In this document: one piece after another, positions 1 through 64,000 of the stretch
Numbering within the stretch: position 1 is the first letter of the stretch
Layout: each line of letters opens with the position of its first letter
Assembly (NCBI GenBank): GCA_963705305.1
Contig: OY970067.1
Span: 3,776,001 to 3,840,000 of the forward strand
Reading direction: 5' to 3'
DNA: 64,000 bases
From: an uncultured Methylomirabilota bacterium
GTDB taxonomy: Bacteria > Methylomirabilota > Methylomirabilia > Methylomirabilales > 2-02-FULL-66-22
Position numbers and translations under genes: made by a program
The notes under the pieces: model-generated
What the model saw: the letters and a program-made list of their open reading frames with translations, nothing else
Database searches by the model: none
What the model was told of the DNA's origin: nothing

Positions 1-1389
1 CGGAGATTGATGGACACGCTGCCTCGGGTGATTCCCAGTTGGCGCGCAATGTCCGAGACCCGTGCCCATCCGCCGTACTCTGCGCCACACGCCAGAATCG
101 CCAGCAGATGGTGAGCAGCGCTGTGGGTCAGCTCGTTCGCTTCAAATTCTTTCCAGATCTCCATTGTGTGTATATATATGTCAAGTGTTAGATATGTCAA
201 TCATAAATTTTAATAGCAAAATATACTCCACAGAAAATTTCCATCCAAGCCTACAGATTTTGCCGTTTAGTTGGCTGGATATGAATAAAATCGCATGCAC
301 TTCAACCTGATGCAATATAGAGAACGAAAAATGAACTGACGAGACCGCGACCCAAATATCGACAACAGGTCCGCTTGGAATGTTGAGCCTTCGCCTCCCC
401 TAAGACGCCCCGTGAGATGAGTTGAGATTTAGACCTCTGCGGTTCGGTTTGGCCGACTTCCCGGCCTGTCAGGAGCGTCGTGCAACTCAAGTGAACGCCT
501 CAGTCAAGCTGTGTGAGTCCTGCCCAGATGACGCGGATTCCCTACCCGCTACACAAAGGTGTTGAAGATTCGCTTGTCAATAGGCGCGATTCCTCTGTGG
601 TTACAGCGCATTCCGTCCTTTTCGGATTGAGCTGACATCGAGGAAGATTTCTTCCCCGACAAGGCGTTCCGATTCGGTCAACCAATTCATGCCGTTACTA
701 GCGAAACGCCGACCGTTATCAACACCTTTGTGTAACGGCTAGGCGGATTCCAGGAGCGGGGAAGGGTCCTGGCTCCGCCGGGTGAGGCGAGGGCCCAAAG
801 CGCGGACTGCGTCGATCCCGGGTGCACGCCGAGGGATCGGGATCGCACGCGCATGAACCATGGGGAACGCGTGAACCTCGATGTTCACGGGCCCTCCAGT
901 GCCTTTGCGCCAAGGCCTCGAATGCCAAGACATTCACGTATTGCGCCGGTCACGCACCCATTGTTTCTTAGGTGATGCTTTGAAGATAAGTCTGTCTCAC
1001 TAGGTTGCAGGAGTGACGTGTTTGTCTCAGAAAATATAAAATTTCGAGAACATTATTTATTGCACTTGACTAACATGTGCCTTGGGAAAGTGAGATCCAG
1101 GCGCAAGTCGCAGCTCAGCGCTCTTGCCCACAACCTGCTGCGGAGCTTTCAGCTCCGAACACTCGCCATCCTGAAAAGATACTCGTGTACACGGACCTAC
1201 ACCGATACTCTCGTCGGCAAGCGGACGCGCTGCGCCCTCCTGATTCCTGGCGCGGGATCCAGAGAGGGCATGGGGAGGCGCCAGGTCCTGCGAATGACTG
1301 CGAGCACGATTATCCGAGCACTTCATGAGCGCGTTGCGCATGCGTGAGCCGCCTGAATCATTCTCAGATTGGGGGTTGCGGGAGGCCAG

Positions 1390-2325
1390 ATGGGCTACAG
1401 TTTCCTGCTGATTCACCTGGCAACGCTGGTTGCCATCTACGGAATCCTCTCCATTTCGCTGAACCTGATCATGGGGGTGACGGGCCTGTTCGACATGGGC
1501 CACGCGGCGTTCTTTGGTATCGGGGCGTATACGACTGCAATACTCATGACCCAGCTGGATGTGCCGTGGATCCCCTCGATCGCCCTGAGCTTTGTGCTGG
1601 CGGGGTTGATTGCCTGGGTGGCTGGAATCCCAACGCTCAAGCTTCGCGGGGACTATTTCGCCGTCGTAACCATGGCGGTGGGCGAGATAGCGCGCTCCGT
1701 GTTCCGCAACTGGATGGACGTCACCCGCGGGCCGCTGGGTATCCCCAACATCCCGCACGCCAGCTTCCTCGGGGTCACCTTCGCGCCCGGGATGCCCTTC
1801 CTCGGCCTGGCGTTTTTCTTTCTGGCGCTGATGCTCTTCGTCTCGCAGCGTCTCATCTTCTCCCCGTTCGGCCGGATTCTAAAGGGCATACGGGACGATG
1901 AAGGCGCCGGGGTCGAAGCGCTCGGAAAGGATTCCTATCGGCATAAGATGCGGGTGTTTGTCATCGGCTCCGGCATGGCGGGCATCGCGGGGTCTCTCTT
2001 CGCGACCTATATCGGATACATCGATCCCAGCACGTTTACGCTCTGGCTGACCAATTTCATTCTTCTCATCATCATCCTGGGGGGGAAGGGCAACGCCATC
2101 GGAGCGGTCGTTGCCACGGCCCTGTTTGTCTTTCTGCGCGAAGGCGTTCGGTTCCTCGGTCTCCCCACGTCGATTGCGGCGCCCCTCCAGCAATGGATAT
2201 TCGGTCTCCTGCTCATTCTGGCAATGCTGTTTGCGCCACGGGGCATCGTCCCGGAGCAGACGGACCGCTGGAGGCCGCTGCCGACGCCGCCGCCGGGATC
2301 CTCTCTCCAGGGGAACGGAAGATGA
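1390..2325 (+). CDS. livM: Branched-chain amino acid ABC transporter permease (LivM-like)
   Basis: Hydrophobic ORF with GHAAFFGIGAY and LRGDYFAVVTMA motifs; GGAGG before ATG 1390. Confidence 0.9.
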   Translation: MGYSFLLIHLATLVAIYGILSISLNLIMGVTGLFDMGHAAFFGIGAYTTAILMTQLDVPWIPSIALSFVLAGLIAWVAGIPTLKLRGDYFAVVTMAVGEIARSVFRNWMDVTRGPLGIPNIPHASFLGVTFAPGMPFLGLAFFFLALMLFVSQRLIFSPFGRILKGIRDDEGAGVEALGKDSYRHKMRVFVIGSGMAGIAGSLFATYIGYIDPSTFTLWLTNFILLIIILGGKGNAIGAVVATALFVFLREGVRFLGLPTSIAAPLQQWIFGLLLILAMLFAPRGIVPEQTDRWRPLPTPPPGSSLQGNGR

Positions 2326-3083
2326 GCCTCCTCCGCACCGAGGGATTAACCAAGAGATTCGAGGGGTTGTGTGCGGTTGATCATGTGTCCTTTGAGGTTC
2401 CCAGCGGGATCATTCTGGGGCTGATCGGCCCGAACGGGTCGGGGAAGACCACCCTGTTCAACTTGATCACCGGCTTCTCCGACATTACGGCCGGCCAGGT
2501 GTATCTTGCCGACCGGCCCATCGGCGGTCTGCCTGCTCACACGATTGCTGAGATGGGCGTTGTGCGGACCTTCCAGCTCGTGCGGGTGTTCCAGAGCATG
2601 ACCGTGATGGAGAACATGATGCTGGGGTACAAGGGACATGTGGGGGAGTCCCCGTGGACGGCCGTCCGCCGCGGACACGAGTACGCCCGACAGGATGCGA
2701 CGGCGGTTGCCAAAGCGTACGAGCTGCTCGATGTGGTGGGTCTCAGGCAGGCTGCCAACGAGCGCGCGGAGAACCTCCCGTACGCGGAGCAGAAGATGGT
2801 GGAGATCGCGCGGACGATGATGGGCGATCCCCAGCTCATCATGCTGGACGAGCCCGCCTCGGGAATCGCGCCGGCCCTGGTGAACGAGCTGCTGGATTAC
2901 ATCCGGCTTCTCCGACAGCGGCAGGGCAAGACGATCGTAATCATCGAGCATGACATGCGGGTGATCATGAATTTGTGCGATCGTATCGTTGCGCTGGATC
3001 ATGGGGCGAAGATCTGCGAGGGCTCCCCCCAGGAGGTTTCGAAGGACCCCGGCGTGATCGAAGCGTATTTGGGTGGAGGCTAA
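2322..3083 (+). CDS. livG: ABC transporter ATP-binding protein (LivG-like)
   Basis: Walker A GPNGSGKTT, LDEP, IEHDM; ATG overlaps the livM stop. Confidence 0.92.
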   Translation: MSLLRTEGLTKRFEGLCAVDHVSFEVPSGIILGLIGPNGSGKTTLFNLITGFSDITAGQVYLADRPIGGLPAHTIAEMGVVRTFQLVRVFQSMTVMENMMLGYKGHVGESPWTAVRRGHEYARQDATAVAKAYELLDVVGLRQAANERAENLPYAEQKMVEIARTMMGDPQLIMLDEPASGIAPALVNELLDYIRLLRQRQGKTIVIIEHDMRVIMNLCDRIVALDHGAKICEGSPQEVSKDPGVIEAYLGGG

Positions 3084-3086
3084 CCA

Positions 3087-3815
3087 ATGAGTCCGACGCA
3101 GCCGCCCACAAGCATCCTGGACGTGAACGGCTTGGTGGCGGGATACGGAGCGACCACGGTTCTGCACGGCGTGTCCTTCAAGATCGGTGCAGGACAGATC
3201 GTGACGTTGATCGGCGCGAACGGGGCGGGCAAGACCACCACGCTGCGCAGCGTGTTCGGGCTGACCAAGATTCGTAAAGGAAGCGTGGTGCTTCTCGGGA
3301 ACGAGCTGGTCGGGTGTCGGCCGTCCGTCATTGCCCAGCGCGGACTCGGCTTTGTCCCGCAGGAGCGGAGCATCTTCCCGACGTTGAGCGTGCGCGAAAA
3401 CATGGAGATGGGCGGGTACCTGCTGAGGGCGGCGGAGCTCGGCACCCGCATCGAGTATGTCACCAACTTCCTGCCCACCCTGAGAGATCGGATGAACCAG
3501 CAGGCGGGGACGCTGAGCGGCGGCGAGCGGCGCATGCTCGCCATCGGGCGCGCGCTGATCGCCAGGCCGAAATTGCTCATGCTGGACGAGCCGTCCCTCG
3601 GCTTGGCCCCGAAGGTTGTGGACTCGGTGTTTGAGCGGGTGAATGCCATTCATGAAGATGGCGTCGGCATCCTCATCGTGGAGCAGAACGCACGGCGAGC
3701 CCTGGGGATCGCGGACCATGCCTATGTGCTCGAGCTGGGCCAGATCCGGATTGAGGGGGCCGGGCGGGATCTCCTGGACGATCCGGGCGTCCAGAAGGCC
3801 TACCTCGGCGGATGA
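3087..3815 (+). CDS. livF: ABC transporter ATP-binding protein (LivF-like)
   Basis: GANGAGKTT, LSGGE, LDEPSLGLAP, VEQN. Confidence 0.93.
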   Translation: MSPTQPPTSILDVNGLVAGYGATTVLHGVSFKIGAGQIVTLIGANGAGKTTTLRSVFGLTKIRKGSVVLLGNELVGCRPSVIAQRGLGFVPQERSIFPTLSVRENMEMGGYLLRAAELGTRIEYVTNFLPTLRDRMNQQAGTLSGGERRMLAIGRALIARPKLLMLDEPSLGLAPKVVDSVFERVNAIHEDGVGILIVEQNARRALGIADHAYVLELGQIRIEGAGRDLLDDPGVQKAYLGG

Positions 3816-3894
3816 GTCGGCGGGAGAGCGACGGAGGGCGGAGCCGTACGAGGCCGCCATTGCCCACACACACACGAGAAGGAGGGAAGACACT

Positions 3895-5013
3895 ATGTAC
3901 AAGAAGCTCGGCATGCTCATGGCCGCCCTGGCGCTTGGAGGGCTGACGCTCGGCGTCCCGCCCTCCTGGGGGGCGGCCCCCGTCAAAATCGGGTTCAGCG
4001 GTCCACTGACCGGGGACGGGGCCTACTACGGGGAGGCGTCGAAAGAGGGGATCGAGCTGGCCGTGGAAGAGATCAACAAGGCCGGCGGGATCAAGGGGGC
4101 GCCGATCCAGGTCATCTACGAGGACGATCGGAACAACACGGCCGACGCCCAGACGGTCCTGCTCAAGCTGGCGCAGATCGACAAGGTCCCGATCATCATC
4201 GGCATCAACACCAGCTCCGTCACCATGGCGACCTGCAAGAAGGCCCAGGAGCTCGGGGTGGTGCAATACTCGATTGGCTCCAACCCGAAAATCGGGCAAT
4301 CGTGCAGCGACTACACCTTCCAGCTCCAGGGCAACGACCTGGAGCAGGGGCTGGAGTTCGCCAAGATCGCCCAGGCGCTCAAGCTCACCAAGGCTGTGGC
4401 GGTGTACATGAACAATGACTACGGCATCGGAAACAAGAACGCCTTCATCGATTCCGCCAAGAAGGCGGGCATCCAGGTCCTGGGAGAGGTGCCGCTCCAG
4501 CCGGAAGGGAAGGACTACCGCACCGAGGTGCTGCGGGTCAAGAGCCTCAACCCCACTGTGGTGGCCTTTGTGGCTTACGGAGCCGAGGGCTCGATTTTCT
4601 TGCGGCAAGCCAAGGAGCTTGGCCTGGAGGCTCAGTTTGTGGGCGATACAAATTGGGGCGACGAATCGATGTGGAAGCTGGCCGGCGACGGTCTGGTGGG
4701 AATGATCGCCCTCCAGGCGGGCGCCCACACCTCGCCTGCGTACCGGAAGTACGCAGCCGCGTTCCGGGCAAAATACAAGAAGGATCCCTCCATCTGGTCC
4801 GAGTATTTCTATGATGAGATCTACCTGGCCGCCAAGGCTATCGGGCTGGGTGGGGACACCGGCGCGGGCATCAAGGAGGCCACCAAAAAGGTCTGCGCGA
4901 ATTTTGTCGGGGCATCGGGTCCCAAGCAGCTGGACGCACACAACTATGTCCGCTGGAGTTTCGACTGGGTGAAATGGACGTCGGACGGGAAGCTCGTCCC
5001 CGTCAGCAAGTAG
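3895..5013 (+). CDS. ABC transporter substrate-binding protein (LivJ/K, periplasmic binding protein type 1)
   Basis: Signal peptide, KIGFSGPLTG, EEINKAGGIKG; AAGGAGG upstream of ATG 3895. Confidence 0.9.
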   Translation: MYKKLGMLMAALALGGLTLGVPPSWGAAPVKIGFSGPLTGDGAYYGEASKEGIELAVEEINKAGGIKGAPIQVIYEDDRNNTADAQTVLLKLAQIDKVPIIIGINTSSVTMATCKKAQELGVVQYSIGSNPKIGQSCSDYTFQLQGNDLEQGLEFAKIAQALKLTKAVAVYMNNDYGIGNKNAFIDSAKKAGIQVLGEVPLQPEGKDYRTEVLRVKSLNPTVVAFVAYGAEGSIFLRQAKELGLEAQFVGDTNWGDESMWKLAGDGLVGMIALQAGAHTSPAYRKYAAAFRAKYKKDPSIWSEYFYDEIYLAAKAIGLGGDTGAGIKEATKKVCANFVGASGPKQLDAHNYVRWSFDWVKWTSDGKLVPVSK

Positions 5014-5097
5014 AAAGATCTCTGGGGGGCGAGGCCGGCCGGGTCGACCTCGCCCCTTCTGCCCGGCGGGACCGCAACCCAGGGGGGACACCTGCAC

Positions 5098-6000
5098 ATG
5101 CAACTCTCGAGCGATGTGTTGCTGCAACTGCTTTTTAACGGCCTCGTCGCGGGTGCGACCTACGCCGTCGCCGCGGTTGGCTACCACATGGTCTACGGTG
5201 CGCTCAAGTTTGTGAACTTCGCGCATGGCTCCGTGGCGGTGTTCGGCGCCTACATCGCGTGGTCCTTCTCCGTAGGCTTCTTCCACTTGGGTCTGGTGCC
5301 CGCGGCTGTTCTGGCGGTCGTACTGACTGGGCTGCTGGGCATGTTCATCGAGCGGGTGGCATACCTGCCGCTTCGCAACGCGCCCAAGCTGGCCCCCATG
5401 GCGACCGCCATGGCGGTGGCGCTGATGCTGGATGCGACGATCATGATGGTCATCGGCTCCGACATCAAGCGGTTCAATACGCCGGTGGTGCGCGGTATTC
5501 AGTTCGGTCCCATCCTGGTGACGCCGGTGGAGCTGGCGATTCTCGGTATGAGCGTCTTGTTCCTGGTGGCGGTGTGGCTCCTGCTGTCTTTGACACGCTT
5601 GGGGAAAGCCATCCGGGCGGTGGCGGACAATCCGGACTTGGCCCAGGCGTGCGGAATTCACTCGGATTGGGTCATTTCCGCGACATTCGGCATCGGTTCG
5701 GCCCTCGCCGCCGGGGCGGGCGTCCTGATCGGGGTTGACGTGGCACTCCAACCCACCATGGGCTTTGTGATCATGGTGAAATCCTATGCCGCGGTGGTGC
5801 TGGGCGGGATGGGAAATGTGGTGGGGGCGATGATCGGCAGCCTCATCATCGGATTGGCCGAGAATCTGGGCGTGTGGGTTATCCCGCCGGTGTGGAAGGA
5901 CGCGATCGCCTACAGCATCCTCATCATCGGCCTGTTCATCCGGCCAACCGGCCTCTTCGGGAAAAAGGAGGAGATCTCCGCCACGGTGCTCGGCGGGTAG
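5098..6000 (+). CDS. livH: Branched-chain amino acid ABC transporter permease (LivH-like)
   Basis: NFAHG, GKAIRAVADN, VLGGMG, RPTGLFG motifs. Confidence 0.92.
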   Translation: MQLSSDVLLQLLFNGLVAGATYAVAAVGYHMVYGALKFVNFAHGSVAVFGAYIAWSFSVGFFHLGLVPAAVLAVVLTGLLGMFIERVAYLPLRNAPKLAPMATAMAVALMLDATIMMVIGSDIKRFNTPVVRGIQFGPILVTPVELAILGMSVLFLVAVWLLLSLTRLGKAIRAVADNPDLAQACGIHSDWVISATFGIGSALAAGAGVLIGVDVALQPTMGFVIMVKSYAAVVLGGMGNVVGAMIGSLIIGLAENLGVWVIPPVWKDAIAYSILIIGLFIRPTGLFGKKEEISATVLGG

Positions 6001-6519
6001 GCTGCGGAACTCGGATCGATCCGAGGCGCTCCGCCGCCGGGCAGCTGGCGCGTCGGCCTGGGATCATTCCCGCAGGTGCGCGTGTCCTGTTCCAATGGTT
6101 CGCATCGTCAATCGGCCCTCCCGGGGCCGGCCCGAGAGCCCGGCCTGTGCCCCCTGGCGGCGGGGTCCCCGGCCGGCCGGCCTCCCTCGCGCCTCAGCGC
6201 GGCAACGGGTCGACGCCGTGGCTGTCCGCGACTCGCCACCGGCAGCACCCCCCCGTCCACGGCGCGACGCGCCCGGGTACCCGCCCGCCGGGTGGGTTCG
6301 GGCCGGGCGTCTCCGGGTACCCAGCCGGGTGTCCCCAGGACAGGGTGGGTGTGGTCGCGGGGCACGGCGGGATGGCCGCGGGGGCGGTAATCATCGTGCG
6401 CGATTTTCCGGGACGGGACACGAGGAGGGAGGCCGGGGATTCTCTTCGGACCGGTGGCACGGTGAGGGGGTGATTGGCGCTCTTATCGTGCTGGCGTGAC
6501 CTTGTACGGAGGTGTATAC

Positions 6520-8019
6520 ATGAAGAAACTGGGACTCGAGCGTGCACTTGTGGACCGCGGTATCTACAGCCACGCCGTGGCGCGGTTTCGCGACGCCGGG
6601 ATCGGATTGCCGACGTTCGCGCAGCTCGCGGATCCGTCGCGAATTCCGCCTCAGACGAAGATCACGCTCGCCGGCGTGGACCCCGACGAGCCCCATCCGC
6701 TCAACCTCTTTCGGGTGCATTGGTACAACGGGGCGGATCGTCGGAGGCAGGTTGCAGTCCCCGAGCACGTCGTGCTGCCGAAGGCGCTCACCGGAGTCGA
6801 TGCGCAAATCGTCCTTGCGTTGGGTGACCGCTTCCCCATGATCCGCGCACACAAGGTGCTGGCCGCCTATGGATGCCTCGCCCCGCGGATCATTACGGGC
6901 CAGTTCGATCCGACGGTCCACCGTGCGGTCTGGCCATCCACGGGGAACTATGCCCGGGGCGGCGTCGCGATCAGTCGTATCATGGGGTGTCGCGGGATCG
7001 CCGTCCTGCCGGAGGGCATGAGCCGCGAGCGTTTCGCCTGGCTGGAACGCTGGGTCGCCGATCCGGCGGATATTATCCGGACGCCGGGGACCGAGAGCAA
7101 CGTCAAAGAGATCTATGATAAATGCCGCGAACTGGAATACGATCCAGAGAGCGTTATTTTCAATCAGTTCTGCGAATTTGGAAATTACCTGGTGCACTAC
7201 GCGTGCACCGGGCGGGCGCTGGAGCGCGTGTTCGAGGCGCTACACGCCGCCGACCAGGAGTTGCGTTTGCGAGCGTTTGTATCCGCGTCGGGTTCGGCCG
7301 GAACACTGGGTGCCGGGGATTACCTGAAGGAACAGTGTGGGTCGTTGATCGTGGCGGTGGAATCCCTCGAATGCCCGACGATGCTCTACAACGGTTTCGG
7401 CGAGCACAATATCCAGGGGATCGGCGATAAGCACATCCCGTTCATTCACAACGTTATGAACACCGATGTTGTCGCCGCGATCTCCGACAAGAGTACCGAT
7501 CAGCTCGACGTGCTCTTCAATACGCCGATTGGCCGCGACTACATGCTCCACCGGCGGCACGTGCCGCCCGCTGTTGTGAAGTTGCTGCCGGCGCTCGGTC
7601 TCTCCAGCATCTGCAATGTGCTCGCCGCGATCAAGATTGCGAAGTACTTCGGCATGGGCCCCCAGGATGTGATCATGACCGTTGCGACCGACGGTGCCGC
7701 GATGTACGACACCGAGCGGGACAAGGCCCTGCGGAAGTACTATCCGGCCGGATTCAACGAGGTGGGGGCGGGTGAAACGTTCGGCGAGCACCTGCTCGGC
7801 ACCGCCACCGACCACCTGCTCGAGACCTCGTGGATCGACCGGAACCGCATCTTCAACTTGGGTTACTTTACCTGGGTCGAGCAGCAGGGGGTGTCGATCG
7901 GCGAATTTTCGACGCGGCGAGACCAGGGCTTTTGGAAGGAGTTGCGCAAGATCATTCCGGTCTGGGACGAGATGATCGAGGAGTTCAACGCGCGCACAAA
8001 AGCGGTGGGGGCTCAATGA
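6520..8019 (+). CDS. PLP-dependent enzyme, fold type II (cysteine synthase/tryptophan synthase beta superfamily), substrate unknown
   Basis: AHKV (PLP lysine), STGNY, GSAGTLG phosphate loop, IQGIG; GGAGG RBS. Confidence 0.85.
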
Positions 8020-9368
8020 GTCCACGGGCGATCGCCATCGTCTGCGCGGGATGCGGCGCGGCCGCGTCCCCCAACGATCCGTTTCCGTTCCGGTGCGCCA
8101 ACGCCGGGACGGGCGACGTGGACCACGTGATGACCGTGGAGCTTGATCCGGCCGGGGTGCGGTTTCCCGCGGAGGGGCCATCCAACCCGTTTCTCCGTTA
8201 CCGTGAGCTCTTCTCCTCGTACGACATGGCCCGTGCGCACGGTTTAAGCGATCGGGACTACGTGGAGATCGTCGAACGGCTGGATGCCGCAATCGCGCGC
8301 GTGGATGCGCGCGGCTTCGCGGTGACCCCATTCGGGCGCAGCTCGGCGCTGAGCGACCGCCTGGCGTTTGGAGCGACAGCGGGCGTGTGGGTCAAGGATG
8401 AGACCGGCAATGTCTCGGGATCGCACAAAGCCCGCCACCTGATGGGGTTGTTGATCCATCTGGAAGTCGTCGAAAGGCTTGGCCTGGCTGCGCCCCGGCA
8501 CGGGGAAGGGTCGCCTCTTGCAATCGCCAGCTGCGGCAACGCCGCCCTGGCGGCGGCGGTGGTGGCGCGCGCTGGCGGCCGCCCGTTGGAAGTCTTCATT
8601 CCGACGACGGCAGACCCCACGGTGGTCGCACGCCTCGACCAGCTGGGCGCGCGGCTTACCGTGTGCCCGCGCGAAGACGGAGTGCCCGGCGATCCCACCT
8701 ACCATCGCCTCCAGAAGGCGATCCGCGAGGGGGCGCTGCCGTTCACATGTCAGGGTCCCGACAACGGCCTCACGATCGAGGGCGGCAAAACGCTTGGCTA
8801 TGAGATCGCCTCGGATCTTGCCAGGAGCGGGATGCGCCTCGATCGCCTGTTCATCCAGGTGGGTGGCGGGGCGCTGGCCAGTGCGTGCGTCCAGGGGTTG
8901 CAGGACGCCATCAGATTGGGCGCGCCTATCTCGATGCCGCGGATCCATGCGGTCCAGACACAAGGGGGCTACCCCTTGAAACGGGCTTACGATCGGGTTG
9001 TTCAGCGGATTGGGGCGAATGCGCTCCCGGCGGTCGTAGAGGAGGCGCTGCGCTATGCGGCCACACACCGCTCACAGTTCATGTGGCCCTGGGATACCGA
9101 GCCCAAGAGCATCGCCCACGGCATTCTCGATGACGAGACTTACGATTGGTTGGCGGTGGTCAGGGCGATGTGTGTCACCGGCGGTTTTCCCATTGTGGTG
9201 TCCGAGAAGACGCTGATCGAGGCCAACGCCCTGGCGAGGACGACGACTCCTGTCAATGTTGATCACACCGGGTCTTCCGGACTGGCCGGATTGCTGCATC
9301 TGCATCAGACTGGCGGCCTTCGGGCCGACGAGACTGTGGCGGTCCTCTTCACCGGGGTCCGCCGTTGA
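8016..9368 (+). CDS. Threonine synthase-like PLP-dependent enzyme with N-terminal Cys motif
   Basis: CAGC...C at N-terminus, [40 protein letters not shown] overlap with upstream gene. Confidence 0.85.
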
Positions 9369-9396
9369 CGATCTCGCAGAGAGAAGGGGGTCAGGA

Positions 9397-10350
9397 ATGA
9401 GAAGCTTTATGGGTCGGGACATCCTGTCGCTCAAGGATTTCGAGCGCGCTGAGTACCTCCGCGTGTTCCAGGTTTGCGATGACCTCGCACCCTGGGCCCG
9501 CGACCGGCGAAATGGGGATTTGCTGAAGCACAAGACCTTGCTGACCGCATTCTACCAGCCGAGCACGCGGACACGGCTGGCCACCGAGGCCGCCATGCAC
9601 CGGCTGGGGGGGCACGTCCTCGGATTCTCGGACGCCAAGATGACCCGGGCTGGCGACTTCTACCAGGAGTCGATAAAGGACACGGTGCACATGCTGGAGT
9701 ACTACGGCGATGTTATTGCCATGCGCCATTTCCAGCAGGGCGCGCCGCATGAGGCTGCCAGATGGGCGTCCGTGCCCGTCATCAACTGCGGCGACGGTTG
9801 GGGCGAGCATCCGACACAGGTCCTGACCGATCTGTACACAACCTGGAAGGAATTGGGCACCCTTGACGGATTGCGATTCTTGCTGGTCGGCGACATGCGT
9901 ATGCGGACGATGCACTCGATTCTCTATGCGATGTCTCAGTTCGACGCGGAGGCGTTCGTCGTCTCGCCGCCCTCCATGTCCCTGCTGCCCGAGTTCAAGG
10001 CCGAATTGGACGAGCGGAGCGTTCGCTACCGCGAAGTCGCCACAGCCGAGGAAGTGGTCGGCCAGGCCGACGTGATCTATATGGAGCCGGTAGTGCAGGC
10101 CGATTACACGAAATCGCGCGACGAGCGCGCAAGCGAGCTGGGGCTTACCCCGGTTGCCTATAAGGTAACCCGGCAGATGCTGCACGAGCGGGGCAAGCGG
10201 AGCGCCATCTTGCTCCACTCACTGCCCCGGATGGATGAATTGCCGGTCGATGTGGACGCCACCCGCCACGCCCGCTACTGGATCGAGGCCTTTAACGGTG
10301 TGGTCATGCGGATGGCACTGCTGGCGCTCGTGCTGGGCGCGGTCGAATAG
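9397..10350 (+). CDS. ATCase/OTCase-family carbamoyltransferase with non-canonical substrate pocket
   Basis: STRTR, GDGWGEHPTQ, HSLPR motifs. Confidence 0.9.
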   Translation: MRSFMGRDILSLKDFERAEYLRVFQVCDDLAPWARDRRNGDLLKHKTLLTAFYQPSTRTRLATEAAMHRLGGHVLGFSDAKMTRAGDFYQESIKDTVHMLEYYGDVIAMRHFQQGAPHEAARWASVPVINCGDGWGEHPTQVLTDLYTTWKELGTLDGLRFLLVGDMRMRTMHSILYAMSQFDAEAFVVSPPSMSLLPEFKAELDERSVRYREVATAEEVVGQADVIYMEPVVQADYTKSRDERASELGLTPVAYKVTRQMLHERGKRSAILLHSLPRMDELPVDVDATRHARYWIEAFNGVVMRMALLALVLGAVE

Positions 10351-10381
10351 CGACCGCGTCGGCGCGCGCGTGATCTGATCA

Positions 10382-10538
10382 CTAGTGTAGTGCGTCGGAA
10401 ATCTCTTGACGTTTCGTCACCCCGGCGAAAGCCGGGGTCCAGACCGTGAAATGAATCAGAAGGTGGCACCCTGGATGCCGGCTTTCGCCGGCATGACGGC
10501 CTCGCAAGAGTAAAAAAGCGTTTGACGCATTACACTAG
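10382..10538. repeat. Miniature inverted-repeat element (family B) with internal REP-like palindromes
   Basis: Ends CTAGTGTAGTGCGTC / GACGCATTACACTAG; inner GTCACCCCGGCGAAAGCCGGGGTCCA...TGGATGCCGGCTTTCGCCGGCATGAC; second copy at 60243-60444. Confidence 0.75.
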
Positions 10539-10633
10539 GAAGGAGCGAACGAAGGAGGAGGTCGAAACCGTCCTTCGCTGGGCGGTCTGTTCCGGCAAGG
10601 TATCTGGCGTGTGCCGCCACGGCGTAGATTTCG

Positions 10634-11077
10634 GTGTCCTGCCGGGGATGGTTCCGGACGGGCAGGTACATCGAGCTGGGGAAGGCGGTCCGCCCATGTC
10701 CCCCGAGTCTGGTCATGCCGGGTCTCGCATTTGTTCCGGCCGCGGTTGCCCTCCTGGCCTGCATGGCGCGGGCGTCGTTACCGATTTCGCGTGAAATGGA
10801 GCACGCCCGGGCCGTCGTTGCGGCAGTTGCGGGGCTTCTGCGCACCCTATTGCACCGTATCCTCTCGACCGGCAGTGCGTCTTTGATCGTGCAGGTCATG
10901 TCCATTTTCGCGGTCGCGGTGCGGACGGAAAACCGGCGTTGGTCTTCGCAGGGCCGGACTGCCCCGCCTATCCATGGCTGGGCGGACATGGTCGCCATAG
11001 GGCACAACCCTGTTCGGGAGGCGCCCCGGATGTCCCGGCCTTCGGGGATCGCCATCGTGGGGCGGGATTGGCTCTGA
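10634..11077 (+). pseudogene. Possible degenerate DMT/EamA-type transporter remnant
   Basis: Hydrophobic fragments such as TGSASLIVQVMSIFAVAV inside an otherwise operonic region; no clean ORF. Confidence 0.25.
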
Positions 11078-11149
11078 TTCTGCTGGGAGCCGGCCTTCGG
11101 ACTCGTTGATGCGGATCGAGCGCTGAGACAGCGCAGTGAGGAGGGCGTC

Positions 11150-12112
11150 ATGGGTGACACCAGCGGCCGGCCGATCGCCCTGGTGGCGATGGGCGGGCAC
11201 GCTTTCATGCAGCAGGGCGAGGCGGGGAACATCTGCGAGCATGAGCGGAACGCAGCGGCGATCTGCGGCTCGCTCATGACCCTGGTCGAGCGGGACTACA
11301 ATCTGGTCATCACCCACGGGAACGGCCCGCAGGTTGGAAATCTACTCCTCCAGAGCGAGCTCACCCGGCACGATGTCCCCTTCATGCCGCTCGATGTCCT
11401 CGTGGCCAACACCGAGGGATTTCTCGGATACGTCCTACAGCAGGCGCTCCTGAACCATCTCCGGCGGCGGGAGATCAAGCGTTATGTCGTCACCATGATC
11501 ACGCAAGTGCTGGTTGATGAGAACGACGTGGCGTTCCAGCAGCCCTCGAAGCCAATCGGGCCGTTCCTCACGCGGGAACAGGCCGAGGATCGGCGTGACC
11601 GGCTGGGCTGGAAAATCCTGGACGACGCCGGGCGCGGCTGGCGGCGGCTGGTGCCCTCGCCACGGCCCGTGCGCGTCGTGCAACGGCTTATGATCCGCGA
11701 CTCGGCTCGCGCCGGCCACATCGTGGTTGCGTGCGGCGGGGGCGGGATCCCGATCATTCGGGACGAGAACGGGGACTATAAAGGGATCGAGGCTGTCATC
11801 GACAAGGACCTCACGTCATCCATCCTGGCGACGGAAATCGGGGCGGATCTGTTGATTATCCTCACCGATGTGCCGCAGGTGTACGTTCACTACGGCAAGC
11901 CGGAGCAAAAGGCGTTGGGGGCCGTAACACTCGAGGAGATTAAGACCCTCCAGACGGAGGGGCATTTCGGGAAGGGCAGCATGGGGCCGAAGGTGGAAGC
12001 CATCGTTGGGTTCCTGATGGCGGGAGGAAAGCGCGGGCTCATCACCAGCCCGGCGCAACTCGCCGCAGCCCTCGACGGCTGCGCCGGCACACATTTCGTG
12101 GGGAAAATCTAG
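11150..12112 (+). CDS. arcC: Carbamate kinase
   Basis: AMGGHA, ITHGNGPQVG, KPIGPF, GWRRLVPSP, GGGGIP, EAVIDKD, GSMGPK. Confidence 0.95.
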   Translation: MGDTSGRPIALVAMGGHAFMQQGEAGNICEHERNAAAICGSLMTLVERDYNLVITHGNGPQVGNLLLQSELTRHDVPFMPLDVLVANTEGFLGYVLQQALLNHLRRREIKRYVVTMITQVLVDENDVAFQQPSKPIGPFLTREQAEDRRDRLGWKILDDAGRGWRRLVPSPRPVRVVQRLMIRDSARAGHIVVACGGGGIPIIRDENGDYKGIEAVIDKDLTSSILATEIGADLLIILTDVPQVYVHYGKPEQKALGAVTLEEIKTLQTEGHFGKGSMGPKVEAIVGFLMAGGKRGLITSPAQLAAALDGCAGTHFVGKI

Positions 12113-12518
12113 CCGAGCTTCACCCCAAACTGACCCGGAGCAGACTGACGTTCAGGTTGCCTGAGAATGGAATTCGTCCGGCGGTTCCCCTCGGGCGTTC
12201 AGTCGCTGACCTCACGAACGGGGCCGAGGTATGAAGCGGAGGAGCCGTTCGTGGATCGCCTCCGAATTGAGATGCAGCTACGGCATCCGACAGGGGCATA
12301 GGTATCATCCGGGGGTGGATCGGCGAAAGGGAGAACATGAAGACCGCCGCGACCTTCGCCGGCATGCGCCGGGAGAAGCCGCCGCCCAAGTGCGTTTCTC
12401 GGGGGCCCGCCTAGCGGAGGCAATCGGGCGATCCAGTGATCTGGCAGTCCGGTGGCTCTACTGGCCTTTGCATGAGTCGTGGCGCAGGTGGAGGGGTGGG
12501 GCGGTCGGGCCGGAGTGC

Positions 12519-13013
12519 CTATTTTTCCTCAAGTGGGATCTTCGTCTCGAACTTGGAGCAGTTCATCGCAAACAGACTCATAAAGTTGCTGACATTGTTG
12601 GTGTTGGTGAAGAGGTGCCTCGTGAAAAGATGATAAACCTCCATTGATGTTGCAGCCACAATCAACAAGAAGTCCCACTCTCCTGAAACCTCATAACACG
12701 CCATAACGTCGGGCTCCTGGCTAATCCTCTTTTCGAATTCCCTCAGCCGCTGGTCATTCTGGGTTTCGAGTTCAACTGTGACGAAGATCGTGAGCGGGTG
12801 GCCCACCCTAACACGGTCGACGAGGGCGACTTCCTTGAGCAGAATCTTGTTGGCCCGCAATGCGGCGATGCGTCGCTGGCAGGTTGCAGCCGATGCATGC
12901 ACTATCTCTGCCAGCCTCCGAAGTGGGATGGTGGCGTTCTCCTGAAGGACATTCAGGATCCGAATGTCGAGACGATCAAGATTTACGCTTCCCATAATCT
13001 CATTGTCTCGCAA
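12519..13013 (-). CDS. Lrp/AsnC family transcriptional regulator
   Basis: LDRLDIRILNVLQEN HTH, CYEVSGEWDFLL RAM domain. Confidence 0.93.
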   Translation of the reverse strand: MRDNEIMGSVNLDRLDIRILNVLQENATIPLRRLAEIVHASAATCQRRIAALRANKILLKEVALVDRVRVGHPLTIFVTVELETQNDQRLREFEKRISQEPDVMACYEVSGEWDFLLIVAATSMEVYHLFTRHLFTNTNNVSNFMSLFAMNCSKFETKIPLEEK

Positions 13014-13145
13014 TGATGCATTCTTGGTGCAGTTTCATCTCTTATATGGAGGTATTTGGGTTGATGCGTAGCGTTTCAGTCTTCATTCTGAAATGGTTTC
13101 TCAATATACTCCACTGTATGGTGTTGTCAAGGTCCTGGATAGCGC

Positions 13146-14665
13146 CCCTAATCTCCGGCTAAGAAGTTGAGGGGGATCGCGAATCACGCAGCGGCCCGCA
13201 GTGCGCGCGGCCCGCGGGGTTGGCATCGGCCTTGCTTGGTTTCACCCAGTGGGTGCAAACACCACAAGGAGGAGAGCGATGCCCGACACCTCGCCCCGGT
13301 TGCCGTTCGAGATCGATGACGCGATCGACCCCACGCTGGTCACGGGCCGGGCCGGGGTCCCGCTCGTGATCGAGCTGTTCCGCCAGCTCGGGGTGGCCCA
13401 GGCCGTCGACACCCACGTTGCGGTCAAGCAGCGGCAGCGCGGATTACCCCCCTCGCAGCTCGTGGAGAGTCTCGTCGCGTTGTGGACGAGCGGCGGGGAC
13501 CGCTGCCAGGACCTCACGACGCTCCGGGAGGATCAGGCCCTGGCCACGCTGCTCGGCTACCCCCTGCCGGCCGCGACCACGGTCCGGGACTTCCTCGAGG
13601 CCTTCCACGTGGAGGACGGGCCGCTCTGGGTGGCCGGGCCCGCGGCCACGGTCCCCCTGGAGTCCGCCCCCTTGGCGGGCCTCGGACAGGCGAACCGGAC
13701 GCTGGTCGCGGGCGTCCAGCGCGGGGCCCGGGCGGCGACGGCCACCCTGGATGTGGACGCGACGCTCGTCGAGAGCCACAAGGACGCGGCGACCGTGGCC
13801 TACGACGGGACCCGGGGCTACCAGCCCGTCGTGGTCCTCTGGGCCGAGCACGATGTCATCGTGCACGACCAGTTCCGCGATGGCCAGGTGCCCGCCGGGT
13901 GCGGCAACGTGCGCGTCCTCGAACAGGCGGTGGCCAACTTGCCCCAGGGCGTGGACCGCATCTCCCTGCGGGCCGACAGCGCCCTCTACGAGACGGAGGT
14001 CCTCCGCTGGTGCGAGGAGAAGAAAATCGCCTACGCGATTAGCGCCGATATGTCCGCGCAGCTCCAGGCCGAGATCCGGCGCCTCCCCGCGGCCGCCTGG
14101 CAGCTCGAGCGGGAGGAGCCCGAGGCGATCCGGGCCTGGGCCGAAGTCCCCTACGTCCCCGAGGATGGCGATCACCGGAAGGCGCGGCCGTGCGTTCGCC
14201 GCTACCTCGCGGTGCGTATCCAGCGACGCCAGGGGAGCCTCTTCGCCGACGGGAGTAGCGTGCAGTACTTCGCCGTGGTCACCAATCGGCCGGAGGATGG
14301 GCTCACGATCCTCCGGTGGCACCGGGAGAAAGCAGGGACCATCGAGCACACCCATCACGTCCTCAAGACCGAGCTGGCGGCCGCCGCGCTGCCCAGTGGG
14401 AAGTTCGGGGCGAACGCCGCCTGGTTCCGGCTGAACGTGCTCACCTACAACCTGCTCACCGCGCTCAAGCGGTTGACCTTACCCGGAGATCTCCGGACCG
14501 CCCGGCCGAAGCGTCTCCGGTTCCTGCTGTTCAACACCGTCGGGAAGGTCGTCGCGCATGCCCGACGGACGCTCTTGCGGCTCTCGGGCGCCCTGCAGCA
14601 CGCCTTGCTCGTCCGGGCGCGGCGCAAGATCGCCCGGCTGGCCACCGCTTAGCCGGAGATTAGGG
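13146..14665 (+). mobile_element. IS1380-family insertion sequence, complete
   Basis: Perfect 18-bp TIRs CCCTAATCTCCGGCTAAG (13146-13163, 14648-14665); TAGCGC direct repeats at 13140-13145 and 14666-14671. Confidence 0.92.
13279..14652 (+). CDS. IS1380-family DDE transposase
   Basis: TLDVDAT, GYQP, LRADSA, IEHTHHVLK, FGANAAW. Confidence 0.92.
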   Translation: MPDTSPRLPFEIDDAIDPTLVTGRAGVPLVIELFRQLGVAQAVDTHVAVKQRQRGLPPSQLVESLVALWTSGGDRCQDLTTLREDQALATLLGYPLPAATTVRDFLEAFHVEDGPLWVAGPAATVPLESAPLAGLGQANRTLVAGVQRGARAATATLDVDATLVESHKDAATVAYDGTRGYQPVVVLWAEHDVIVHDQFRDGQVPAGCGNVRVLEQAVANLPQGVDRISLRADSALYETEVLRWCEEKKIAYAISADMSAQLQAEIRRLPAAAWQLEREEPEAIRAWAEVPYVPEDGDHRKARPCVRRYLAVRIQRRQGSLFADGSSVQYFAVVTNRPEDGLTILRWHREKAGTIEHTHHVLKTELAAAALPSGKFGANAAWFRLNVLTYNLLTALKRLTLPGDLRTARPKRLRFLLFNTVGKVVAHARRTLLRLSGALQHALLVRARRKIARLATA

Positions 14666-14746
14666 TAGCGCCCTGTGGTAGCTCAGCAAACTTGTCCGCC
14701 TCTAACAGATCAGGGATTCTGTCCGCTCTCGTAGAGAGGAGGACAG

Positions 14747-14971
14747 ATGACCCTGACTCCCGAGGAAGCCCGACGCGTGCACGTTCTCACCCTCCTGGAG
14801 GGCAAGCGTATCACTCCCGCGCAGGCGGCCGAGGCGGTGGGACTCACCGCCCGGCAGGTCCGGCGCTTACGGGCCCGGCTCCGGCGGATGGGCCCGGGAG
14901 GGCTGGTCCATGGCAATCGGCGCCGCCTCACGCCGCCTCAGCGCCCCCGATATTGCCCGGATTCCCCTTGA
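14747..14971 (+). pseudogene. Truncated transposase N-terminal HTH (ISNCY/IS481-like)
   Basis: AAEAVGLTARQVRRLRAR...GLVHGNR with no DDE domain. Confidence 0.7.
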
Positions 14972-15124
14972 CACCCCTGGCTCGCCAATGGTAGCGTCCC
15001 GGCCGTCGCGTGTTCGTCGCGCGCCTTAAGGGCTTGTCGAGGAAAAACCTAAGGCGGCGAGCAATGACACGGGCTCGGAGGGTCGCGCGAAACCGCGCTG
15101 AGGCCAAATTCTACGGAGGCTGCC

Positions 15125-15307
15125 ATGCCCGACATCGTTATTAAGCCTGAGGAAATCGTAGTCGACAAGAACGGTAAAGTGACAATCAAGAACGAAGCAT
15201 TCAATAAGGCTGTTGAAAAAAAGCTGGGCAAGAAACGATCGGATGTGGAAGGACAAGGTGCGCAGGATTTCTTTGATCATGGGTGCATCAATAGATGCAG
15301 CCGCTGA
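15125..15307 (+). CDS. Putative RiPP precursor peptide (60 aa, C-terminal FFDHGCINRCSR)
   Basis: GGAGG RBS; charged leader-like N-terminus; Cys/aromatic C-terminus; immediately upstream of a radical SAM gene. Confidence 0.7.
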   Translation: MPDIVIKPEEIVVDKNGKVTIKNEAFNKAVEKKLGKKRSDVEGQGAQDFFDHGCINRCSR

Positions 15308-15430
15308 TCCTGACGACAAGATAAACCGGCGGGCAATCTAAAGCACGATCCGGTCCGGACGAGGAAGCGTCCGAAGAGAGTAAATGTGTGGAACGCTTCT
15401 CGTCCGAATCCGGGCGGCCCATAGCAGCAT

Positions 15431-16426
15431 ATGGCCTCATTAAGCATATCGCAGCTTGCGAATCTCCTTTCTGTTCGTGCATGGCATCTCATAATAATCC
15501 CCACTGAAAAATGTAATTTTAAATGCACGTATTGTTACGAAACGTCCAATACGAGCATGATGAAACAAGAAATTGTCGAGGCGATTAAGACGCTCATCAG
15601 CCGACGACTGCCCGAACTTGACACGCTATATGTCGGATGGTTCGGAGGGGAGCCGTTATTGGCAAGAAATGTCATCAGGGATATTTCTAAGGACATCAAG
15701 GGCCTGGCGCGGTCTTACTCAAGCCTGAAGTATAGGGCCGGAATGGCAACCAACGCCTATTTTTTGACGCCGTCCCTTTTATCCGAGCTGGCTGAACTCG
15801 GCATATCTGACTACCAGATAACGCTTGACGGTCCCCCGGAGATTCACGACAAGCGTCGCGCAACTGCCAACGGCAGGGGGACGTTTGATCGCATATGGAA
15901 GAACCTGATAGCCATACGGGACAGCTCTGAGCAGGTACGTGTCCTGCTGCGTATCCATTTCGATCCTTCCGGGATCTCCCATTTGGGTGTTCTCGTCGAG
16001 GATGTGCGCCGGGAGTTTCTGCCGGACAGGAGGTTCACGGTTCATTTCCAAGCGATAAGACGCCTTGGTGGAAAGGACGATTGCCAGATTCGGATATTTT
16101 CGGCTTCGGAGGAACGGGACCAAATCCGAATGCTTCGACAGGCGTTGTATAAGGATCGGAGGTATCAAGAGACCAGGGAGCCGCCCTACGTGTGCTATGC
16201 CTCTCGACCCAACTCCCTGGTAATCTATCCAAATGGTGATATCGGCAAATGTACAGTGGCTCTGTACGATCCGATTAATAGGATCGGCTCGATAAATGCG
16301 GACGGAACTGTAAACATTGATCCGGAACTTCTGAGATTATGGTCACGCGGGTTTATGGCAAAGCCCGACCTCTCGACCCTGTGTTGCCCTCTGAAGAACT
16401 TTCCGAAGGCTCCGAGTCGTCTATAA
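15431..16426 (+). CDS. Radical SAM enzyme with C-terminal twitch/SPASM-like Cys region, putative peptide maturase
   Basis: CNFKCTYC (CxxxCxxC), WFGGEPLL, QITLDG, CYA...NGDIGKC...CC. Confidence 0.9.
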   Translation: MASLSISQLANLLSVRAWHLIIIPTEKCNFKCTYCYETSNTSMMKQEIVEAIKTLISRRLPELDTLYVGWFGGEPLLARNVIRDISKDIKGLARSYSSLKYRAGMATNAYFLTPSLLSELAELGISDYQITLDGPPEIHDKRRATANGRGTFDRIWKNLIAIRDSSEQVRVLLRIHFDPSGISHLGVLVEDVRREFLPDRRFTVHFQAIRRLGGKDDCQIRIFSASEERDQIRMLRQALYKDRRYQETREPPYVCYASRPNSLVIYPNGDIGKCTVALYDPINRIGSINADGTVNIDPELLRLWSRGFMAKPDLSTLCCPLKNFPKAPSRL

Positions 16427-16625
16427 ATAAGAAGAAGGTCCCGGCGTTATCAATCGAAAAATTGGCTGCACGGTGACGCGGGAGTGGCGGTATTTGTTCC
16501 TATATTTGTGTCTAGATATCCTGCTTCCATTGAAGTTGACCCCACCCTGAGGTCATGGGAGGATCCCTGGCTCGGAGGTGGCCATGGGCGACTACACAGG
16601 CAATGATCGGCAGGAGGACACGCGC

Positions 16626-17774
16626 ATGCAGTCGCCCCGCCTTGATCGTGCGGCGGTGCTCGATCTCCTTCAGCAGTTGATCCGCATCCCCTCCGTAAAT
16701 CCCTCACTCGTTCCGGAGGAGGCATCCGGGGAGGCCGCCATCGCCGCCTTCGCCCGCGACTGGCTGGCCGAGCATGGCCTCCGGGCCTGGCTGGAAGAGG
16801 CGGCCCCCGGCCGGCCGAACGCCGTGGCCGAAGTGGGCGGCGGCGAAGGTCCGACCCTGGTTTTCTGCGCCCACTTGGATACAGTCGGAACGGCCGGGAT
16901 GACCATTTCCGCGTTCGAGCCCCGCCTGGAAAGGGGCCGCGTCTACGGCCGGGGAAGCTACGACATGAAGGGGAGCGTCGCCGCTGTGATGGCCGCGGCG
17001 GTCGCCCTGGCCGGCGAGGGGCTCGGGGGTCGAGTCCTGTTGGCGCTGGTGGCGGATGAGGAGTACGCCAGTGTGGGGGCCGCCGACTTCGTGCGGCGCC
17101 ACCGGGCAGACGCCTGCGTCCTTACCGAGCCCAGCGAAAGGAGGCTCATTCTCGGCCATAAGGGATTCGTATGGGCGGAAGTACTGACAACCGGCCGGGC
17201 CGCCCACGGCAGCCGCTGGGACCTCGGGGTGAGCGCCATCGGCAAGATGGGACGCATCATCGCCGCACTCGAGCTGTTCGACCGGCAGGCGCTCCGGGAA
17301 CGGGTGCACCCCCTGATGGGCCCGGCTTCCCTGCACTGCGCCCTCGTCCAGGGCGGTGCCGGCCTCTCGACCTACGCCCCCGAGTGCCGCCTTCAGGTGG
17401 AGCGGCGGACGCTGCCCGGCGAGACCCCCGAGCAGGTCCGCCAAGAACTGGAAGCGGTCGTCCGGCAGGCCGGCGAGGAGGCGGAGGTTCGGTGCTTCTT
17501 CGACCGGATGCCCCTTCTGTGCGATCGGGAGGCGCCGGTGGTCCATTGCGTCCGGGCGGCGGCGGCGGCCGTGACCGGGCAGCCGCCTGTCGAGGCCGGC
17601 GTTCCGTACTGGACGGATGCCGCTATCTTTGCCGCGGCCGGGATCCCCACCGTGGACTATGGCCCCGCCGGGGCCGGCGCACACGAGCCAGTGGAGTGGG
17701 TGGACCTGGACTCTGTCCTCACCTGCGCGGAGGTCCTCGTCGAAGCAGCCCGCCGGTTCTGCCGGCCGGCCTGA
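16626..17774 (+). CDS. ArgE/DapE-family (M20) deacylase
   Basis: AHLDTV, GRGSYDMKG, ADEE, TEP, GAHEPVE. Confidence 0.92.
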   Translation: MQSPRLDRAAVLDLLQQLIRIPSVNPSLVPEEASGEAAIAAFARDWLAEHGLRAWLEEAAPGRPNAVAEVGGGEGPTLVFCAHLDTVGTAGMTISAFEPRLERGRVYGRGSYDMKGSVAAVMAAAVALAGEGLGGRVLLALVADEEYASVGAADFVRRHRADACVLTEPSERRLILGHKGFVWAEVLTTGRAAHGSRWDLGVSAIGKMGRIIAALELFDRQALRERVHPLMGPASLHCALVQGGAGLSTYAPECRLQVERRTLPGETPEQVRQELEAVVRQAGEEAEVRCFFDRMPLLCDREAPVVHCVRAAAAAVTGQPPVEAGVPYWTDAAIFAAAGIPTVDYGPAGAGAHEPVEWVDLDSVLTCAEVLVEAARRFCRPA

Positions 17775-17975
17775 CGCGTCCGAAGATTTTGTCCCATGTC
17801 GAGCTGGCGCGCGAATCTTCGCCTGAAACGTTGCCAGGGCAGGTTTCGTACTGAAGCATGGGAGGATCGTCTATCGCCAAACATTCGCGCATACTGGCGC
17901 CGCGCTCCGGGGGCGGACCGTCAATGCCCGCGGAATGGAAGCGGGGAGAACCTTCTACATATGGGAGGTTGACGA

Positions 17976-18467
17976 ATGGTGAGCACGAGAGTCTGGCTGG
18001 TGGTTTTGAGCGCAATCTTCATAGCAGGAGGCCTGATATTCGGTTGGCCGCAGCAGGCGATCTCTGCTGCAGCCGCGGCGGAAAAGCCGATGGTCTATAA
18101 CCATATCACCACCGAAGGCTCGAGCATGGATGCGTTGGCCCACCGCATCTATGATCCAGACTACAAGGTGGTGGACTTCAGGGACAAAGATGGCGTCTAC
18201 ATTCCTCCGGTCCTGAAGTCTGGCTTCCCGCCCCTGGACCCCAAGGATTCCAATGGCGCGCCAATCAAGGGTAAAGTCGTGGCATTTTTCATCGTCGCGG
18301 CCACTGGCCACATTGAAAAGCCAGTTATCGTCCAGACTACGGACGAACGGCTGAAAAAGGCTGTCCTTGACGCCCTGAACGACTGGATTTTCCAGCCGGG
18401 CCGGGTGAATGGAAAGGATGTCTCCACGATTGGCGGGGAGGAGTTTGAGATCCCCCAGGCCCCATAG
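17976..18467 (+). CDS. Exported protein with TonB C-terminal-like domain
   Basis: Signal/TM N-terminus; GKVVAFFIVAATG...AVLDALNDWIFQPGRVNGK. Confidence 0.7.
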   Translation: MVSTRVWLVVLSAIFIAGGLIFGWPQQAISAAAAAEKPMVYNHITTEGSSMDALAHRIYDPDYKVVDFRDKDGVYIPPVLKSGFPPLDPKDSNGAPIKGKVVAFFIVAATGHIEKPVIVQTTDERLKKAVLDALNDWIFQPGRVNGKDVSTIGGEEFEIPQAP

Positions 18468-18601
18468 CCCAGGGCCTCCCCGAACCGGACCATGCCAGCT
18501 CTTGACGGCGCGGGTGAGGGCCCGGGGCGACGCCCCGTCGCAGGAATGTCAGCCGGCCATTGATGGCCCTCTCAGCACCACTGGCAGCGAAGCGCCCGGA
18601 C

Positions 18602-19114
18602 TCAGTCGACTAGCACCAGCCCGTAGTAGTGCTGTGCATCCCTCTCGTGACGTACGACCTCGATCGGAAAGCCATTGGCCCGGACCGTGGCGAAGACGTC
18701 TATGCCGCAAGCCTCCATGGACGGCCGGGCATCGTCAGGGTGGCGGCAGCTCTCGAAGTCACATTGGCTGCAGCCGCGGCAGGGTCCGGCTCCAAAGGCC
18801 AGGGCTTTGTAGAATCCCGCCAGGAAAAGCTCCCGCTCCAGCGGGGCCACGATCTTGGTCGGACGGGTCCATCTGCCTCGACAGTGAATCAAGAGCGCCC
18901 GCCGGTAGCAGTCGATCACCCTGGCAGTCTCCTCGGGAGCGGGTGAATGGGGCGGACAGCAGCGACTGGAGCCCCACCCGTCGCATCCGTACCGGCACTT
19001 CAGGCGCACCCATGGGGCCGTGACAACGGTTGCGGCGCGAATCACCTTCGCCCCATCGGCCCCCAGCTCACGAGCCCGCTCAACGAACGCCGACAGTCGG
19101 GGTTTCGTTTTCAT
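18602..19114 (-). CDS. DUF2284-like Cys-rich metal-binding protein
   Basis: VRLKCRYGC, CCPP, AGPCRGCSQC, RPSMEACGIDV. Confidence 0.85.
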   Translation of the reverse strand: MKTKPRLSAFVERARELGADGAKVIRAATVVTAPWVRLKCRYGCDGWGSSRCCPPHSPAPEETARVIDCYRRALLIHCRGRWTRPTKIVAPLERELFLAGFYKALAFGAGPCRGCSQCDFESCRHPDDARPSMEACGIDVFATVRANGFPIEVVRHERDAQHYYGLVLVD

Positions 19115-19252
19115 GATGCTTTTCTTTCTGCGGGAAGGCCGGCCGCATGACTTCTGCGAGCCGCCACGGCTCGCCGGGCAGGGCGCGGCCCCCCCGGACG
19201 GCTGGGGTCATCCCCCGGACCTCCCGTCCGAGCGACCCGGGGCGGAAGAGCG

Positions 19253-20110
19253 CTACCGGTTCTCGCTCGCGGGGTAGTCCGCGCCGAGGCTCGTCTGCTT
19301 CCAGGCCTCGATCTCTCCGAGCTTTTCTGTCAGGCTCTTGCGCACGTTCTCAAAGCCGACGGCACCCAGCACCAGATGGCGCGGCGGGTTGGAGGCTTGC
19401 ACCGCGTCGATGATCGCCTTTCCGGCGCGAACCGGATCGCCGGGCTGGACCCCGCTGCGGGCGGCCAATTGCCGCAGGCGCGCATTCACCGTCGACTCGT
19501 ACTCCTGAAATCGGCTCACATTTGGTTTGAGCGAGCGCCCGGCGAAGTCGGTGCGGAACGGCCCGGGCTCGATACAGAGCACCCGGATCCCGAGAGGCTC
19601 CGCCTCTTTGGCCAGCGCATCCGACAGCCCCTCGACGGCGTGCTTCGTTGCCGCGTAGTAGCCCGAACCGGCGAAACCGATGAACCCGCCGACGGAGGAG
19701 ATGTTGACGATGCACCCGCGCCGCCGCGCACGCATCCCGGGCAGCACCGCCCGAACCATCGCGGCCAGTCCGAACACATTCGTGTCGAACATGGCGCGGA
19801 TGGCCGCGTCGTCCCCCTCCTCGACCAACGTCATATAGCCATACCCGGCGTTGTTCACGAGAACGTCGATACCCCCCAGTCGGGATTCCGCTGTCTGAAC
19901 GGCCGCCGCGATCTGCGCCGGGACGGTCACGTCAAGCGCCAACGCGAGGCCGCGGCCGGCATGCGCAGCCGTTAGGTCTTCGATGCGGCGCGGGTCCCTG
20001 GCGGTCACGGCGGCGCGCCATCCGCGGTCGAGGACTAGCGCTGCGAGGGCCCGGCCGAAGCCGGTCGAGCAGCCGGTGATGAGCCAGACGGGAACGTGCT
20101 CGGATGTCAT
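19253..20110 (-). CDS. Short-chain dehydrogenase/reductase
   Basis: ITGCSTGFG, NNAG, YAATK; start at MTSEH. Confidence 0.93.
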   Translation of the reverse strand: MTSEHVPVWLITGCSTGFGRALAALVLDRGWRAAVTARDPRRIEDLTAAHAGRGLALALDVTVPAQIAAAVQTAESRLGGIDVLVNNAGYGYMTLVEEGDDAAIRAMFDTNVFGLAAMVRAVLPGMRARRRGCIVNISSVGGFIGFAGSGYYAATKHAVEGLSDALAKEAEPLGIRVLCIEPGPFRTDFAGRSLKPNVSRFQEYESTVNARLRQLAARSGVQPGDPVRAGKAIIDAVQASNPPRHLVLGAVGFENVRKSLTEKLGEIEAWKQTSLGADYPASENR

Positions 20111-20350
20111 CGTGGGTCTCCTTTTCCTGAAAGGGATTTCCCCCCGGCCCGGATTCATCCGTGCCGGGGGTCCCGCAGCCTCGTTTGCCCGGAGTCCGGG
20201 AGGGCCCCAGGTCTCTCCAATCCCGGGGGAGTATACCTCCGAGTCCGCTCCGGAACAATCGGCCACTGCATCCGGCCAAGGGCTGGTGAAATCCGCAGGA
20301 AGGCGAAATCCCACTTGAGGTGGCCGGCGGCACGGCTTCCTGCTATTCTA

Positions 20351-20612
20351 GCAGGGTGCTGAAGAACTCGTTCTCGCTGAGGCTGCTCAAAAAGGCCCAG
20401 ATGTCCCTCGACTTCGCTCGGGACCGTGAGCCCGCCGAACGGCAAGGCGCCGCGCCGGGTACCCACCGGGCACCCTCTGGGTGGGGTGGGTGCAGGCGCG
20501 AGGCGTACTTAGCACGTACGTCGCAGCGCCGCGGGAGCGCGCGGGTACCCGGCCGAAGGCTGGGCACCCATCAGATGGGTACCCGGCAGATGGGACTTTT
20601 TCAGCAGCCTGC
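20351..20612. repeat. MITE family A, copy 1
   Basis: GCAGGGTGCTGAAGAA...TTTTTCAGCAGCCTGC ends; shared core with four other copies. Confidence 0.8.
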
Positions 20613-20656
20613 CAGACCTCGACAGGGCACCTGTAGGTGCCGGGAGATCAGGACGC

Positions 20657-21670
20657 ATGAATACCAATCACACCCCCCGGCGGTTGGGCGGGCGGGGGCC
20701 CGACCTGTTCCCCCTCGGACTGGGCTGCATGGGGATGTCGGACTTTTACGGCCCTGCGGATCGAGCGGAGAGCCTCGCCACCATCCAGGCGTCCCTGGAG
20801 GCGGGGATCACCCTGCTCGACACGGGTGACTTCTACGGCATGGGGCACAATGAGCTGCTGCTGCGGGAGGCCCTCCAGGGCGGGAAGCGGGCGCGAGTCT
20901 TCCTCCAGGTGAAGTTCGGAGCGCAGCGCGATCCCGCGGGGACCTTCCTGGGCTACGATGCCCGGCCGGCGGCGGTGAAGACCGCCCTGGCCTACACGCT
21001 CCGGCGGCTGGGAACGGACTATGTGGACCTATACCAGCCGGCGCGCCTGGACCCGGCCGTTCCCATCGAGGAGACGGTTGGCGCCATTGCCCAGTGCGTG
21101 CAGGCCGGATACGTCCGCCACATCGGCCTCTCCGAGATGGGCGCGGGAACGATCCGCCGCGCGCATGCGGTACATCCTATCACCGCCGTGCAGATCGAAT
21201 ACTCACTCATGAGCCGAAGCCTCGAGAAGGCCATCCTCCCGACCGTGCGCGAGTTGGGCATCGGGATCACCGCCTACGGTGTCCTGTCCCGCGGACTCTT
21301 GAGCGGACCGGGCGCCCCGCCGGGCGCGCAGGATCTTCGCCGCCATTTCCCTCGCTTCCAGGGGGAGAATCTCGAGCGGAACCGGGGCCTGGTCGAGGGC
21401 CTGCGCGGGATCGCAGAGGCCAAGGGCGTCACCATCGCCCAGCTTGCCGTCGCCTGGGTGCTGGCGCAGGGGCGGGACATCCTTCCCCTCATCGGGGCCC
21501 GCACCCGGGCGCAGCTTCGGGAGGCGCTCGGCGCGCTCGAGCTCGTGCTCACCAAAGACGAGCTGGACCTGATCGCCCGGGCCGTGCCTGCCGACAGGGT
21601 GGCAGGCGACCGCTACGGTCCCGCGCAGATGGCCATGCTGGACAGCGAGCGGCCCGGCCCGCAAAGCTAA
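20657..21670 (+). CDS. Aldo/keto reductase
   Basis: LGLGCMGMS, LDTGDFYG, IGLSE, QIEYSL. Confidence 0.95.
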   Translation: MNTNHTPRRLGGRGPDLFPLGLGCMGMSDFYGPADRAESLATIQASLEAGITLLDTGDFYGMGHNELLLREALQGGKRARVFLQVKFGAQRDPAGTFLGYDARPAAVKTALAYTLRRLGTDYVDLYQPARLDPAVPIEETVGAIAQCVQAGYVRHIGLSEMGAGTIRRAHAVHPITAVQIEYSLMSRSLEKAILPTVRELGIGITAYGVLSRGLLSGPGAPPGAQDLRRHFPRFQGENLERNRGLVEGLRGIAEAKGVTIAQLAVAWVLAQGRDILPLIGARTRAQLREALGALELVLTKDELDLIARAVPADRVAGDRYGPAQMAMLDSERPGPQS

Positions 21671-21689
21671 CCTTGAACCAAAAAAGCTC

Positions 21690-21930
21690 TTGAACCGGCA
21701 TGACGCCGAGGAAAGAATTCGAATTTCGAAGTTCGAAATGCGAAATTGAAGAACGACGAGCCTAGCGCAAGACTCGGAATATTCGCACGCAAAGACGCAA
21801 AGGGCGCAAAGGAGAACGGGGATAGGTTCGGATCAGGAGTTCGAAATAGCTGGAGGTTCTTCTTGGCGATCTTGGCGTGAGAACAGGATCGGATCTTTCC
21901 TGGCGCCAGGCGTCAAGGGTCCAAAGGAAA
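21690..21930. repeat. Composite short-repeat tract (TTCGAA(A/T) heptamers plus CGCAAAG/CTTGGCG palindromic modules)
   Basis: Modules shared with 24867-24965, 33729-33850, 37412-37514 and 60135-60235. Confidence 0.65.
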
Positions 21931-22158
21931 AGCGAACAGGAAGGTGGATCACACGACTGCGGACCCCCCTCCGGGCCGTAGGCCCTACCTCCGGGGTGGA
22001 GCCCCTCCGGGGTGGAACCCGGGCCGGAGGCTGACCCCTGACTTCTGATCGCTGACGCCTGACCTCCGCCTATTCATCGGCGCTTGCAGATTGGCGGCGA
22101 TATGTATAGAGTGTAAGGCCTCAGGGGCCGGAGGGAGACCGGGAGAGATAAGCGAGGT

Positions 22159-23403
22159 ATGGCAGAGGCGCTCATCCTCAGCAACGCATTCCTGATCGAT
22201 GGGACCGGGGCAGAGCCGAAAGAAGGCGCCATGGTTGTCGTAGCCGACGGCCTGATCCGGGAGGTGGCGGGACCCGGCGCCAGGCAGCCCGCCGGCCGCC
22301 GCATCGACCTCAAGGGCTTGACGATCATGCCCGGGCTGATCGATGCCCACGTCCACATCGGAAACATCGAGGTCCGGAACCATTTGACAGCGCAGCTCCC
22401 GCCGGCCGTCTATGTCCTGCGGGCCTGCCGGAACCTGGAAGCGGACCTTGATCTGGGTTTCACGACCGTCCGCGATGCGGCCGGACTGGATCCGGGCTTC
22501 CGGACGGCCATCGAACAGGGGCTGATCCGCGGTCCCCGGCTTCTGCTCAGCGTAACGCCGCTGTGCCAGTCGGGCGGCAGCACGCCCGTCCAGGGGTTCG
22601 GTCCGGACCGGCCGATGGCCCGGAATTCCCTGGGGGTGTATCCGGAGATCTGCGACGGACCGGACCAGGTCCGGGCCGCCGCCCGGCGAACGTTGGGCCG
22701 AGGCGCGGACCAGATCAAGGTTTTCGCGGATGGAGAGGTGCTGGCGGCGCAAGCATCCGACCGGGCCAAGCCCGGACAGTGGAAGTTCAGCGTCGAAGAG
22801 CTGCGCGCGGCGACGGAGGTGGCGCGGGCCGCCGGCACGTACGTGATGGCCCATGCCTATGCGCCACAAGCCATCCAGAATTGCGTGGCCGCCGGGGTCA
22901 GATCGGTCGAGCACGGAAACCTGCTGGACGAGGAGACGGCACGGCTGATGGCGGAGGCCGGGACATTCTTCGTACCGACGCTCACCACGTACGATCTCCT
23001 GATCGAGAGAGGGAAGGACTACGGCCTCGACGAATACAGCCTGGAAAAACTGGCTATTGTCGGCGAGTCCGGGCGCCGCGCGGTGGAGTTGGCCTGCCGC
23101 GCCGGGGTGAAGATCGCGTCGGGATCGGATATCGTCGGTCCGGACCAGGCCTTCAAGGGGCGAGAGCTGGCCGTCAAGGCAGAGATCCTGGGCGCCATGG
23201 GGGCGATCGTGTCGGCCACTCGGACGAATGCCGAGCTTCTCAATTGTGGCGACAGGCTGGGAACCGTCGAGCCGGGCAAGCTCGCGGACCTCATTGTGCT
23301 GGATGACAACCCGCTCGCGCACCCCAGTGTCTTCGCCGACGGGGCGGACAGGGTGCGCCTCGTCCTGAAGGAGGGGCATGTCGTAAAGAGGCTACTGGGT
23401 TGA
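22159..23403 (+). CDS. Metal-dependent amidohydrolase (Xaa-Pro dipeptidase-like)
   Basis: PGLIDAHVH, GFTTVRDA, MAHA, VEHG, GSD, GKLADL. Confidence 0.92.
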   Translation: MAEALILSNAFLIDGTGAEPKEGAMVVVADGLIREVAGPGARQPAGRRIDLKGLTIMPGLIDAHVHIGNIEVRNHLTAQLPPAVYVLRACRNLEADLDLGFTTVRDAAGLDPGFRTAIEQGLIRGPRLLLSVTPLCQSGGSTPVQGFGPDRPMARNSLGVYPEICDGPDQVRAAARRTLGRGADQIKVFADGEVLAAQASDRAKPGQWKFSVEELRAATEVARAAGTYVMAHAYAPQAIQNCVAAGVRSVEHGNLLDEETARLMAEAGTFFVPTLTTYDLLIERGKDYGLDEYSLEKLAIVGESGRRAVELACRAGVKIASGSDIVGPDQAFKGRELAVKAEILGAMGAIVSATRTNAELLNCGDRLGTVEPGKLADLIVLDDNPLAHPSVFADGADRVRLVLKEGHVVKRLLG

Positions 23404-23478
23404 GGCGGAAGTCCGCCCGGCAGGATTTGCGGGCGGACGGCTGAAAGCCTGTACCGAACAGGCGAAAGGAGGAGCGAG

Positions 23479-23685
23479 ATGAATGGTACGAGCTGGACTG
23501 TTCGATTTGCCCATGCGAGCTTTGTGGTGTCGGCCGTCTGCCTGGTGGTTGCGGTCATCCTCAAGCTTGCAGGTGCCGAGATCGGGCCCATCTCGGTCCG
23601 GTCCCTGTATGCCGTAGCCATGATTCTGGGGGTGTACAGCGTCGCGTTCTCCCTGTGCGGCCAGGGAAAAACTAGCCAAAAATAG
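23479..23685 (+). CDS. Small membrane protein, hypothetical
   Basis: AAAGGAGGAG RBS; two hydrophobic segments. Confidence 0.6.
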   Translation: MNGTSWTVRFAHASFVVSAVCLVVAVILKLAGAEIGPISVRSLYAVAMILGVYSVAFSLCGQGKTSQK

Positions 23686-23739
23686 GCTCTGACTGCGGAG
23701 CAAGCGACTCGTTCATTTCTTTTCTCGAGGAGGATCACC

Positions 23740-24243
23740 TTGACCGCTACCCGCGCATCCCGACTGCTTTCGTTCTTGATGGCCTGCACCGTTGTGAGCC
23801 TGACTGCTGCGGGGTGCGGTCTGTTCAAGCAGTCGAAAGGCCCTTCTCTTGAGCCGCAGCTGCCGGCGGCTTCGGCACCCGGACCCGCACCAGGAGCGGC
23901 ACCTGGGACTGCACCTCCGCCGAAAGCCGCTCCCGCGCCGCCACCGCCGCCTCCTCCACCGCCTCCGCCGCCCCCGACCCTTCAGGAGCGGGGCGCCAAG
24001 ATCGCCACCGAGGCAAAGTTGAAGGAACTGGTTCAAGGGAAGACCACGATAGAGGAGGTCCGGACGCTGTTCGGGGTGCCGCAGGAGATCGTCCTGTCTC
24101 CCGGGGTCGAGACGTATATCTACTACCGGGACAAGACGTTTGGCTGGTTCTTCCGAACGACGGATCGGGTCGAGATGCTCACCATCCGGTTCGACGCCAA
24201 GGGTCTCTTGAAAGACTTCGAGTACCGCTTCTCTGGAAGATAG
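23740..24243 (+). CDS. Lipoprotein with poly-Pro linker and BamE/SmpA-like domain
   Basis: AAGC lipobox, Pro run, GKTTIEEVRTLFGVP...IRFDAKG. Confidence 0.7.
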   Translation: MTATRASRLLSFLMACTVVSLTAAGCGLFKQSKGPSLEPQLPAASAPGPAPGAAPGTAPPPKAAPAPPPPPPPPPPPPPTLQERGAKIATEAKLKELVQGKTTIEEVRTLFGVPQEIVLSPGVETYIYYRDKTFGWFFRTTDRVEMLTIRFDAKGLLKDFEYRFSGR

Positions 24244-24260
24244 CTCCGATTCTGACACCA

Positions 24261-24301
24261 GAGCCCCCGGAGCCCGGCCATGCAGCCGGGTCCGGGGGCT
24301 C
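24261..24301. terminator. Strong GC hairpin downstream of the lipoprotein gene
   Basis: GAGCCCCCGGAGCCCGGC-CATGCA-GCCGGGTCCGGGGGCTC; no U-tract. Confidence 0.4.
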
Positions 24302-24537
24302 AGTGTGCGCGAAGGCCCATCAAATTCCCCCGCCAGTGTACCAGGACCATCCCGCCCACCATCAGGCCGCCGCCATTCAAGGGTTTTGCTGTCGACGCCT
24401 TCTGACGGAACAAACCGCCCGGCAGCACTCCGAAATCCGCGCTGGGGCCCAGCGGTCCCTCCCGGCATGAGTTGGGGCTTGATCGGCCGCCGCTGTCTTG
24501 GTAAATAAGAGGGACCAGTATGGGAGTGGAGGCTGCC

Positions 24538-24846
24538 ATGAGCCAAGAACCCGTCGAGCCGTTCGAGGTCATCTGCCCCTGCTGCCGTGCCAAGCTGCGG
24601 GTCGATCCGGGGCTCCAGACAGTTCTTTCCCACGAACCGCCCCCCATCGAGCACAGCGTGAAGGACCTCACGGAAGCCTTGAAAGGTCTGAAGGGCGAGG
24701 CGGCGCAGCGCGAGGCCAGATTTCAAGAGTCCATGAAGGCCGAGAAAAGCAAGAAGGATGTGTTGAACAAGAAGTTTCAGGACGCGCTGAAGCGATCCAA
24801 GGACGAGCCGGTGACGCGGCCTGTCCGGGACATCGATCTGGATTAG
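24538..24846 (+). CDS. Small hypothetical protein with CPCC zinc-ribbon-like motif and coiled coil
   Basis: FEVICPCC; GGAGG RBS. Confidence 0.75.
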   Translation: MSQEPVEPFEVICPCCRAKLRVDPGLQTVLSHEPPPIEHSVKDLTEALKGLKGEAAQREARFQESMKAEKSKKDVLNKKFQDALKRSKDEPVTRPVRDIDLD

Positions 24847-25154
24847 CCTCAGGCAGAAAGGACTGCCTAACTGCCATGACGCCAAGATCGCCCTTTTCAA
24901 TCTCCAAATTCGAACTTTGTATTCGAATTTTCTCCTTGGCGGCTTGGCGGTGAGATATCCTTAGGAGTGGGGTTATGGGGATGGGCGCCCGCTTGGCGCC
25001 CATCCGCGAGGGCGCTTCCAGGAGAGGTGCCGCGGGCGCCCTGGTGGCTGTGACTGATGCGGTGATATCCGGCGCCTCCATCGGGCGATGATTTCCCAGG
25101 GGCCTTGCGAACGCGTCGGTCGAATCCAGGACCCATCGGGGTGGGGGGTCCGTC

Positions 25155-28100
25155 ATGGCTATCAGTGTCGGCATTGATGTCGGCGCGGTCAGCGTGAAGG
25201 CGGCGGTGCTGGGCGATGGCCCGCACCGGGACGAGTTGGATCGCCTGGCCGCGGACGGCGGGTTCACCTGGTGTTCCGCCGCTCGCCCTCTCTTGATCTC
25301 CCGCTATCGCCATTCCCTCGGAGACCCCCTGGGTGCCGCCGAAGCCCTGGTGTCGGTCGTGCAGAAGTTCGTCCGCGACGTCCATTGGGATCGAATTCTG
25401 GTCACAGGCTCCGGGGCGCGCCTCCTCGAAGAGCGGTGGGGGTTGGAGCACATCAACGATTTCAAGGCCATCGCGGCCGCCACCGCGTTCCTGCATCCCG
25501 AGGTGGTCACCGTCTTCGAGATGGGCGGGGAGTCGTCGAAATTTCTCCGCCTGGAGACCGATCCGGTCGCGGGCCGGGCAAGTATCCTCGACTACGAGTC
25601 GAACGGGGACTGCGCAGCGGGGACCGGATCGTTCATCGAGCAGCAGGCCACGCGCCTCCGGTATGACATCGAAGAGGTCGGACAGGTGGCGTGCTGCGCC
25701 GGGTCCGCCGCCCGGATCGCTGGCCGATGCTCGGTTTTCGCCAAGTCCGATATGATCCACGCCCAGCAGAAGGGGTACGAGCCGCCTCAAATCCTGCGGG
25801 GGTTGTGCGATGCGGTGGCGCGGAATTTCAAGGGCAGCATCACCAAGGGCAAGCTGGCCGAGCCGCCCGTGGCCTTCATCGGAGGCCTGGCCAAGAACGC
25901 GGGGGTGGTCCAGGCGCTGCGGGAGGTGTTCCGACTTGACGAGCGGCAACTCTTCGTGCCGGAGGCGTATGCCTGGTTCGGGGCCATCGGGGCGGCGCTG
26001 TTGCGCGACGAAGTGGGCGCTCGGCGGGGAAGAGGCCCGGTCGTCGCCGGGTCCGATGCCGTGGCCGGGCGCGACAGCGGCGGCCTGGCGACGGCCCGGC
26101 CCCTGAGTCTGGAGCACGTTCTCCTGCTGCGGGATCGGGTGCGCCCCTACCAGCTGCCCCAGGACGGCGAAGCGGAGGAGGCCTACCTGGGGATCGACGT
26201 CGGCTCCGTGAGCACGAACCTGGTGGTGCTCACCGGTGCCGGAGAGGTCATGCACGAGATCTACGTCCGGACCGACGGGCGGCCCATCGAAGTGGTGCGC
26301 GCCGGCCTCCAGACCATCGTCCGGGCGCTGGGCGATCGGATCCGGATCCGCGGGGTCGGCGCCACCGGATCGGGCCGCGAGCTGATCGGCGAGCTGGTCG
26401 GCGCCGACACGGTCAACGACGAGATCACGGCCCACAAGACCGGGGCCATGCACGTGAGCCGGACGCTCGTCGGCGAGGCGGTGGACACGATCTTCGAGAT
26501 TGGCGGGCAGGATGCCAAATTCATCGCCATCGAGAACGGCGTGGTCGTGGATTTCGCCATGAATGAGGCCTGCGCCGCCGGGACGGGCTCCTTCCTAGAA
26601 GAGCAGGCGGAGCGGCTGGGGATCTCCATCAAGGAGGAGTTCTCGCGCCTGGCCTTTCAGTCGCGGCAGCCCATCCACCTGGGCGAGCGCTGCACGGTCT
26701 TCATGGAGCAGGATGTCAACGCCTGGCAGCAGCGGGGCGCGTCCCGGGAAGACCTGGTGGCGGGCCTGGCCTACTCGGTGGCCCTGAACTATCTCAACCG
26801 GGTGGTCCGCGGGCGGCGGATCGGCAACGTGATCTACTTCCAGGGCGGGACGGCTTACAACGACGCGGTGGCGGCGGCCTTTGCAGGCATCCTGGGAAAG
26901 CGGATCGTGGTTCCGCCGCACAACGGGGTGGTGGGCGCCATCGGGATGGCGCTGATGGCCAGGGAGAAGGTGGCGGGCACCGGACGTCCCACCCAGTTCC
27001 GCGGGTTCGATCTGGACAGCGTACACTATACGCTACGCGAGTTCGTGTGCAAGGCGTGCTCCAACCTCTGCGACATGCAGGAGTTCACCGTCGAGGGGGC
27101 CAAGACCTACTGGGGCGACAAGTGCAGCGACAAGTTCCGCCGCCGATTCTCGCACGGAGCGGCGCCCCGTCGTTCCGGACCTGATCAAGCTGCGCCGGGA
27201 ATGCCTGCTGGCCGGCTACGAGGGGCCGCGAACTTCAGGGCCTCGGGTGGGCATTCCGCAGGCCATGCTCTTCCACGACCGCTTTCCCTTTTGGCGGGCC
27301 TTTCTCGAGGAGCTGGGCTGTGCCGTGGTGCTCTCCGACGAGACCAATCGCGCCATCGGGCACGCCGGGATCGACCTCACCGTGGCGGAGCCGTGTTACC
27401 CGATCCGGGTGGCCCACGGCCACGTCCAGAACCTGCTGGACAAGGGCGTGGACTGGGTGTTGATCCCCAACGTGATCAATGCAGAGTGGCGCCCGGACAC
27501 CGTCGAGACCCAGATGTGTCCATGGGCCCAGACCCTGCCGTTCGTTGTGCAGAGCGTGCCGCGGCTGGCGGAGGTCCGGGACCGGATTCTCTGTCCCACT
27601 GTCCATTTTCGCCTGGGCGAGGCGCACGTGGCCCGCGAGCTGACCCCCCTGGGGCGCCGGCTGGGGGCGGGTCCCACGCGCACGCGCCGGGCCGCCGCAC
27701 GGGCCTTCGAGGCGCAGCGGGTCTTCCGGGCTGCGGTTGAGGCGGCGGGCGGCGAGGCCCTGGCTCGCCTCCAGGAAACCGGCGAGCCGGGCATCGTGCT
27801 GGTGGGCCGCTCCTACAACATCTATGATCGGGCCGTGAACCTAGACATTCCCGGCAAGCTCCGGGACTATTACGGCATCAACGTGCTTCCGCTGGACTGC
27901 CTGCCGCTCGGCGACGAGAACATCCGGGACGTCAACGACAACATGTACTGGCACTCCGGCTGGCGCATTCTGGCCGCCGGCAAGCTGACGGCGCGCTGGC
28001 CCAATCTGCATATCATCCACCTCACCAATTTCAAGTGCGGCCCCGACTCGTACATCAAGCACTTCCTGGCGGAGGCCTGCGGCAAGCCGTTCCTCGGCCT

Positions 28101-28206
28101 CCAGTTCGACGGCCACAGCAACGATGCCGGCGCCCTGACGCGTTGCGAGGCCTATCTGGACAGCAAGGGGATGCTGCGATGGTGGCCCATGCCCGCGGGG
28201 GCCTGA
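25155..28206 (+). CDS. Acyl-CoA dehydratase activase (two BadF/BadG/BcrA/BcrD ATPase domains plus DUF2229-like domain), split by a +1 frameshift near 27144
   Basis: GIDVG x2, CAAGTGSF x2, CSVF/CTVF; reading continues in the 27247 frame as TERRPVVPDL...VGIPQAM, FKCGPDS. Confidence 0.85.
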
Positions 28207-29480
28207 TGGACCGGCGGCTGTACCTCTCCCGGATGAGCGACTGCGGCACCGAGGCATTGGCGGCGGCGTTCCGCTCGGCCGGCATCGCGGCGGAGGTTCT
28301 GCCCTCTCCCGATGCCCGCACTCTGGAATTGGGGGCGCGCTACCTGGCGGGCGAGGAGTGCCTGCCGGCGAAGATCACGCTGGGGGATTACCTGAAGGTG
28401 GTCGAGGCCCCGGGATTCCGGCCCGAGCAGACGGCATTCGCGATGCCCACCACCGAGGGACCCTGTCGGTTCGGACAATATGCCCCCTACATCCGCAAGG
28501 TCCTGCGCGATCTGGGTTATCCCCAGGTCCTGGTCATGTCGCCCACCTGCGGGGATGGTTATCAACAGGTGGGGGGGGCCGGCCCGGAGCTCGTCCGGAC
28601 GGCTTGGCGGGCGGTGGTGGCATCGGACATCCTGCGGAAGCTCCTTCTGCGAACGCGACCGTATGAGCGCCATGCAGGGGATGCCGATGCGGCCTACGAG
28701 GCCTCATTGCGCGAGCTGTGCGGCGTTTTGGAGATTCCGGGCCTGCACCATCGCGAACGGCTGGAGCGGCTGGTAGAGGTTCTGACCGGGATCCGCGATC
28801 GCGTTCGCGCCGTGCCGGCCGCCTACCGGCGGGACCGGCTCCTCATCGGGATTCAGGGGGAGATCTTCTGCCGGATGGAGGAGTTCAGCAATGACCGGCT
28901 CATCCGGCGTCTGGAGGCCTGCGGGGCCGAGGCCTGGCTCTCGGATATCGGGGAGTGGGTCTGGTACTGCAACAACGACCAGGAGCGCATGCTGCGGCGC
29001 GACGGCCGCCGCATCTCTTTTTCCATGCTGGCGGCCAGGCTGCGCGACCACATCCAGCGATCCGACGAGGAGGCCCTCCGGCGCCCCTTTGAGGAGGACT
29101 TCCGGGGCTACGAAGACCCCGGGGACATCGGTGAGGTTCTGCGGGCCGGAGATCGGTACCTCCCCCAGTCCGGCGCAGGAGGCGAGATGGTGATCTCGGC
29201 CGGGAAGGTGGATTATTTCTTCCGCAAGGGCGTGGACGGCATCATCGACATCAGTCCCTTCTCCTGCATGAATGGGATCGTCTCCGAGGCGCTGTACCCG
29301 CGCCAGAGCCAGGAGCATGCCGGTCTCCCCGTCAAGAACTTCTACTTCGACGGGACCGGCGTGGACATCACCGACCAGCTGGAGATCTTCCTCGAGATGG
29401 CCGCCGCCTACCGGCAGCGCAAGCCCCACCCCCGCCGGTATCCTGCCTGTTTCGCAGGACCACTGACCACTGACCGCTGA
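28206..29480 (+). CDS. CoA-activase-associated protein (second component)
   Basis: GEECLP, GPCRFGQY, GEIFCR, PFSCMNG; translationally coupled. Confidence 0.85.
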   Translation: MDRRLYLSRMSDCGTEALAAAFRSAGIAAEVLPSPDARTLELGARYLAGEECLPAKITLGDYLKVVEAPGFRPEQTAFAMPTTEGPCRFGQYAPYIRKVLRDLGYPQVLVMSPTCGDGYQQVGGAGPELVRTAWRAVVASDILRKLLLRTRPYERHAGDADAAYEASLRELCGVLEIPGLHHRERLERLVEVLTGIRDRVRAVPAAYRRDRLLIGIQGEIFCRMEEFSNDRLIRRLEACGAEAWLSDIGEWVWYCNNDQERMLRRDGRRISFSMLAARLRDHIQRSDEEALRRPFEEDFRGYEDPGDIGEVLRAGDRYLPQSGAGGEMVISAGKVDYFFRKGVDGIIDISPFSCMNGIVSEALYPRQSQEHAGLPVKNFYFDGTGVDITDQLEIFLEMAAAYRQRKPHPRRYPACFAGPLTTDR

Positions 29481-29714
29481 CGACTGCTTTCTGCCTACTG
29501 ACCTCTGATCGCAGCCCTTTGCCCTGTGCCCCATGCCATCTGCCTCGTGGATATGCCACTCTTGGCGTGCCCTGCGGTGGAGCAGTGCGTGTTGGATGCA
29601 GATGTCCGCGGCCGGATAATCACGGGCAAATCAGTTTGACACCCGCCAGCCTTGCTGAGTACAGTCTCCCCGCCACGCGGGTCAGTCGGCACCAGGTTTG
29701 GTCGTGGCAGGACG

Positions 29715-31557
29715 ATGAGAGACGATCCGGGGTCCCGATCGGCGGCGACACCCACGGGTGAGGACGCTGTGTGGTTCTCAGCGGGAGTACAGCGCGGGCG
29801 GGGAGGGATATCGAGGCCAAGCCGGGTCGGGACACTGATCGTTCCTCTGGTCGCGGCCGTGGTGGTGGCGGTTCTGTTCTTCTTCCGGCCCGTAATCTTC
29901 CAGGCGCTGGAGTTGAAGATGCTGGACGAGCACTTCCGCCTTCGGGGTCCTCGGCCCCCGGCGGTGCCGGTGCGCGTTGTTGCCGTCGACGACGCCAGCC
30001 TGGAGAAGGTGGGGCGCTGGCCCTGGCCGCGGACGACCCTGGCCAGGCTGCTGTCCATTCTGGCCGGCGCACATGCCCGAGCAGTCGGCGTGGACGTGAT
30101 CCTGTCAGAGCCAGAGCAAAGCCCCGAGCAGCGCGTGGCGGATGAACTGTTGCAGCGCATTCAGAGCCAGGGACTCTCCGGACAGGGTGGTGCGGTCGGC
30201 CGCATTATGCATGAGCTTCGGGCCATCCGAGACCGGGCCGATCCGGATCGAGCACTGGCCGGAGCGATCGAGCAGGGACCGTTCGTTCTGGCCACCTTCT
30301 TTTCGTTGGAGCGGGGAAGGACGCAGGGCAGGGAGGTGTCGGCTCCGCTGCCGAAGTTCGGCTTCATCCGGTTGCACGGAGAAGGACAGCCATCCATGCT
30401 TCTTCCCGTGGCCACGGGGGTGACGGAGCCGCTGCCCGATTTCATCGAGGCTGCCCAGAGCCTGGGCCACGTGAACATCGTGCCTGACCCCGACGGCACC
30501 GTGCGCCGGGAGGCGCCGGCGATCCGCTTCCGCGGGCACTACTATCCTTCGCTGGCGCTGCAGGTGGTGCGGGTGGCGCTCGGGCTGCCGGTTGATCAGA
30601 TGCTGCTGGATTTCGGGGGCGACGTGCAGTTGGGCTCAAGGACAATCCCCCTCGACGTTCGAGGGAAGGATGCTGCTGAACTTCCTCGGGCCGGATCGGA
30701 GCTTTCCACGATATTCGGCGGCCGGTGTGCTGAGCGGCGCGATACCTCCCGAAACATTCCAGAATGCGATTGTCTTCATCGGGGCCACGGCCGCGGGCAT
30801 CTATGATCTTCGGGTCACGCCGTTCTCACCGGTCTTTCCGGGGGTGGAAATCCACGCCACCATCGCGGAGAATATCCTGGGCCGGAAGTTCTTGCAGCGG
30901 CCGGCATGGGTGGATGTGACGGTCTTCCTGCTTATCCTCCTGCTGCCATTCGTCCTGGCGCGGATCTTGGTTCGGCTCCGGCCGCTCAGCGGAGGAATTC
31001 TGGCGGCCGGCATCCTGTTGATTCTGTTCGGCGTTGCGCAGATTCTTTTCGTTGCGGGAGGCACGTGGCTTCCCGTCTTTTACCCCATGCTGGTCGCGGC
31101 CGCCACCTATGTTCCCATCACGGTCCATCGTGCCCTGACGGAAGAGCGGCAGCGCCTCTTCATCAGGCGGGCCTTCCAGCAATACGTCCCCGAGCGGGTG
31201 GTCTCCCGGATTGCGGACGACCCTGCGATGCTCCGGTTCGGGGGCGAGCGGAGGGAGTTGACCGTGCTGTTCTCCGACATCCGGTCCTTCACGACCTATT
31301 CGGAGGAGCACCCGCCTGAAACGGTGGTGGAGAACCTTCGTGAATACCAGCTCCAGATGATTGCGGATGCACTGGCGGCGTGGCTGGTGGGGCAGACCCG
31401 GAGAGCGAACTGCAGAATGCGGCGTGATATGGAGGTCACCCCGGATTCCGCAAGAGCCGCAACCTATCCGAATTTCGCCACGCGGCTTTGGAGCGATATG
31501 ATGAACGGACGCTCCTCCCCCCATCCAGGCATGGGGAATCATCGAAGCGGGGATTGA
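29715..31557 (+). pseudogene. CHASE2-domain adenylate/guanylate cyclase, frameshifted near 30666 and truncated near 31350
   Basis: GRWPWPR, DPDGTVRR, PGVEIHA, ELTVLFSDIRSFT; the KYIGDA half of the cyclase is missing. Confidence 0.8.
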
Positions 31558-31991
31558 TAGAGGTCAGGCGGGGACTCAATAAGAGCTCGTGGGCCTCGGG
31601 AACAGCGCGGGATTTGGATGGCGCGAGATTGGCCTCCGGATCCCGCAGTTTTTTTGCTCGGCACCGGCTTTCGGCCTCTGCCTCTTCTTGGATGGGTGCC
31701 GCAACCCGGTCGGATCCTACCGCCGCTCAAAGGCGAATGCGGGAATTGGCCGGGGAATTCAGAGAAATGGCCCGCCCGAGCGCTCCGGAGGAATCCGAAG
31801 CTGCGGCTGGACGAAACCGCCGCTTTTTGTTAGGCTGATGCGGGGGAAAACCCCGCCCGATTCACTCCAGAGACGCGGCCGGGTGGCGCGCGGAGGATTT
31901 CGGACCTGCCCGCCGAGCGAGGCCGGGGCGTAGGTCGGTTCGATCTGGATTCTGTGGCGGTGCCCGCACGGGCCCGCGAAGGACATGCACC

Positions 31992-32891
31992 ATGGATCAA
32001 CCTTCTTCGCCGTTAGTCATCGAGGATCTTCCTGCAAACCTGCGGCGGCCGGTTCTCCTGGCGGCGTTTTCCGGGTGGAACGATGCGGCCGAAAGCGCCA
32101 CATCTGCGGCGCGTTTTCTGTCGCAGCGGCTGGCGGGCCAGCGCTTTGCCTACATCCAGGCGGAGGAGTTTTACCATTTCGGCCTCACGCGGCCCGAGGT
32201 GCGCATCCAAGCCGGGACGCAGGTGCGCGAGATCCGCTGGCCGACCACGGATTTCTTCCTGGGCATCGAGCCCTCGATTCCCCGCGACGTGATCGTGTGT
32301 CTGGGGAGCGAGCCGCACCTCAAGTGGCAGACCTTCTGCGGCCACATTCTGGAATTGGCAAGGCTCGTCGGGGTGACGCAGGTGATCACCCTGGGGGCCC
32401 TTCTGGCCGACGTGCCGCACACGCGACCCATCCGGGTGTCCGGGGTGACTACCGATCCCGAGCTGGCCGCGCAGTTCCAGACCTCCCCCACGCGCTATGA
32501 AGGGCCCACGGGAATCGTCGGTGTCTTGATCGACGCCTGCCGCCTGGGAGGCCTCCCGGCCGCGAGCCTGTGGGCCAACGTGCCGCATTACGTGTCGGAG
32601 GTCAGCAACCCCCATGCGATCCTGGCACTGGTGCGGCGCATCCTGGCATATCTCGAGTGGGAGACGGATCTCGGGGATTTGGAGGAGGCGGCAAAGGAAT
32701 TCGATCGGCAGATCGCCCGCATTGTCAGCCAGAAGCCCGAGGTGGCGCGCTATATCCAAGAGCTGGAGCAGCGGCAGCCGGGCGAGGTGGAGGAGCGCGG
32801 TCCCGGTACCGATCTCCCCAATACCGGCGATCTCATCCGCGAGGTGGAGCAGTTCCTCCGGGAGCACCGCGGGGACGCGGACCGAAGTTAG
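31992..32891 (+). CDS. PAC2 family (proteasome assembly chaperone-like) protein
   Basis: [43 protein letters not shown]. Confidence 0.9.
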
Positions 32892-32947
32892 GCGCGACCA
32901 CGCTGCGAGCGGCAGCGCGCAGCCACGGATGGTGAGGGAGCGCCGGC

Positions 32948-33634
32948 GTGAGCGAGGCAATTCGGGATCGAATCATCCGGGTGCGCGAGCGGATACGCGA
33001 AGCCGCGGCGCGCGCCGGGCGCGAGGCGTCCTCGATCACTCTGATCGCGGTCAGCAAGACCGTCTCTGCGGACGCCGTCCGGGAGGCGGTGGCGGCGGGC
33101 CAGACGATCCTGGGGGAGAATCGGGTCCAGGAAGCACGGGACAAGATCGCCAGGCTTCCCGATCTGGCCTCCTGGCACCTGGTGGGCCACCTCCAAACCA
33201 ACAAAGCCAAGCTGGCGATCGAGTTGTTCGATCTGATCCATTCCCTGAATTCAATCAAGCTGGCCCAGGAGCTGGACCGGCATGCCGGGCAGGCTGGCAA
33301 GACGGTTCGTTGTCTGGTCGAGGTCAACCTGGGCGACGAGCCCCAGAAGAGCGGCATCGTCGAAGGGGAGGTCCGAGAGCTGCTGAAGGCGGCCGGCGGG
33401 CTGTCCAATCTCAAGATCGAAGGGCTGATGACAGTGCCACCCTTTCTGGCGGACCCGGAAGAGGTGCGGCCGTTCTTCCGGCATCTTCGCGAGCTGCGGG
33501 ATGCGCTCGGCGCGGAGGGGTTCCCGCTGCGCGAGCTTTCCATGGGGATGACGAACGACTTCGAGGTGGCCGTCGAGGAGGGGGCCACGCTGGTGCGGAT
33601 CGGCACAGCGATCTTCGGCGCACGCGCCGTTTAG
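32948..33634 (+). CDS. yggS: PLP homeostasis protein YggS
   Basis: [36 protein letters not shown]. Confidence 0.95.
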
Positions 33635-33859
33635 GGAGTTGCAGGGGAGCCGGGGTGCTGGGGAGAGGGAGCAAGAGCGTACGAGGGAAACGGGGGAGCG
33701 GAAAAAATCCAGATTGTAAGAAGGCTTGTCTTGGCGATCTTGGCGTGAGACCAGGCCCGGCATTCTCCTCACGCAAAGGACGCCAAGGGCGCAAAGGGAA
33801 GCAGGGGTGAGGGGAAAATTCGAATTTCGAAATTCGAATTTCGAAATTGGAGGAGCCCT

Positions 33860-34510
33860 ATGCAGATCTTTCTCGATACCGCCGATGTGAACGAGATTCG
33901 CGAGCTGGCCAGCCTCGGCATCGTGGACGGGGTGACGACCAACCCCTCGCTGGTGGCCAAGGAGGGACGGCCGTTCCGCGAGATCGCCGAGGAGATTGTC
34001 CGAATCGTGGACGGGCCGATCAGCCTGGAAGTGGTCAGCACCGAGGCCAAGGGGATGCTGGCCGAGGCTCGCGACTTGGCCAAGATCCACGCCAACGTGG
34101 TGGTGAAGATCCCGCTGATCGCCGAAGGGCTGAAGGCGGTCAAGCAGCTGACCATGGAGGGGATCAAGACCAACGTCACGCTCTGCTTCTCGCCCAGCCA
34201 GGCCCTCCTGGCCGCCAAGGCGGGGGCCGCCTATATCAGCCCCTTCGTCGGCCGCCTGGACGATATCAGCTATGTGGGGATGGACCTGGTGCGGCAGATC
34301 GTTACGATCTACAAGAATTACAGCTATCCGACCAAGGTCTTGGCGGCCAGCCTGCGGAGTCCGGTTCACTTCGTGGACGCGGCGCTGGCGGGGGCCCACG
34401 TGGCCACGCTGCCGCCGGCGGTCGTGCGCCAGCTCTTGAAGCATCCCCTCACCGACATCGGCCTGGAGCGGTTCCTGGCGGACTGGAAGAAGGTGCCCAA
34501 GAAGAGTTGA
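33860..34510 (+). CDS. fsa: Transaldolase / fructose-6-phosphate aldolase (FSA-type)
   Basis: [28 protein letters not shown]. Confidence 0.93.
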
Positions 34511-34755
34511 TCCGCCTCCCGAAAATATCCCACCGCCAAGCCGCCAAGGATTGCGTGGTTGGAGCGGGCTAATGCGCCGCCCTTCCGGATTTTCCGGGAG
34601 GGCGGCTGCGTTCCTGCCCCTGGCGACCTAGCGGCCCACTCCCAGAAAAGGCGCTTCGCGCAAAGCCGCCGAAAGCCCCAGGGGGGCAGCCCGGGTTGGA
34701 GGATGACCTCTGGCCCCTGACCCCAGCCCTCTGCCTACTGTCTACTGACCCCTGA

Positions 34756-36150
34756 CTATAGGTTCGTCCGGAAGGCGGCCTGGTTCTGGGCGTTCAACGC
34801 GGACTGGGTGGCGACGGCCAGCTCGGCATCGTGGACGTGGTCGAGGGTGAAGATGCGGTAGTGGGCCACCTGCGCCGGGATGTAGCGAAGCAAATCCTGG
34901 ACTGGTTGCGGCGAGGCCTTCCCGGTTGCCGGGTCGTAGATCAGCACCTTCTTGGTTTCCTCGGTCAGCGGGTTGAGCGGCCGGGGATCCTGGCGAGCCA
35001 TGTCCACCTTGAACTGGATCCCTTGGAGCGCGGGCGGCAGGTGGCCCCGGATGGCATCCTCCAGGTCGCGGGTGGACCAGAACTTTTTTCCGCGCGGCTC
35101 GTCCATGGTCTCCACATGATCGTACGCCATCTTCCACTTCAGCTCCCGGCGAGAGATCCTGGCCCACTCCTCGGCCAGCGAGCGCTTCCGGGGGTCGGGA
35201 TCGCCGACCCACTGGCGCACCCCTTCCAGAAGGGACCAGTCGCTCACCCCTAGAAACCGGTCCAGCTCGCTCCGGGGGTCGAAGGGGAAGAGGAGCTGCA
35301 GCGTCTCCTGAAAGATCTCCTGCATGTGGAGGTCGACCGCGCGGTTCGTCCGGTGGAAATAGACATCCGCATACATGGTGAACCGGGCGTTGACGAAGCG
35401 GCGGAGGGCGGACGAGCCGGATTTGTGAAGCGTCAGCCCCTGCTCCGTGACGAAGGTGTAGTAGAGCAGCCGATCGATGTCCACCATGTCCAGGGAAAAG
35501 CCGGTCATATAGGCGTCCCGCTGGATGTAGTCCATGTTGTCCGCGGTGTAGATCCCTGAAAAGACCGGCTGCAAGGTGCGCAGCCAACCGGGCATCGGAT
35601 CGGGTCCCGGGTCGGGCTTCCGGATGAGGTAGGCGACGTGTTCTGGCTCGATCGCCTCGCCGGCATCGAAGGCGCCGTCGGGGCTGCGGCGGATCTCTCG
35701 GATGAGATCTCCCAGCTTTTGCAAGACGATCTGCTGGCCGATCCCTTCGTGGGTGGTGCTGTAGAGCGGCTCCAGGAAGTTCTGGTCGTAGAAGTGGCTG
35801 AAAGGGCCATGACCGATGTCGTGGACGAGACCGGTGACGCGCAGCAGCTCTTTCACGAAGGGCAGAGAGGGGCACTGCCGGCGGAAGACCGCTTTCAGGC
35901 TGGGGTAGAGACGATCGGCGAAGCGGCCGGCCATGTGCATGGTGCCGAGGCAATGCTGGAATCGGCTGTGCTCGCCGGAGGGGAAAACCCAAAAGCTGGA
36001 TTGCAGCTGGTGCACCCGCCGCAGCCGCTGGACCCAGGGCGTATCGATCAGATCCTTTTCCGTCCGCTCGGACGGCATGCCGTCCATTGGAACGGTGAAC
36101 TGGGTGTACCCATAGAGCGGATCGGCGAGCAGGGCGATCCCCTCGTACAT
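34756..36150 (-). CDS. HD-domain dNTP triphosphohydrolase-like protein (SAMHD1-like)
   Basis: DPLYG, QRLRRVHQL, HSRFQHCLG, HDIGHGPFSH, DNMDYIQRD; start may be 36177. Confidence 0.88.
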   Translation of the reverse strand: MYEGIALLADPLYGYTQFTVPMDGMPSERTEKDLIDTPWVQRLRRVHQLQSSFWVFPSGEHSRFQHCLGTMHMAGRFADRLYPSLKAVFRRQCPSLPFVKELLRVTGLVHDIGHGPFSHFYDQNFLEPLYSTTHEGIGQQIVLQKLGDLIREIRRSPDGAFDAGEAIEPEHVAYLIRKPDPGPDPMPGWLRTLQPVFSGIYTADNMDYIQRDAYMTGFSLDMVDIDRLLYYTFVTEQGLTLHKSGSSALRRFVNARFTMYADVYFHRTNRAVDLHMQEIFQETLQLLFPFDPRSELDRFLGVSDWSLLEGVRQWVGDPDPRKRSLAEEWARISRRELKWKMAYDHVETMDEPRGKKFWSTRDLEDAIRGHLPPALQGIQFKVDMARQDPRPLNPLTEETKKVLIYDPATGKASPQPVQDLLRYIPAQVAHYRIFTLDHVHDAELAVATQSALNAQNQAAFRTNL

Positions 36151-36190
36151 GGGATGGCGGCGTTTTCCTACTGGCATCGATCGTCCTCTA

Positions 36191-36405
36191 ACAGGCTGCT
36201 GAAAACGGCCCATCTGTCCGCCGCAGGCGGATTGGCGCGCTCGAGCACTCGCTGCGGCGTACCGGAAGTACGCCTTGACCCGCCTGTGGCGGGTGCTCGG
36301 CCCCGGGTACCCATCCCGAGGGATGGGTGATGGCGCCTTGCCGTTCGGCAGGCTCACGGCCCCGAGCAACGTCGAGGGGCATCTGGACCCTTTTGAGCAG
36401 CCTGC
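36191..36405. repeat. MITE family A, copy 2
   Basis: ACAGGCTGCTGAAAA...TTTTGAGCAGCCTGC. Confidence 0.8.
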
Positions 36406-36555
36406 TGGGAGTTCGGGCCGGCCCGCCGATCGGACCGGAGAGCCATCGACCTGCTCCACAATATCGCGAAGGTGGGTGGGCGGTCAACCCGGTTCGGGCG
36501 GACGTGTTCGGGCGGACGGCGGGACTACGTCAAAGTCGTCCAATGCTTCAGCTCC

Positions 36556-36879
36556 CTAAGGATTCTCGCGGAAGCCGAGCGCGAACAAGAGGGCGGACCG
36601 CACGTGCTCCATTCGGCCCGGCGCGAGCTTGGTGATGAGGGCGCCGATCTTTTCCTGCGGCACCGTCTGGATATGATCCAGGTTGACGGCGCACTCCCGA
36701 GACATGCCGTCCATCTCGCCCAGAAGGACTTCGGTCGGAATGTCCCGAATCGTGGATGTGATGGGGGCCACGGTGACCTCACCGAGGACGTCAAGGACGG
36801 AATCCCGCGTGAGGATGAGAACAGGGCGGCGCTTGTTGGGCTGGGGAAAACGATACCAGCGTACCTCGCCTCGTTTCAT
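36556..36879 (-). CDS. mazF: PemK/MazF-family toxin
   Basis: MKRGEV, KRRPVLIL, VAPITS, NLDHIQTV. Confidence 0.92.
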   Translation of the reverse strand: MKRGEVRWYRFPQPNKRRPVLILTRDSVLDVLGEVTVAPITSTIRDIPTEVLLGEMDGMSRECAVNLDHIQTVPQEKIGALITKLAPGRMEHVRSALLFALGFRENP

Positions 36880-37109
36880 GGCTCACCCCAGGCCTGCTCC
36901 CCCGACCCCAGGCTGAACTCGCCGCGTTTGACTGGCTTCCGCTGATAACCTTCGCGGTGCTTCCGCTCCAGCGCGCGCTCCCGGGCGCGCGCTAGGGCCG
37001 CGCGCAGGGCATTGCGCGTGAAACCCGACCGGCTGGTTCCCAACTCAGCCGCAACCTTGTCCACCGCCTCCACCAGTTCCTCGTCAAGGGTCAACTGTAC
37101 CGTTCGCAT
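36876..37109 (-). CDS. Ribbon-helix-helix antitoxin
   Basis: MRTVQLTLDEEL...SRSGFTRNAL; overlaps the toxin start. Confidence 0.88.
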   Translation of the reverse strand: MRTVQLTLDEELVEAVDKVAAELGTSRSGFTRNALRAALARARERALERKHREGYQRKPVKRGEFSLGSGEQAWGEP

Positions 37110-37639
37110 GGCTCGGACCTCCATAGCTACTCGCATAGCTATTAGTCTACACATCTTTTGCCCTCGCGCAAGCGGAAATTGGCACCATGTACGCAAAGAA
37201 GGCGTGCGTATCTGCACCCGGGTAAAGGGGACGAGGAATCGTCAGTCGTCCGGCGGCCGGGGGAGGCTTGGGAGCCAGTTGTCTTTGAGGGTGCGCGCGG
37301 GCCGTTGCATCTTGCGAAAGCCCGTGGTAGATTGCGGGTCAGACGCGCATAGTCGCCGAGGACGCAACGGGGAGACGGGGAGCCGGTGAACCGTAGAAAC
37401 AGAGCGGGGGGATTCGAATTCGATTTTCAAAATTGAAGTGGGTTCGTCTTGGCGATCTTGGCGTGAGACAGGCCCCGGAGTTCTGCTCACGCAAAGGCGC
37501 CAAGGACGCCAAGGAAAACCGAACAGCAGGGTGGAATACAGGACCACGGACTACTGACTACTGACCGCTGACTGCTGACTTCTGCCTACTGAAACGGCAG
37601 CCGCGGTCCGCGCAGCACATAGCCTGGGAGAGGGGAAGC

Positions 37640-38032
37640 GTGAACTGGATACGTCGAGCGATTCTGATGATTCTGGTGCTGTCGGTAGCGGGCTGCGCTC
37701 GGTGGTTTGCCGATCACGTGCCTACCGAAGGTATCCCGGCCGGGATGAAGCAGATCACCTTCGAGATCATCGCGCGCGACAACCGCTGCGAGCCGTCCGT
37801 CCTCGCCCTGGACCGCGAAGGTCGGGCCCTGCTGATCACCTTCCAGGTGACGAGCGTCGGGAAGATGCACAAATTCCTGATTCCCAATCTGGGCGTGCGG
37901 AAGACCATCCCCGCGGGCGGCCAGGTCAGCATTCCGGTGATCGCCGATCGGTCCGGCATCTACGAATACGCGTGCACCTCCCATCCCTGGATCGGTCCCT
38001 TTACGGCAGAGGGAAAGCTCGCCATTCGGTAG
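37640..38032 (+). CDS. Cupredoxin-domain lipoprotein
   Basis: VAGC lipobox; H...GIYEYACTSH. Confidence 0.75.
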   Translation: MNWIRRAILMILVLSVAGCARWFADHVPTEGIPAGMKQITFEIIARDNRCEPSVLALDREGRALLITFQVTSVGKMHKFLIPNLGVRKTIPAGGQVSIPVIADRSGIYEYACTSHPWIGPFTAEGKLAIR

Positions 38033-38058
38033 GTCGTGCGGTCCGACTGCAGCCTCTG

Positions 38059-38213
38059 ACAGGATGCTGAAAAACTCGTTTTCGCTCAGGCTGCTCAAAA
38101 AGGCCCAGATGCAAGGCGCCACGTGATCCGAGGCGCGAGGCGTACTTAGCCCGTACGCCGCAGCGCCGCGGGAGCGGGGCAACGCTGCAGATGGGACTCT
38201 TTGAGCAGCCTGC
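38059..38213. repeat. MITE family A, copy 3 (short form)
   Basis: ACAGGATGCTGAAAAA...TTTGAGCAGCCTGC. Confidence 0.8.
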
Positions 38214-38240
38214 TAATCGACCGTTCCGCGTGAGAATGGC

Positions 38241-39410
38241 ATGCCTGAACTCCCGCAGGTACCCTCTCCGCCCTCGCTTCCGCCCGTCTGGGTCCGCACG
38301 CAGGACGAGCTGCGCGCACTGGCCGGCCGCCTGGCGCGTACGGACGCCATCGCACTGGATTCCGAATCCGACAGCCTCCACCATTTTCCGGAAAAGGTCT
38401 GCCTGCTCCAGGCCGGGCTGGAGGACGGAAGCACCTATCTGCTGGACCCCCTCGCCCTGCGGGATCTTTCGCCCCTGGGCCCGGTCTGTACGGATGCGCG
38501 CGTCGTGAAGATCTTCCACGGTTCCGCCTACGACCTCTCCTCGATGAAGCGCGACTTTGGGTTCGCCTTCGCCGGACTCTTCGACACGATGCTGGCGGCC
38601 CAATTCCTGGGCTGGCAGGAGCTGGGCCTGGCGGCGCTGCTACAGCGTGTCTTCGGCATTCCTCCCGGGCGTTCAAGCCAGAAGGACGATTGGGCGCGGC
38701 GCCCGTTGACCGCCGCCCAGGAGGAATACGCGGCGCAAGATGTGCACTATCTCATTCCCCTGCGGGCCCTGCTAGTCGGGCAGCTACAGGATCTCGGACG
38801 GCTGGCGTGGGTGGAGGAGGAGTGCGAGGCGCTGACGGCGATTCCCGCGGCAGATCGGGTCTTCGATCCGGAGGGTTATCTCCGGTTGAAGGGGGCGAGC
38901 GGCCTCGACCGGCGCGGCCTGGCGGTGCTGCGGGCGCTGTTCGTGGCGCGGGAAGCGTGGGCGCATGCTGCAGGGCGGCCTCCCTTCCGGGTGATGGGCA
39001 ACGAGACGCTGCTCCGGCTGTCGGCGGAGCGGCCGCAGACGATGGAGAATCTGCAGCGGATCCGGGGGTGCTCGCCCGTGGTGCTGGCGCGATACGGGGC
39101 GGGGACTCTGGAGGCCATCCGTCGGGCAGCCGCCATCCCCGAAGTGGAACTCCCGGTCTTCCCACGATCGAGGCGGCCGACCGTCCCCCCGGCGGTGCAG
39201 CGTCGCCTGGCGCTTCTCACAGAGTGGCGGACCAGCGCGGGCGGGCGTTTGGGGCTCGACCCTGGAGTCCTGCTGCCGCGCCGGTTGATGGAGCGGCTGG
39301 CAGAGCAGCAGCCGAGCAGCACGGATGCGCTTCGCCGACTGGACGGCCTGCGCGAGTGGCGCGTGCGTCACTTCGGATCGGAGATCCTGGCGGTGCTGGC
39401 AGGCGGCTAG
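38241..39410 (+). CDS. rnd: Ribonuclease D (DEDD exonuclease plus HRDC)
   Basis: ALDSE, FDTMLAA, DWARRPL, YAAQDV. Confidence 0.9.
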   Translation: MPELPQVPSPPSLPPVWVRTQDELRALAGRLARTDAIALDSESDSLHHFPEKVCLLQAGLEDGSTYLLDPLALRDLSPLGPVCTDARVVKIFHGSAYDLSSMKRDFGFAFAGLFDTMLAAQFLGWQELGLAALLQRVFGIPPGRSSQKDDWARRPLTAAQEEYAAQDVHYLIPLRALLVGQLQDLGRLAWVEEECEALTAIPAADRVFDPEGYLRLKGASGLDRRGLAVLRALFVAREAWAHAAGRPPFRVMGNETLLRLSAERPQTMENLQRIRGCSPVVLARYGAGTLEAIRRAAAIPEVELPVFPRSRRPTVPPAVQRRLALLTEWRTSAGGRLGLDPGVLLPRRLMERLAEQQPSSTDALRRLDGLREWRVRHFGSEILAVLAGG

Positions 39411-39564
39411 CACGCTGCTGAAAAAGGCCCATCTGCGGCGTTGGCGCGCTCGCGTGGCGCTGCGACGTACGAGCGAAGTACGCCTCGCGCCCCGCATCGC
39501 GTGCCGCCTTGCACCTGGACCTTTTTGAGCAGCCTGGGCAAAAACGGGCATTTCAGCAGGCGGC
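39410..39564. repeat. MITE family A, copy 4
   Basis: CTAG at both ends; GCACGCTGCTGAAAAA...TTTCAGCAGGCGGC. Confidence 0.8.
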
Positions 39565-39613
39565 TAGCCGGACCCCGGCCCGGGGCCGGGGACAGAGTAG
39601 GAGAAGGGGCATT

Positions 39614-41011
39614 ATGAAGGGAGGCGTCGAGGGGGCGGTGGCGGCCATCCGGAAAGGAGCGCGCGCCCCCATCTACCTCTTGCACGGCGATGAGTATCTG
39701 GCCAAGGAGGGCGCCAAGGCGATCGTCGCGGCCTTGGTGCGGCCCGGGCAGGAGTCGCTGAGCGTGGAGACGCTGACGGAAGACGCGGGGGTTGCGAACC
39801 TGTACGGCCGGCTGGCCACCCCCTCCCTATTCGGGGGAACGAAGGTGGTGGTGATCCACGACAGCCGGGCGTTCGTCTCCGGGCAGAGCACCGCCGCTCT
39901 GGCCAAGAAGAGCCGCGAGCTCTGGCAGGCCGGAGATGCGGATCGAGCTCTCCGGCACTTCGGCCAGCTCCTGGCGGCGGCAGGGCAGGGCGCGGACTTC
40001 TTGGAGCGCGTCGTCCGCGTGCCGCTTCCGGACTCCGCCTGGGAAGAGCTGTTCGACATGGAGGCGGAGCCGGAGGCGCAGCAATGGCTGCAGGAGATGG
40101 CCGCCCGCACGTTGGCCTCCCCGCCCGGGGCGCCGCCGGGACCCGGCGCAGGCGCAGGCCGGGTCTATGAGGAGGTGCTCGAGCGGGGGATCCCGACGGA
40201 CACGGTGCTGGTCGTCACAGCAGAGGCGGTTGACGAGCGGCGGGCCCTCTACAAGCGGATTGGCGCGGCGGGATGCGTCATCGACTGCGGGGTCCGATCC
40301 AAGCGGGCCTGGGACACGCAGATGGATCCGGAGGCGGCCCGGGCTGCGATCCGGGCGCGGGTGCAGGATGCGGGAAAGAGCATCGATCCCGAGGCGGCCG
40401 CCTGCATCGTGGAGCGCACGGGCTCCGGCATGCGCGGCCTGGAGTCGGAGCTGGAGAAGATCCTCCTGTTCGTGGGCGATCGCCAGCGGGTCGCGGCGGC
40501 CGACGTCCTGGAGGTGCTCAGCAGCTCGCGGGAGGCGAGTATCTTCGATCTGACGAACGCGGTGGGCGAGCGGGATGCGGGACGGGCAGTCCGGGCGCTG
40601 CGCAGCCTGCTGATCCAGCGCGAGCCGATCCCACTCATGCTGAACACACTGGCGGGCGAAATCCGCAACCTGATCATTGCCCGCACGGTGATGGACGGCG
40701 CGCTGAAGGGCGCCTTGGATCCCGCCCTCACGTTTCCCGCCTTCCGCGCCCGCGTCCTCCCGCGCCTGGAGCAGGCAGGGGCCGATGTCGAAGGCGTGGC
40801 CGCCCTTCGCGGGATGAATCCCTTCCGCGCCTTCAACCTGCTTCGCGGCGCGGCGCGCTTTTCCATGCGGGAGCTGGTTGCGGGATTGGAGGCCGTGCAC
40901 GATGCGGATATGGCGCTGAAAACATCCGGAATGCCGGAGAACCTGGTGCTGGAGCCCCTCCTCCTCAGACTCTGCGGAGGGGGCGCGCCGGCGCAGCGGG
41001 GAAGGCCCTGA
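39614..41011 (+). CDS. holA: DNA polymerase III delta subunit
   Basis: PIYLLHGDEY, TPSLFG, ELEKILLFVG, IFDLTNAV, DMALKTS. Confidence 0.88.
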   Translation: MKGGVEGAVAAIRKGARAPIYLLHGDEYLAKEGAKAIVAALVRPGQESLSVETLTEDAGVANLYGRLATPSLFGGTKVVVIHDSRAFVSGQSTAALAKKSRELWQAGDADRALRHFGQLLAAAGQGADFLERVVRVPLPDSAWEELFDMEAEPEAQQWLQEMAARTLASPPGAPPGPGAGAGRVYEEVLERGIPTDTVLVVTAEAVDERRALYKRIGAAGCVIDCGVRSKRAWDTQMDPEAARAAIRARVQDAGKSIDPEAAACIVERTGSGMRGLESELEKILLFVGDRQRVAAADVLEVLSSSREASIFDLTNAVGERDAGRAVRALRSLLIQREPIPLMLNTLAGEIRNLIIARTVMDGALKGALDPALTFPAFRARVLPRLEQAGADVEGVAALRGMNPFRAFNLLRGAARFSMRELVAGLEAVHDADMALKTSGMPENLVLEPLLLRLCGGGAPAQRGRP

Positions 41012-41053
41012 GGGGGAGTTTTTCTTTGACAAAGACTCAGGGAATACGGGGAG

Positions 41054-41710
41054 TTACGGAGCGGGGTTGCGCGGGGGTTGCGTTTGGTTGCCCGCCAAGA
41101 CCGCTTCCAGGGCCTCGGCTGCCGCCCGGTTCCCACCCGGGACGGCATGCGTGTACAGGTCGGCTGTGATCGCGATGCTGCTGTGCCCCAACTGCCGGGA
41201 GACGGCCAGCAAGGGCACGCCGGCCTGAATCGCCAAGGTCGCATAGGTGTGCCGGAGGTCATGTGGGCGGATCTTCCGGATCCCGGCTGCCCGCAGGATT
41301 CCCCGGAGAATGCCGAGCCGACGCTTGGACAGCCCGTCTTCCCGCTGGGCCGTCCACCAGGTCTCGACACGGGTGGAGGTGATCTCCCCCCAGGGCAGCG
41401 TGCCGAAGGTGGGGAGGATGCGGCAGCGGAGAGCGTTCGCGTAGGTGAGCTGCGTTCCCCGCTTCCAGTTGGGGGATGTCACCCGCTCCCAATCGGCCGC
41501 GACCTGCTCGAAGGTGGGGGAGGGCTTCTGCTCAGGGGTTTCGAGGATCCCGAACTCTCCCAACGCCAGCTTGGCCGCAATCTTGGCCGCTGCGATGCGG
41601 GCGGCGTCCCGATTCTTGGTGCCCGGACCGATCCGCTTGGCTTTCCGCCGGCCCTGGTGGTGGACGAACACCCACCAGGCGCCGTCTTTCTCCCGGACCG
41701 TCACGCCCAT
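41054..41710 (-). pseudogene. Tyrosine integrase with in-frame internal deletion
   Basis: Arm-binding/SAM-like N-terminus joined directly to HDLRH...LGH...Y; only 218 aa. Confidence 0.82.
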
Positions 41711-41713
41711 GGC

Positions 41714-41869
41714 CTATTTCCCTCCCCTCCGGGCCAAGTACTCGTCAATGATCCGTTGCAGGAGCGCGTTGACGCTGGCCCGCCCGCGCGGGCCCTCGCG
41801 CTCTTGCTCCGCGGCGTGCCGGAGTTTCCGCCACGTCGCCTCGTCCACCACGACGCTGAGTCGCACCAT
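41714..41869 (-). CDS. Small RHH/Arc-like DNA-binding protein
   Basis: RLSVVVDEATW...SVNALLQRIIDEYL; GGAGG RBS. Confidence 0.6.
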   Translation of the reverse strand: MVRLSVVVDEATWRKLRHAAEQEREGPRGRASVNALLQRIIDEYLARRGGK

Positions 41870-41972
41870 CCTCACCTCCTCCCGCGGCTTCGGCATATGA
41901 TCCTCCAGTATGAGAATAAACTTAAACTAGTATATACTTGTTTGCGTTATTATCAAGGGAAATCGGCGGGGG

Positions 41973-42276
41973 CTACTCCCGCAGGCCCAAGACCACCTCA
42001 TCGACGATCCGATCAACGTCGGGGGTGTGCTTGAAGGCTTCCATCCAGCGGTCGAAGTCAGAGCGGCGAACCAGGATCTTGCCGGTCACGGTCCGCAGCC
42101 GGCCGGCGCGGGTCGGGATCACGTGAGGCTCTTTCATGCGGTAGTGCGGCAGGGGCCGGTCGGGATCTGTCAGGTATGCCCGCAGGGAGCGGACAGAGAG
42201 GCCTGAGTACTGGCTTAGCGCCTCCAGGCCGAGCCAGGGGTCCAGGTCCGCATTGATGCTCACCGCCTCGACGATC
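41973..42276 (-). CDS. Excisionase/HTH-like protein, 5' end interrupted by IS remnant
   Basis: WLGLEALSQYSGLSVRSLR...KILVRRSDFDRWM; next to integrase. Confidence 0.6.
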
Positions 42277-42795
42277 TGTGGGCTAACGACCAGATCATGA
42301 GCAAAAGTCCGTGGGGAAAATGGGTGACACTCCGACACCGAGGGTCCCCGAAGGACCCGAAAGGAGTGTGACCCATGGAGAGGATCGGCAAGGCAGGAGG
42401 GAAGCGGCAACAGAGTCGGGGGCCGCGGAAGGCAACGCGGCGGGGCGGCGGGGCGGCGGGGCGCACCCCCACGTCCACCCGTTCGAGGTCCGGCGCAAAG
42501 CGGTGCAGCTCTGCCTGGAGGAAGGCTTCCCCGTCGACCAGGTGGCCCGTGAACTCGGCGTCGGCTTTAGTACGCTCGGGGCGTGGGTGCGCAGGTATCG
42601 CGCCCAGGGGGAAGCGGGCCTGCAGGCGAAGCCGACCGGGCGGGGCCGCCCGCGGCCCAAAGTGGCCCCGGCGGTGAAGGCGGAGGTCGTCGCCCTCAAG
42701 CGGCGCCACCCCGAGGCCGGGATCCAGAAGATCGGCCAATTCCTGCGGCGCGTGCTGTGCCTGCCGGTGAGCCGGAAGACGGTGCGCCGCACCCA
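42277..42795 (+). mobile_element. IS481-like element left end with truncated HTH transposase
   Basis: Starts TGT; QVARELGVGFSTLGAWVRRYRAQGEAGL; no DDE domain. Confidence 0.65.
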
Positions 42796-42877
42796 TGGCC
42801 TCCGGAACGGCGTTCGGCTGGCGGGCCTAGCCGTGCACAGCGGCCCGGCGTTTGGCAGCGCATGGGCTAGACATGGG

Positions 42878-43321
42878 TCAGCCTCCATTCCCCTGGGCTT
42901 TCATCTTGCGCTTCCGCTGGCGCTCCGCGCTCCCGATGGTCGCCTGGATGACGGTCAGGAGGGCTTCGAACCGAAACGGCTTCGTGAGGCAGGACATGGC
43001 GCCGACCTCGTAGGCCCGGTGGTTGAGGGCGGCATCCTTCACCGCCGTCAGGACGATCACCGGGATCGGCGCGGTCAGGGGGGTCGCCTTCAGGTGCCGG
43101 CACACCTCGAACCCATCCATCCCGGGCATCAGGATATCCAGGAGGATCAGCGCCGGGCGCTCCTTGTCGGCCAGGGCGAGCCCCGCCTGCCCGTTCGTGG
43201 CTACAACGACCCGGTAGCCGCGGCCTTCCAAGACAGTCTTGCACATGCTGAGCACGAGCCGGTCATCATCGATGCAGAGGATCGTCGGACGGGCCCCGCC
43301 CGCCGGGGATTCAGCAGCCAT
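42878..43321 (-). CDS. Single-domain response regulator (receiver)
   Basis: ILCIDDD, LLDILMPGMDG, LTKPF. Confidence 0.92.
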   Translation of the reverse strand: MAAESPAGGARPTILCIDDDRLVLSMCKTVLEGRGYRVVVATNGQAGLALADKERPALILLDILMPGMDGFEVCRHLKATPLTAPIPVIVLTAVKDAALNHRAYEVGAMSCLTKPFRFEALLTVIQATIGSAERQRKRKMKAQGNGG

Positions 43322-43575
43322 GGGCTCATCTCCTCTCTGGGTCGCCACTCCCGGAGCGCAGCGCTGAGTAACTCGCCGCGCCAGCGCCGCGGGATACCTC
43401 CCCGGCCTGGTCGTCGGGAGCGGCTTTTCGGGAGCGGGCCGGAAACAGGCATGGTTTCAAAAGACGCGGCCCGGATTTCCCTTATCACCGAATTTCCTTC
43501 CAAGGGCCCCCGGGTATAGCCCATGCCTTCGTCCAGCAACACCCCCACCATCATCTTGCCCCCCCTTGATGGTGC

Positions 43576-43830
43576 CTACTCTTTGGGAGGCAAGTATCTC
43601 ATCGGCCCGCATGGCATCGTGCTCCAATTCTTCCGGGCCCGCGCCGCCTCGCAGCTCGGCGTCACCGGCAGCCCTCCGGGCGGGAGGACGTAGGTCGGTC
43701 CACGCGCGTCTAGCGGGGCGATCCAGGGAGGAGCAGGCGGAGATGGGGCGGGCGGTGCTTGGGGAGTGGGCGCTGTAACGGCCGCTGCCGCGAGCGTCAG
43801 GCCAAGAGCCAGGACCGCTTTCACGTTCAT
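43576..43830 (-). CDS. Small secreted Pro-rich hypothetical protein
   Basis: Signal-peptide-like N-terminus; overlaps the stop of the upstream gene. Confidence 0.5.
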   Translation of the reverse strand: MNVKAVLALGLTLAAAAVTAPTPQAPPAPSPPAPPWIAPLDARGPTYVLPPGGLPVTPSCEAARARKNWSTMPCGPMRYLPPKE

Positions 43831-45167
43831 CGCTCCGCCCCGGCTTCACTGTGCGCCTTCTCGGAGGCTGTCCCCCGCGCCGCCCGCTCGATCATGGCAC
43901 CGGTGAGGATCGCATCCGGCACGGCCAGGACGATCGGCTGCGCGCGGCCGTCCAGGATGACGGTGACCTGCTTTGCGTCCGGATCCGCCTCCACCTCAAG
44001 CACCTTCTGGAGCGGGTAACTGGTGGAGCCGTCGCCGACCAGGAGAAGGCGCTTGGAGGTGACGTAGAGCGAGCCGGCCATCGTTGGGATGAGGCGCGCA
44101 GCCTCCTGCTGGTCACTGCTCCCCGCACGGATCCGCGCGCCACGCCGCTCCAGGAGCTGCATCGGTGCCATCCGGTAGCACACCTCACCTTGGTGGAGCG
44201 CGACCTTCACGGGGATCGGCTGGAGCGCGCCGTCCCGGATCCGTCGGGCCTCGTGCAGTTGCTCGATCATGGCCAGCTCGGGCGTGATGGCCGCGGCCGG
44301 GATCCCCAGCGCCGCCTGGAAGCCGCGGAGCGTCCTCTCCTCGGCCTCGGTCAACGTGTGATCGCTCACGGCGGTCAGGTAGTGCCGCCGGAAGGCCTCG
44401 AGCTTGGCCGCCTCCAGCACCGGGGACGGCAACTCCAGCAGGCGCGTCACCTGGGTGATCGCCTCCTGCGCCGGGGCCGCGAGCGTGCCATCCTCCATCA
44501 CGCCCTGGAGGAACGCGCGGAAGGCCGCGCCGTGGAGCGCCTGCAGTTGGTCCGGGCGGAAGCGGCCGGCCCGGCGGAGCTCTCGCACGGCTGCAAGGTC
44601 TCGCGGGGGGAAGGGTGGCTTACTCTGCAGCAGGGCGAGGAGGCGGGTCGCGTACCCACTCAGCCGGCGCGTGTAGACGCGGTCGGTCAGGTGCATCCAG
44701 ATCGCGAGCGCGACCGCGGCCACCGCCAGGGGCGCCGCCACCAAGCACAGGTCGGCGTCGAGAGAAAGGAGCATCACCAGCGGGCCGACGACGAGCGGAA
44801 TGCGGGCGAGCCCGCCATAGCGCGTGGCCTGGACGTCCACGTGCGGGGTGGGGCCAGGGGCAACCGTGAGCTCGGGGGCGGGCGGCGCGACCGCCGCCGA
44901 CGAGGCTGCCGGGGGCTCTGGCGGGAGGACATGCCCAGGAGGCGCGCTCCCCCGGCGCTCAGGTGTCTCTGCCTTCCGGGCGGGGGCATGGTGATGGCCG
45001 ACGTACTCCCGCACGTACAGGCCGCCCCGGCCGGCGTGCAGGTAGGTCCCCCGGGGGCCTGCGCCGATCCGGAGGCCCTTCACGCCGACGGAGATCCCCA
45101 GGCCACCCTTGGAGAGGTTCAGACGAAGCGGTCCGAAGGAGAAAGCCTTCCTGATGTAAAAGCCCAT
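43827..45167 (-). CDS. DUF4236-domain membrane protein
   Basis: MGFYIRKAFSFGPLRLNLSKGGLGISVG N-terminus; two TM segments. Confidence 0.8.
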   Translation of the reverse strand: MGFYIRKAFSFGPLRLNLSKGGLGISVGVKGLRIGAGPRGTYLHAGRGGLYVREYVGHHHAPARKAETPERRGSAPPGHVLPPEPPAASSAAVAPPAPELTVAPGPTPHVDVQATRYGGLARIPLVVGPLVMLLSLDADLCLVAAPLAVAAVALAIWMHLTDRVYTRRLSGYATRLLALLQSKPPFPPRDLAAVRELRRAGRFRPDQLQALHGAAFRAFLQGVMEDGTLAAPAQEAITQVTRLLELPSPVLEAAKLEAFRRHYLTAVSDHTLTEAEERTLRGFQAALGIPAAAITPELAMIEQLHEARRIRDGALQPIPVKVALHQGEVCYRMAPMQLLERRGARIRAGSSDQQEAARLIPTMAGSLYVTSKRLLLVGDGSTSYPLQKVLEVEADPDAKQVTVILDGRAQPIVLAVPDAILTGAMIERAARGTASEKAHSEAGAER

Positions 45168-45422
45168 CCGCGCCTCCAGGTCGTCGATCAGTCAAACTAT
45201 TTGTCGGTATTGATCCTTTCAGTAGCGAGGCCGGCAAAAATGCCCGAGTCGTCGATCCCGCTCACCCTGTGCATACCTCTGCACTACCTACGCATCGCGA
45301 TGAACTTGAATGGCGAAGTCTAGCCAGGCCGGCCAGGACTGGCTCTTCGGGAGCGACCCTAGGCCGGGGAAGCTGAACCTATCTCAATCTAACCGCGGTT
45401 CCGTCAGCCCATCCCCGGCAAG

Positions 45423-45620
45423 CTAGCTCTGCTTCATCGGCAACAATCTCCAGCCTCCTTTTACCTCCGAGTACTGGTACACTCTTCCGTCTGTCGTCAG
45501 ACCATACACATTGTTGTTCCCCGCCGATATCTGTGTGAACCTAAGCTCCCCGCCTTGTACCTCCTCCACCGCCCTCGCCATCTCCGCCATCTCCCCCACC
45601 TCCTCCCTTTCCGCGTCCAC
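45423..45620 (-). CDS. Small hypothetical protein
   Basis: Purine-rich coding-like ORF, FTQISAG...YGLTTDGRVY. Confidence 0.45.
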   Translation of the reverse strand: MDAEREEVGEMAEMARAVEEVQGGELRFTQISAGNNNVYGLTTDGRVYQYSEVKGGWRLLPMKQS

Positions 45621-45732
45621 CTCTCACATCAAACAATGCTGTGCCCCTGGAGCCGGTGGGGGGGCATAGGCCGACCCCCTCGCCTCCCTTAGGGAGTCCC
45701 CTGGCGAAGTCCCGGGCTGCGGCCCGACTGGA

Positions 45733-46119
45733 TCACCGCTCCTCCGCCAAGGAGGCCGGCGGCTGCTCCCCCGCCGGGACCTCCGCGGCGGCAAAGGTGG
45801 CAACGAAGTCCCCGGGCAGTTCGTCCTTGAAGGCGACTCCGGCCGCTCCATAGCCCGCCAGGAAGGCCCGATCGACCCACGCGACCCGGCCCACGACCGT
45901 GAGGGCGGCTCGGCCATAGGGGTGGAGGGTGACGCGCACCGGGGCCCCGGGGTCTAGGACCCCGAAGAGCTGGAGCGACAAGCCTCCCCGGCTGAGATTC
46001 ACGATCCGCCCCGGCTGGGGCCGGCCCGCCGTCACCGCCGCCTCGACGGTGGCCGGGACACGAATGGGATACCGGGGGTCGTCGGCGCGTCGGCGGGAGA
46101 CGTCTCCTGCGTTCGGCAT
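45733..46119 (-). CDS. PilZ-domain protein
   Basis: RRADDPR (RxxxR) and NLSRGG (D/NxSxxG). Confidence 0.8.
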   Translation of the reverse strand: MPNAGDVSRRRADDPRYPIRVPATVEAAVTAGRPQPGRIVNLSRGGLSLQLFGVLDPGAPVRVTLHPYGRAALTVVGRVAWVDRAFLAGYGAAGVAFKDELPGDFVATFAAAEVPAGEQPPASLAEER

Positions 46120-46663
46120 CAGGTGCTCCCCCCTCTCGGCGTGCAGCGGGAGGAGCCGGGGTGGCCGACCCTTCCCGCAAGGCGAGGGTGAAACCTGGGA
46201 GCTCGGGCAGAAACCTATTCCTCGCGGTCCCCAATGTCAACAGCGATCCCGGACCGACGGGGATACGAGGCCAGTCCCCCAGGACGCGGCCCCATGCGTG
46301 AAAGCTCCCCACCACGGAGCCCCTCAGGGTGCGCCTGAGATTGCCGGTGGCGTGCAGGAAAATTAGGGCCGCAACTCGCAACAATTTGCACCCTGTTTCT
46401 CCCACTTACGGGTCCATGGCAGGGCCAACTCGCACCACTTCGGCCCTTCCGTTGCCAGTTCGGTTGCCATTGGGAGCCGGTCGTGCCCAGAGACTAACTG
46501 TCATCAACCGAAACATTCATTTGTCGAGAGCAACTACGAAAGCCGGAACCAACCGTCCGGTGTTTCACGGGAGAGGCGGTTGTCTACGGCCCAAAGAGGC
46601 CCCGATCCCTTACGGGGCGGCCATGCTTACATTGTGAGGACTGGTGCCGGGGGGCGGACTACC

Positions 46664-46838
46664 TGGGCTAACGACCAGATCATGAGCAAAAGTCCGTGAG
46701 GAAAATGGGTGACACTCCGACACCGAGGTTCCCAGGAGGAACCGAAAGGAGTGTGACCCATGGAGAGGATCGGCAAGGCAGGAGGGAAGCGGAAGCAGAG
46801 CCGGGGGCCGCGGAAGGCAACGCGGCGGGGCGGCGGGA
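46664..46838 (+). repeat. Second copy of the IS481-like left end
   Basis: Near-identical to 42279-42452. Confidence 0.8.
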
Positions 46839-47380
46839 GATCCTGTGGCGCGAGATCGAGGAGGCGGAGACCACCCGGCGGGGAATACTCCAGTTGAGCC
46901 TCGCAAGTCTTGGGACGGCCCCTCGGGGGTCTCACGGAAAAGCTGCGGACTGGGATCATAGTCCGTTTTCGTTCGGTGAAGCGATCAGGGCGTCCGTGCA
47001 GACGATCATGGTAACCGAAGACGGCTCGCTGAGGCTCCAGCTGAAACCACAGGGCCTGCTAGGGACTCAGACACCCATCGCGGATGCAGGTTGCCGGGGG
47101 ACCGGACCCATCCTGGAGCGAACCATCCGATCCGCCACGGGACGACAGTGGAGGGCAATCGGCACAAGATAGATGGCCGGGGGATTCACCACCAATTGAG
47201 CGGTACGGAAAGCCCGGGTCTATTCCCAAGGGGATCCCTTCGGAAGCAAGGAATGAGACCCGCCGCAGAATCTGGCATGCCCGGAATTGCCGGAAGGGCC
47301 TCCCACTTTCTGGCTCGCGGGAGGCGGGCGCCGGACGATACATTCGAGGGCGCGATGCTCGGGAATCTCGCCGCGGGGGA

Positions 47381-48781
47381 TCAAGCCTGCGGGGGCTCAA
47401 GCGTCATCGGGGACGGAGTCTCCCGCTTCCGCAGTCCGTAATACAGCCCGCCCGCCACAAGCATGCCAATGTAATAGGCGAGGTCGGCCCCGTGCAGCAG
47501 CCTGGCGACCGGCCCGGTGAAGAGCGAGGAGTTCATGAACGGGAGGGAAGCGACCAGCCCAGCCAGGAACGCCGCGAGCCCCGGCCACTCGACCGCCCGA
47601 GGCGCCGCCGGCGAGGAGTCAGGGCGCGCCTGCGGGCCCTGCCCCGGGCGCAGGAAGAAATCGACCACGATGACGGCCCACCAGGGGCCAATCCAGTACG
47701 AGAGGAGCAGCAGGAAGGTCTCGTACTTGCTGGCGAGGCCGTGGACCCCGTACAGGGCCAGCGCCCCCCCCAGCACGCCGACGGCGACGACGGACACCCA
47801 GCGGCGCACGGGCACATCCAGGGTGAGCAGGGAGAGCGCGCCGGTGTAGATGTTCAGGGCATTGGCCGTGATGGTCCCCAGGACGATGGCCAGCAGGGCC
47901 GGGAGCCAAAAGCGGCCCATCACCTTGACGACCAGGTCGATGGGCGCCAAATGGAAGCCGATCGTCGCCACCGCCGCCCCCAGGACTTGCAGCCAGACGC
48001 ACCCAAGGAACGAGCCGGCAAACACGGCCGCGAAGACGCGACGCTTGGAGGTGGTCGCCGGGAGGTAGCGCGCGTAGTCGGCGGCGTAGGGCGACCAGCT
48101 GAACACATAGGACGCCACTGCCGTCATAACGAGAATGGAGATCCCCAGGTGATCGGCCGGCGCCAGGCGCGACACCACGCCCAGGTGCGCCTGCGGGAGG
48201 CCAACGCCCAGCATGAGGAGAAAGATCCCCGCCAGGAAGATGGCGCTCGCGGCCTCGAAGCGGTGGATCAGGTTGTAGCCGTAGATCCCGAGGAGCATCT
48301 GCCCGGCCGTGAGGACGAGCAGGGCCGCCCCGAACGGCAGGAGCGCCAGGCGCGCGAGGGCTAGAGCGCCGAGGATGCTGTTGACGGCGTACCAGCCGCT
48401 GGCGCTGACCCAGTTCAGCAGGGCCGGCAGATACACCGCCCGGCCCCCGAAGCTCCCGCGGGTAAACGGCAGCTGCGGCATGCCGATCGCCGGCCCCATG
48501 CTGGCGGTGATCGCCAGGATGGCGCAGCCCAGCACGTTGCCGAGCACAATGACGGCGACCCCATCCGCGAAGCCCAGCCCTAAGAGAATGGGCAAGGCGC
48601 CCACCAGCCACACCGGGAGCCCCATGTTGGCCGAGAACCAGAGGGTGAAGAGCGCCCGGACGCTCCCGTGCCGCTCCTCTCCTGCAATGTACTCGATGCC
48701 GTACGGCTCGACGGTGAGCACCTGTCCGCGATAGGATGTCTTGGTGGCCGGGCCGGTAGCCCCGGATCTGGTCGTGGCCAT
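47381..48781 (-). CDS. NCS1 (purine-cytosine permease) family transporter, probably for a thiamine precursor
   Basis: EPYGIE...ERHG, WFSAN, SWSPYAADYARY; downstream of thiC. Confidence 0.88.
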   Translation of the reverse strand: MATTRSGATGPATKTSYRGQVLTVEPYGIEYIAGEERHGSVRALFTLWFSANMGLPVWLVGALPILLGLGFADGVAVIVLGNVLGCAILAITASMGPAIGMPQLPFTRGSFGGRAVYLPALLNWVSASGWYAVNSILGALALARLALLPFGAALLVLTAGQMLLGIYGYNLIHRFEAASAIFLAGIFLLMLGVGLPQAHLGVVSRLAPADHLGISILVMTAVASYVFSWSPYAADYARYLPATTSKRRVFAAVFAGSFLGCVWLQVLGAAVATIGFHLAPIDLVVKVMGRFWLPALLAIVLGTITANALNIYTGALSLLTLDVPVRRWVSVVAVGVLGGALALYGVHGLASKYETFLLLLSYWIGPWWAVIVVDFFLRPGQGPQARPDSSPAAPRAVEWPGLAAFLAGLVASLPFMNSSLFTGPVARLLHGADLAYYIGMLVAGGLYYGLRKRETPSPMTLEPPQA

Positions 48782-48871
48782 GCGGTCTCTCCTCTCGCCC
48801 TGGGCCGCGGTGTTCGGCGGTTCCGGCCGGGAGGCGGGGAGAGCGGCCCCCGCTCCCGGGCAGGGGGCTCC

Positions 48872-50558
<1,687 letters not shown>

Positions 50559-50876
50559 CGTTTGTGACGGAAACACCGTAGCATCCTTGCGCGCGCCCGT
50601 CAACGCTCCGGCCGCCGTCGCCACTCCCCAGGTCTTGAACGCCTCCAGCTCCCGCGTGGACACGGCACCGCAGCTGGGACGACTTCACCCTGGCCCACGT
50701 TAAAGGATTTTCATCTGCGGTTAATCCTACTCTCATGTTGGCGCAGTATGGTCGCAGCGGCAGTCGGGCGGCCGGGGGTCCGACAAGTCCGCACGTGCCG
50801 GCCCGGAGCAAGAGGGGGCCCGCGCGGTGGCCGCGCGGCGCGGGGGGGATGGAGGGAAGATCTGGAGGGCCACCCG

Positions 50877-51863
50877 ATGACGGGGAACCATTCGCCGGGA
50901 ACAGCATCCTTGGGCCGGGCGACGGATCCGCTGTGGATCGTGGTTTTGGCGGGCGGGGAGGGCCGGCGCCTCAAGGCGTTCCTCCGCACCGTCCTTGGCG
51001 ACAGCCGGCCGAAGCAGTTCTGCCAGATCATCGGGGGGCGCTCCATGCTCCGCCACACCTGGGACCGTGCCCGCCGCCTGGTGCCGGCGCACCGCCTCGT
51101 CACCGTCATCACGGCGGGGCAGGAACGGTTCATGGCGGCGGAGGCGGGCCAGGGGATCCCGGGGCGCGTGCTGGTGCAGCCCATGAACCGCGAGACCGGG
51201 CCGGGGCTGCTGCTCCCCGTGCTCTGGATCGCGCACCGGGACCCGACCGCCAGCCTGGCCGTCTTCCCGGCGGACCAGTTCGTCTGGGAGGAGTCCCGCT
51301 TCCTGGCCCACGTGGCCGAGGCCGTGGTCCTCAGCCGGCGCCGGCCGGACCGGCTCGTCCTGCTGGGCATCGAGCCGGCGGGGCCCGAGCCCGGCTACGG
51401 GTGGATCGAGCCGGGTGCCCCCTGCGAGGGCGCCTTGCCCCAGCGTGAGGTCTACACAGTCGCCAACTTCTGGGAGAAGCCCGACGGGGCGCTGGTGCGC
51501 CAGCTCCAGGCGGCGGGGTGCTTCTGGAACAGCTTCGTCATGGCCGGCACTGTCCACGCCTTCTTGCGCGTGGCCGCCGCCCACCAGCCGGAGGTCGTGG
51601 AGACCCTCCAGGCGGCGCGCCCGTGGTTCGACACTGCGGCCGTGCGGCCGGCGGTGGCCGCGGCGTACCGCCGCCTCCGACCGATGGACTTCTCCCGGGA
51701 CGTCCTGACGCCGGGGCGAGACGCCCTGCTGGTGCAGCCCGGCCGGGGGCTCACGTGGTCCGACTGGGGGGAGCCCGCGCGTATCCTCCAGACGCTCCAC
51801 CAGCTCGGCCGCCGCCCACCCTGGCTCCCCGCCGCCCCGTCCCACCTGGCCCCGGTGGGGTAG
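50877..51863 (+). CDS. Mannose-1-phosphate guanylyltransferase-like nucleotidyltransferase
   Basis: LAGGEGRRL, PKQF, QPMNRETGP, YGWIEP, FWEKP, WSDWG. Confidence 0.88.
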   Translation: MTGNHSPGTASLGRATDPLWIVVLAGGEGRRLKAFLRTVLGDSRPKQFCQIIGGRSMLRHTWDRARRLVPAHRLVTVITAGQERFMAAEAGQGIPGRVLVQPMNRETGPGLLLPVLWIAHRDPTASLAVFPADQFVWEESRFLAHVAEAVVLSRRRPDRLVLLGIEPAGPEPGYGWIEPGAPCEGALPQREVYTVANFWEKPDGALVRQLQAAGCFWNSFVMAGTVHAFLRVAAAHQPEVVETLQAARPWFDTAAVRPAVAAAYRRLRPMDFSRDVLTPGRDALLVQPGRGLTWSDWGEPARILQTLHQLGRRPPWLPAAPSHLAPVG

Positions 51864-51985
51864 CCGTGCATGCGGCGGGCTGTGGACGCGCCGCCACCCT
51901 GCTGGCGTGGCTCCTGGTGGCGGGGGGCCTCCTCTTCGTTCGGCTGGGGACTCCCGGGCTCTTCGACGCGGACGAGCCGGCCATC
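51863..51985 (+). pseudogene. N-terminal fragment of an ArnT/GT39-like glycosyltransferase
   Basis: TM segment followed by LGTPGLFDADEPA, then unrelated sequence. Confidence 0.5.
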
Positions 51986-52615
51986 GGGTCGAATCGGCGC
52001 AGGGCCAAGCGGGCGAAAGGGAGTACAGGTCCGGTGGGCTCCGGCCTTCCGGTCCGCGAGGCCCTGGGTGCGGCGCTCCTCCTCCGCGTGGCCGGGGCCT
52101 TGCTGTCGAGCCTTACTGTTTCTTCGGGGCTGGGAGGGCCCAGGATGGGCGACCGTTGATGACTGGCTCCCGCGCGCGGGCCCGGTCGTCTTCCCGGCCG
52201 GTGGCCTCCCGTCTGCACGCTCGCCGCACCACCCCCTGGGCTGCGGGCTGCGGCGGGTCGATCGGCCACTCCACGAGCCAGGGCCACGGGGGGAACGCGA
52301 GGGGTCCAGACCGGGCGCCCTGCTTTCCTTCCGCACCCGTGACCGATTCAGAACGCGAGAGGAGCGCCCGCCCCTCGCGTCCGGCGGACCGACAGGCATC
52401 GTCTTGACACGGTGCCCTACCCGGAACAGGGTCCGGTGTGGCCCGCGCGGCCGCCAGCCCGAGTGGGTGTGAGGCGGGGGCTGCACGGGGACCGGCAGGG
52501 GTCGCCCGAGGCGACGCGCCCCTCCCCACTCGGCGGGACCCCGGGTGGCGTAGGACCGCCCCAGCGACAGGCCGGGGGAACGGGGATGGCTCGAACAAGA
52601 AGGAGGAGAACACGA

Positions 52616-52845
52616 TGAAACGCGAGTACTGGTTTGCCATCATCGCCCTAGTGGTCGGGCTGGTGATCGGCTACGGGGTCTGGGGCACCAAGGCGGCGCA
52701 GGTGGCAAACCTCACCACGCAGGTCCAGCAGCTCACGCAGGAGAATACGGATCTGAAAGCGAAGCTCGCCGCGGTGCCGGCCCCGGCGCCCGCCAGCGCC
52801 CCCGCGGCGGCCCCCAGCGGAACGTCGGAGCAGAAAGCGCAGTGA
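52616..52845 (+). CDS. Small membrane-anchored coiled-coil protein
   Basis: AAGGAGGAG RBS; MKREYWFAIIALVVGLVIGYG followed by a heptad pattern. Confidence 0.7.
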
Positions 52846-53344
52846 CGCCGGCCGGCCGGCGAGGAGCCGAGGCCCCGCGCGTCCTCGCCGGCCCTCCGGC
52901 TCTCTGTCTCTGCTCGGGCGCGCGGCCGGAAGCCCAGGGGAAATCTCAACGCAGAGAGGCACACCGGGGATCTCCGATCACGGGGAGAAGGCGTCCGAGA
53001 CGAACCCCCGACGAGAGCCACGGAACCACCGACCCTCCTCTGATGCGGCGGTCAGGAGTCACTTTCCGACGGGAGCCAGGCGGAATCGACCCTTACTACT
53101 CAATGCGCGGTCCGGGGGAGGGAATCGAACCCTTATGCGATCCTTGGGCGGGCAATACGAGCCCCGCTTATACAGATCGGCTCGGGGTTGCGAACACTCT
53201 CGAATGGGCCGAGCAGTGGCAAGGGACTCGGTGTTGCACGCGAGAGTGGGTCAAGGACTCGCAACACTTCCTGACGGAATTGCTGGACTTCCGGAGCGCC
53301 GGAGGAGCCAACTCGCACCAGTTTTCCTATTCTGTTGCGGGTTC

Positions 53345-53545
53345 TGGAAAGCCTTCGCCAGGGCATTGGCGGCCCGGAGCTTATCCTCCTTGGTGACCTT
53401 GGTGTAGATCGTGGTGGTCTTGATGCTCGCGTGCACCACTTACTCCTGGACGACCTCCATGTCGTTCCCGCTGGCCCGGGAGAGATGCGTGGCATAAGTG
53501 CGCCGGCAGGCGCGGCTGGCGTACTGAGGATCCAGGCCCCCGGCG
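53345..53545 (-). pseudogene. XerC-like tyrosine recombinase C-terminal remnant (copy A)
   Basis: CRRTYATHL...VVQE*VVHASIKTTTIY. Confidence 0.75.
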
Positions 53546-53891
53546 GTCTACTCTGGGCCCTACTCCTGATCTGCTCCCCCTCTGGCCAGACGTTCACGGA
53601 GAAGCAGGTTGCACGTCATCGGGGGAGCTGCCTCTCCCGAGATCGCCGCCGGGCACTCAAGGCTACTCGGCCCAGCGGGGAGGGGTGTGGCAGGGGGCGC
53701 GAGCCGAAGGGGGGTTCCACGACCGACCAGCCCGCCGACCGCGGGACCTTCGTCCGGGAATGCAGAGGAATACGGCGAGGCGGGTTGACCTTCGTGGAAG
53801 TGCGTGGCACCCTTCCTCCGTCGTGCGGCAGGTCGCATCCGCGGGGGGACGTCTCGTTCTCGTCAGCTCCGGCTGGCAAGGGAGGATCCGC

Positions 53892-55112
53892 ATGTTCGGT
53901 TCCAGGGTGGGCGGAGGCAAAGCGGCAGAGGGTGGGAAGAAATGGCCGGGTCGGCGCGGCTGGGCTGCGGGCCTGGGCCTCCTCAGTGTCGCCGTGCTGG
54001 GGCTGCAGGTCCTGAGTGCCCCGGCCGTCGCGGCGATACCCCGGCGCACGCTCCCCACGGCGGCGGGCCCGGGCACGGCGGCCTGGATCACCATCAATGC
54101 GGCCACGGGGGAGGTCCTGGCCAGCCAGGAGCCGGATCGGCGCGGCACGCCGGCCTCCATGACGAAGATGATGCTGGCCCTCCTGGTCATGGAGGCGATT
54201 CGCGACGGGCACCTGAAACTCACGGACCCCGTCACCACCTCGGCGTGGGCGAGCCATATCGGCGGCTCGCGGGTGTACCTGAAGGAGGGGGAGGTCTTCC
54301 CCGTCGAAGACTTGATGGCGGCGGTGCTCATCGGGTCCGCCAACGATGCGGCGGTGGCGCTGGCCGAGCGCGTGTTCGGCACGGTCCAGGAGGCAGTGAG
54401 CCGAATGAACGACCGGGCCGCGGAGCTCAAACTCACGGGGACGCACTTTGCGTCGGTCCATGGGCTGCCGCCCGGCCCGGGGCAGGAGGCGGACGTGACC
54501 ACGCCGCGGGACGTGGCCCGCCTCGCCCAGGAGCTGGTGAAGTTCCCGGACATCCTCCGCTGGACCGCCACTCCCGAGGCGCCCTTCCGCCAGGGGGCCT
54601 TCATCCTCCGAAACACCAATCACCTCATCGGGCACTTCCCCGGGGCGGACGGCCTGAAGACCGGCTATTACCGGGCGGCCGGGTACAATGTGGCCGCCAC
54701 GGCGACGCGCGGCCCGCTACGCCTCATCACCGTGGTGATGGGGGCGCCCACCAACCGCGCGCGGTTCGAGGAGGCGGCCCGCCTCCTGGCGGAGGGGTTC
54801 ACCCGGTACGTCGAGGTAGTCGTGGCCAAGGCGGGGGCACCGGAAGGGGCGGAGATCCGGTTGCCGCGGGCGGCCGCCGGCTTCCGGCCCGTCACGGGGA
54901 CGGAGGTCCGGGTCCTCGTGCTCCGAGACCAGAAGGACGCGATTCACACCCAGGTGGAGCTCCAGGCCGGGCTGCGGGCGCCCCTCCCGAAGGGGCACGC
55001 GGTCGGCAGGCTGGTCGCCCGGATCGGGGACCGCGAGATCGCCCGCACCCCCGTCGTGACGCCGGCGGCGGTCTCCCGAGGCTTCTTCTGGTGGGTCACG
55101 CCGTGGCGGTGA
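53892..55112 (+). CDS. dacA: D-alanyl-D-alanine carboxypeptidase (PBP5/6, peptidase S11)
   Basis: PASMTK (SxxK), SAND (SxN), KTG; start uncertain. Confidence 0.9.
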   Translation: MFGSRVGGGKAAEGGKKWPGRRGWAAGLGLLSVAVLGLQVLSAPAVAAIPRRTLPTAAGPGTAAWITINAATGEVLASQEPDRRGTPASMTKMMLALLVMEAIRDGHLKLTDPVTTSAWASHIGGSRVYLKEGEVFPVEDLMAAVLIGSANDAAVALAERVFGTVQEAVSRMNDRAAELKLTGTHFASVHGLPPGPGQEADVTTPRDVARLAQELVKFPDILRWTATPEAPFRQGAFILRNTNHLIGHFPGADGLKTGYYRAAGYNVAATATRGPLRLITVVMGAPTNRARFEEAARLLAEGFTRYVEVVVAKAGAPEGAEIRLPRAAAGFRPVTGTEVRVLVLRDQKDAIHTQVELQAGLRAPLPKGHAVGRLVARIGDREIARTPVVTPAAVSRGFFWWVTPWR

Positions 55113-55497
55113 GGCGCGAGTGGCTGACAGGGGGGTCGGCCCCCGCGACAGCGGTCCAGGATGATGAGGTCCTCCCGGGAAATCATGGGGCGGGCTGCTC
55201 CTCGATAAGGGGTGGGAGCGGCCAGCCTGCCGTGCCGGCGCTCGGCGCAACCGGCTGCGGTGGCAGGCTGCTGATTGGCGGTCCGGAGCCTCGGGCCGCG
55301 CCGCAGGCTGCCCCGGGCCAGGGGTCCCGTCCACCTTGACAGCCCTCCAAGTCCTTATGGTAGGACTAGAGGGACAAGACCCCGGCACGTAACAACCCGG
55401 GCTAACCGATATTGGGGGCCCTGAGGGTTCCTGTGCAGACGGAGCTCGCTCCGGGCGGAGCGAGGCTTCCGTCATGGTCGGTCTGTCCGGAGGAAGG

Positions 55498-57450
55498 ATG
55501 CACATGACTCTGAACGCGCTCTTCAGTCCCTTCGCGATCGGATCGCTGCAGCTGAAGAACCGGATCGTGATGCCGCCCATGGCGACCAACTACGCCTCGC
55601 CCGAGGGCCTGGTGACCGAGCGGCAGATCGCCTACTACCTGGAGCGTGCCAAAGGAGGCGTGGGGTACATCACCGTCGAGCATACGGGCATCCTCCAGCA
55701 GGGAAAGGCCAGCCCGAGGATGCTCCTCCTAAGTTCCGACGCGCACGCCGTCGCTCTGGAGAGGCTCGTTGACGCGGCCCACGCCGCCGGGGCCAAGATC
55801 GTCGTTCAGATCAGCCACGCCGGAAGGCAGACCTCCGCGGCGATCACCGGAATGCCCATCGTCGGGCCGTCCCCCCTCGCCTGCCCGACCCGCACCGAGA
55901 TCCCCCGGGCACTTTCCGCGGGGGAGATCGAGGCGTTGACCGAGGCCTTCGGGGTGGCGGCCGAGCGCGCGAAGCGCGCGGGCGCCGATGGGGTCGAGCT
56001 GCACATGGCTCATGGGTATCTCCTCTGCGCCTTTCTCTCCCCCTTCTCCAACCGGCGGAGCGACCAGTACGGAGGGGATCTCGAGGGCCGCACGCGGTTC
56101 CCCCGGGAGGTCCTGACGGCCGTGCGCCACCGGGTCGGTCCCACGTTCCCCATCGTGTGCCGGCTCAGCGCCGACGAGTATGTGGAGGGGGGCCTGCGCA
56201 TCGAGGAGACGGTTCGGATCGCGCAGCTGCTGGAGCAGGCGGGCGCCGACGCCCTCCACGTGTCGGCCTGCAACGCGGCATCGGCGTACCTGAACCAGCC
56301 GCCGTACTACGTGGACGAGGGAGTGTTCGTCCCGCTGGCCCAGGCCATCAAGGCGGCGGTTCGGATCCCCGTGATCACGGTCGGGCGCATCCGGAATCCG
56401 GTCATGGCCGACCAGATCATCCGAGAGGACAAGGCCGATCTCGTCTCCATGGGCCGGGCGCTGATTGCCGACCCCTCCCTGCCGCAGAAAGCCGAAGCCG
56501 GGCGGTTGGAGGCCATTGTCCCCTGCCTGTCGTGCAACCGATGCATCCAGACCCTGCGGAAAGACGCCGTGCGATGCACCGTCAATCCGGAGGCGGGCAA
56601 CGAACGCCTCTTCCGCGTCGCGAGAGTGGATCACCCCAAGAAGGTCTGGGTAGTGGGCGGCGGCCCCGGCGGACTCAAGGCGGCTGAGATCGCCACCCTT
56701 CGGGGGCATGAGGTGACGCTTTTCGAGCGGACGCCGCGACTGGGCGGCCGTATGATTTGCGCCGCACTCCCCCCCAAGAAGGCCGTCCTGAACGAATACC
56801 GGGAGTACCTGGAGCGGCGGGTCAAGGAGTTGCAGGTCACGCTGCACCTGGGGACGGAGTGCACTGCGGCGATGGTGGCCACGGGGAAACCGGAGGCCGT
56901 GATCGTAGCCTCCGGCTCGCGCCCCCTGATGCCCGAGTGGCCGGGGGTAGGGGACAGCGGGGCCATTCCTGCCGACGCCGCCTTCGAGGAGAACGTTTCC
57001 GTGGGACGGCGGGTGCTCGTGGTGGGCGGCAGCGGGATCGGAGCGGAGACGGCCGATTACCTGTCGGAGATGGGAAGACAGGTCACCCTCGTCGAGATGT
57101 TGGGCCAGATCGCCTCAGACTTCGTGCTCCACCTGCAACATTACTTGTCGCAGCGGCTGGCCGAAAAGGGAGTCACGGTCCTCACCTCGACCCGCGTGAC
57201 GGCAGTGGGAAAGGGATGGGCGCAGGTGGAAGACGCCGCGGGGACCCGCCGACTCGATGGGTTCGACACCATCGTGCTCGCCGTCGGCTCGAAGCCGGAC
57301 GATCGCCTTGCCAAGGATCTGACGGGCCAGGTGCCGGAGCTCTACGTGATCGGGGACGCCTCCAGGCCGGGGGAGATCCTGCAGGCTGTCTACGACGCCG
57401 AGGATTCGGCGATCAAGATCGGCGCTGCCGGGATTCAGGTGGGCACTTGA
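55498..57450 (+). CDS. NADH:flavin oxidoreductase (OYE-like TIM barrel, 4Fe-4S and FAD domain)
   Basis: LKNRIVMPPM, HMAHGYL, CLSCNRC...CTVNP, GGGPGG. Confidence 0.92.
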   Translation: MHMTLNALFSPFAIGSLQLKNRIVMPPMATNYASPEGLVTERQIAYYLERAKGGVGYITVEHTGILQQGKASPRMLLLSSDAHAVALERLVDAAHAAGAKIVVQISHAGRQTSAAITGMPIVGPSPLACPTRTEIPRALSAGEIEALTEAFGVAAERAKRAGADGVELHMAHGYLLCAFLSPFSNRRSDQYGGDLEGRTRFPREVLTAVRHRVGPTFPIVCRLSADEYVEGGLRIEETVRIAQLLEQAGADALHVSACNAASAYLNQPPYYVDEGVFVPLAQAIKAAVRIPVITVGRIRNPVMADQIIREDKADLVSMGRALIADPSLPQKAEAGRLEAIVPCLSCNRCIQTLRKDAVRCTVNPEAGNERLFRVARVDHPKKVWVVGGGPGGLKAAEIATLRGHEVTLFERTPRLGGRMICAALPPKKAVLNEYREYLERRVKELQVTLHLGTECTAAMVATGKPEAVIVASGSRPLMPEWPGVGDSGAIPADAAFEENVSVGRRVLVVGGSGIGAETADYLSEMGRQVTLVEMLGQIASDFVLHLQHYLSQRLAEKGVTVLTSTRVTAVGKGWAQVEDAAGTRRLDGFDTIVLAVGSKPDDRLAKDLTGQVPELYVIGDASRPGEILQAVYDAEDSAIKIGAAGIQVGT

Positions 57451-57599
57451 CGCCTGCGCGGAGCGACTGGGGCAGGCGAGAGCTGGCCGCAACCCCTCCG
57501 ACGGAGTCACCTTTCACTAGCTCGGCAGAGGCCAGGGGCAGGAAGGCCTCATCCGGGTCCTCCTCTCAGAAGGAGGCCAGCCTGAGGCCCGCCTGACGC

Positions 57600-58266
57600 A
57601 CTACCCCGGATCCAGGCCTGAGCACGGCGGGCGAGTTGCGAGCCCCGGTAAGTCTTCGCCAAGGCATTGGCCGCCCGCAGCTTGTCCTCCTTGGTGACCC
57701 TGGCGTCGATCGTGGTCGCCTTGATGCTCGCGTGCACCACTTACTCCTGGACGACCGCCAGGTCGTTCCCGCTGGCCCGGTCCAGGTGGGTGGCGTAGGT
57801 GTGCCGACAACTGTGAGTGGCGTACCGGGGATCCAGCCCCACGGCCGCCATGAGGCCTTTCACCACCCGCCAGACCCCCTTCCGGGTGAGGGGCCCCCGC
57901 TGGCCGAGGAAGACCGGGGCCTCCTCGGACACATTCTCCCCAAGGTCCCGCTTCCAGGTCAGGAAGGCTTTCAGGTGCGTCTTGAGGTCCGGGGGGATGA
58001 AGACCTCCCGCTGCTTGTTCCCTTTGCCCTGGCGGACCGCCAGTGAGGCCTGGCCGTAGCCCAGGAGGCAGTCCCGGACTTGGGGGCCGGCCACCTCGGA
58101 GGCCCGGAGGCCGGAAGAGAGAAGGGGGTCGAGCAGGCCCCAGGACCGGATCGGCCCTGTAGTGCCCTGCTGGCGGGCCTGGGTTGCCCGAGATTCGGCG
58201 AACCGGCGGAGGCGGGTCAGGTTCCTCCGCGGTCAGAGAACGGATCTCGTGCTGGACGGTAGGCAT
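57600..58266 (-). pseudogene. XerC-like catalytic-domain tyrosine recombinase remnant (copy B)
   Basis: SGLRASE, GKGNKQR, HSCRHTYAT, internal TAA at 57741-57743 and frameshifts. Confidence 0.8.
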
Positions 58267-58382
58267 GAGCGCATCTCCTTGCATCGCAGCTGACCCGACC
58301 GCCGCCGGCCGCGCGCCAGGGTGAAGCTCATTCCCCGGGACCCCCGGAGCGGCTACATGCGCCACCCCGAGGCGATCGGGCG

Positions 58383-58697
58383 TCAGGCCAGAGTGTTCGC
58401 TGGGCGGCCTCGGGCAGAGCGGGCGGTCCGGAGGCGGTCTGCCGCCGCGCGCCGTTGCTCCACGGTCCCCGCCCGACCGGGCCCTGGCCGGCGCACTCGG
58501 ATCGCGGGGAGGGGAACCACCCAGAAGGCCGAGGTCGCCTTCCCGTCGCGCTCCGTGACCTGCTTCGGGGCCCCGTACAGCCGCTCGAGCTTCCGGCTCC
58601 ACTCCGGCCAGGTGGAGCAGATGTGCGCTTGCCGATCCTGGCGATCGAGCCGGATCGTGACTTCCATCTCGTCCTGCGAGTTCCCGCCGTAGTTCAC
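58383..58697 (-). CDS. Small phage-like hypothetical protein at the island end
   Basis: GGGAGA RBS before GTG; EVTIRLDR...WSRKLE. Confidence 0.5.
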   Translation of the reverse strand: MNYGGNSQDEMEVTIRLDRQDRQAHICSTWPEWSRKLERLYGAPKQVTERDGKATSAFWVVPLPAIRVRRPGPGRAGTVEQRRAAADRLRTARSARGRPANTLA

Positions 58698-59011
58698 CCG
58701 GTCTCCCTTTCCGGTTGCGCGGGGGTTGCGTTCCGTGCTATGAATTGCCATCCTTTGCAGCCCTAACTCCTTAAGTTCTCGCCACCATTGACCCGATCCC
58801 TGAGTTTTTCCTTGACAAAGTGGTGGGCCCGTCGAAAAATCGCGGCGGTTTCCATGCGCCGATCCCGCGCGGAGGCCAGGCTCCAATGATCCGGCACGTT
58901 GCCTCACTCCGGCCCTTCCATTCCGGTCCTTGTCGGCTACTCTGCCGGTAGAGTCGCCGACCGCGTGCCGTTTTTGCACCACAGCCCTCGGGTTCATCCG
59001 GGAGGATGACG

Positions 59012-60118
59012 ATGACCGCTCCTGAGCCGCCCCTCAAGCAGACTTCCCTCAACGCCCTGCATCGCCAGATGGGGGCCAAGATGGTTCCCTTCGGCGGATG
59101 GGACATGCCGGTCCAGTATAGCGGGATCATCGAAGAACATCGGGCGGTGCGTAGCGCGGCGGGGCTCTTCGACGTTTCTCACATGGGGGAGGTCGAGTTC
59201 GAGGGGCCGGATGCCCTGGCGGCGGTGCAGCGGCTGACCTGCAACGACGCCGCCCGCTTGCGGGTGGGGCAGATCCAGTACTCGGCCCTGACCACCGAGG
59301 CGGGGACGTTCGTGGACGACATCACCGTGTACCGGCTGGGCGAGAACGATTTCATGTTCACGCTGAACGCCGCCAACATCCCCAAGGACTTGGCCTGGAT
59401 CCGCGAGCACACCTCCGGGCAGGTCCGTGTGACGGACCTCAGCGCGCAGACCGGCCTGTTGGCCCTCCAGGGGCCCAGGGCGGTGGAGATCCTCCAGCAG
59501 CTCGCTAAGCCGGAGGTGGGTGAGCTGCCCTACTACTGGTTCCGGCGGGGGGAGATCCTGGGCGAGGAAGCCGTCGTCTCGCGGACCGGGTACACCGGCG
59601 AGGACGGCTTCGAGATCTACGTGCGGGCGCGGAGCGCGGCGACCATCTGGCAGGCCCTTCTAGAGGTGGGCGAGCCGCTGGGCATGCTGCCGTGCGGGCT
59701 GGGGGCGCGGGACACCCTGCGGCTGGAGGCCAAGATGGCCCTCTATGGGAACGACATTGACGAAGAGCATACGGTCCTGGAGGCCGATCTGGGGTGGATC
59801 GTAAAGCTGGACAAGGGAGAATTCATCGGCCGTAATGCTCTGGCTACGCAGAAGTCCGAAGGGGTGCGGCGGAAGCTCGTGGGGTTCGAGATGGTCGGGC
59901 GAGGCATCGCGCGACCGCACTATCCCATCGTCAAGGACGGGAAGCCCATCGGCGTCGTGACCAGCGGCGGGCCGGCGCCCTGGCTGGGAAAGAATATCGG
60001 TCTGGGGTACGTGGAAGCGGGACGCGCTGCCGTGGGGACGGAATTCGCCGTGGTGATCCGGGACCAGCCGGTGGAGGCGCGGGTCGTTCGCACACCGTTC
60101 TACAAGCGCGCACGCTAA
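59012..60118 (+). CDS. gcvT: Glycine cleavage system aminomethyltransferase T
   Basis: FGGWDMPVQY, FDVSHMGE, SRTGYTGEDGFE, GARDTLRLEA. Confidence 0.97.
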   Translation: MTAPEPPLKQTSLNALHRQMGAKMVPFGGWDMPVQYSGIIEEHRAVRSAAGLFDVSHMGEVEFEGPDALAAVQRLTCNDAARLRVGQIQYSALTTEAGTFVDDITVYRLGENDFMFTLNAANIPKDLAWIREHTSGQVRVTDLSAQTGLLALQGPRAVEILQQLAKPEVGELPYYWFRRGEILGEEAVVSRTGYTGEDGFEIYVRARSAATIWQALLEVGEPLGMLPCGLGARDTLRLEAKMALYGNDIDEEHTVLEADLGWIVKLDKGEFIGRNALATQKSEGVRRKLVGFEMVGRGIARPHYPIVKDGKPIGVVTSGGPAPWLGKNIGLGYVEAGRAAVGTEFAVVIRDQPVEARVVRTPFYKRAR

Positions 60119-60242
60119 CCCTGATCCGAAAGAACTGTTGAACCGCCATGACGCCAAGGCCCCCCTTTCAATTCCGAAATTCGAACTTCGGAATCCGAAT
60201 TTCCTTTTGGCGCCCTGGCGGTGAGACATCTTCGGATTGGGG

Positions 60243-60444
60243 TTAATATAATGCGTCTAAAATCTCTTGACATTTCGTCACCCCGGCGAACGCCGGGGTC
60301 CAGGACTGTGGTTTGACTGGATTCCGGCGTGCGCCGGAATGACGGAGCGGGAGCCTGGGTGCCGGCTGGAGTTTACCCCAGTGAAAACCGGGGCCGGCAA
60401 GACGGCCCCGCAAAAGTAAAGAAGCGTTGGATGCATCAGGCTGG
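60243..60444. repeat. MITE family B, copy 2
   Basis: Aligns end to end with 10382-10538 and has an extra internal palindrome. Confidence 0.7.
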
Positions 60445-60453
60445 CGATCCATC

Positions 60454-60649
60454 CTAGAAGGTTGTGCGAGAAGTTCATCATCGCCCTAGACGCCCCTTTT
60501 GGGCGGCGGCGCCCGCGTAGCCGCCCGAAGAGTGGGTGCAGGCCGAGCGGTATCGGGTACCCACCCGGGTCCCCCTGGGCGGGGTGGGTGTGGTCCCAGG
60601 GCTCGGAGGGGCGGCTGCGGGGGCTGTGAAGTTATCGGACAACCCTCAG
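60454..60649. repeat. Miniature element with imperfect TIRs (family C)
   Basis: GGTTGTGCGAGAAGTTCA ... TGAAGTTATCGGACAACC. Confidence 0.55.
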
Positions 60650-60679
60650 GTGCGGGACACGAGCCGGAAGGAGATAAGC

Positions 60680-61069
60680 ATGTACCCAGCCGATCTGAAA
60701 TACAGCCGGGAGCACGAGTGGATTAAGGTGGAAGGGGACCGCGGACGCGTCGGCATCACGGACCATGCCCAGAACTCGCTGGGCGACGTGGTGTTCGTCG
60801 AGCTGCCGAAACTGGGACGGGCGGTCAAGCAGATGGAGACCTTCGGGGTGGTGGAGTCGGTGAAGGCGGTGTCGGACCTCTACTCGCCGGTGACCGGCGA
60901 GGTGGTGGAGGTCAACGCGGTACTGGAGCAGAAGCCGGAGCTGGTCAACAAGGACTGTTACGGCGCCGGCTGGATGATCGTGGTGAAGATCGCCGATCCG
61001 AAAGAGCTGAGCAATCTGATGGATGCCCCGGCGTACGAGAAGTATGTTGCTGCCGAAGGAGGCCACTGA
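60680..61069 (+). CDS. gcvH: Glycine cleavage system H protein
   Basis: HEW, GITDHAQ, VESVKAVSD (lipoyl Lys). Confidence 0.97.
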   Translation: MYPADLKYSREHEWIKVEGDRGRVGITDHAQNSLGDVVFVELPKLGRAVKQMETFGVVESVKAVSDLYSPVTGEVVEVNAVLEQKPELVNKDCYGAGWMIVVKIADPKELSNLMDAPAYEKYVAAEGGH

Positions 61070-61075
61070 TGCCCA

Positions 61076-61310
61076 GCAGGGTGCTGAAAAAGGTCCACCT
61101 GCAGAGACCCAGCCTTCGGCTGGGTGCCCCGCGCGCTCTCGCGACGCTGCGACGTACCCGTCAGTACGCCTCGCGCCTGCACCCATCCTCACGGATGGGT
61201 ACCCGGCGCGCCGCCTTGCCGTTCGGCGGGCTCACGGTCCCGAGCGAAGTCGAGGGACATCTGGACCTTTTTGAGCCGCCTGAGGGAAAGCGAGTTTTTC
61301 AGGACCCCGT
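61076..61310. repeat. MITE family A, copy 5
   Basis: GCAGGGTGCTGAAAAA...GAGTTTTTCAGGACCCCGT. Confidence 0.78.
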
Positions 61311-61379
61311 TAGGCAAAGTCGCTTGCCGGGTGCCGCCTGCCGCGCGCGACAGCAGCGGGCGGACGGGGAGGGCCGCTG

Positions 61380-62726
61380 ATGCGGTACATCCCGAACACG
61401 GATCGGGACCGGCGGGAGATGCTCCAGGCGATCGGCGCCCCGTCGGTCGAAACGCTTTTCGCCGATATTCCCAAAGACCTGCGCCTCGGGCGGCGCCTCC
61501 GCATCCCACCGGCGCTGGCCGAGGCCGAGCTGGTCCGGGAGATGCGGCGCCTGGCGGACCGGAACGCCGACGCCGACCGCTACAGCCTGTTCCTGGGCGC
61601 GGGCTGTTACAATCACTTCAGCCCCGCCGTCATCACCCACCTGGTCCTCCGCGGGGAATTCCTGACCTCCTACACCCCCTACCAGCCGGAGATCTCCCAG
61701 GGGACCTTGCAGGCCCTCTTCGAGTATCAGACGCTGGTGTGCCAGCTCACCGGGATGGAGGTGAGCAATGCCTCCATGTACGAGGGGGCTTCGGCCACCG
61801 CTGAGGCGGTGCTCATGGCCCACCGCATCACCGGCCGCCATGAGGTGGTGGTCAGCCGGGCTCTCCACCCCGAGTACCGCCAGGTCAGCCGCACTTATAC
61901 CGCCCAGCTCGGATTGACCTTCAAGGAGGTCCCCTTCACCGAAGCCGGGGCGACCGACCTGGGGGCGGTCACGGCGGCTCTCACCCCCGAGACGGCCTGC
62001 CTGGTGGTGCAGTACCCGAACTTCTTCGGGGGGGTCGAGGATCTGGCGCCCCTGGCCGAGGCCGCGCATGCCGTGGGCGCGCTGTTTCTGGTCTCCGTGG
62101 CCGAGCCCATCGCCCTCGGCCTGCTCAAGGCACCGGGCGAGTGCGGCGCGGACATCGTCACCGGGGAGGGGCAGGCCCTGGGCGTCGGGCCGAGCTACGG
62201 CGGGCCCGCCTTGGGTCTGTTCGCCACCCGCGAGGCGTTCGTCCGCCACATGCCGGGGCGCCTGGTGGGCCAGACGGTCGACCGGGAGGGACGCACGGGC
62301 TACGTGCTCACGTTGGCGACGCGTGAGCAGCATATCCGCCGGGAGAAGGCGACCTCCAACATCTGCACCAGCGAGTCGCTGATCGCGCTGATGGCGACCA
62401 TCTACCTGGTGAGTCTGGGCCCCCGCGGACTGCGCGAGGTGGCCGAGCTGAACCTCCGGAAGGCCGCCTACGCCAAGACGCGGTTCGGCCGGGTGCCGGG
62501 GTGCCGGGTGCGCTTTGGGGGGCCCAGCTTCAACGAGTTCGTCCTGCGCCTGAAGCGGCGGCCGGATCGGGTCCTCGGCCACTTGCGCCGGCGGCGGATC
62601 GTCGGCGGGCTGGATCTCGGACGATTCTATCCCGAGCTGGAGGACTGCATCCTGGTCTGCGTGACGGAGCAGAACACGCGCGAGGAGATTGACGCCATGG
62701 CGGATGCCTTGGAGGGGCTGCGATGA
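61380..62726 (+). CDS. gcvPA: Glycine dehydrogenase subunit 1
   Basis: MRYIPNT, YTPYQPEISQG, REQHIRREKATSNIC. Confidence 0.97.
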   Translation: MRYIPNTDRDRREMLQAIGAPSVETLFADIPKDLRLGRRLRIPPALAEAELVREMRRLADRNADADRYSLFLGAGCYNHFSPAVITHLVLRGEFLTSYTPYQPEISQGTLQALFEYQTLVCQLTGMEVSNASMYEGASATAEAVLMAHRITGRHEVVVSRALHPEYRQVSRTYTAQLGLTFKEVPFTEAGATDLGAVTAALTPETACLVVQYPNFFGGVEDLAPLAEAAHAVGALFLVSVAEPIALGLLKAPGECGADIVTGEGQALGVGPSYGGPALGLFATREAFVRHMPGRLVGQTVDREGRTGYVLTLATREQHIRREKATSNICTSESLIALMATIYLVSLGPRGLREVAELNLRKAAYAKTRFGRVPGCRVRFGGPSFNEFVLRLKRRPDRVLGHLRRRRIVGGLDLGRFYPELEDCILVCVTEQNTREEIDAMADALEGLR

Positions 62727-64000
62727 GCGGTCCGGAGGAGAGCGCAGGGGCGCGGGGGCTGGTGTTCAACGAGCCGCTGATCTTCGAGCGCAGTTCACCG
62801 GGGCGCGTCGGATACTCGCTGCCGGCCTGCGACGTGCCCGAGAAGCGGGTGGAGTCCCTGGTGCCGGCCCATCTGCTGCGGGCGGACATCCCGGGACTCC
62901 CCGAAGTCAGCGAGGTGGACGTGGTGCGCCACTTCACCCGGATCTCGCAGTGGAATTTCGGCATCGACCTGGGGTTCTATCCGCTCGGCTCCTGCACCAT
63001 GAAGTACAACCCGCGAATCAACGAGGATATGGTGCGGCTGCCCGGCTTTGCGAAGCTGCATCCCTACCTTCCCGACGAACTGGCCCAGGGGGCTTTGCGG
63101 CTGATGTGGGAGCTGGAGCGCTACCTGGCGGACGTGAGCGGGCTGGACCGGGTCTCGCTTCAGCCGTCGGCGGGCGCCCACGGGGAGCTGACCGGGGTCA
63201 TGATGATCCGGGCCTACCACCAGTCGAAGGGCAACCCGCGCCAGACGATCATCATCCCCGAATCCGCCCACGGCACCAATCCGGCCAGCTCGGCCCTGTG
63301 CGGGTATCGCGTTCTGCCCGTCAAGTCGGGTCCCCGCGGCGTGGTGGAGCCCACGGCCGTGGCGGAGGCCATGAGCGACCAGGTGGCTGCCATCATGATC
63401 ACCAACCCCAACACCCTGGGCTTGTTCGAAGAGCACATCGCCGAGATCGCCGAGATCGTGCATGCCAAGGGCGGGCAGGTATACTGCGACGGGGCCAACC
63501 TCAACGCCGTCATGGGCGTCTCGCGCCCCGGCGATTGGGGGGTGGACGTCATGCAGATCAATCTCCACAAGACTTTTTCCCAGCCCCATGGGGGCGGGGG
63601 TCCCGGGGCTGGACCGATCGCGATCCGGCGGCATCTGGCCCCCTTCATGCCGATCCCCACGGTGGAGAAGCAGGGGGACGCCTTCCGCCTGGAGTACGAC
63701 CGGCCGAAATCCATCGGGAAGGTGCGCGCCTTTGCCAGCAGCTTCGGGGTCATGGTCCGGGCCTACGCCTACATCCGCAGCCTGGGGCCGGACGGCGTGC
63801 GGCGCGCCGCCGAGACCGCCGTGCTGAACGCCAACTACATCATGAGTCGCCTCAAAGGATTCTACCGCCTGCCCTACGACCGTCCCTGCAAGCACGAGTG
63901 CGTCTTCTCGGATGCCGAGCAGGTCAAGCACGGCGTGAAGACCCTGGACATCGCCAAGCGGCTGATGGATTACGGCTTTCACCCGCCGACGATCTACTTC
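62723..64000 (+). CDS. gcvPB: Glycine dehydrogenase subunit 2 (runs off the window)
   Basis: PLGSCTMKYNP, AGAHGE, NLHKTF, PHGGGGPG read directly from the sequence. Confidence 0.95.
   Translation, partial: MSGPEESAGARGLVFNEPLIFERSSPGRVGYSLPACDVPEKRVESLVPAHLLRADIPGLPEVSEVDVVRHFTRISQWNFGIDLGFYPLGSCTMKYNPRINEDMVRLPGFAKLHPYLPDELAQGALRLMWELERYLADVSGLDRVSLQPSAGAHGELTGVMMIRAYHQSKGNPRQTIIIPESAHGTNPASSALCGYRVLPVKSGPRGVVEPTAVAEAMSDQVAAIMITNPNTLGLFEEHIAEIAEIVHAKGGQVYCDGANLNAVMGVSRPGDWGVDVMQINLHKTFSQPHGGGGPGAGPIAIRRHLAPFMPIPTVEKQGDAFRLEYDRPKSIGKVRAFASSFGVMVRAYAYIRSLGPDGVRRAAETAVLNANYIMSRLKGFYRLPYDRPCKHECVFSDAEQVKHGVKTLDIAKRLMDYGFHPPTIYF

What the first reader, a model, noticed from the sequence alone, without database searches (positions are those of the whole stretch)
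15125..16426. Candidate new radical-SAM RiPP: 60-aa precursor plus compact maturase in an AT-rich cassette
Seen: an ORF with a good GGAGG RBS (MPDIVIKPEEIVVDKNGKVTIKNEAF...EGQGAQDFFDHGCINRCSR) lies 123 bp upstream of a 331-aa radical SAM protein. That protein has CxxxCxxC near residue 28 and four C-terminal Cys, and leaves no room for an N-terminal RRE domain. Both genes are visibly AT-richer than the flanks and sit beside transposase debris. Known: radical SAM enzymes with SPASM/twitch domains next to short peptides make Cys thioether crosslinks (sacti-/ranthipeptides), aromatic cyclophanes or epimers. Inference: the core after the GA motif (QDFFDHGCINRCSR) offers both a CxxxC pair and Phe/His residues, and I do not recognise it as a named class. 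No dedicated exporter or protease is adjacent, unless the downstream M20 enzyme takes part.
Basis: partly seen in the sequence, partly recalled or inferred. Interest (0 to 1): 0.85.

Follow-up and report, generated by a model that had tools for sequence, protein, structure and literature searches.

The report
Hairpin-leader peptide with compact radical-SAM maturase
A small gene and the iron-sulfur enzyme gene next to it are a real peptide-modifying pair from a large, apparently unstudied family, in which the enzyme seems to recognise a short hairpin in the peptide directly and probably ties a cysteine to a nearby aspartate or asparagine.

Summary
In detail: a 60-aa ORF (15125-15307) with a GGAGG site, a 123-bp gap, and a 331-aa radical SAM protein (15431-16426). 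They lie in a single-copy low-GC island (~14936-16516) beside IS elements.

The RiPP reading is supported.
- Homologous ~320-370-aa enzymes in Nostoc, Bacillus, Streptomyces and Sinorhizobium plasmids and in metagenomes sit beside small ORFs with the same leader hairpin, [ILV]x[ILV](D/N)xxGx[ILV]x[ILV].
- A profile of these leaders finds 133 short peptides among its best 150 hits. In the whole 5.6-Mb genome an independent profile hits only the window's ORF.
- Cores carry (N/D)xxC far above chance: 105 of 133 peptides against 32.6 in shuffles. The window has D-H-G-C.

The enzyme has no RRE. Its C-terminal domain has only three conserved Cys, so it is twitch-like rather than full SPASM. A controlled complex prediction (0.86 against 0.02) docks the hairpin on that domain.

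Most likely chemistry: a Cys-Asp/Asn thioether, as NxxcB and PapB make. This was not tested.

The cassette has no exporter or protease, and the genome has no C39 peptidase. The downstream M20 gene is not part of it.

I found no named family or paper for this group. Side lead: 39 of 116 homologs carry the hairpin fused to the enzyme. One such locus has a Nif11-leader precursor.

The parts
13146..14665 (+). Intact IS1380 element (transposase 13201-14652). It is a neighbour, not part of the cassette.
   Evidence: NF033539 at 267.8 bits. Perfect 18-nt inverted repeats at 13146-13163 and 14648-14665. 25 full-length copies at 98% or more in the genome, 20 identical.
14747..14971 (+). Truncated ISNCY-like transposase N-terminal HTH fragment (74 aa). 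It marks the left edge of the island.
   Evidence: NF033594 matches residues 16-60 to profile positions 5-49 of 368. HTH_23/HTH_29 hits. Similarity to another genomic copy (95.9%) ends at about window 14935.
14936..16516 (.). Single-copy low-GC island carrying only the precursor and the maturase.
   Evidence: GC 0.46-0.56 against 0.66-0.77 in the flanks. blastn finds no other copy in the genome. A 64-bp stretch at 16517-16580 recurs at two other places, at 89% and 84% identity. The enzyme was not found in 20 same-genus and 20 same-order genomes.
15115..15119 (+). GGAGG ribosome-binding site, 5 nt before the ATG of the precursor.
   Evidence: Read directly from the sequence.
15125..15307 (+). 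Precursor peptide, 60 aa. Leader beta-hairpin I11-I21 (IVVDKNGKVTI) is followed by a helix-like stretch. The core ends ...QDFFDHGCINRCSR, with D51-x-x-C54 and C58.
   Evidence: Leader profile E 6e-8, the only hit in the genome. 67% identical over 49 aligned residues to P0260 and 54% over 56 to P0171. Member of a family with 133 short peptides among the best 150 profile hits.
15155..15187 (+). Codons for the leader hairpin (residues 11-21). This is the predicted enzyme-binding element.
   Evidence: Motif co-conserved beside homologous enzymes. Residues 11-13 and 15-21 are in the confident interface of the predicted complex.
15343..15418 (+). Long imperfect stem-loop in the 123-bp spacer between precursor and enzyme genes. 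Its role is inferred only: transcript processing or partial termination.
   Evidence: The fold of 15300-15435 gives MFE -51.4 kcal/mol, z -2.68, and 2 of 200 shuffles fold as well. No T-run follows. No Rfam match.
15431..16426 (+). Compact radical SAM maturase, 331 aa. It has the core with C28/C32/C35, no RRE, and a twitch-like C-terminal domain with C255-x13-G-x4-C274 and C319.
   Evidence: PF04055 at 66 bits. Best NCBIfam match TIGR04463 at 158 bits, cut-off 525. Invariant Cys in 32 homologs. AF2 pLDDT 86.7. Foldseek top hits are CteB, anSME and ChlB.

Best explanation
The two genes are a minimal RiPP cassette. It was acquired horizontally and sits in a low-GC island next to IS elements.

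Proposed mechanism, step by step:
1. The 60-aa product is the substrate. Its N-terminal part forms a beta-hairpin (I11-I21) followed by a helix.
2. The hairpin docks directly on the C-terminal twitch-like domain of the 331-aa radical SAM enzyme (strand 293-296, helix 298-306, residues 260-263, and helices 6-15 and 55-62). This takes the place of the RRE domain that most RiPP radical SAM enzymes use.
3. Docking places the C-terminal core in the active site.
4. The enzyme binds the SAM cluster through C28/C32/C35. A single auxiliary cluster is held by only three protein Cys (C255, C274, C319).
5. The free iron site is proposed to take the thiolate of a core Cys.
6. 5'-deoxyadenosyl radical abstracts a hydrogen from the residue three positions upstream (Asp51 for Cys54), and a Cys-Asp thioether ring closes (loss of 2 Da). 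This resembles NxxcB on Asn-x-x-Cys and PapB on Cys/Asp.

What is shown: gene anatomy, family membership at superfamily level, co-conservation of leader and enzyme, and (N/D)xxC enrichment.
What is model-supported only: the docking site.
What is inferred: the three-Cys cluster with a substrate ligand, the thioether chemistry, and its position.

In this genome the cassette has no exporter or leader protease, so the fate of the product here is open.
For: Anatomy:
- ORFs, RBS, spacing and Cys motifs are as described.

Enzyme family:
- 1975 proteins match at E<=1e-3. The best 120 are 44-78% identical apart from the window's own fragment P0002, and all full-length ones are 318-417 aa, from Bacillus, Brevibacillus, Nostoc and other cyanobacteria.
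- C28, C32, C35, C255, C274 and C319 are invariant in 32 sequences.
- The Pfam scan returned Radical_SAM and Fer4_12 only, with no SPASM model.

Structure:
- AF2 pLDDT is 86.7.
- Foldseek top matches are the thioether synthase CteB (5why, E 1.6e-13, TMq 0.70), then anSME and ChlB.

Co-conservation of leader and enzyme:
- Hairpin-leader peptides lie next to the homolog in all five plasmid records examined: N. punctiforme pNPUN02 (two, followed by NHLP/C39 export genes), B. mycoides, Streptomyces sp., S. canus and S. meliloti.
- 10 of 35 loci with enzymes at 34% identity or more hit an independent leader profile at E<1e-3.
- 16 more have Cys-core small ORFs by eye.
- Control: the same profile hits only the window peptide in the whole genome.

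Precursor family:
- 183 hits at E<=1e-3 in 1.84 billion representatives. 133 of the best 150 are 160 aa or shorter.
- After the hairpin, 130 of 133 have Cys and 117 have two or more.
- Position -3 of Cys is N in 47% and D in 11%.
- (N/D)xxC occurs in 105 of 133 peptides. Shuffles give a mean of 32.6, and the maximum in 1000 shuffles was 47.

Docking:
- Complex prediction (enzyme, peptide, SAM, two 4Fe-4S) scored 0.86 against a best control of 0.02. That mark was reached by 116 of 157 solved complexes and 2 of 215 mismatched pairs.
- The runs agree in at least 55% of contacts, and the partner's pLDDT is at least 62.
- The least-error pairs link peptide residues 11-19 to enzyme residues 55-59, 260-263 and 293-302. 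Peptide residues 53 and 58 and enzyme residues 129, 276 and 319 are also in the confident interface.

Chemistry precedent:
- NxxcB makes an Asn C-beta to Cys thioether in NxxC and tolerates Asp at the acceptor position. Activation of the Cys by an auxiliary cluster has been proposed (PMC9389541, passages read; PMC8326336, passages).

Neighbours of related loci:
- They are typical of exported peptides: C39-ABC, HlyD/MacB/OEP, subtilase, CHAT protease and MFS.

Horizontal origin:
- GC profile, single copy, and no match in 40 relatives' genomes.
Against: - No chemistry was tested. The thioether and its position rest on motif statistics and analogy.
- In the window, only the first Cys has D at -3. 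The second (I-N-R-C) has N at -2, so it is off register.
- 28 of 133 family peptides lack (N/D)xxC in the last 25 residues.
- The enzyme is far below the cut-off of every named maturase family. Its C-terminal domain could not be aligned by sequence to CteB or anSME. The assignment of C255/C274/C319 to one cluster therefore rests on the C-x13-G-x4-C pattern and recalled SPASM/twitch literature.
- The complex score is the model's own confidence. The job used my own alignments and carried ligands, unlike the calibration.
- No exporter or protease lies in the island, and no Peptidase_C39 domain was found in the 98.9%-complete genome.
- No sigma-70-like promoter was found in 14900-16700.
- The 16 'by eye' loci were not scored by any statistic.
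- 8 of 35 loci showed no candidate peptide. Three of those are cut off upstream.
Confidence: 0.55

Rival explanations
1. It is a genuine precursor-maturase pair, but the enzyme does different chemistry on the core. Candidates are an alpha-carbon (sactionine) thioether as QmpB makes on Asn, epimerisation as YydG/EpeE does, oxidation of Cys as anSME does, or a reaction at the C-terminal Cys.
For: - anSME and EpeE appear among the structural matches: anSME at ranks 3-9, EpeE from rank 19 with TMq 0.46-0.49.
- QmpB links Asn C-alpha to Cys (PMC11851443, passages read).
- 31 of 133 family peptides end exactly in Cys.
- A flavoprotein (PF02441) lies beside the B. mycoides pair.
- Like EpeE (316-323 residues in the solved chains), this enzyme is compact. 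That EpeE lacks an RRE is recalled, not tested.
Against: - The strongest family-wide signal is N/D at exactly -3 of Cys (58% of Cys positions). That fits a fixed-size ring to that residue better than epimerisation or Cys oxidation.
- The top structural match is a thioether synthase.
- No YydG/EpeE model is among the best 25 NCBIfam hits.
- An alpha- versus beta-carbon link cannot be told apart by sequence.
Confidence: 0.25
2. The cassette is an orphan fragment of a larger gene cluster, stranded by IS activity. The genes are intact, but in this host no mature exported product is made, or the genes are silent.
For: - The island holds only two genes, between a truncated ISNCY fragment and native high-GC DNA.
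- An IS1380 with 25 copies lies alongside.
- Related loci carry C39-ABC, HlyD/MacB, subtilase or CHAT genes. This one has none, and the genome has no C39 domain.
- No promoter-like site was found.
Against: - Both ORFs are full length and keep every invariant residue of the family, plus a strong RBS.
- Two-gene cassettes without annotated export genes also occur on the S. canus and Streptomyces sp. plasmids. The minimal pair may therefore be a normal mobile unit.
- This rival concerns the fate of the product in this host, not what the genes encode. It can be true together with the main explanation.
Confidence: 0.3
3. The enzyme forms an aromatic cyclophane or another C-C crosslink using the Phe/His residues of the core.
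For: - The window core has F49, F50 and H52. Close relatives have F/L-F/L-D-(W/Y/H) before the first Cys.
- ChlB, a cyclophane synthase according to a reference title seen, is among the structural matches.
- An AmcB-named cluster appears at rank 24 in the Atlas.
Against: - Aromatic residues are confined to one subfamily. Across 133 peptides the conserved features are Cys and N/D at -3. The residue at -2 is variable (C, I, G, N, L, A), and -1 is G in 32% of cases.
- Many cores have no aromatic residue at all, for example the Nostoc core DNGNCNCNVKQR.
Confidence: 0.05
4. The small ORF is not a substrate. It is a chance ORF or a regulatory leader.
For: It is short, and no curated family matches it above cut-off.
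Against: - It is the only hit of an independent leader profile in the genome.
- It is 67% identical to P0260.
- It has a strong RBS.
- Peptide and enzyme are co-conserved across phyla.
- The complex prediction passed its controls.
Confidence: 0.03

Closest known systems
NxxcA/NxxcB of Streptococcus orisratti (ranthipeptide; Asn C-beta to Cys thioether in an NxxC motif)
   Same: - The core motif is the same: N (or D) three residues before Cys, found in 105 of 133 family peptides.
- Both use a radical SAM enzyme with an auxiliary cluster thought to hold the Cys thiolate.
- NxxcB tolerates Asp at the acceptor position (PMC9389541).
   Different: - NxxcB is described as a SPASM enzyme with two auxiliary clusters (PMC11851443). 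Here only three C-terminal Cys are conserved.
- NxxcB belongs to shp/rgg quorum-sensing operons of streptococci.
- The leaders are unrelated as far as I could judge.
- I could not obtain the NxxcB sequence, so homology was not tested.
CteB (SCIFF/thermocellin maturase, PDB 5WHY/5WGG) and PapB (freyrasin; Cys-Asp C-beta thioethers)
   Same: - CteB is the best structural match (E 1.6e-13, TMq 0.70) and the best PDB sequence match (profile E 2.6e-22 over the core).
- PapB links Cys to Asp (abstract of PMC9413430 in the listing; PMC8326336).
   Different: - CteB has an N-terminal RRE and a full SPASM domain, and its solved chains are 418-453 residues. This enzyme is 331 aa with neither.
- NCBIfam scores are far below cut-off: PapB model 87 bits against 340, SCIFF model 53 bits against 425.
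- PapB's motif has Cys before Asp (recalled).
TIGR04463 family (CrpC; thioether crosslinks in Cys-rich archaeal proteins)
   Same: It is the best NCBIfam hit (E 2.6e-46). It is described as a thioether-forming RS-SPASM enzyme acting on C-terminal Cys repeats with C-x-x-Q/D (PMC13692751, passage read).
   Different: - The score is 158 bits against a cut-off of 525.
- The alignment lacks profile positions 1-82 (RRE) and 372-438.
- CrpC substrates are large proteins with repeated motifs.
YydG/EpeE epipeptide epimerase (PDB 8AI1 and others)
   Same: It is a compact radical SAM RiPP enzyme of about 320 aa with one extra cluster. It appears among the structural matches.
   Different: - It is a weaker match (TMq 0.46-0.49).
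- Its chemistry (epimerisation) and its substrates are different.
- It is not among the best 25 NCBIfam hits.
- I saw only the PDB titles and the abstract of PMC13012085 in the listing.
ChlB/ChlA (radical SAM cyclophane synthase solved with the leader of its substrate, PDB 9GM3/9GMC)
   Same: It is a 375-aa radical SAM enzyme solved in complex with the leader region of its precursor. It is a structural and sequence match to the core.
   Different: - It makes cyclophanes, not a Cys-based link (reference title seen).
- I did not read the paper, so I cannot say whether leader binding resembles the docking predicted here.

Membership tests
Radical SAM superfamily (PF04055) | CxxxCxxC motif and the core fold | tested here: met
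   C28/C32/C35. PF04055 at 66 bits against a cut-off of 29.5. The AF2 model and Foldseek matches are all radical SAM enzymes.
SPASM subfamily (two auxiliary clusters) | Seven-Cys motif: C-x9-15-G-x4-C, then C-x2-C-x5-C-x3-C, then C (pattern recalled from the literature) | tested here: not met
   Only C255-x13-G-x4-C274 and C319 are conserved in 32 homologs. The Pfam scan returned Radical_SAM and Fer4_12 only, with no SPASM model.
Twitch-domain radical SAM enzymes (one auxiliary cluster) | A shortened C-terminal domain with the first beta-hairpin Cys pair and one cluster | tested here: inconclusive
   The sequence pattern and predicted strands 262-265 and 270-272 fit. SkfB, BtrN and MoaA appear among the matches. 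Cluster content cannot be shown with these tools.
RRE-dependent RiPP radical SAM enzymes | A fused or neighbouring RRE (PqqD-like) domain of about 90 residues | tested here: not met
   The enzyme aligns from residue 19 to profile position 83 of TIGR04463. Only one helix precedes the first core strand. No further ORF lies in the 1.58-kb island.
TIGR04463 family radical SAM/SPASM RiPP maturase | A score at or above NCBI's curated cut-off (525 bits) | tested here: not met
   158.3 bits.
Ranthipeptide / sactipeptide (classes defined by the product) | [quoted passage not shown] | not testable with these tools
   Only indirect support exists: (N/D)xxC enrichment and CteB as the closest structure.
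NxxC subfamily (NxxcB) | An NxxC motif in the precursor | tested here: inconclusive
   The family has N at -3 in 47% and D in 11% of Cys positions. The window has DHGC and INRC.
NxxC subfamily (NxxcB) | An enzyme homologous to NxxcB, with a SPASM domain | not tested
The SPASM feature is not met.
Type A2 lanthipeptide (the label on the Nostoc precursors in the public record) | A LanM-type synthetase and Ser/Thr-Cys lanthionine cores | tested here: not met
   No lanthipeptide synthetase is annotated in the Nostoc locus. Family peptides give only weak, sub-cut-off hits to lantibiotic and bacteriocin models, over the double-glycine part of the leader.
Prokaryotic viperin / defence systems (PADLOC) | A match to a defence-system model | tested here: not met
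   There is only a weak pVip hit to the radical SAM core (37 bits, residues 25-122). The peptide has no hit.

The most novel reading that the evidence does not exclude
This is an undescribed, widespread RiPP class with four linked features.
- A portable beta-hairpin replaces the RRE system. The hairpin of the leader binds and switches on a compact three-Cys twitch radical SAM enzyme, which then makes small (N/D)xxC thioether rings with the substrate Cys as the fourth cluster ligand.
- The hairpin can sit on either partner. In 39 of 116 listed homologs it is fused to the N-terminus of the enzyme, a natural 'leader in cis'.
- In the one such locus I could read, the substrate carries a Nif11 export leader with the same kind of core (YLDNCNC).
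- Recognition and export signals would thus be separable modules.
Probability: 0.3. Interest if true: 0.8.

Novelty: new variant of a known kind. Interest (0 to 1): 0.68.

Why it matters
Large surveys of radical SAM RiPP enzymes start from an RRE domain or a neighbouring ABC transporter (PMC10288494, passages read). A compact, RRE-free family such as this one can slip through those filters.

Three things would follow if the reading holds.
- It adds a sizeable family: well over a hundred precursor clusters at 50% identity, and homologs in Bacillus, cyanobacteria, actinomycetes, proteobacteria and Deinococcota.
- It has a simple and testable recognition rule. An 11-residue hairpin binds the catalytic protein itself.
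- It is a two-gene unit that often lies on plasmids and beside IS elements.

A short transferable recognition tag and a 330-aa enzyme that makes small thioether rings would be useful for peptide engineering. The enzyme-fused hairpins would be a natural test of whether leader binding activates the enzyme.

Tried and rejected
- Defence-system reading: PADLOC gave only a weak viperin-core hit. Rejected.
- M20 deacylase as part of the system: it lies in native high-GC DNA outside the island. No M20 gene appeared among the 37 neighbour ORFs from 16 related loci scanned against Pfam. Rejected.
- Paralogous copies in the genome: none. Other radical SAM genes match only at E 6.8e-16 or worse.
- Promoter and terminator scan of 14900-16700: no promoter-like site, and one terminator-like site inside the enzyme gene, no more than the shuffles give.
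- Rfam on 14600-16700: no match.
- Sequencing runs: no RNA holder listed. One DNA run holds 0.40 of the sampled words. I did not lay reads.
- Sequence alignment of the C-terminal domain to solved enzymes: the profile search aligned only the core.
- Earlier findings of this scan: nothing near, nothing alike, and one unrelated note.
- Genome-contig scan with the single protein gave only 4 loci.
- Literature: eight searches found no paper on this family. Subscription journals and the supplements of the large surveys were not seen, so the family may be listed there unnamed.
- Protein Atlas: only generic 'radical SAM protein' names.
Full report
**What is there.** The window holds, on the + strand, a 60-aa ORF (15125-15307). 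GGAGG lies 5 nt before its ATG. A 123-bp spacer follows, then a 331-aa ORF (15431-16426). The enzyme has CNFKCTYC (C28/C32/C35) and four C-terminal Cys (C255, C274, C318, C319).

GC falls to 0.46-0.56 over the two genes, against 0.66-0.77 on both sides.

To the left lies an intact IS1380 (13146-14665) with perfect 18-nt inverted repeats. It has 25 full-length copies in the genome, 20 of them identical. Next comes a 74-aa HTH fragment of an ISNCY-like transposase. Its similarity to another copy stops at about 14935.

To the right, native high-GC DNA resumes near 16517 with a 64-bp stretch found at two other places, followed by an M20 ArgE/DapE-type gene. The unique island is therefore about 1.58 kb and carries only these two genes. 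The enzyme was not found in 20 genomes of the same genus or 20 of the same order.

**The enzyme.** Pfam sees only the radical SAM core, with no SPASM model. The best NCBIfam model is TIGR04463, at 158 bits against a cut-off of 525. It aligns enzyme residues 19-305 to profile positions 83-371 of 438. The enzyme therefore lacks the N-terminal RRE part and the last part of the SPASM domain. All other peptide-maturase models score lower.

There are 1975 homologs at E<=1e-3. Apart from the window's own fragment (P0002), the best 120 are 44-78% identical. All full-length ones are 318-417 aa and come from Bacillus, Brevibacillus, Neobacillus, Nostoc and many other cyanobacteria. They carry only generic names (Atlas).

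In an alignment of 32, the invariant Cys are the SAM triad plus C255, C274 and C319. This gives C-x13-G-x4-C and then a single Cys. That is the first half of the SPASM pattern (recalled) without the C-x2-C-x5-C-x3-C block. I read it as a twitch-like domain holding one auxiliary cluster on three protein ligands.

The AF2 model is confident (pLDDT 86.7). Its nearest solved structures are the thioether synthase CteB, then anSME and ChlB. EpeE, SkfB, MoaA and SuiB follow further down.

**The peptide belongs to the enzyme.** Five plasmid records with homologs were opened, and all five have small ORFs with the same leader next to the enzyme.
- N. punctiforme pNPUN02: two precursors upstream, then the enzyme, then NHLP-type secretion and C39 peptidase-ABC export genes.
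- B. mycoides: one peptide downstream and a flavoprotein upstream.
- Streptomyces sp.: two upstream.
- S. canus: one upstream.
- S. meliloti: one unannotated ORF upstream.

The shared element is a hairpin motif. Examples are IVVDKNGKVTI (window), IEINEDGELVV (Nostoc), IEIDDNGKITI (Bacillus), ISLDESGKVVI (Sinorhizobium) and LHLTNDGKVVI (Truepera locus L011).

A profile of 15 such peptides (A2) searched against 1.84 billion representatives gave 183 hits at E<=1e-3. Of the best 150, 133 are peptides of 160 aa or fewer. The rest are giant repeat proteins that match many times.

A second profile was built only from those 133 peptides and run over all 112,618 six-frame stretches of the genome. It hits the window ORF (E 6e-8) and nothing else better than E 0.25.

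I then classified the 35 related loci with enzymes at 34% identity or more (32 metagenome, 3 genome; L012 duplicates L011 and was dropped).
- 10 hit the profile at E<1e-3.
- 16 more have a Cys-core small ORF beside the enzyme by eye, with a diverged hairpin or another leader (L010, L019-L021, L023-L026, L028, L030, L032, L033, L035, L039, L040, L043).
- One (L014) is the fused form described below.
- Eight showed nothing (L018, L031, L034, L036, L037, L041, L042, L044). Three of these are cut off upstream.

The closest peptides are P0260 (67% identical over 49 residues) and P0171 (54% over 56). Equal contig lengths suggest that they sit with enzyme homologs P0005/P0279 and P0011, but this is not proven.

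**The core.** After the hairpin, 130 of 133 peptides contain Cys and 117 contain at least two. Consecutive Cys are most often 1 or 3-5 residues apart.

Three residues before a Cys the residue is Asn in 47% and Asp in 11% of cases. (N/D)xxC occurs 160 times in the last 25 residues, against 35.8 (sd 5.3) in composition-preserving shuffles. It occurs in 105 of 133 peptides, against a shuffle mean of 32.6 and a maximum of 47 in 1000 shuffles.

The window's core FFDHGCINRCSR belongs to a subgroup with (F/L)(F/L)D-x-x-C followed by N-x-x-C. Examples are FFDWGCTNIGC, FLDWKCTNLKC and FLDYKCNSGC. Its first Cys fits (D-H-G-C). Its second has Asn at -2, so it is off register.

The 'GA' site is not kept in P0260 or P0171, so the cleavage point is uncertain.

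**How the enzyme finds the peptide.** I ran a complex prediction of the enzyme (alignment A1) and peptide (A2) with SAM and two 4Fe-4S clusters.
- It scored 0.86 (three runs: 0.83-0.86) against a best control of 0.02.
- That mark was reached by 116 of 157 solved complexes and 2 of 215 mismatched pairs.
- The runs agree in at least 55% of contacts, and the partner's pLDDT is at least 62.
- The counts hold only roughly, because my own alignments and riding ligands were used.

The confident contacts put peptide residues 11-21 against enzyme residues 293-302, 260-263, 55-62 and 6-15. The leader hairpin thus lies on the C-terminal domain and two helices of the core. Peptide residues 53 and 58 and enzyme residues 129, 276 and 319 are also in the interface.

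This supports direct, RRE-free recognition but does not show it.

**Likely chemistry.** The inference rests on four points.
- The -3 Asn/Asp rule.
- A three-Cys auxiliary site.
- CteB as the nearest structure.
- The precedent of NxxcB. It makes an Asn C-beta to Cys thioether in NxxC, accepts Asp, and is thought to hold the Cys on an auxiliary cluster (PMC9389541; PMC8326336).

From these I infer a small thioether ring, here Asp51 to Cys54. The second Cys may form another ring or serve as a ligand. QmpB shows that an alpha-carbon link to Asn is also possible (PMC11851443). None of this was tested.

**What it is not.**
- Not a member of TIGR04463 or any other named maturase family.
- Not a full SPASM enzyme.
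- Not a lanthipeptide system, despite the label on the Nostoc precursors.
- Not a known defence system.
- The M20 gene is a native neighbour.

**Context elsewhere and here.** Related loci carry the following neighbours.
- C39-ABC exporters (Nostoc, L024).
- HlyD/MacB/FtsX/OEP (L025, L026).
- A subtilase (L017).
- MFS (L011).
- In four loci, a CHAT protease directly before precursors ending in CPC (L009, L016, L021, L086).

The window has none of these, and the 98.9%-complete genome has no C39 domain. The S. canus and Streptomyces sp. plasmid loci have no annotated export gene either and lie near transposases. The pair may therefore travel as a minimal unit, or the window's copy may be a stranded fragment.

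The spacer folds into a long stem-loop (15343-15418; MFE -51.4 kcal/mol for 15300-15435, z -2.68). Its role is unknown.

**A side lead.** Of 116 listed homologs with a readable N-terminus, 39 carry an extra ~30 residues holding the same hairpin motif. The regex found 40, but P0008 is doubtful. An example is ITIDKNGKVLIKN in P0014. AF2 predicts a hairpin there (strands 18-20 and 26-28; pLDDT 85 for residues 21-30).

The one such locus I could read (L014) has no hairpin peptide. Instead it has a Nif11-leader precursor ending GG-RAKPSSYLDNCNCD. Its five relatives keep YLD(N/D)C-x-C.

This suggests that the hairpin can be supplied by the enzyme itself while the substrate keeps only an export leader. 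It rests on one locus.

**Novelty.** Eight literature searches found no description of this family. The large surveys start from RRE domains or transporters (PMC10288494). I could not see their supplements or subscription journals.

I rate it a new variant of a known kind. It is a radical SAM, Cys-based RiPP system, but with an undescribed compact enzyme family, a hairpin leader and probable RRE-free recognition.

Noticed in passing
L014:846-3595 (metagenome locus); proteins P0014, P0115 and 37 others: 39 of 116 listed enzyme homologs carry the leader-type hairpin fused to their own N-terminus. The one locus available (L014) has a Nif11-leader precursor with core YLDNCNC instead of a hairpin-leader peptide.
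   Followed up: partly
L009:199-3889, L016:11-1219, L021:2-1584, L086:43-1698: Four loci have a CHAT (caspase-like) protease gene directly upstream of a hairpin-leader precursor. Three of the precursors end in ...CPC and one (L009) has an internal ...ICPDLIC... core. The enzyme gene follows. This may be a subfamily with its own protease.
   Followed up: partly
L020:269-790 (-), L030:203-712 (-), L075:246-683 (+): These precursors have a twin-arginine-like signal (SRRxLLEKAALAVGAA...) in front of the hairpin and an NxxC-rich core. This hints at export of the modified peptide through the Tat pathway.
   Followed up: no
L010:3730-6800 (gammaproteobacterial MAG): A 404-aa homolog is flanked by at least six tandem small ORFs. 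Their leader is different (FD-x-HG-x-FE) and their cores are very Cys-rich.
   Followed up: no
L093:4282-4857 and 6012-6224 (B. mycoides plasmid): A flavoprotein (PF02441) lies divergent to the enzyme, and the precursor ends in ...NNVC. 31 of 133 family peptides end exactly in Cys. This may mean further tailoring of a C-terminal Cys.
   Followed up: no
window 13146-14665 and 24 other places in the genome: The IS1380 element has 25 full-length copies at 98% or more, 20 of them identical. This points to a recent burst of transposition.
   Followed up: partly
window 15343-15418: A long imperfect stem-loop lies in the spacer between the precursor and enzyme genes (z -2.68). No T-run follows and there is no Rfam match.
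   Followed up: partly
window 16517-16580: A 64-bp stretch at the right edge of the island, overlapping the start of the M20 gene, recurs at two other genomic places at 89% and 84% identity.
   Followed up: no
proteins P0126, P0127, P0128, P0131, P0134 (855-6288 aa): Giant proteins match the leader-hairpin profile 3 to 21 times each. The same short hairpin seems to be a repeat unit in large, probably surface, proteins.
   Followed up: no
window enzyme residues 283-304: The enzyme's own C-terminal hairpin (IGSINADGTVNIDPELL) resembles the leader motif. The seed leader profile gives weak hits at the equivalent place in several homologs (P0001, P0011, and the L010, L024 and L026 enzymes). The leader is predicted to pack against this very segment.
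   Followed up: partly
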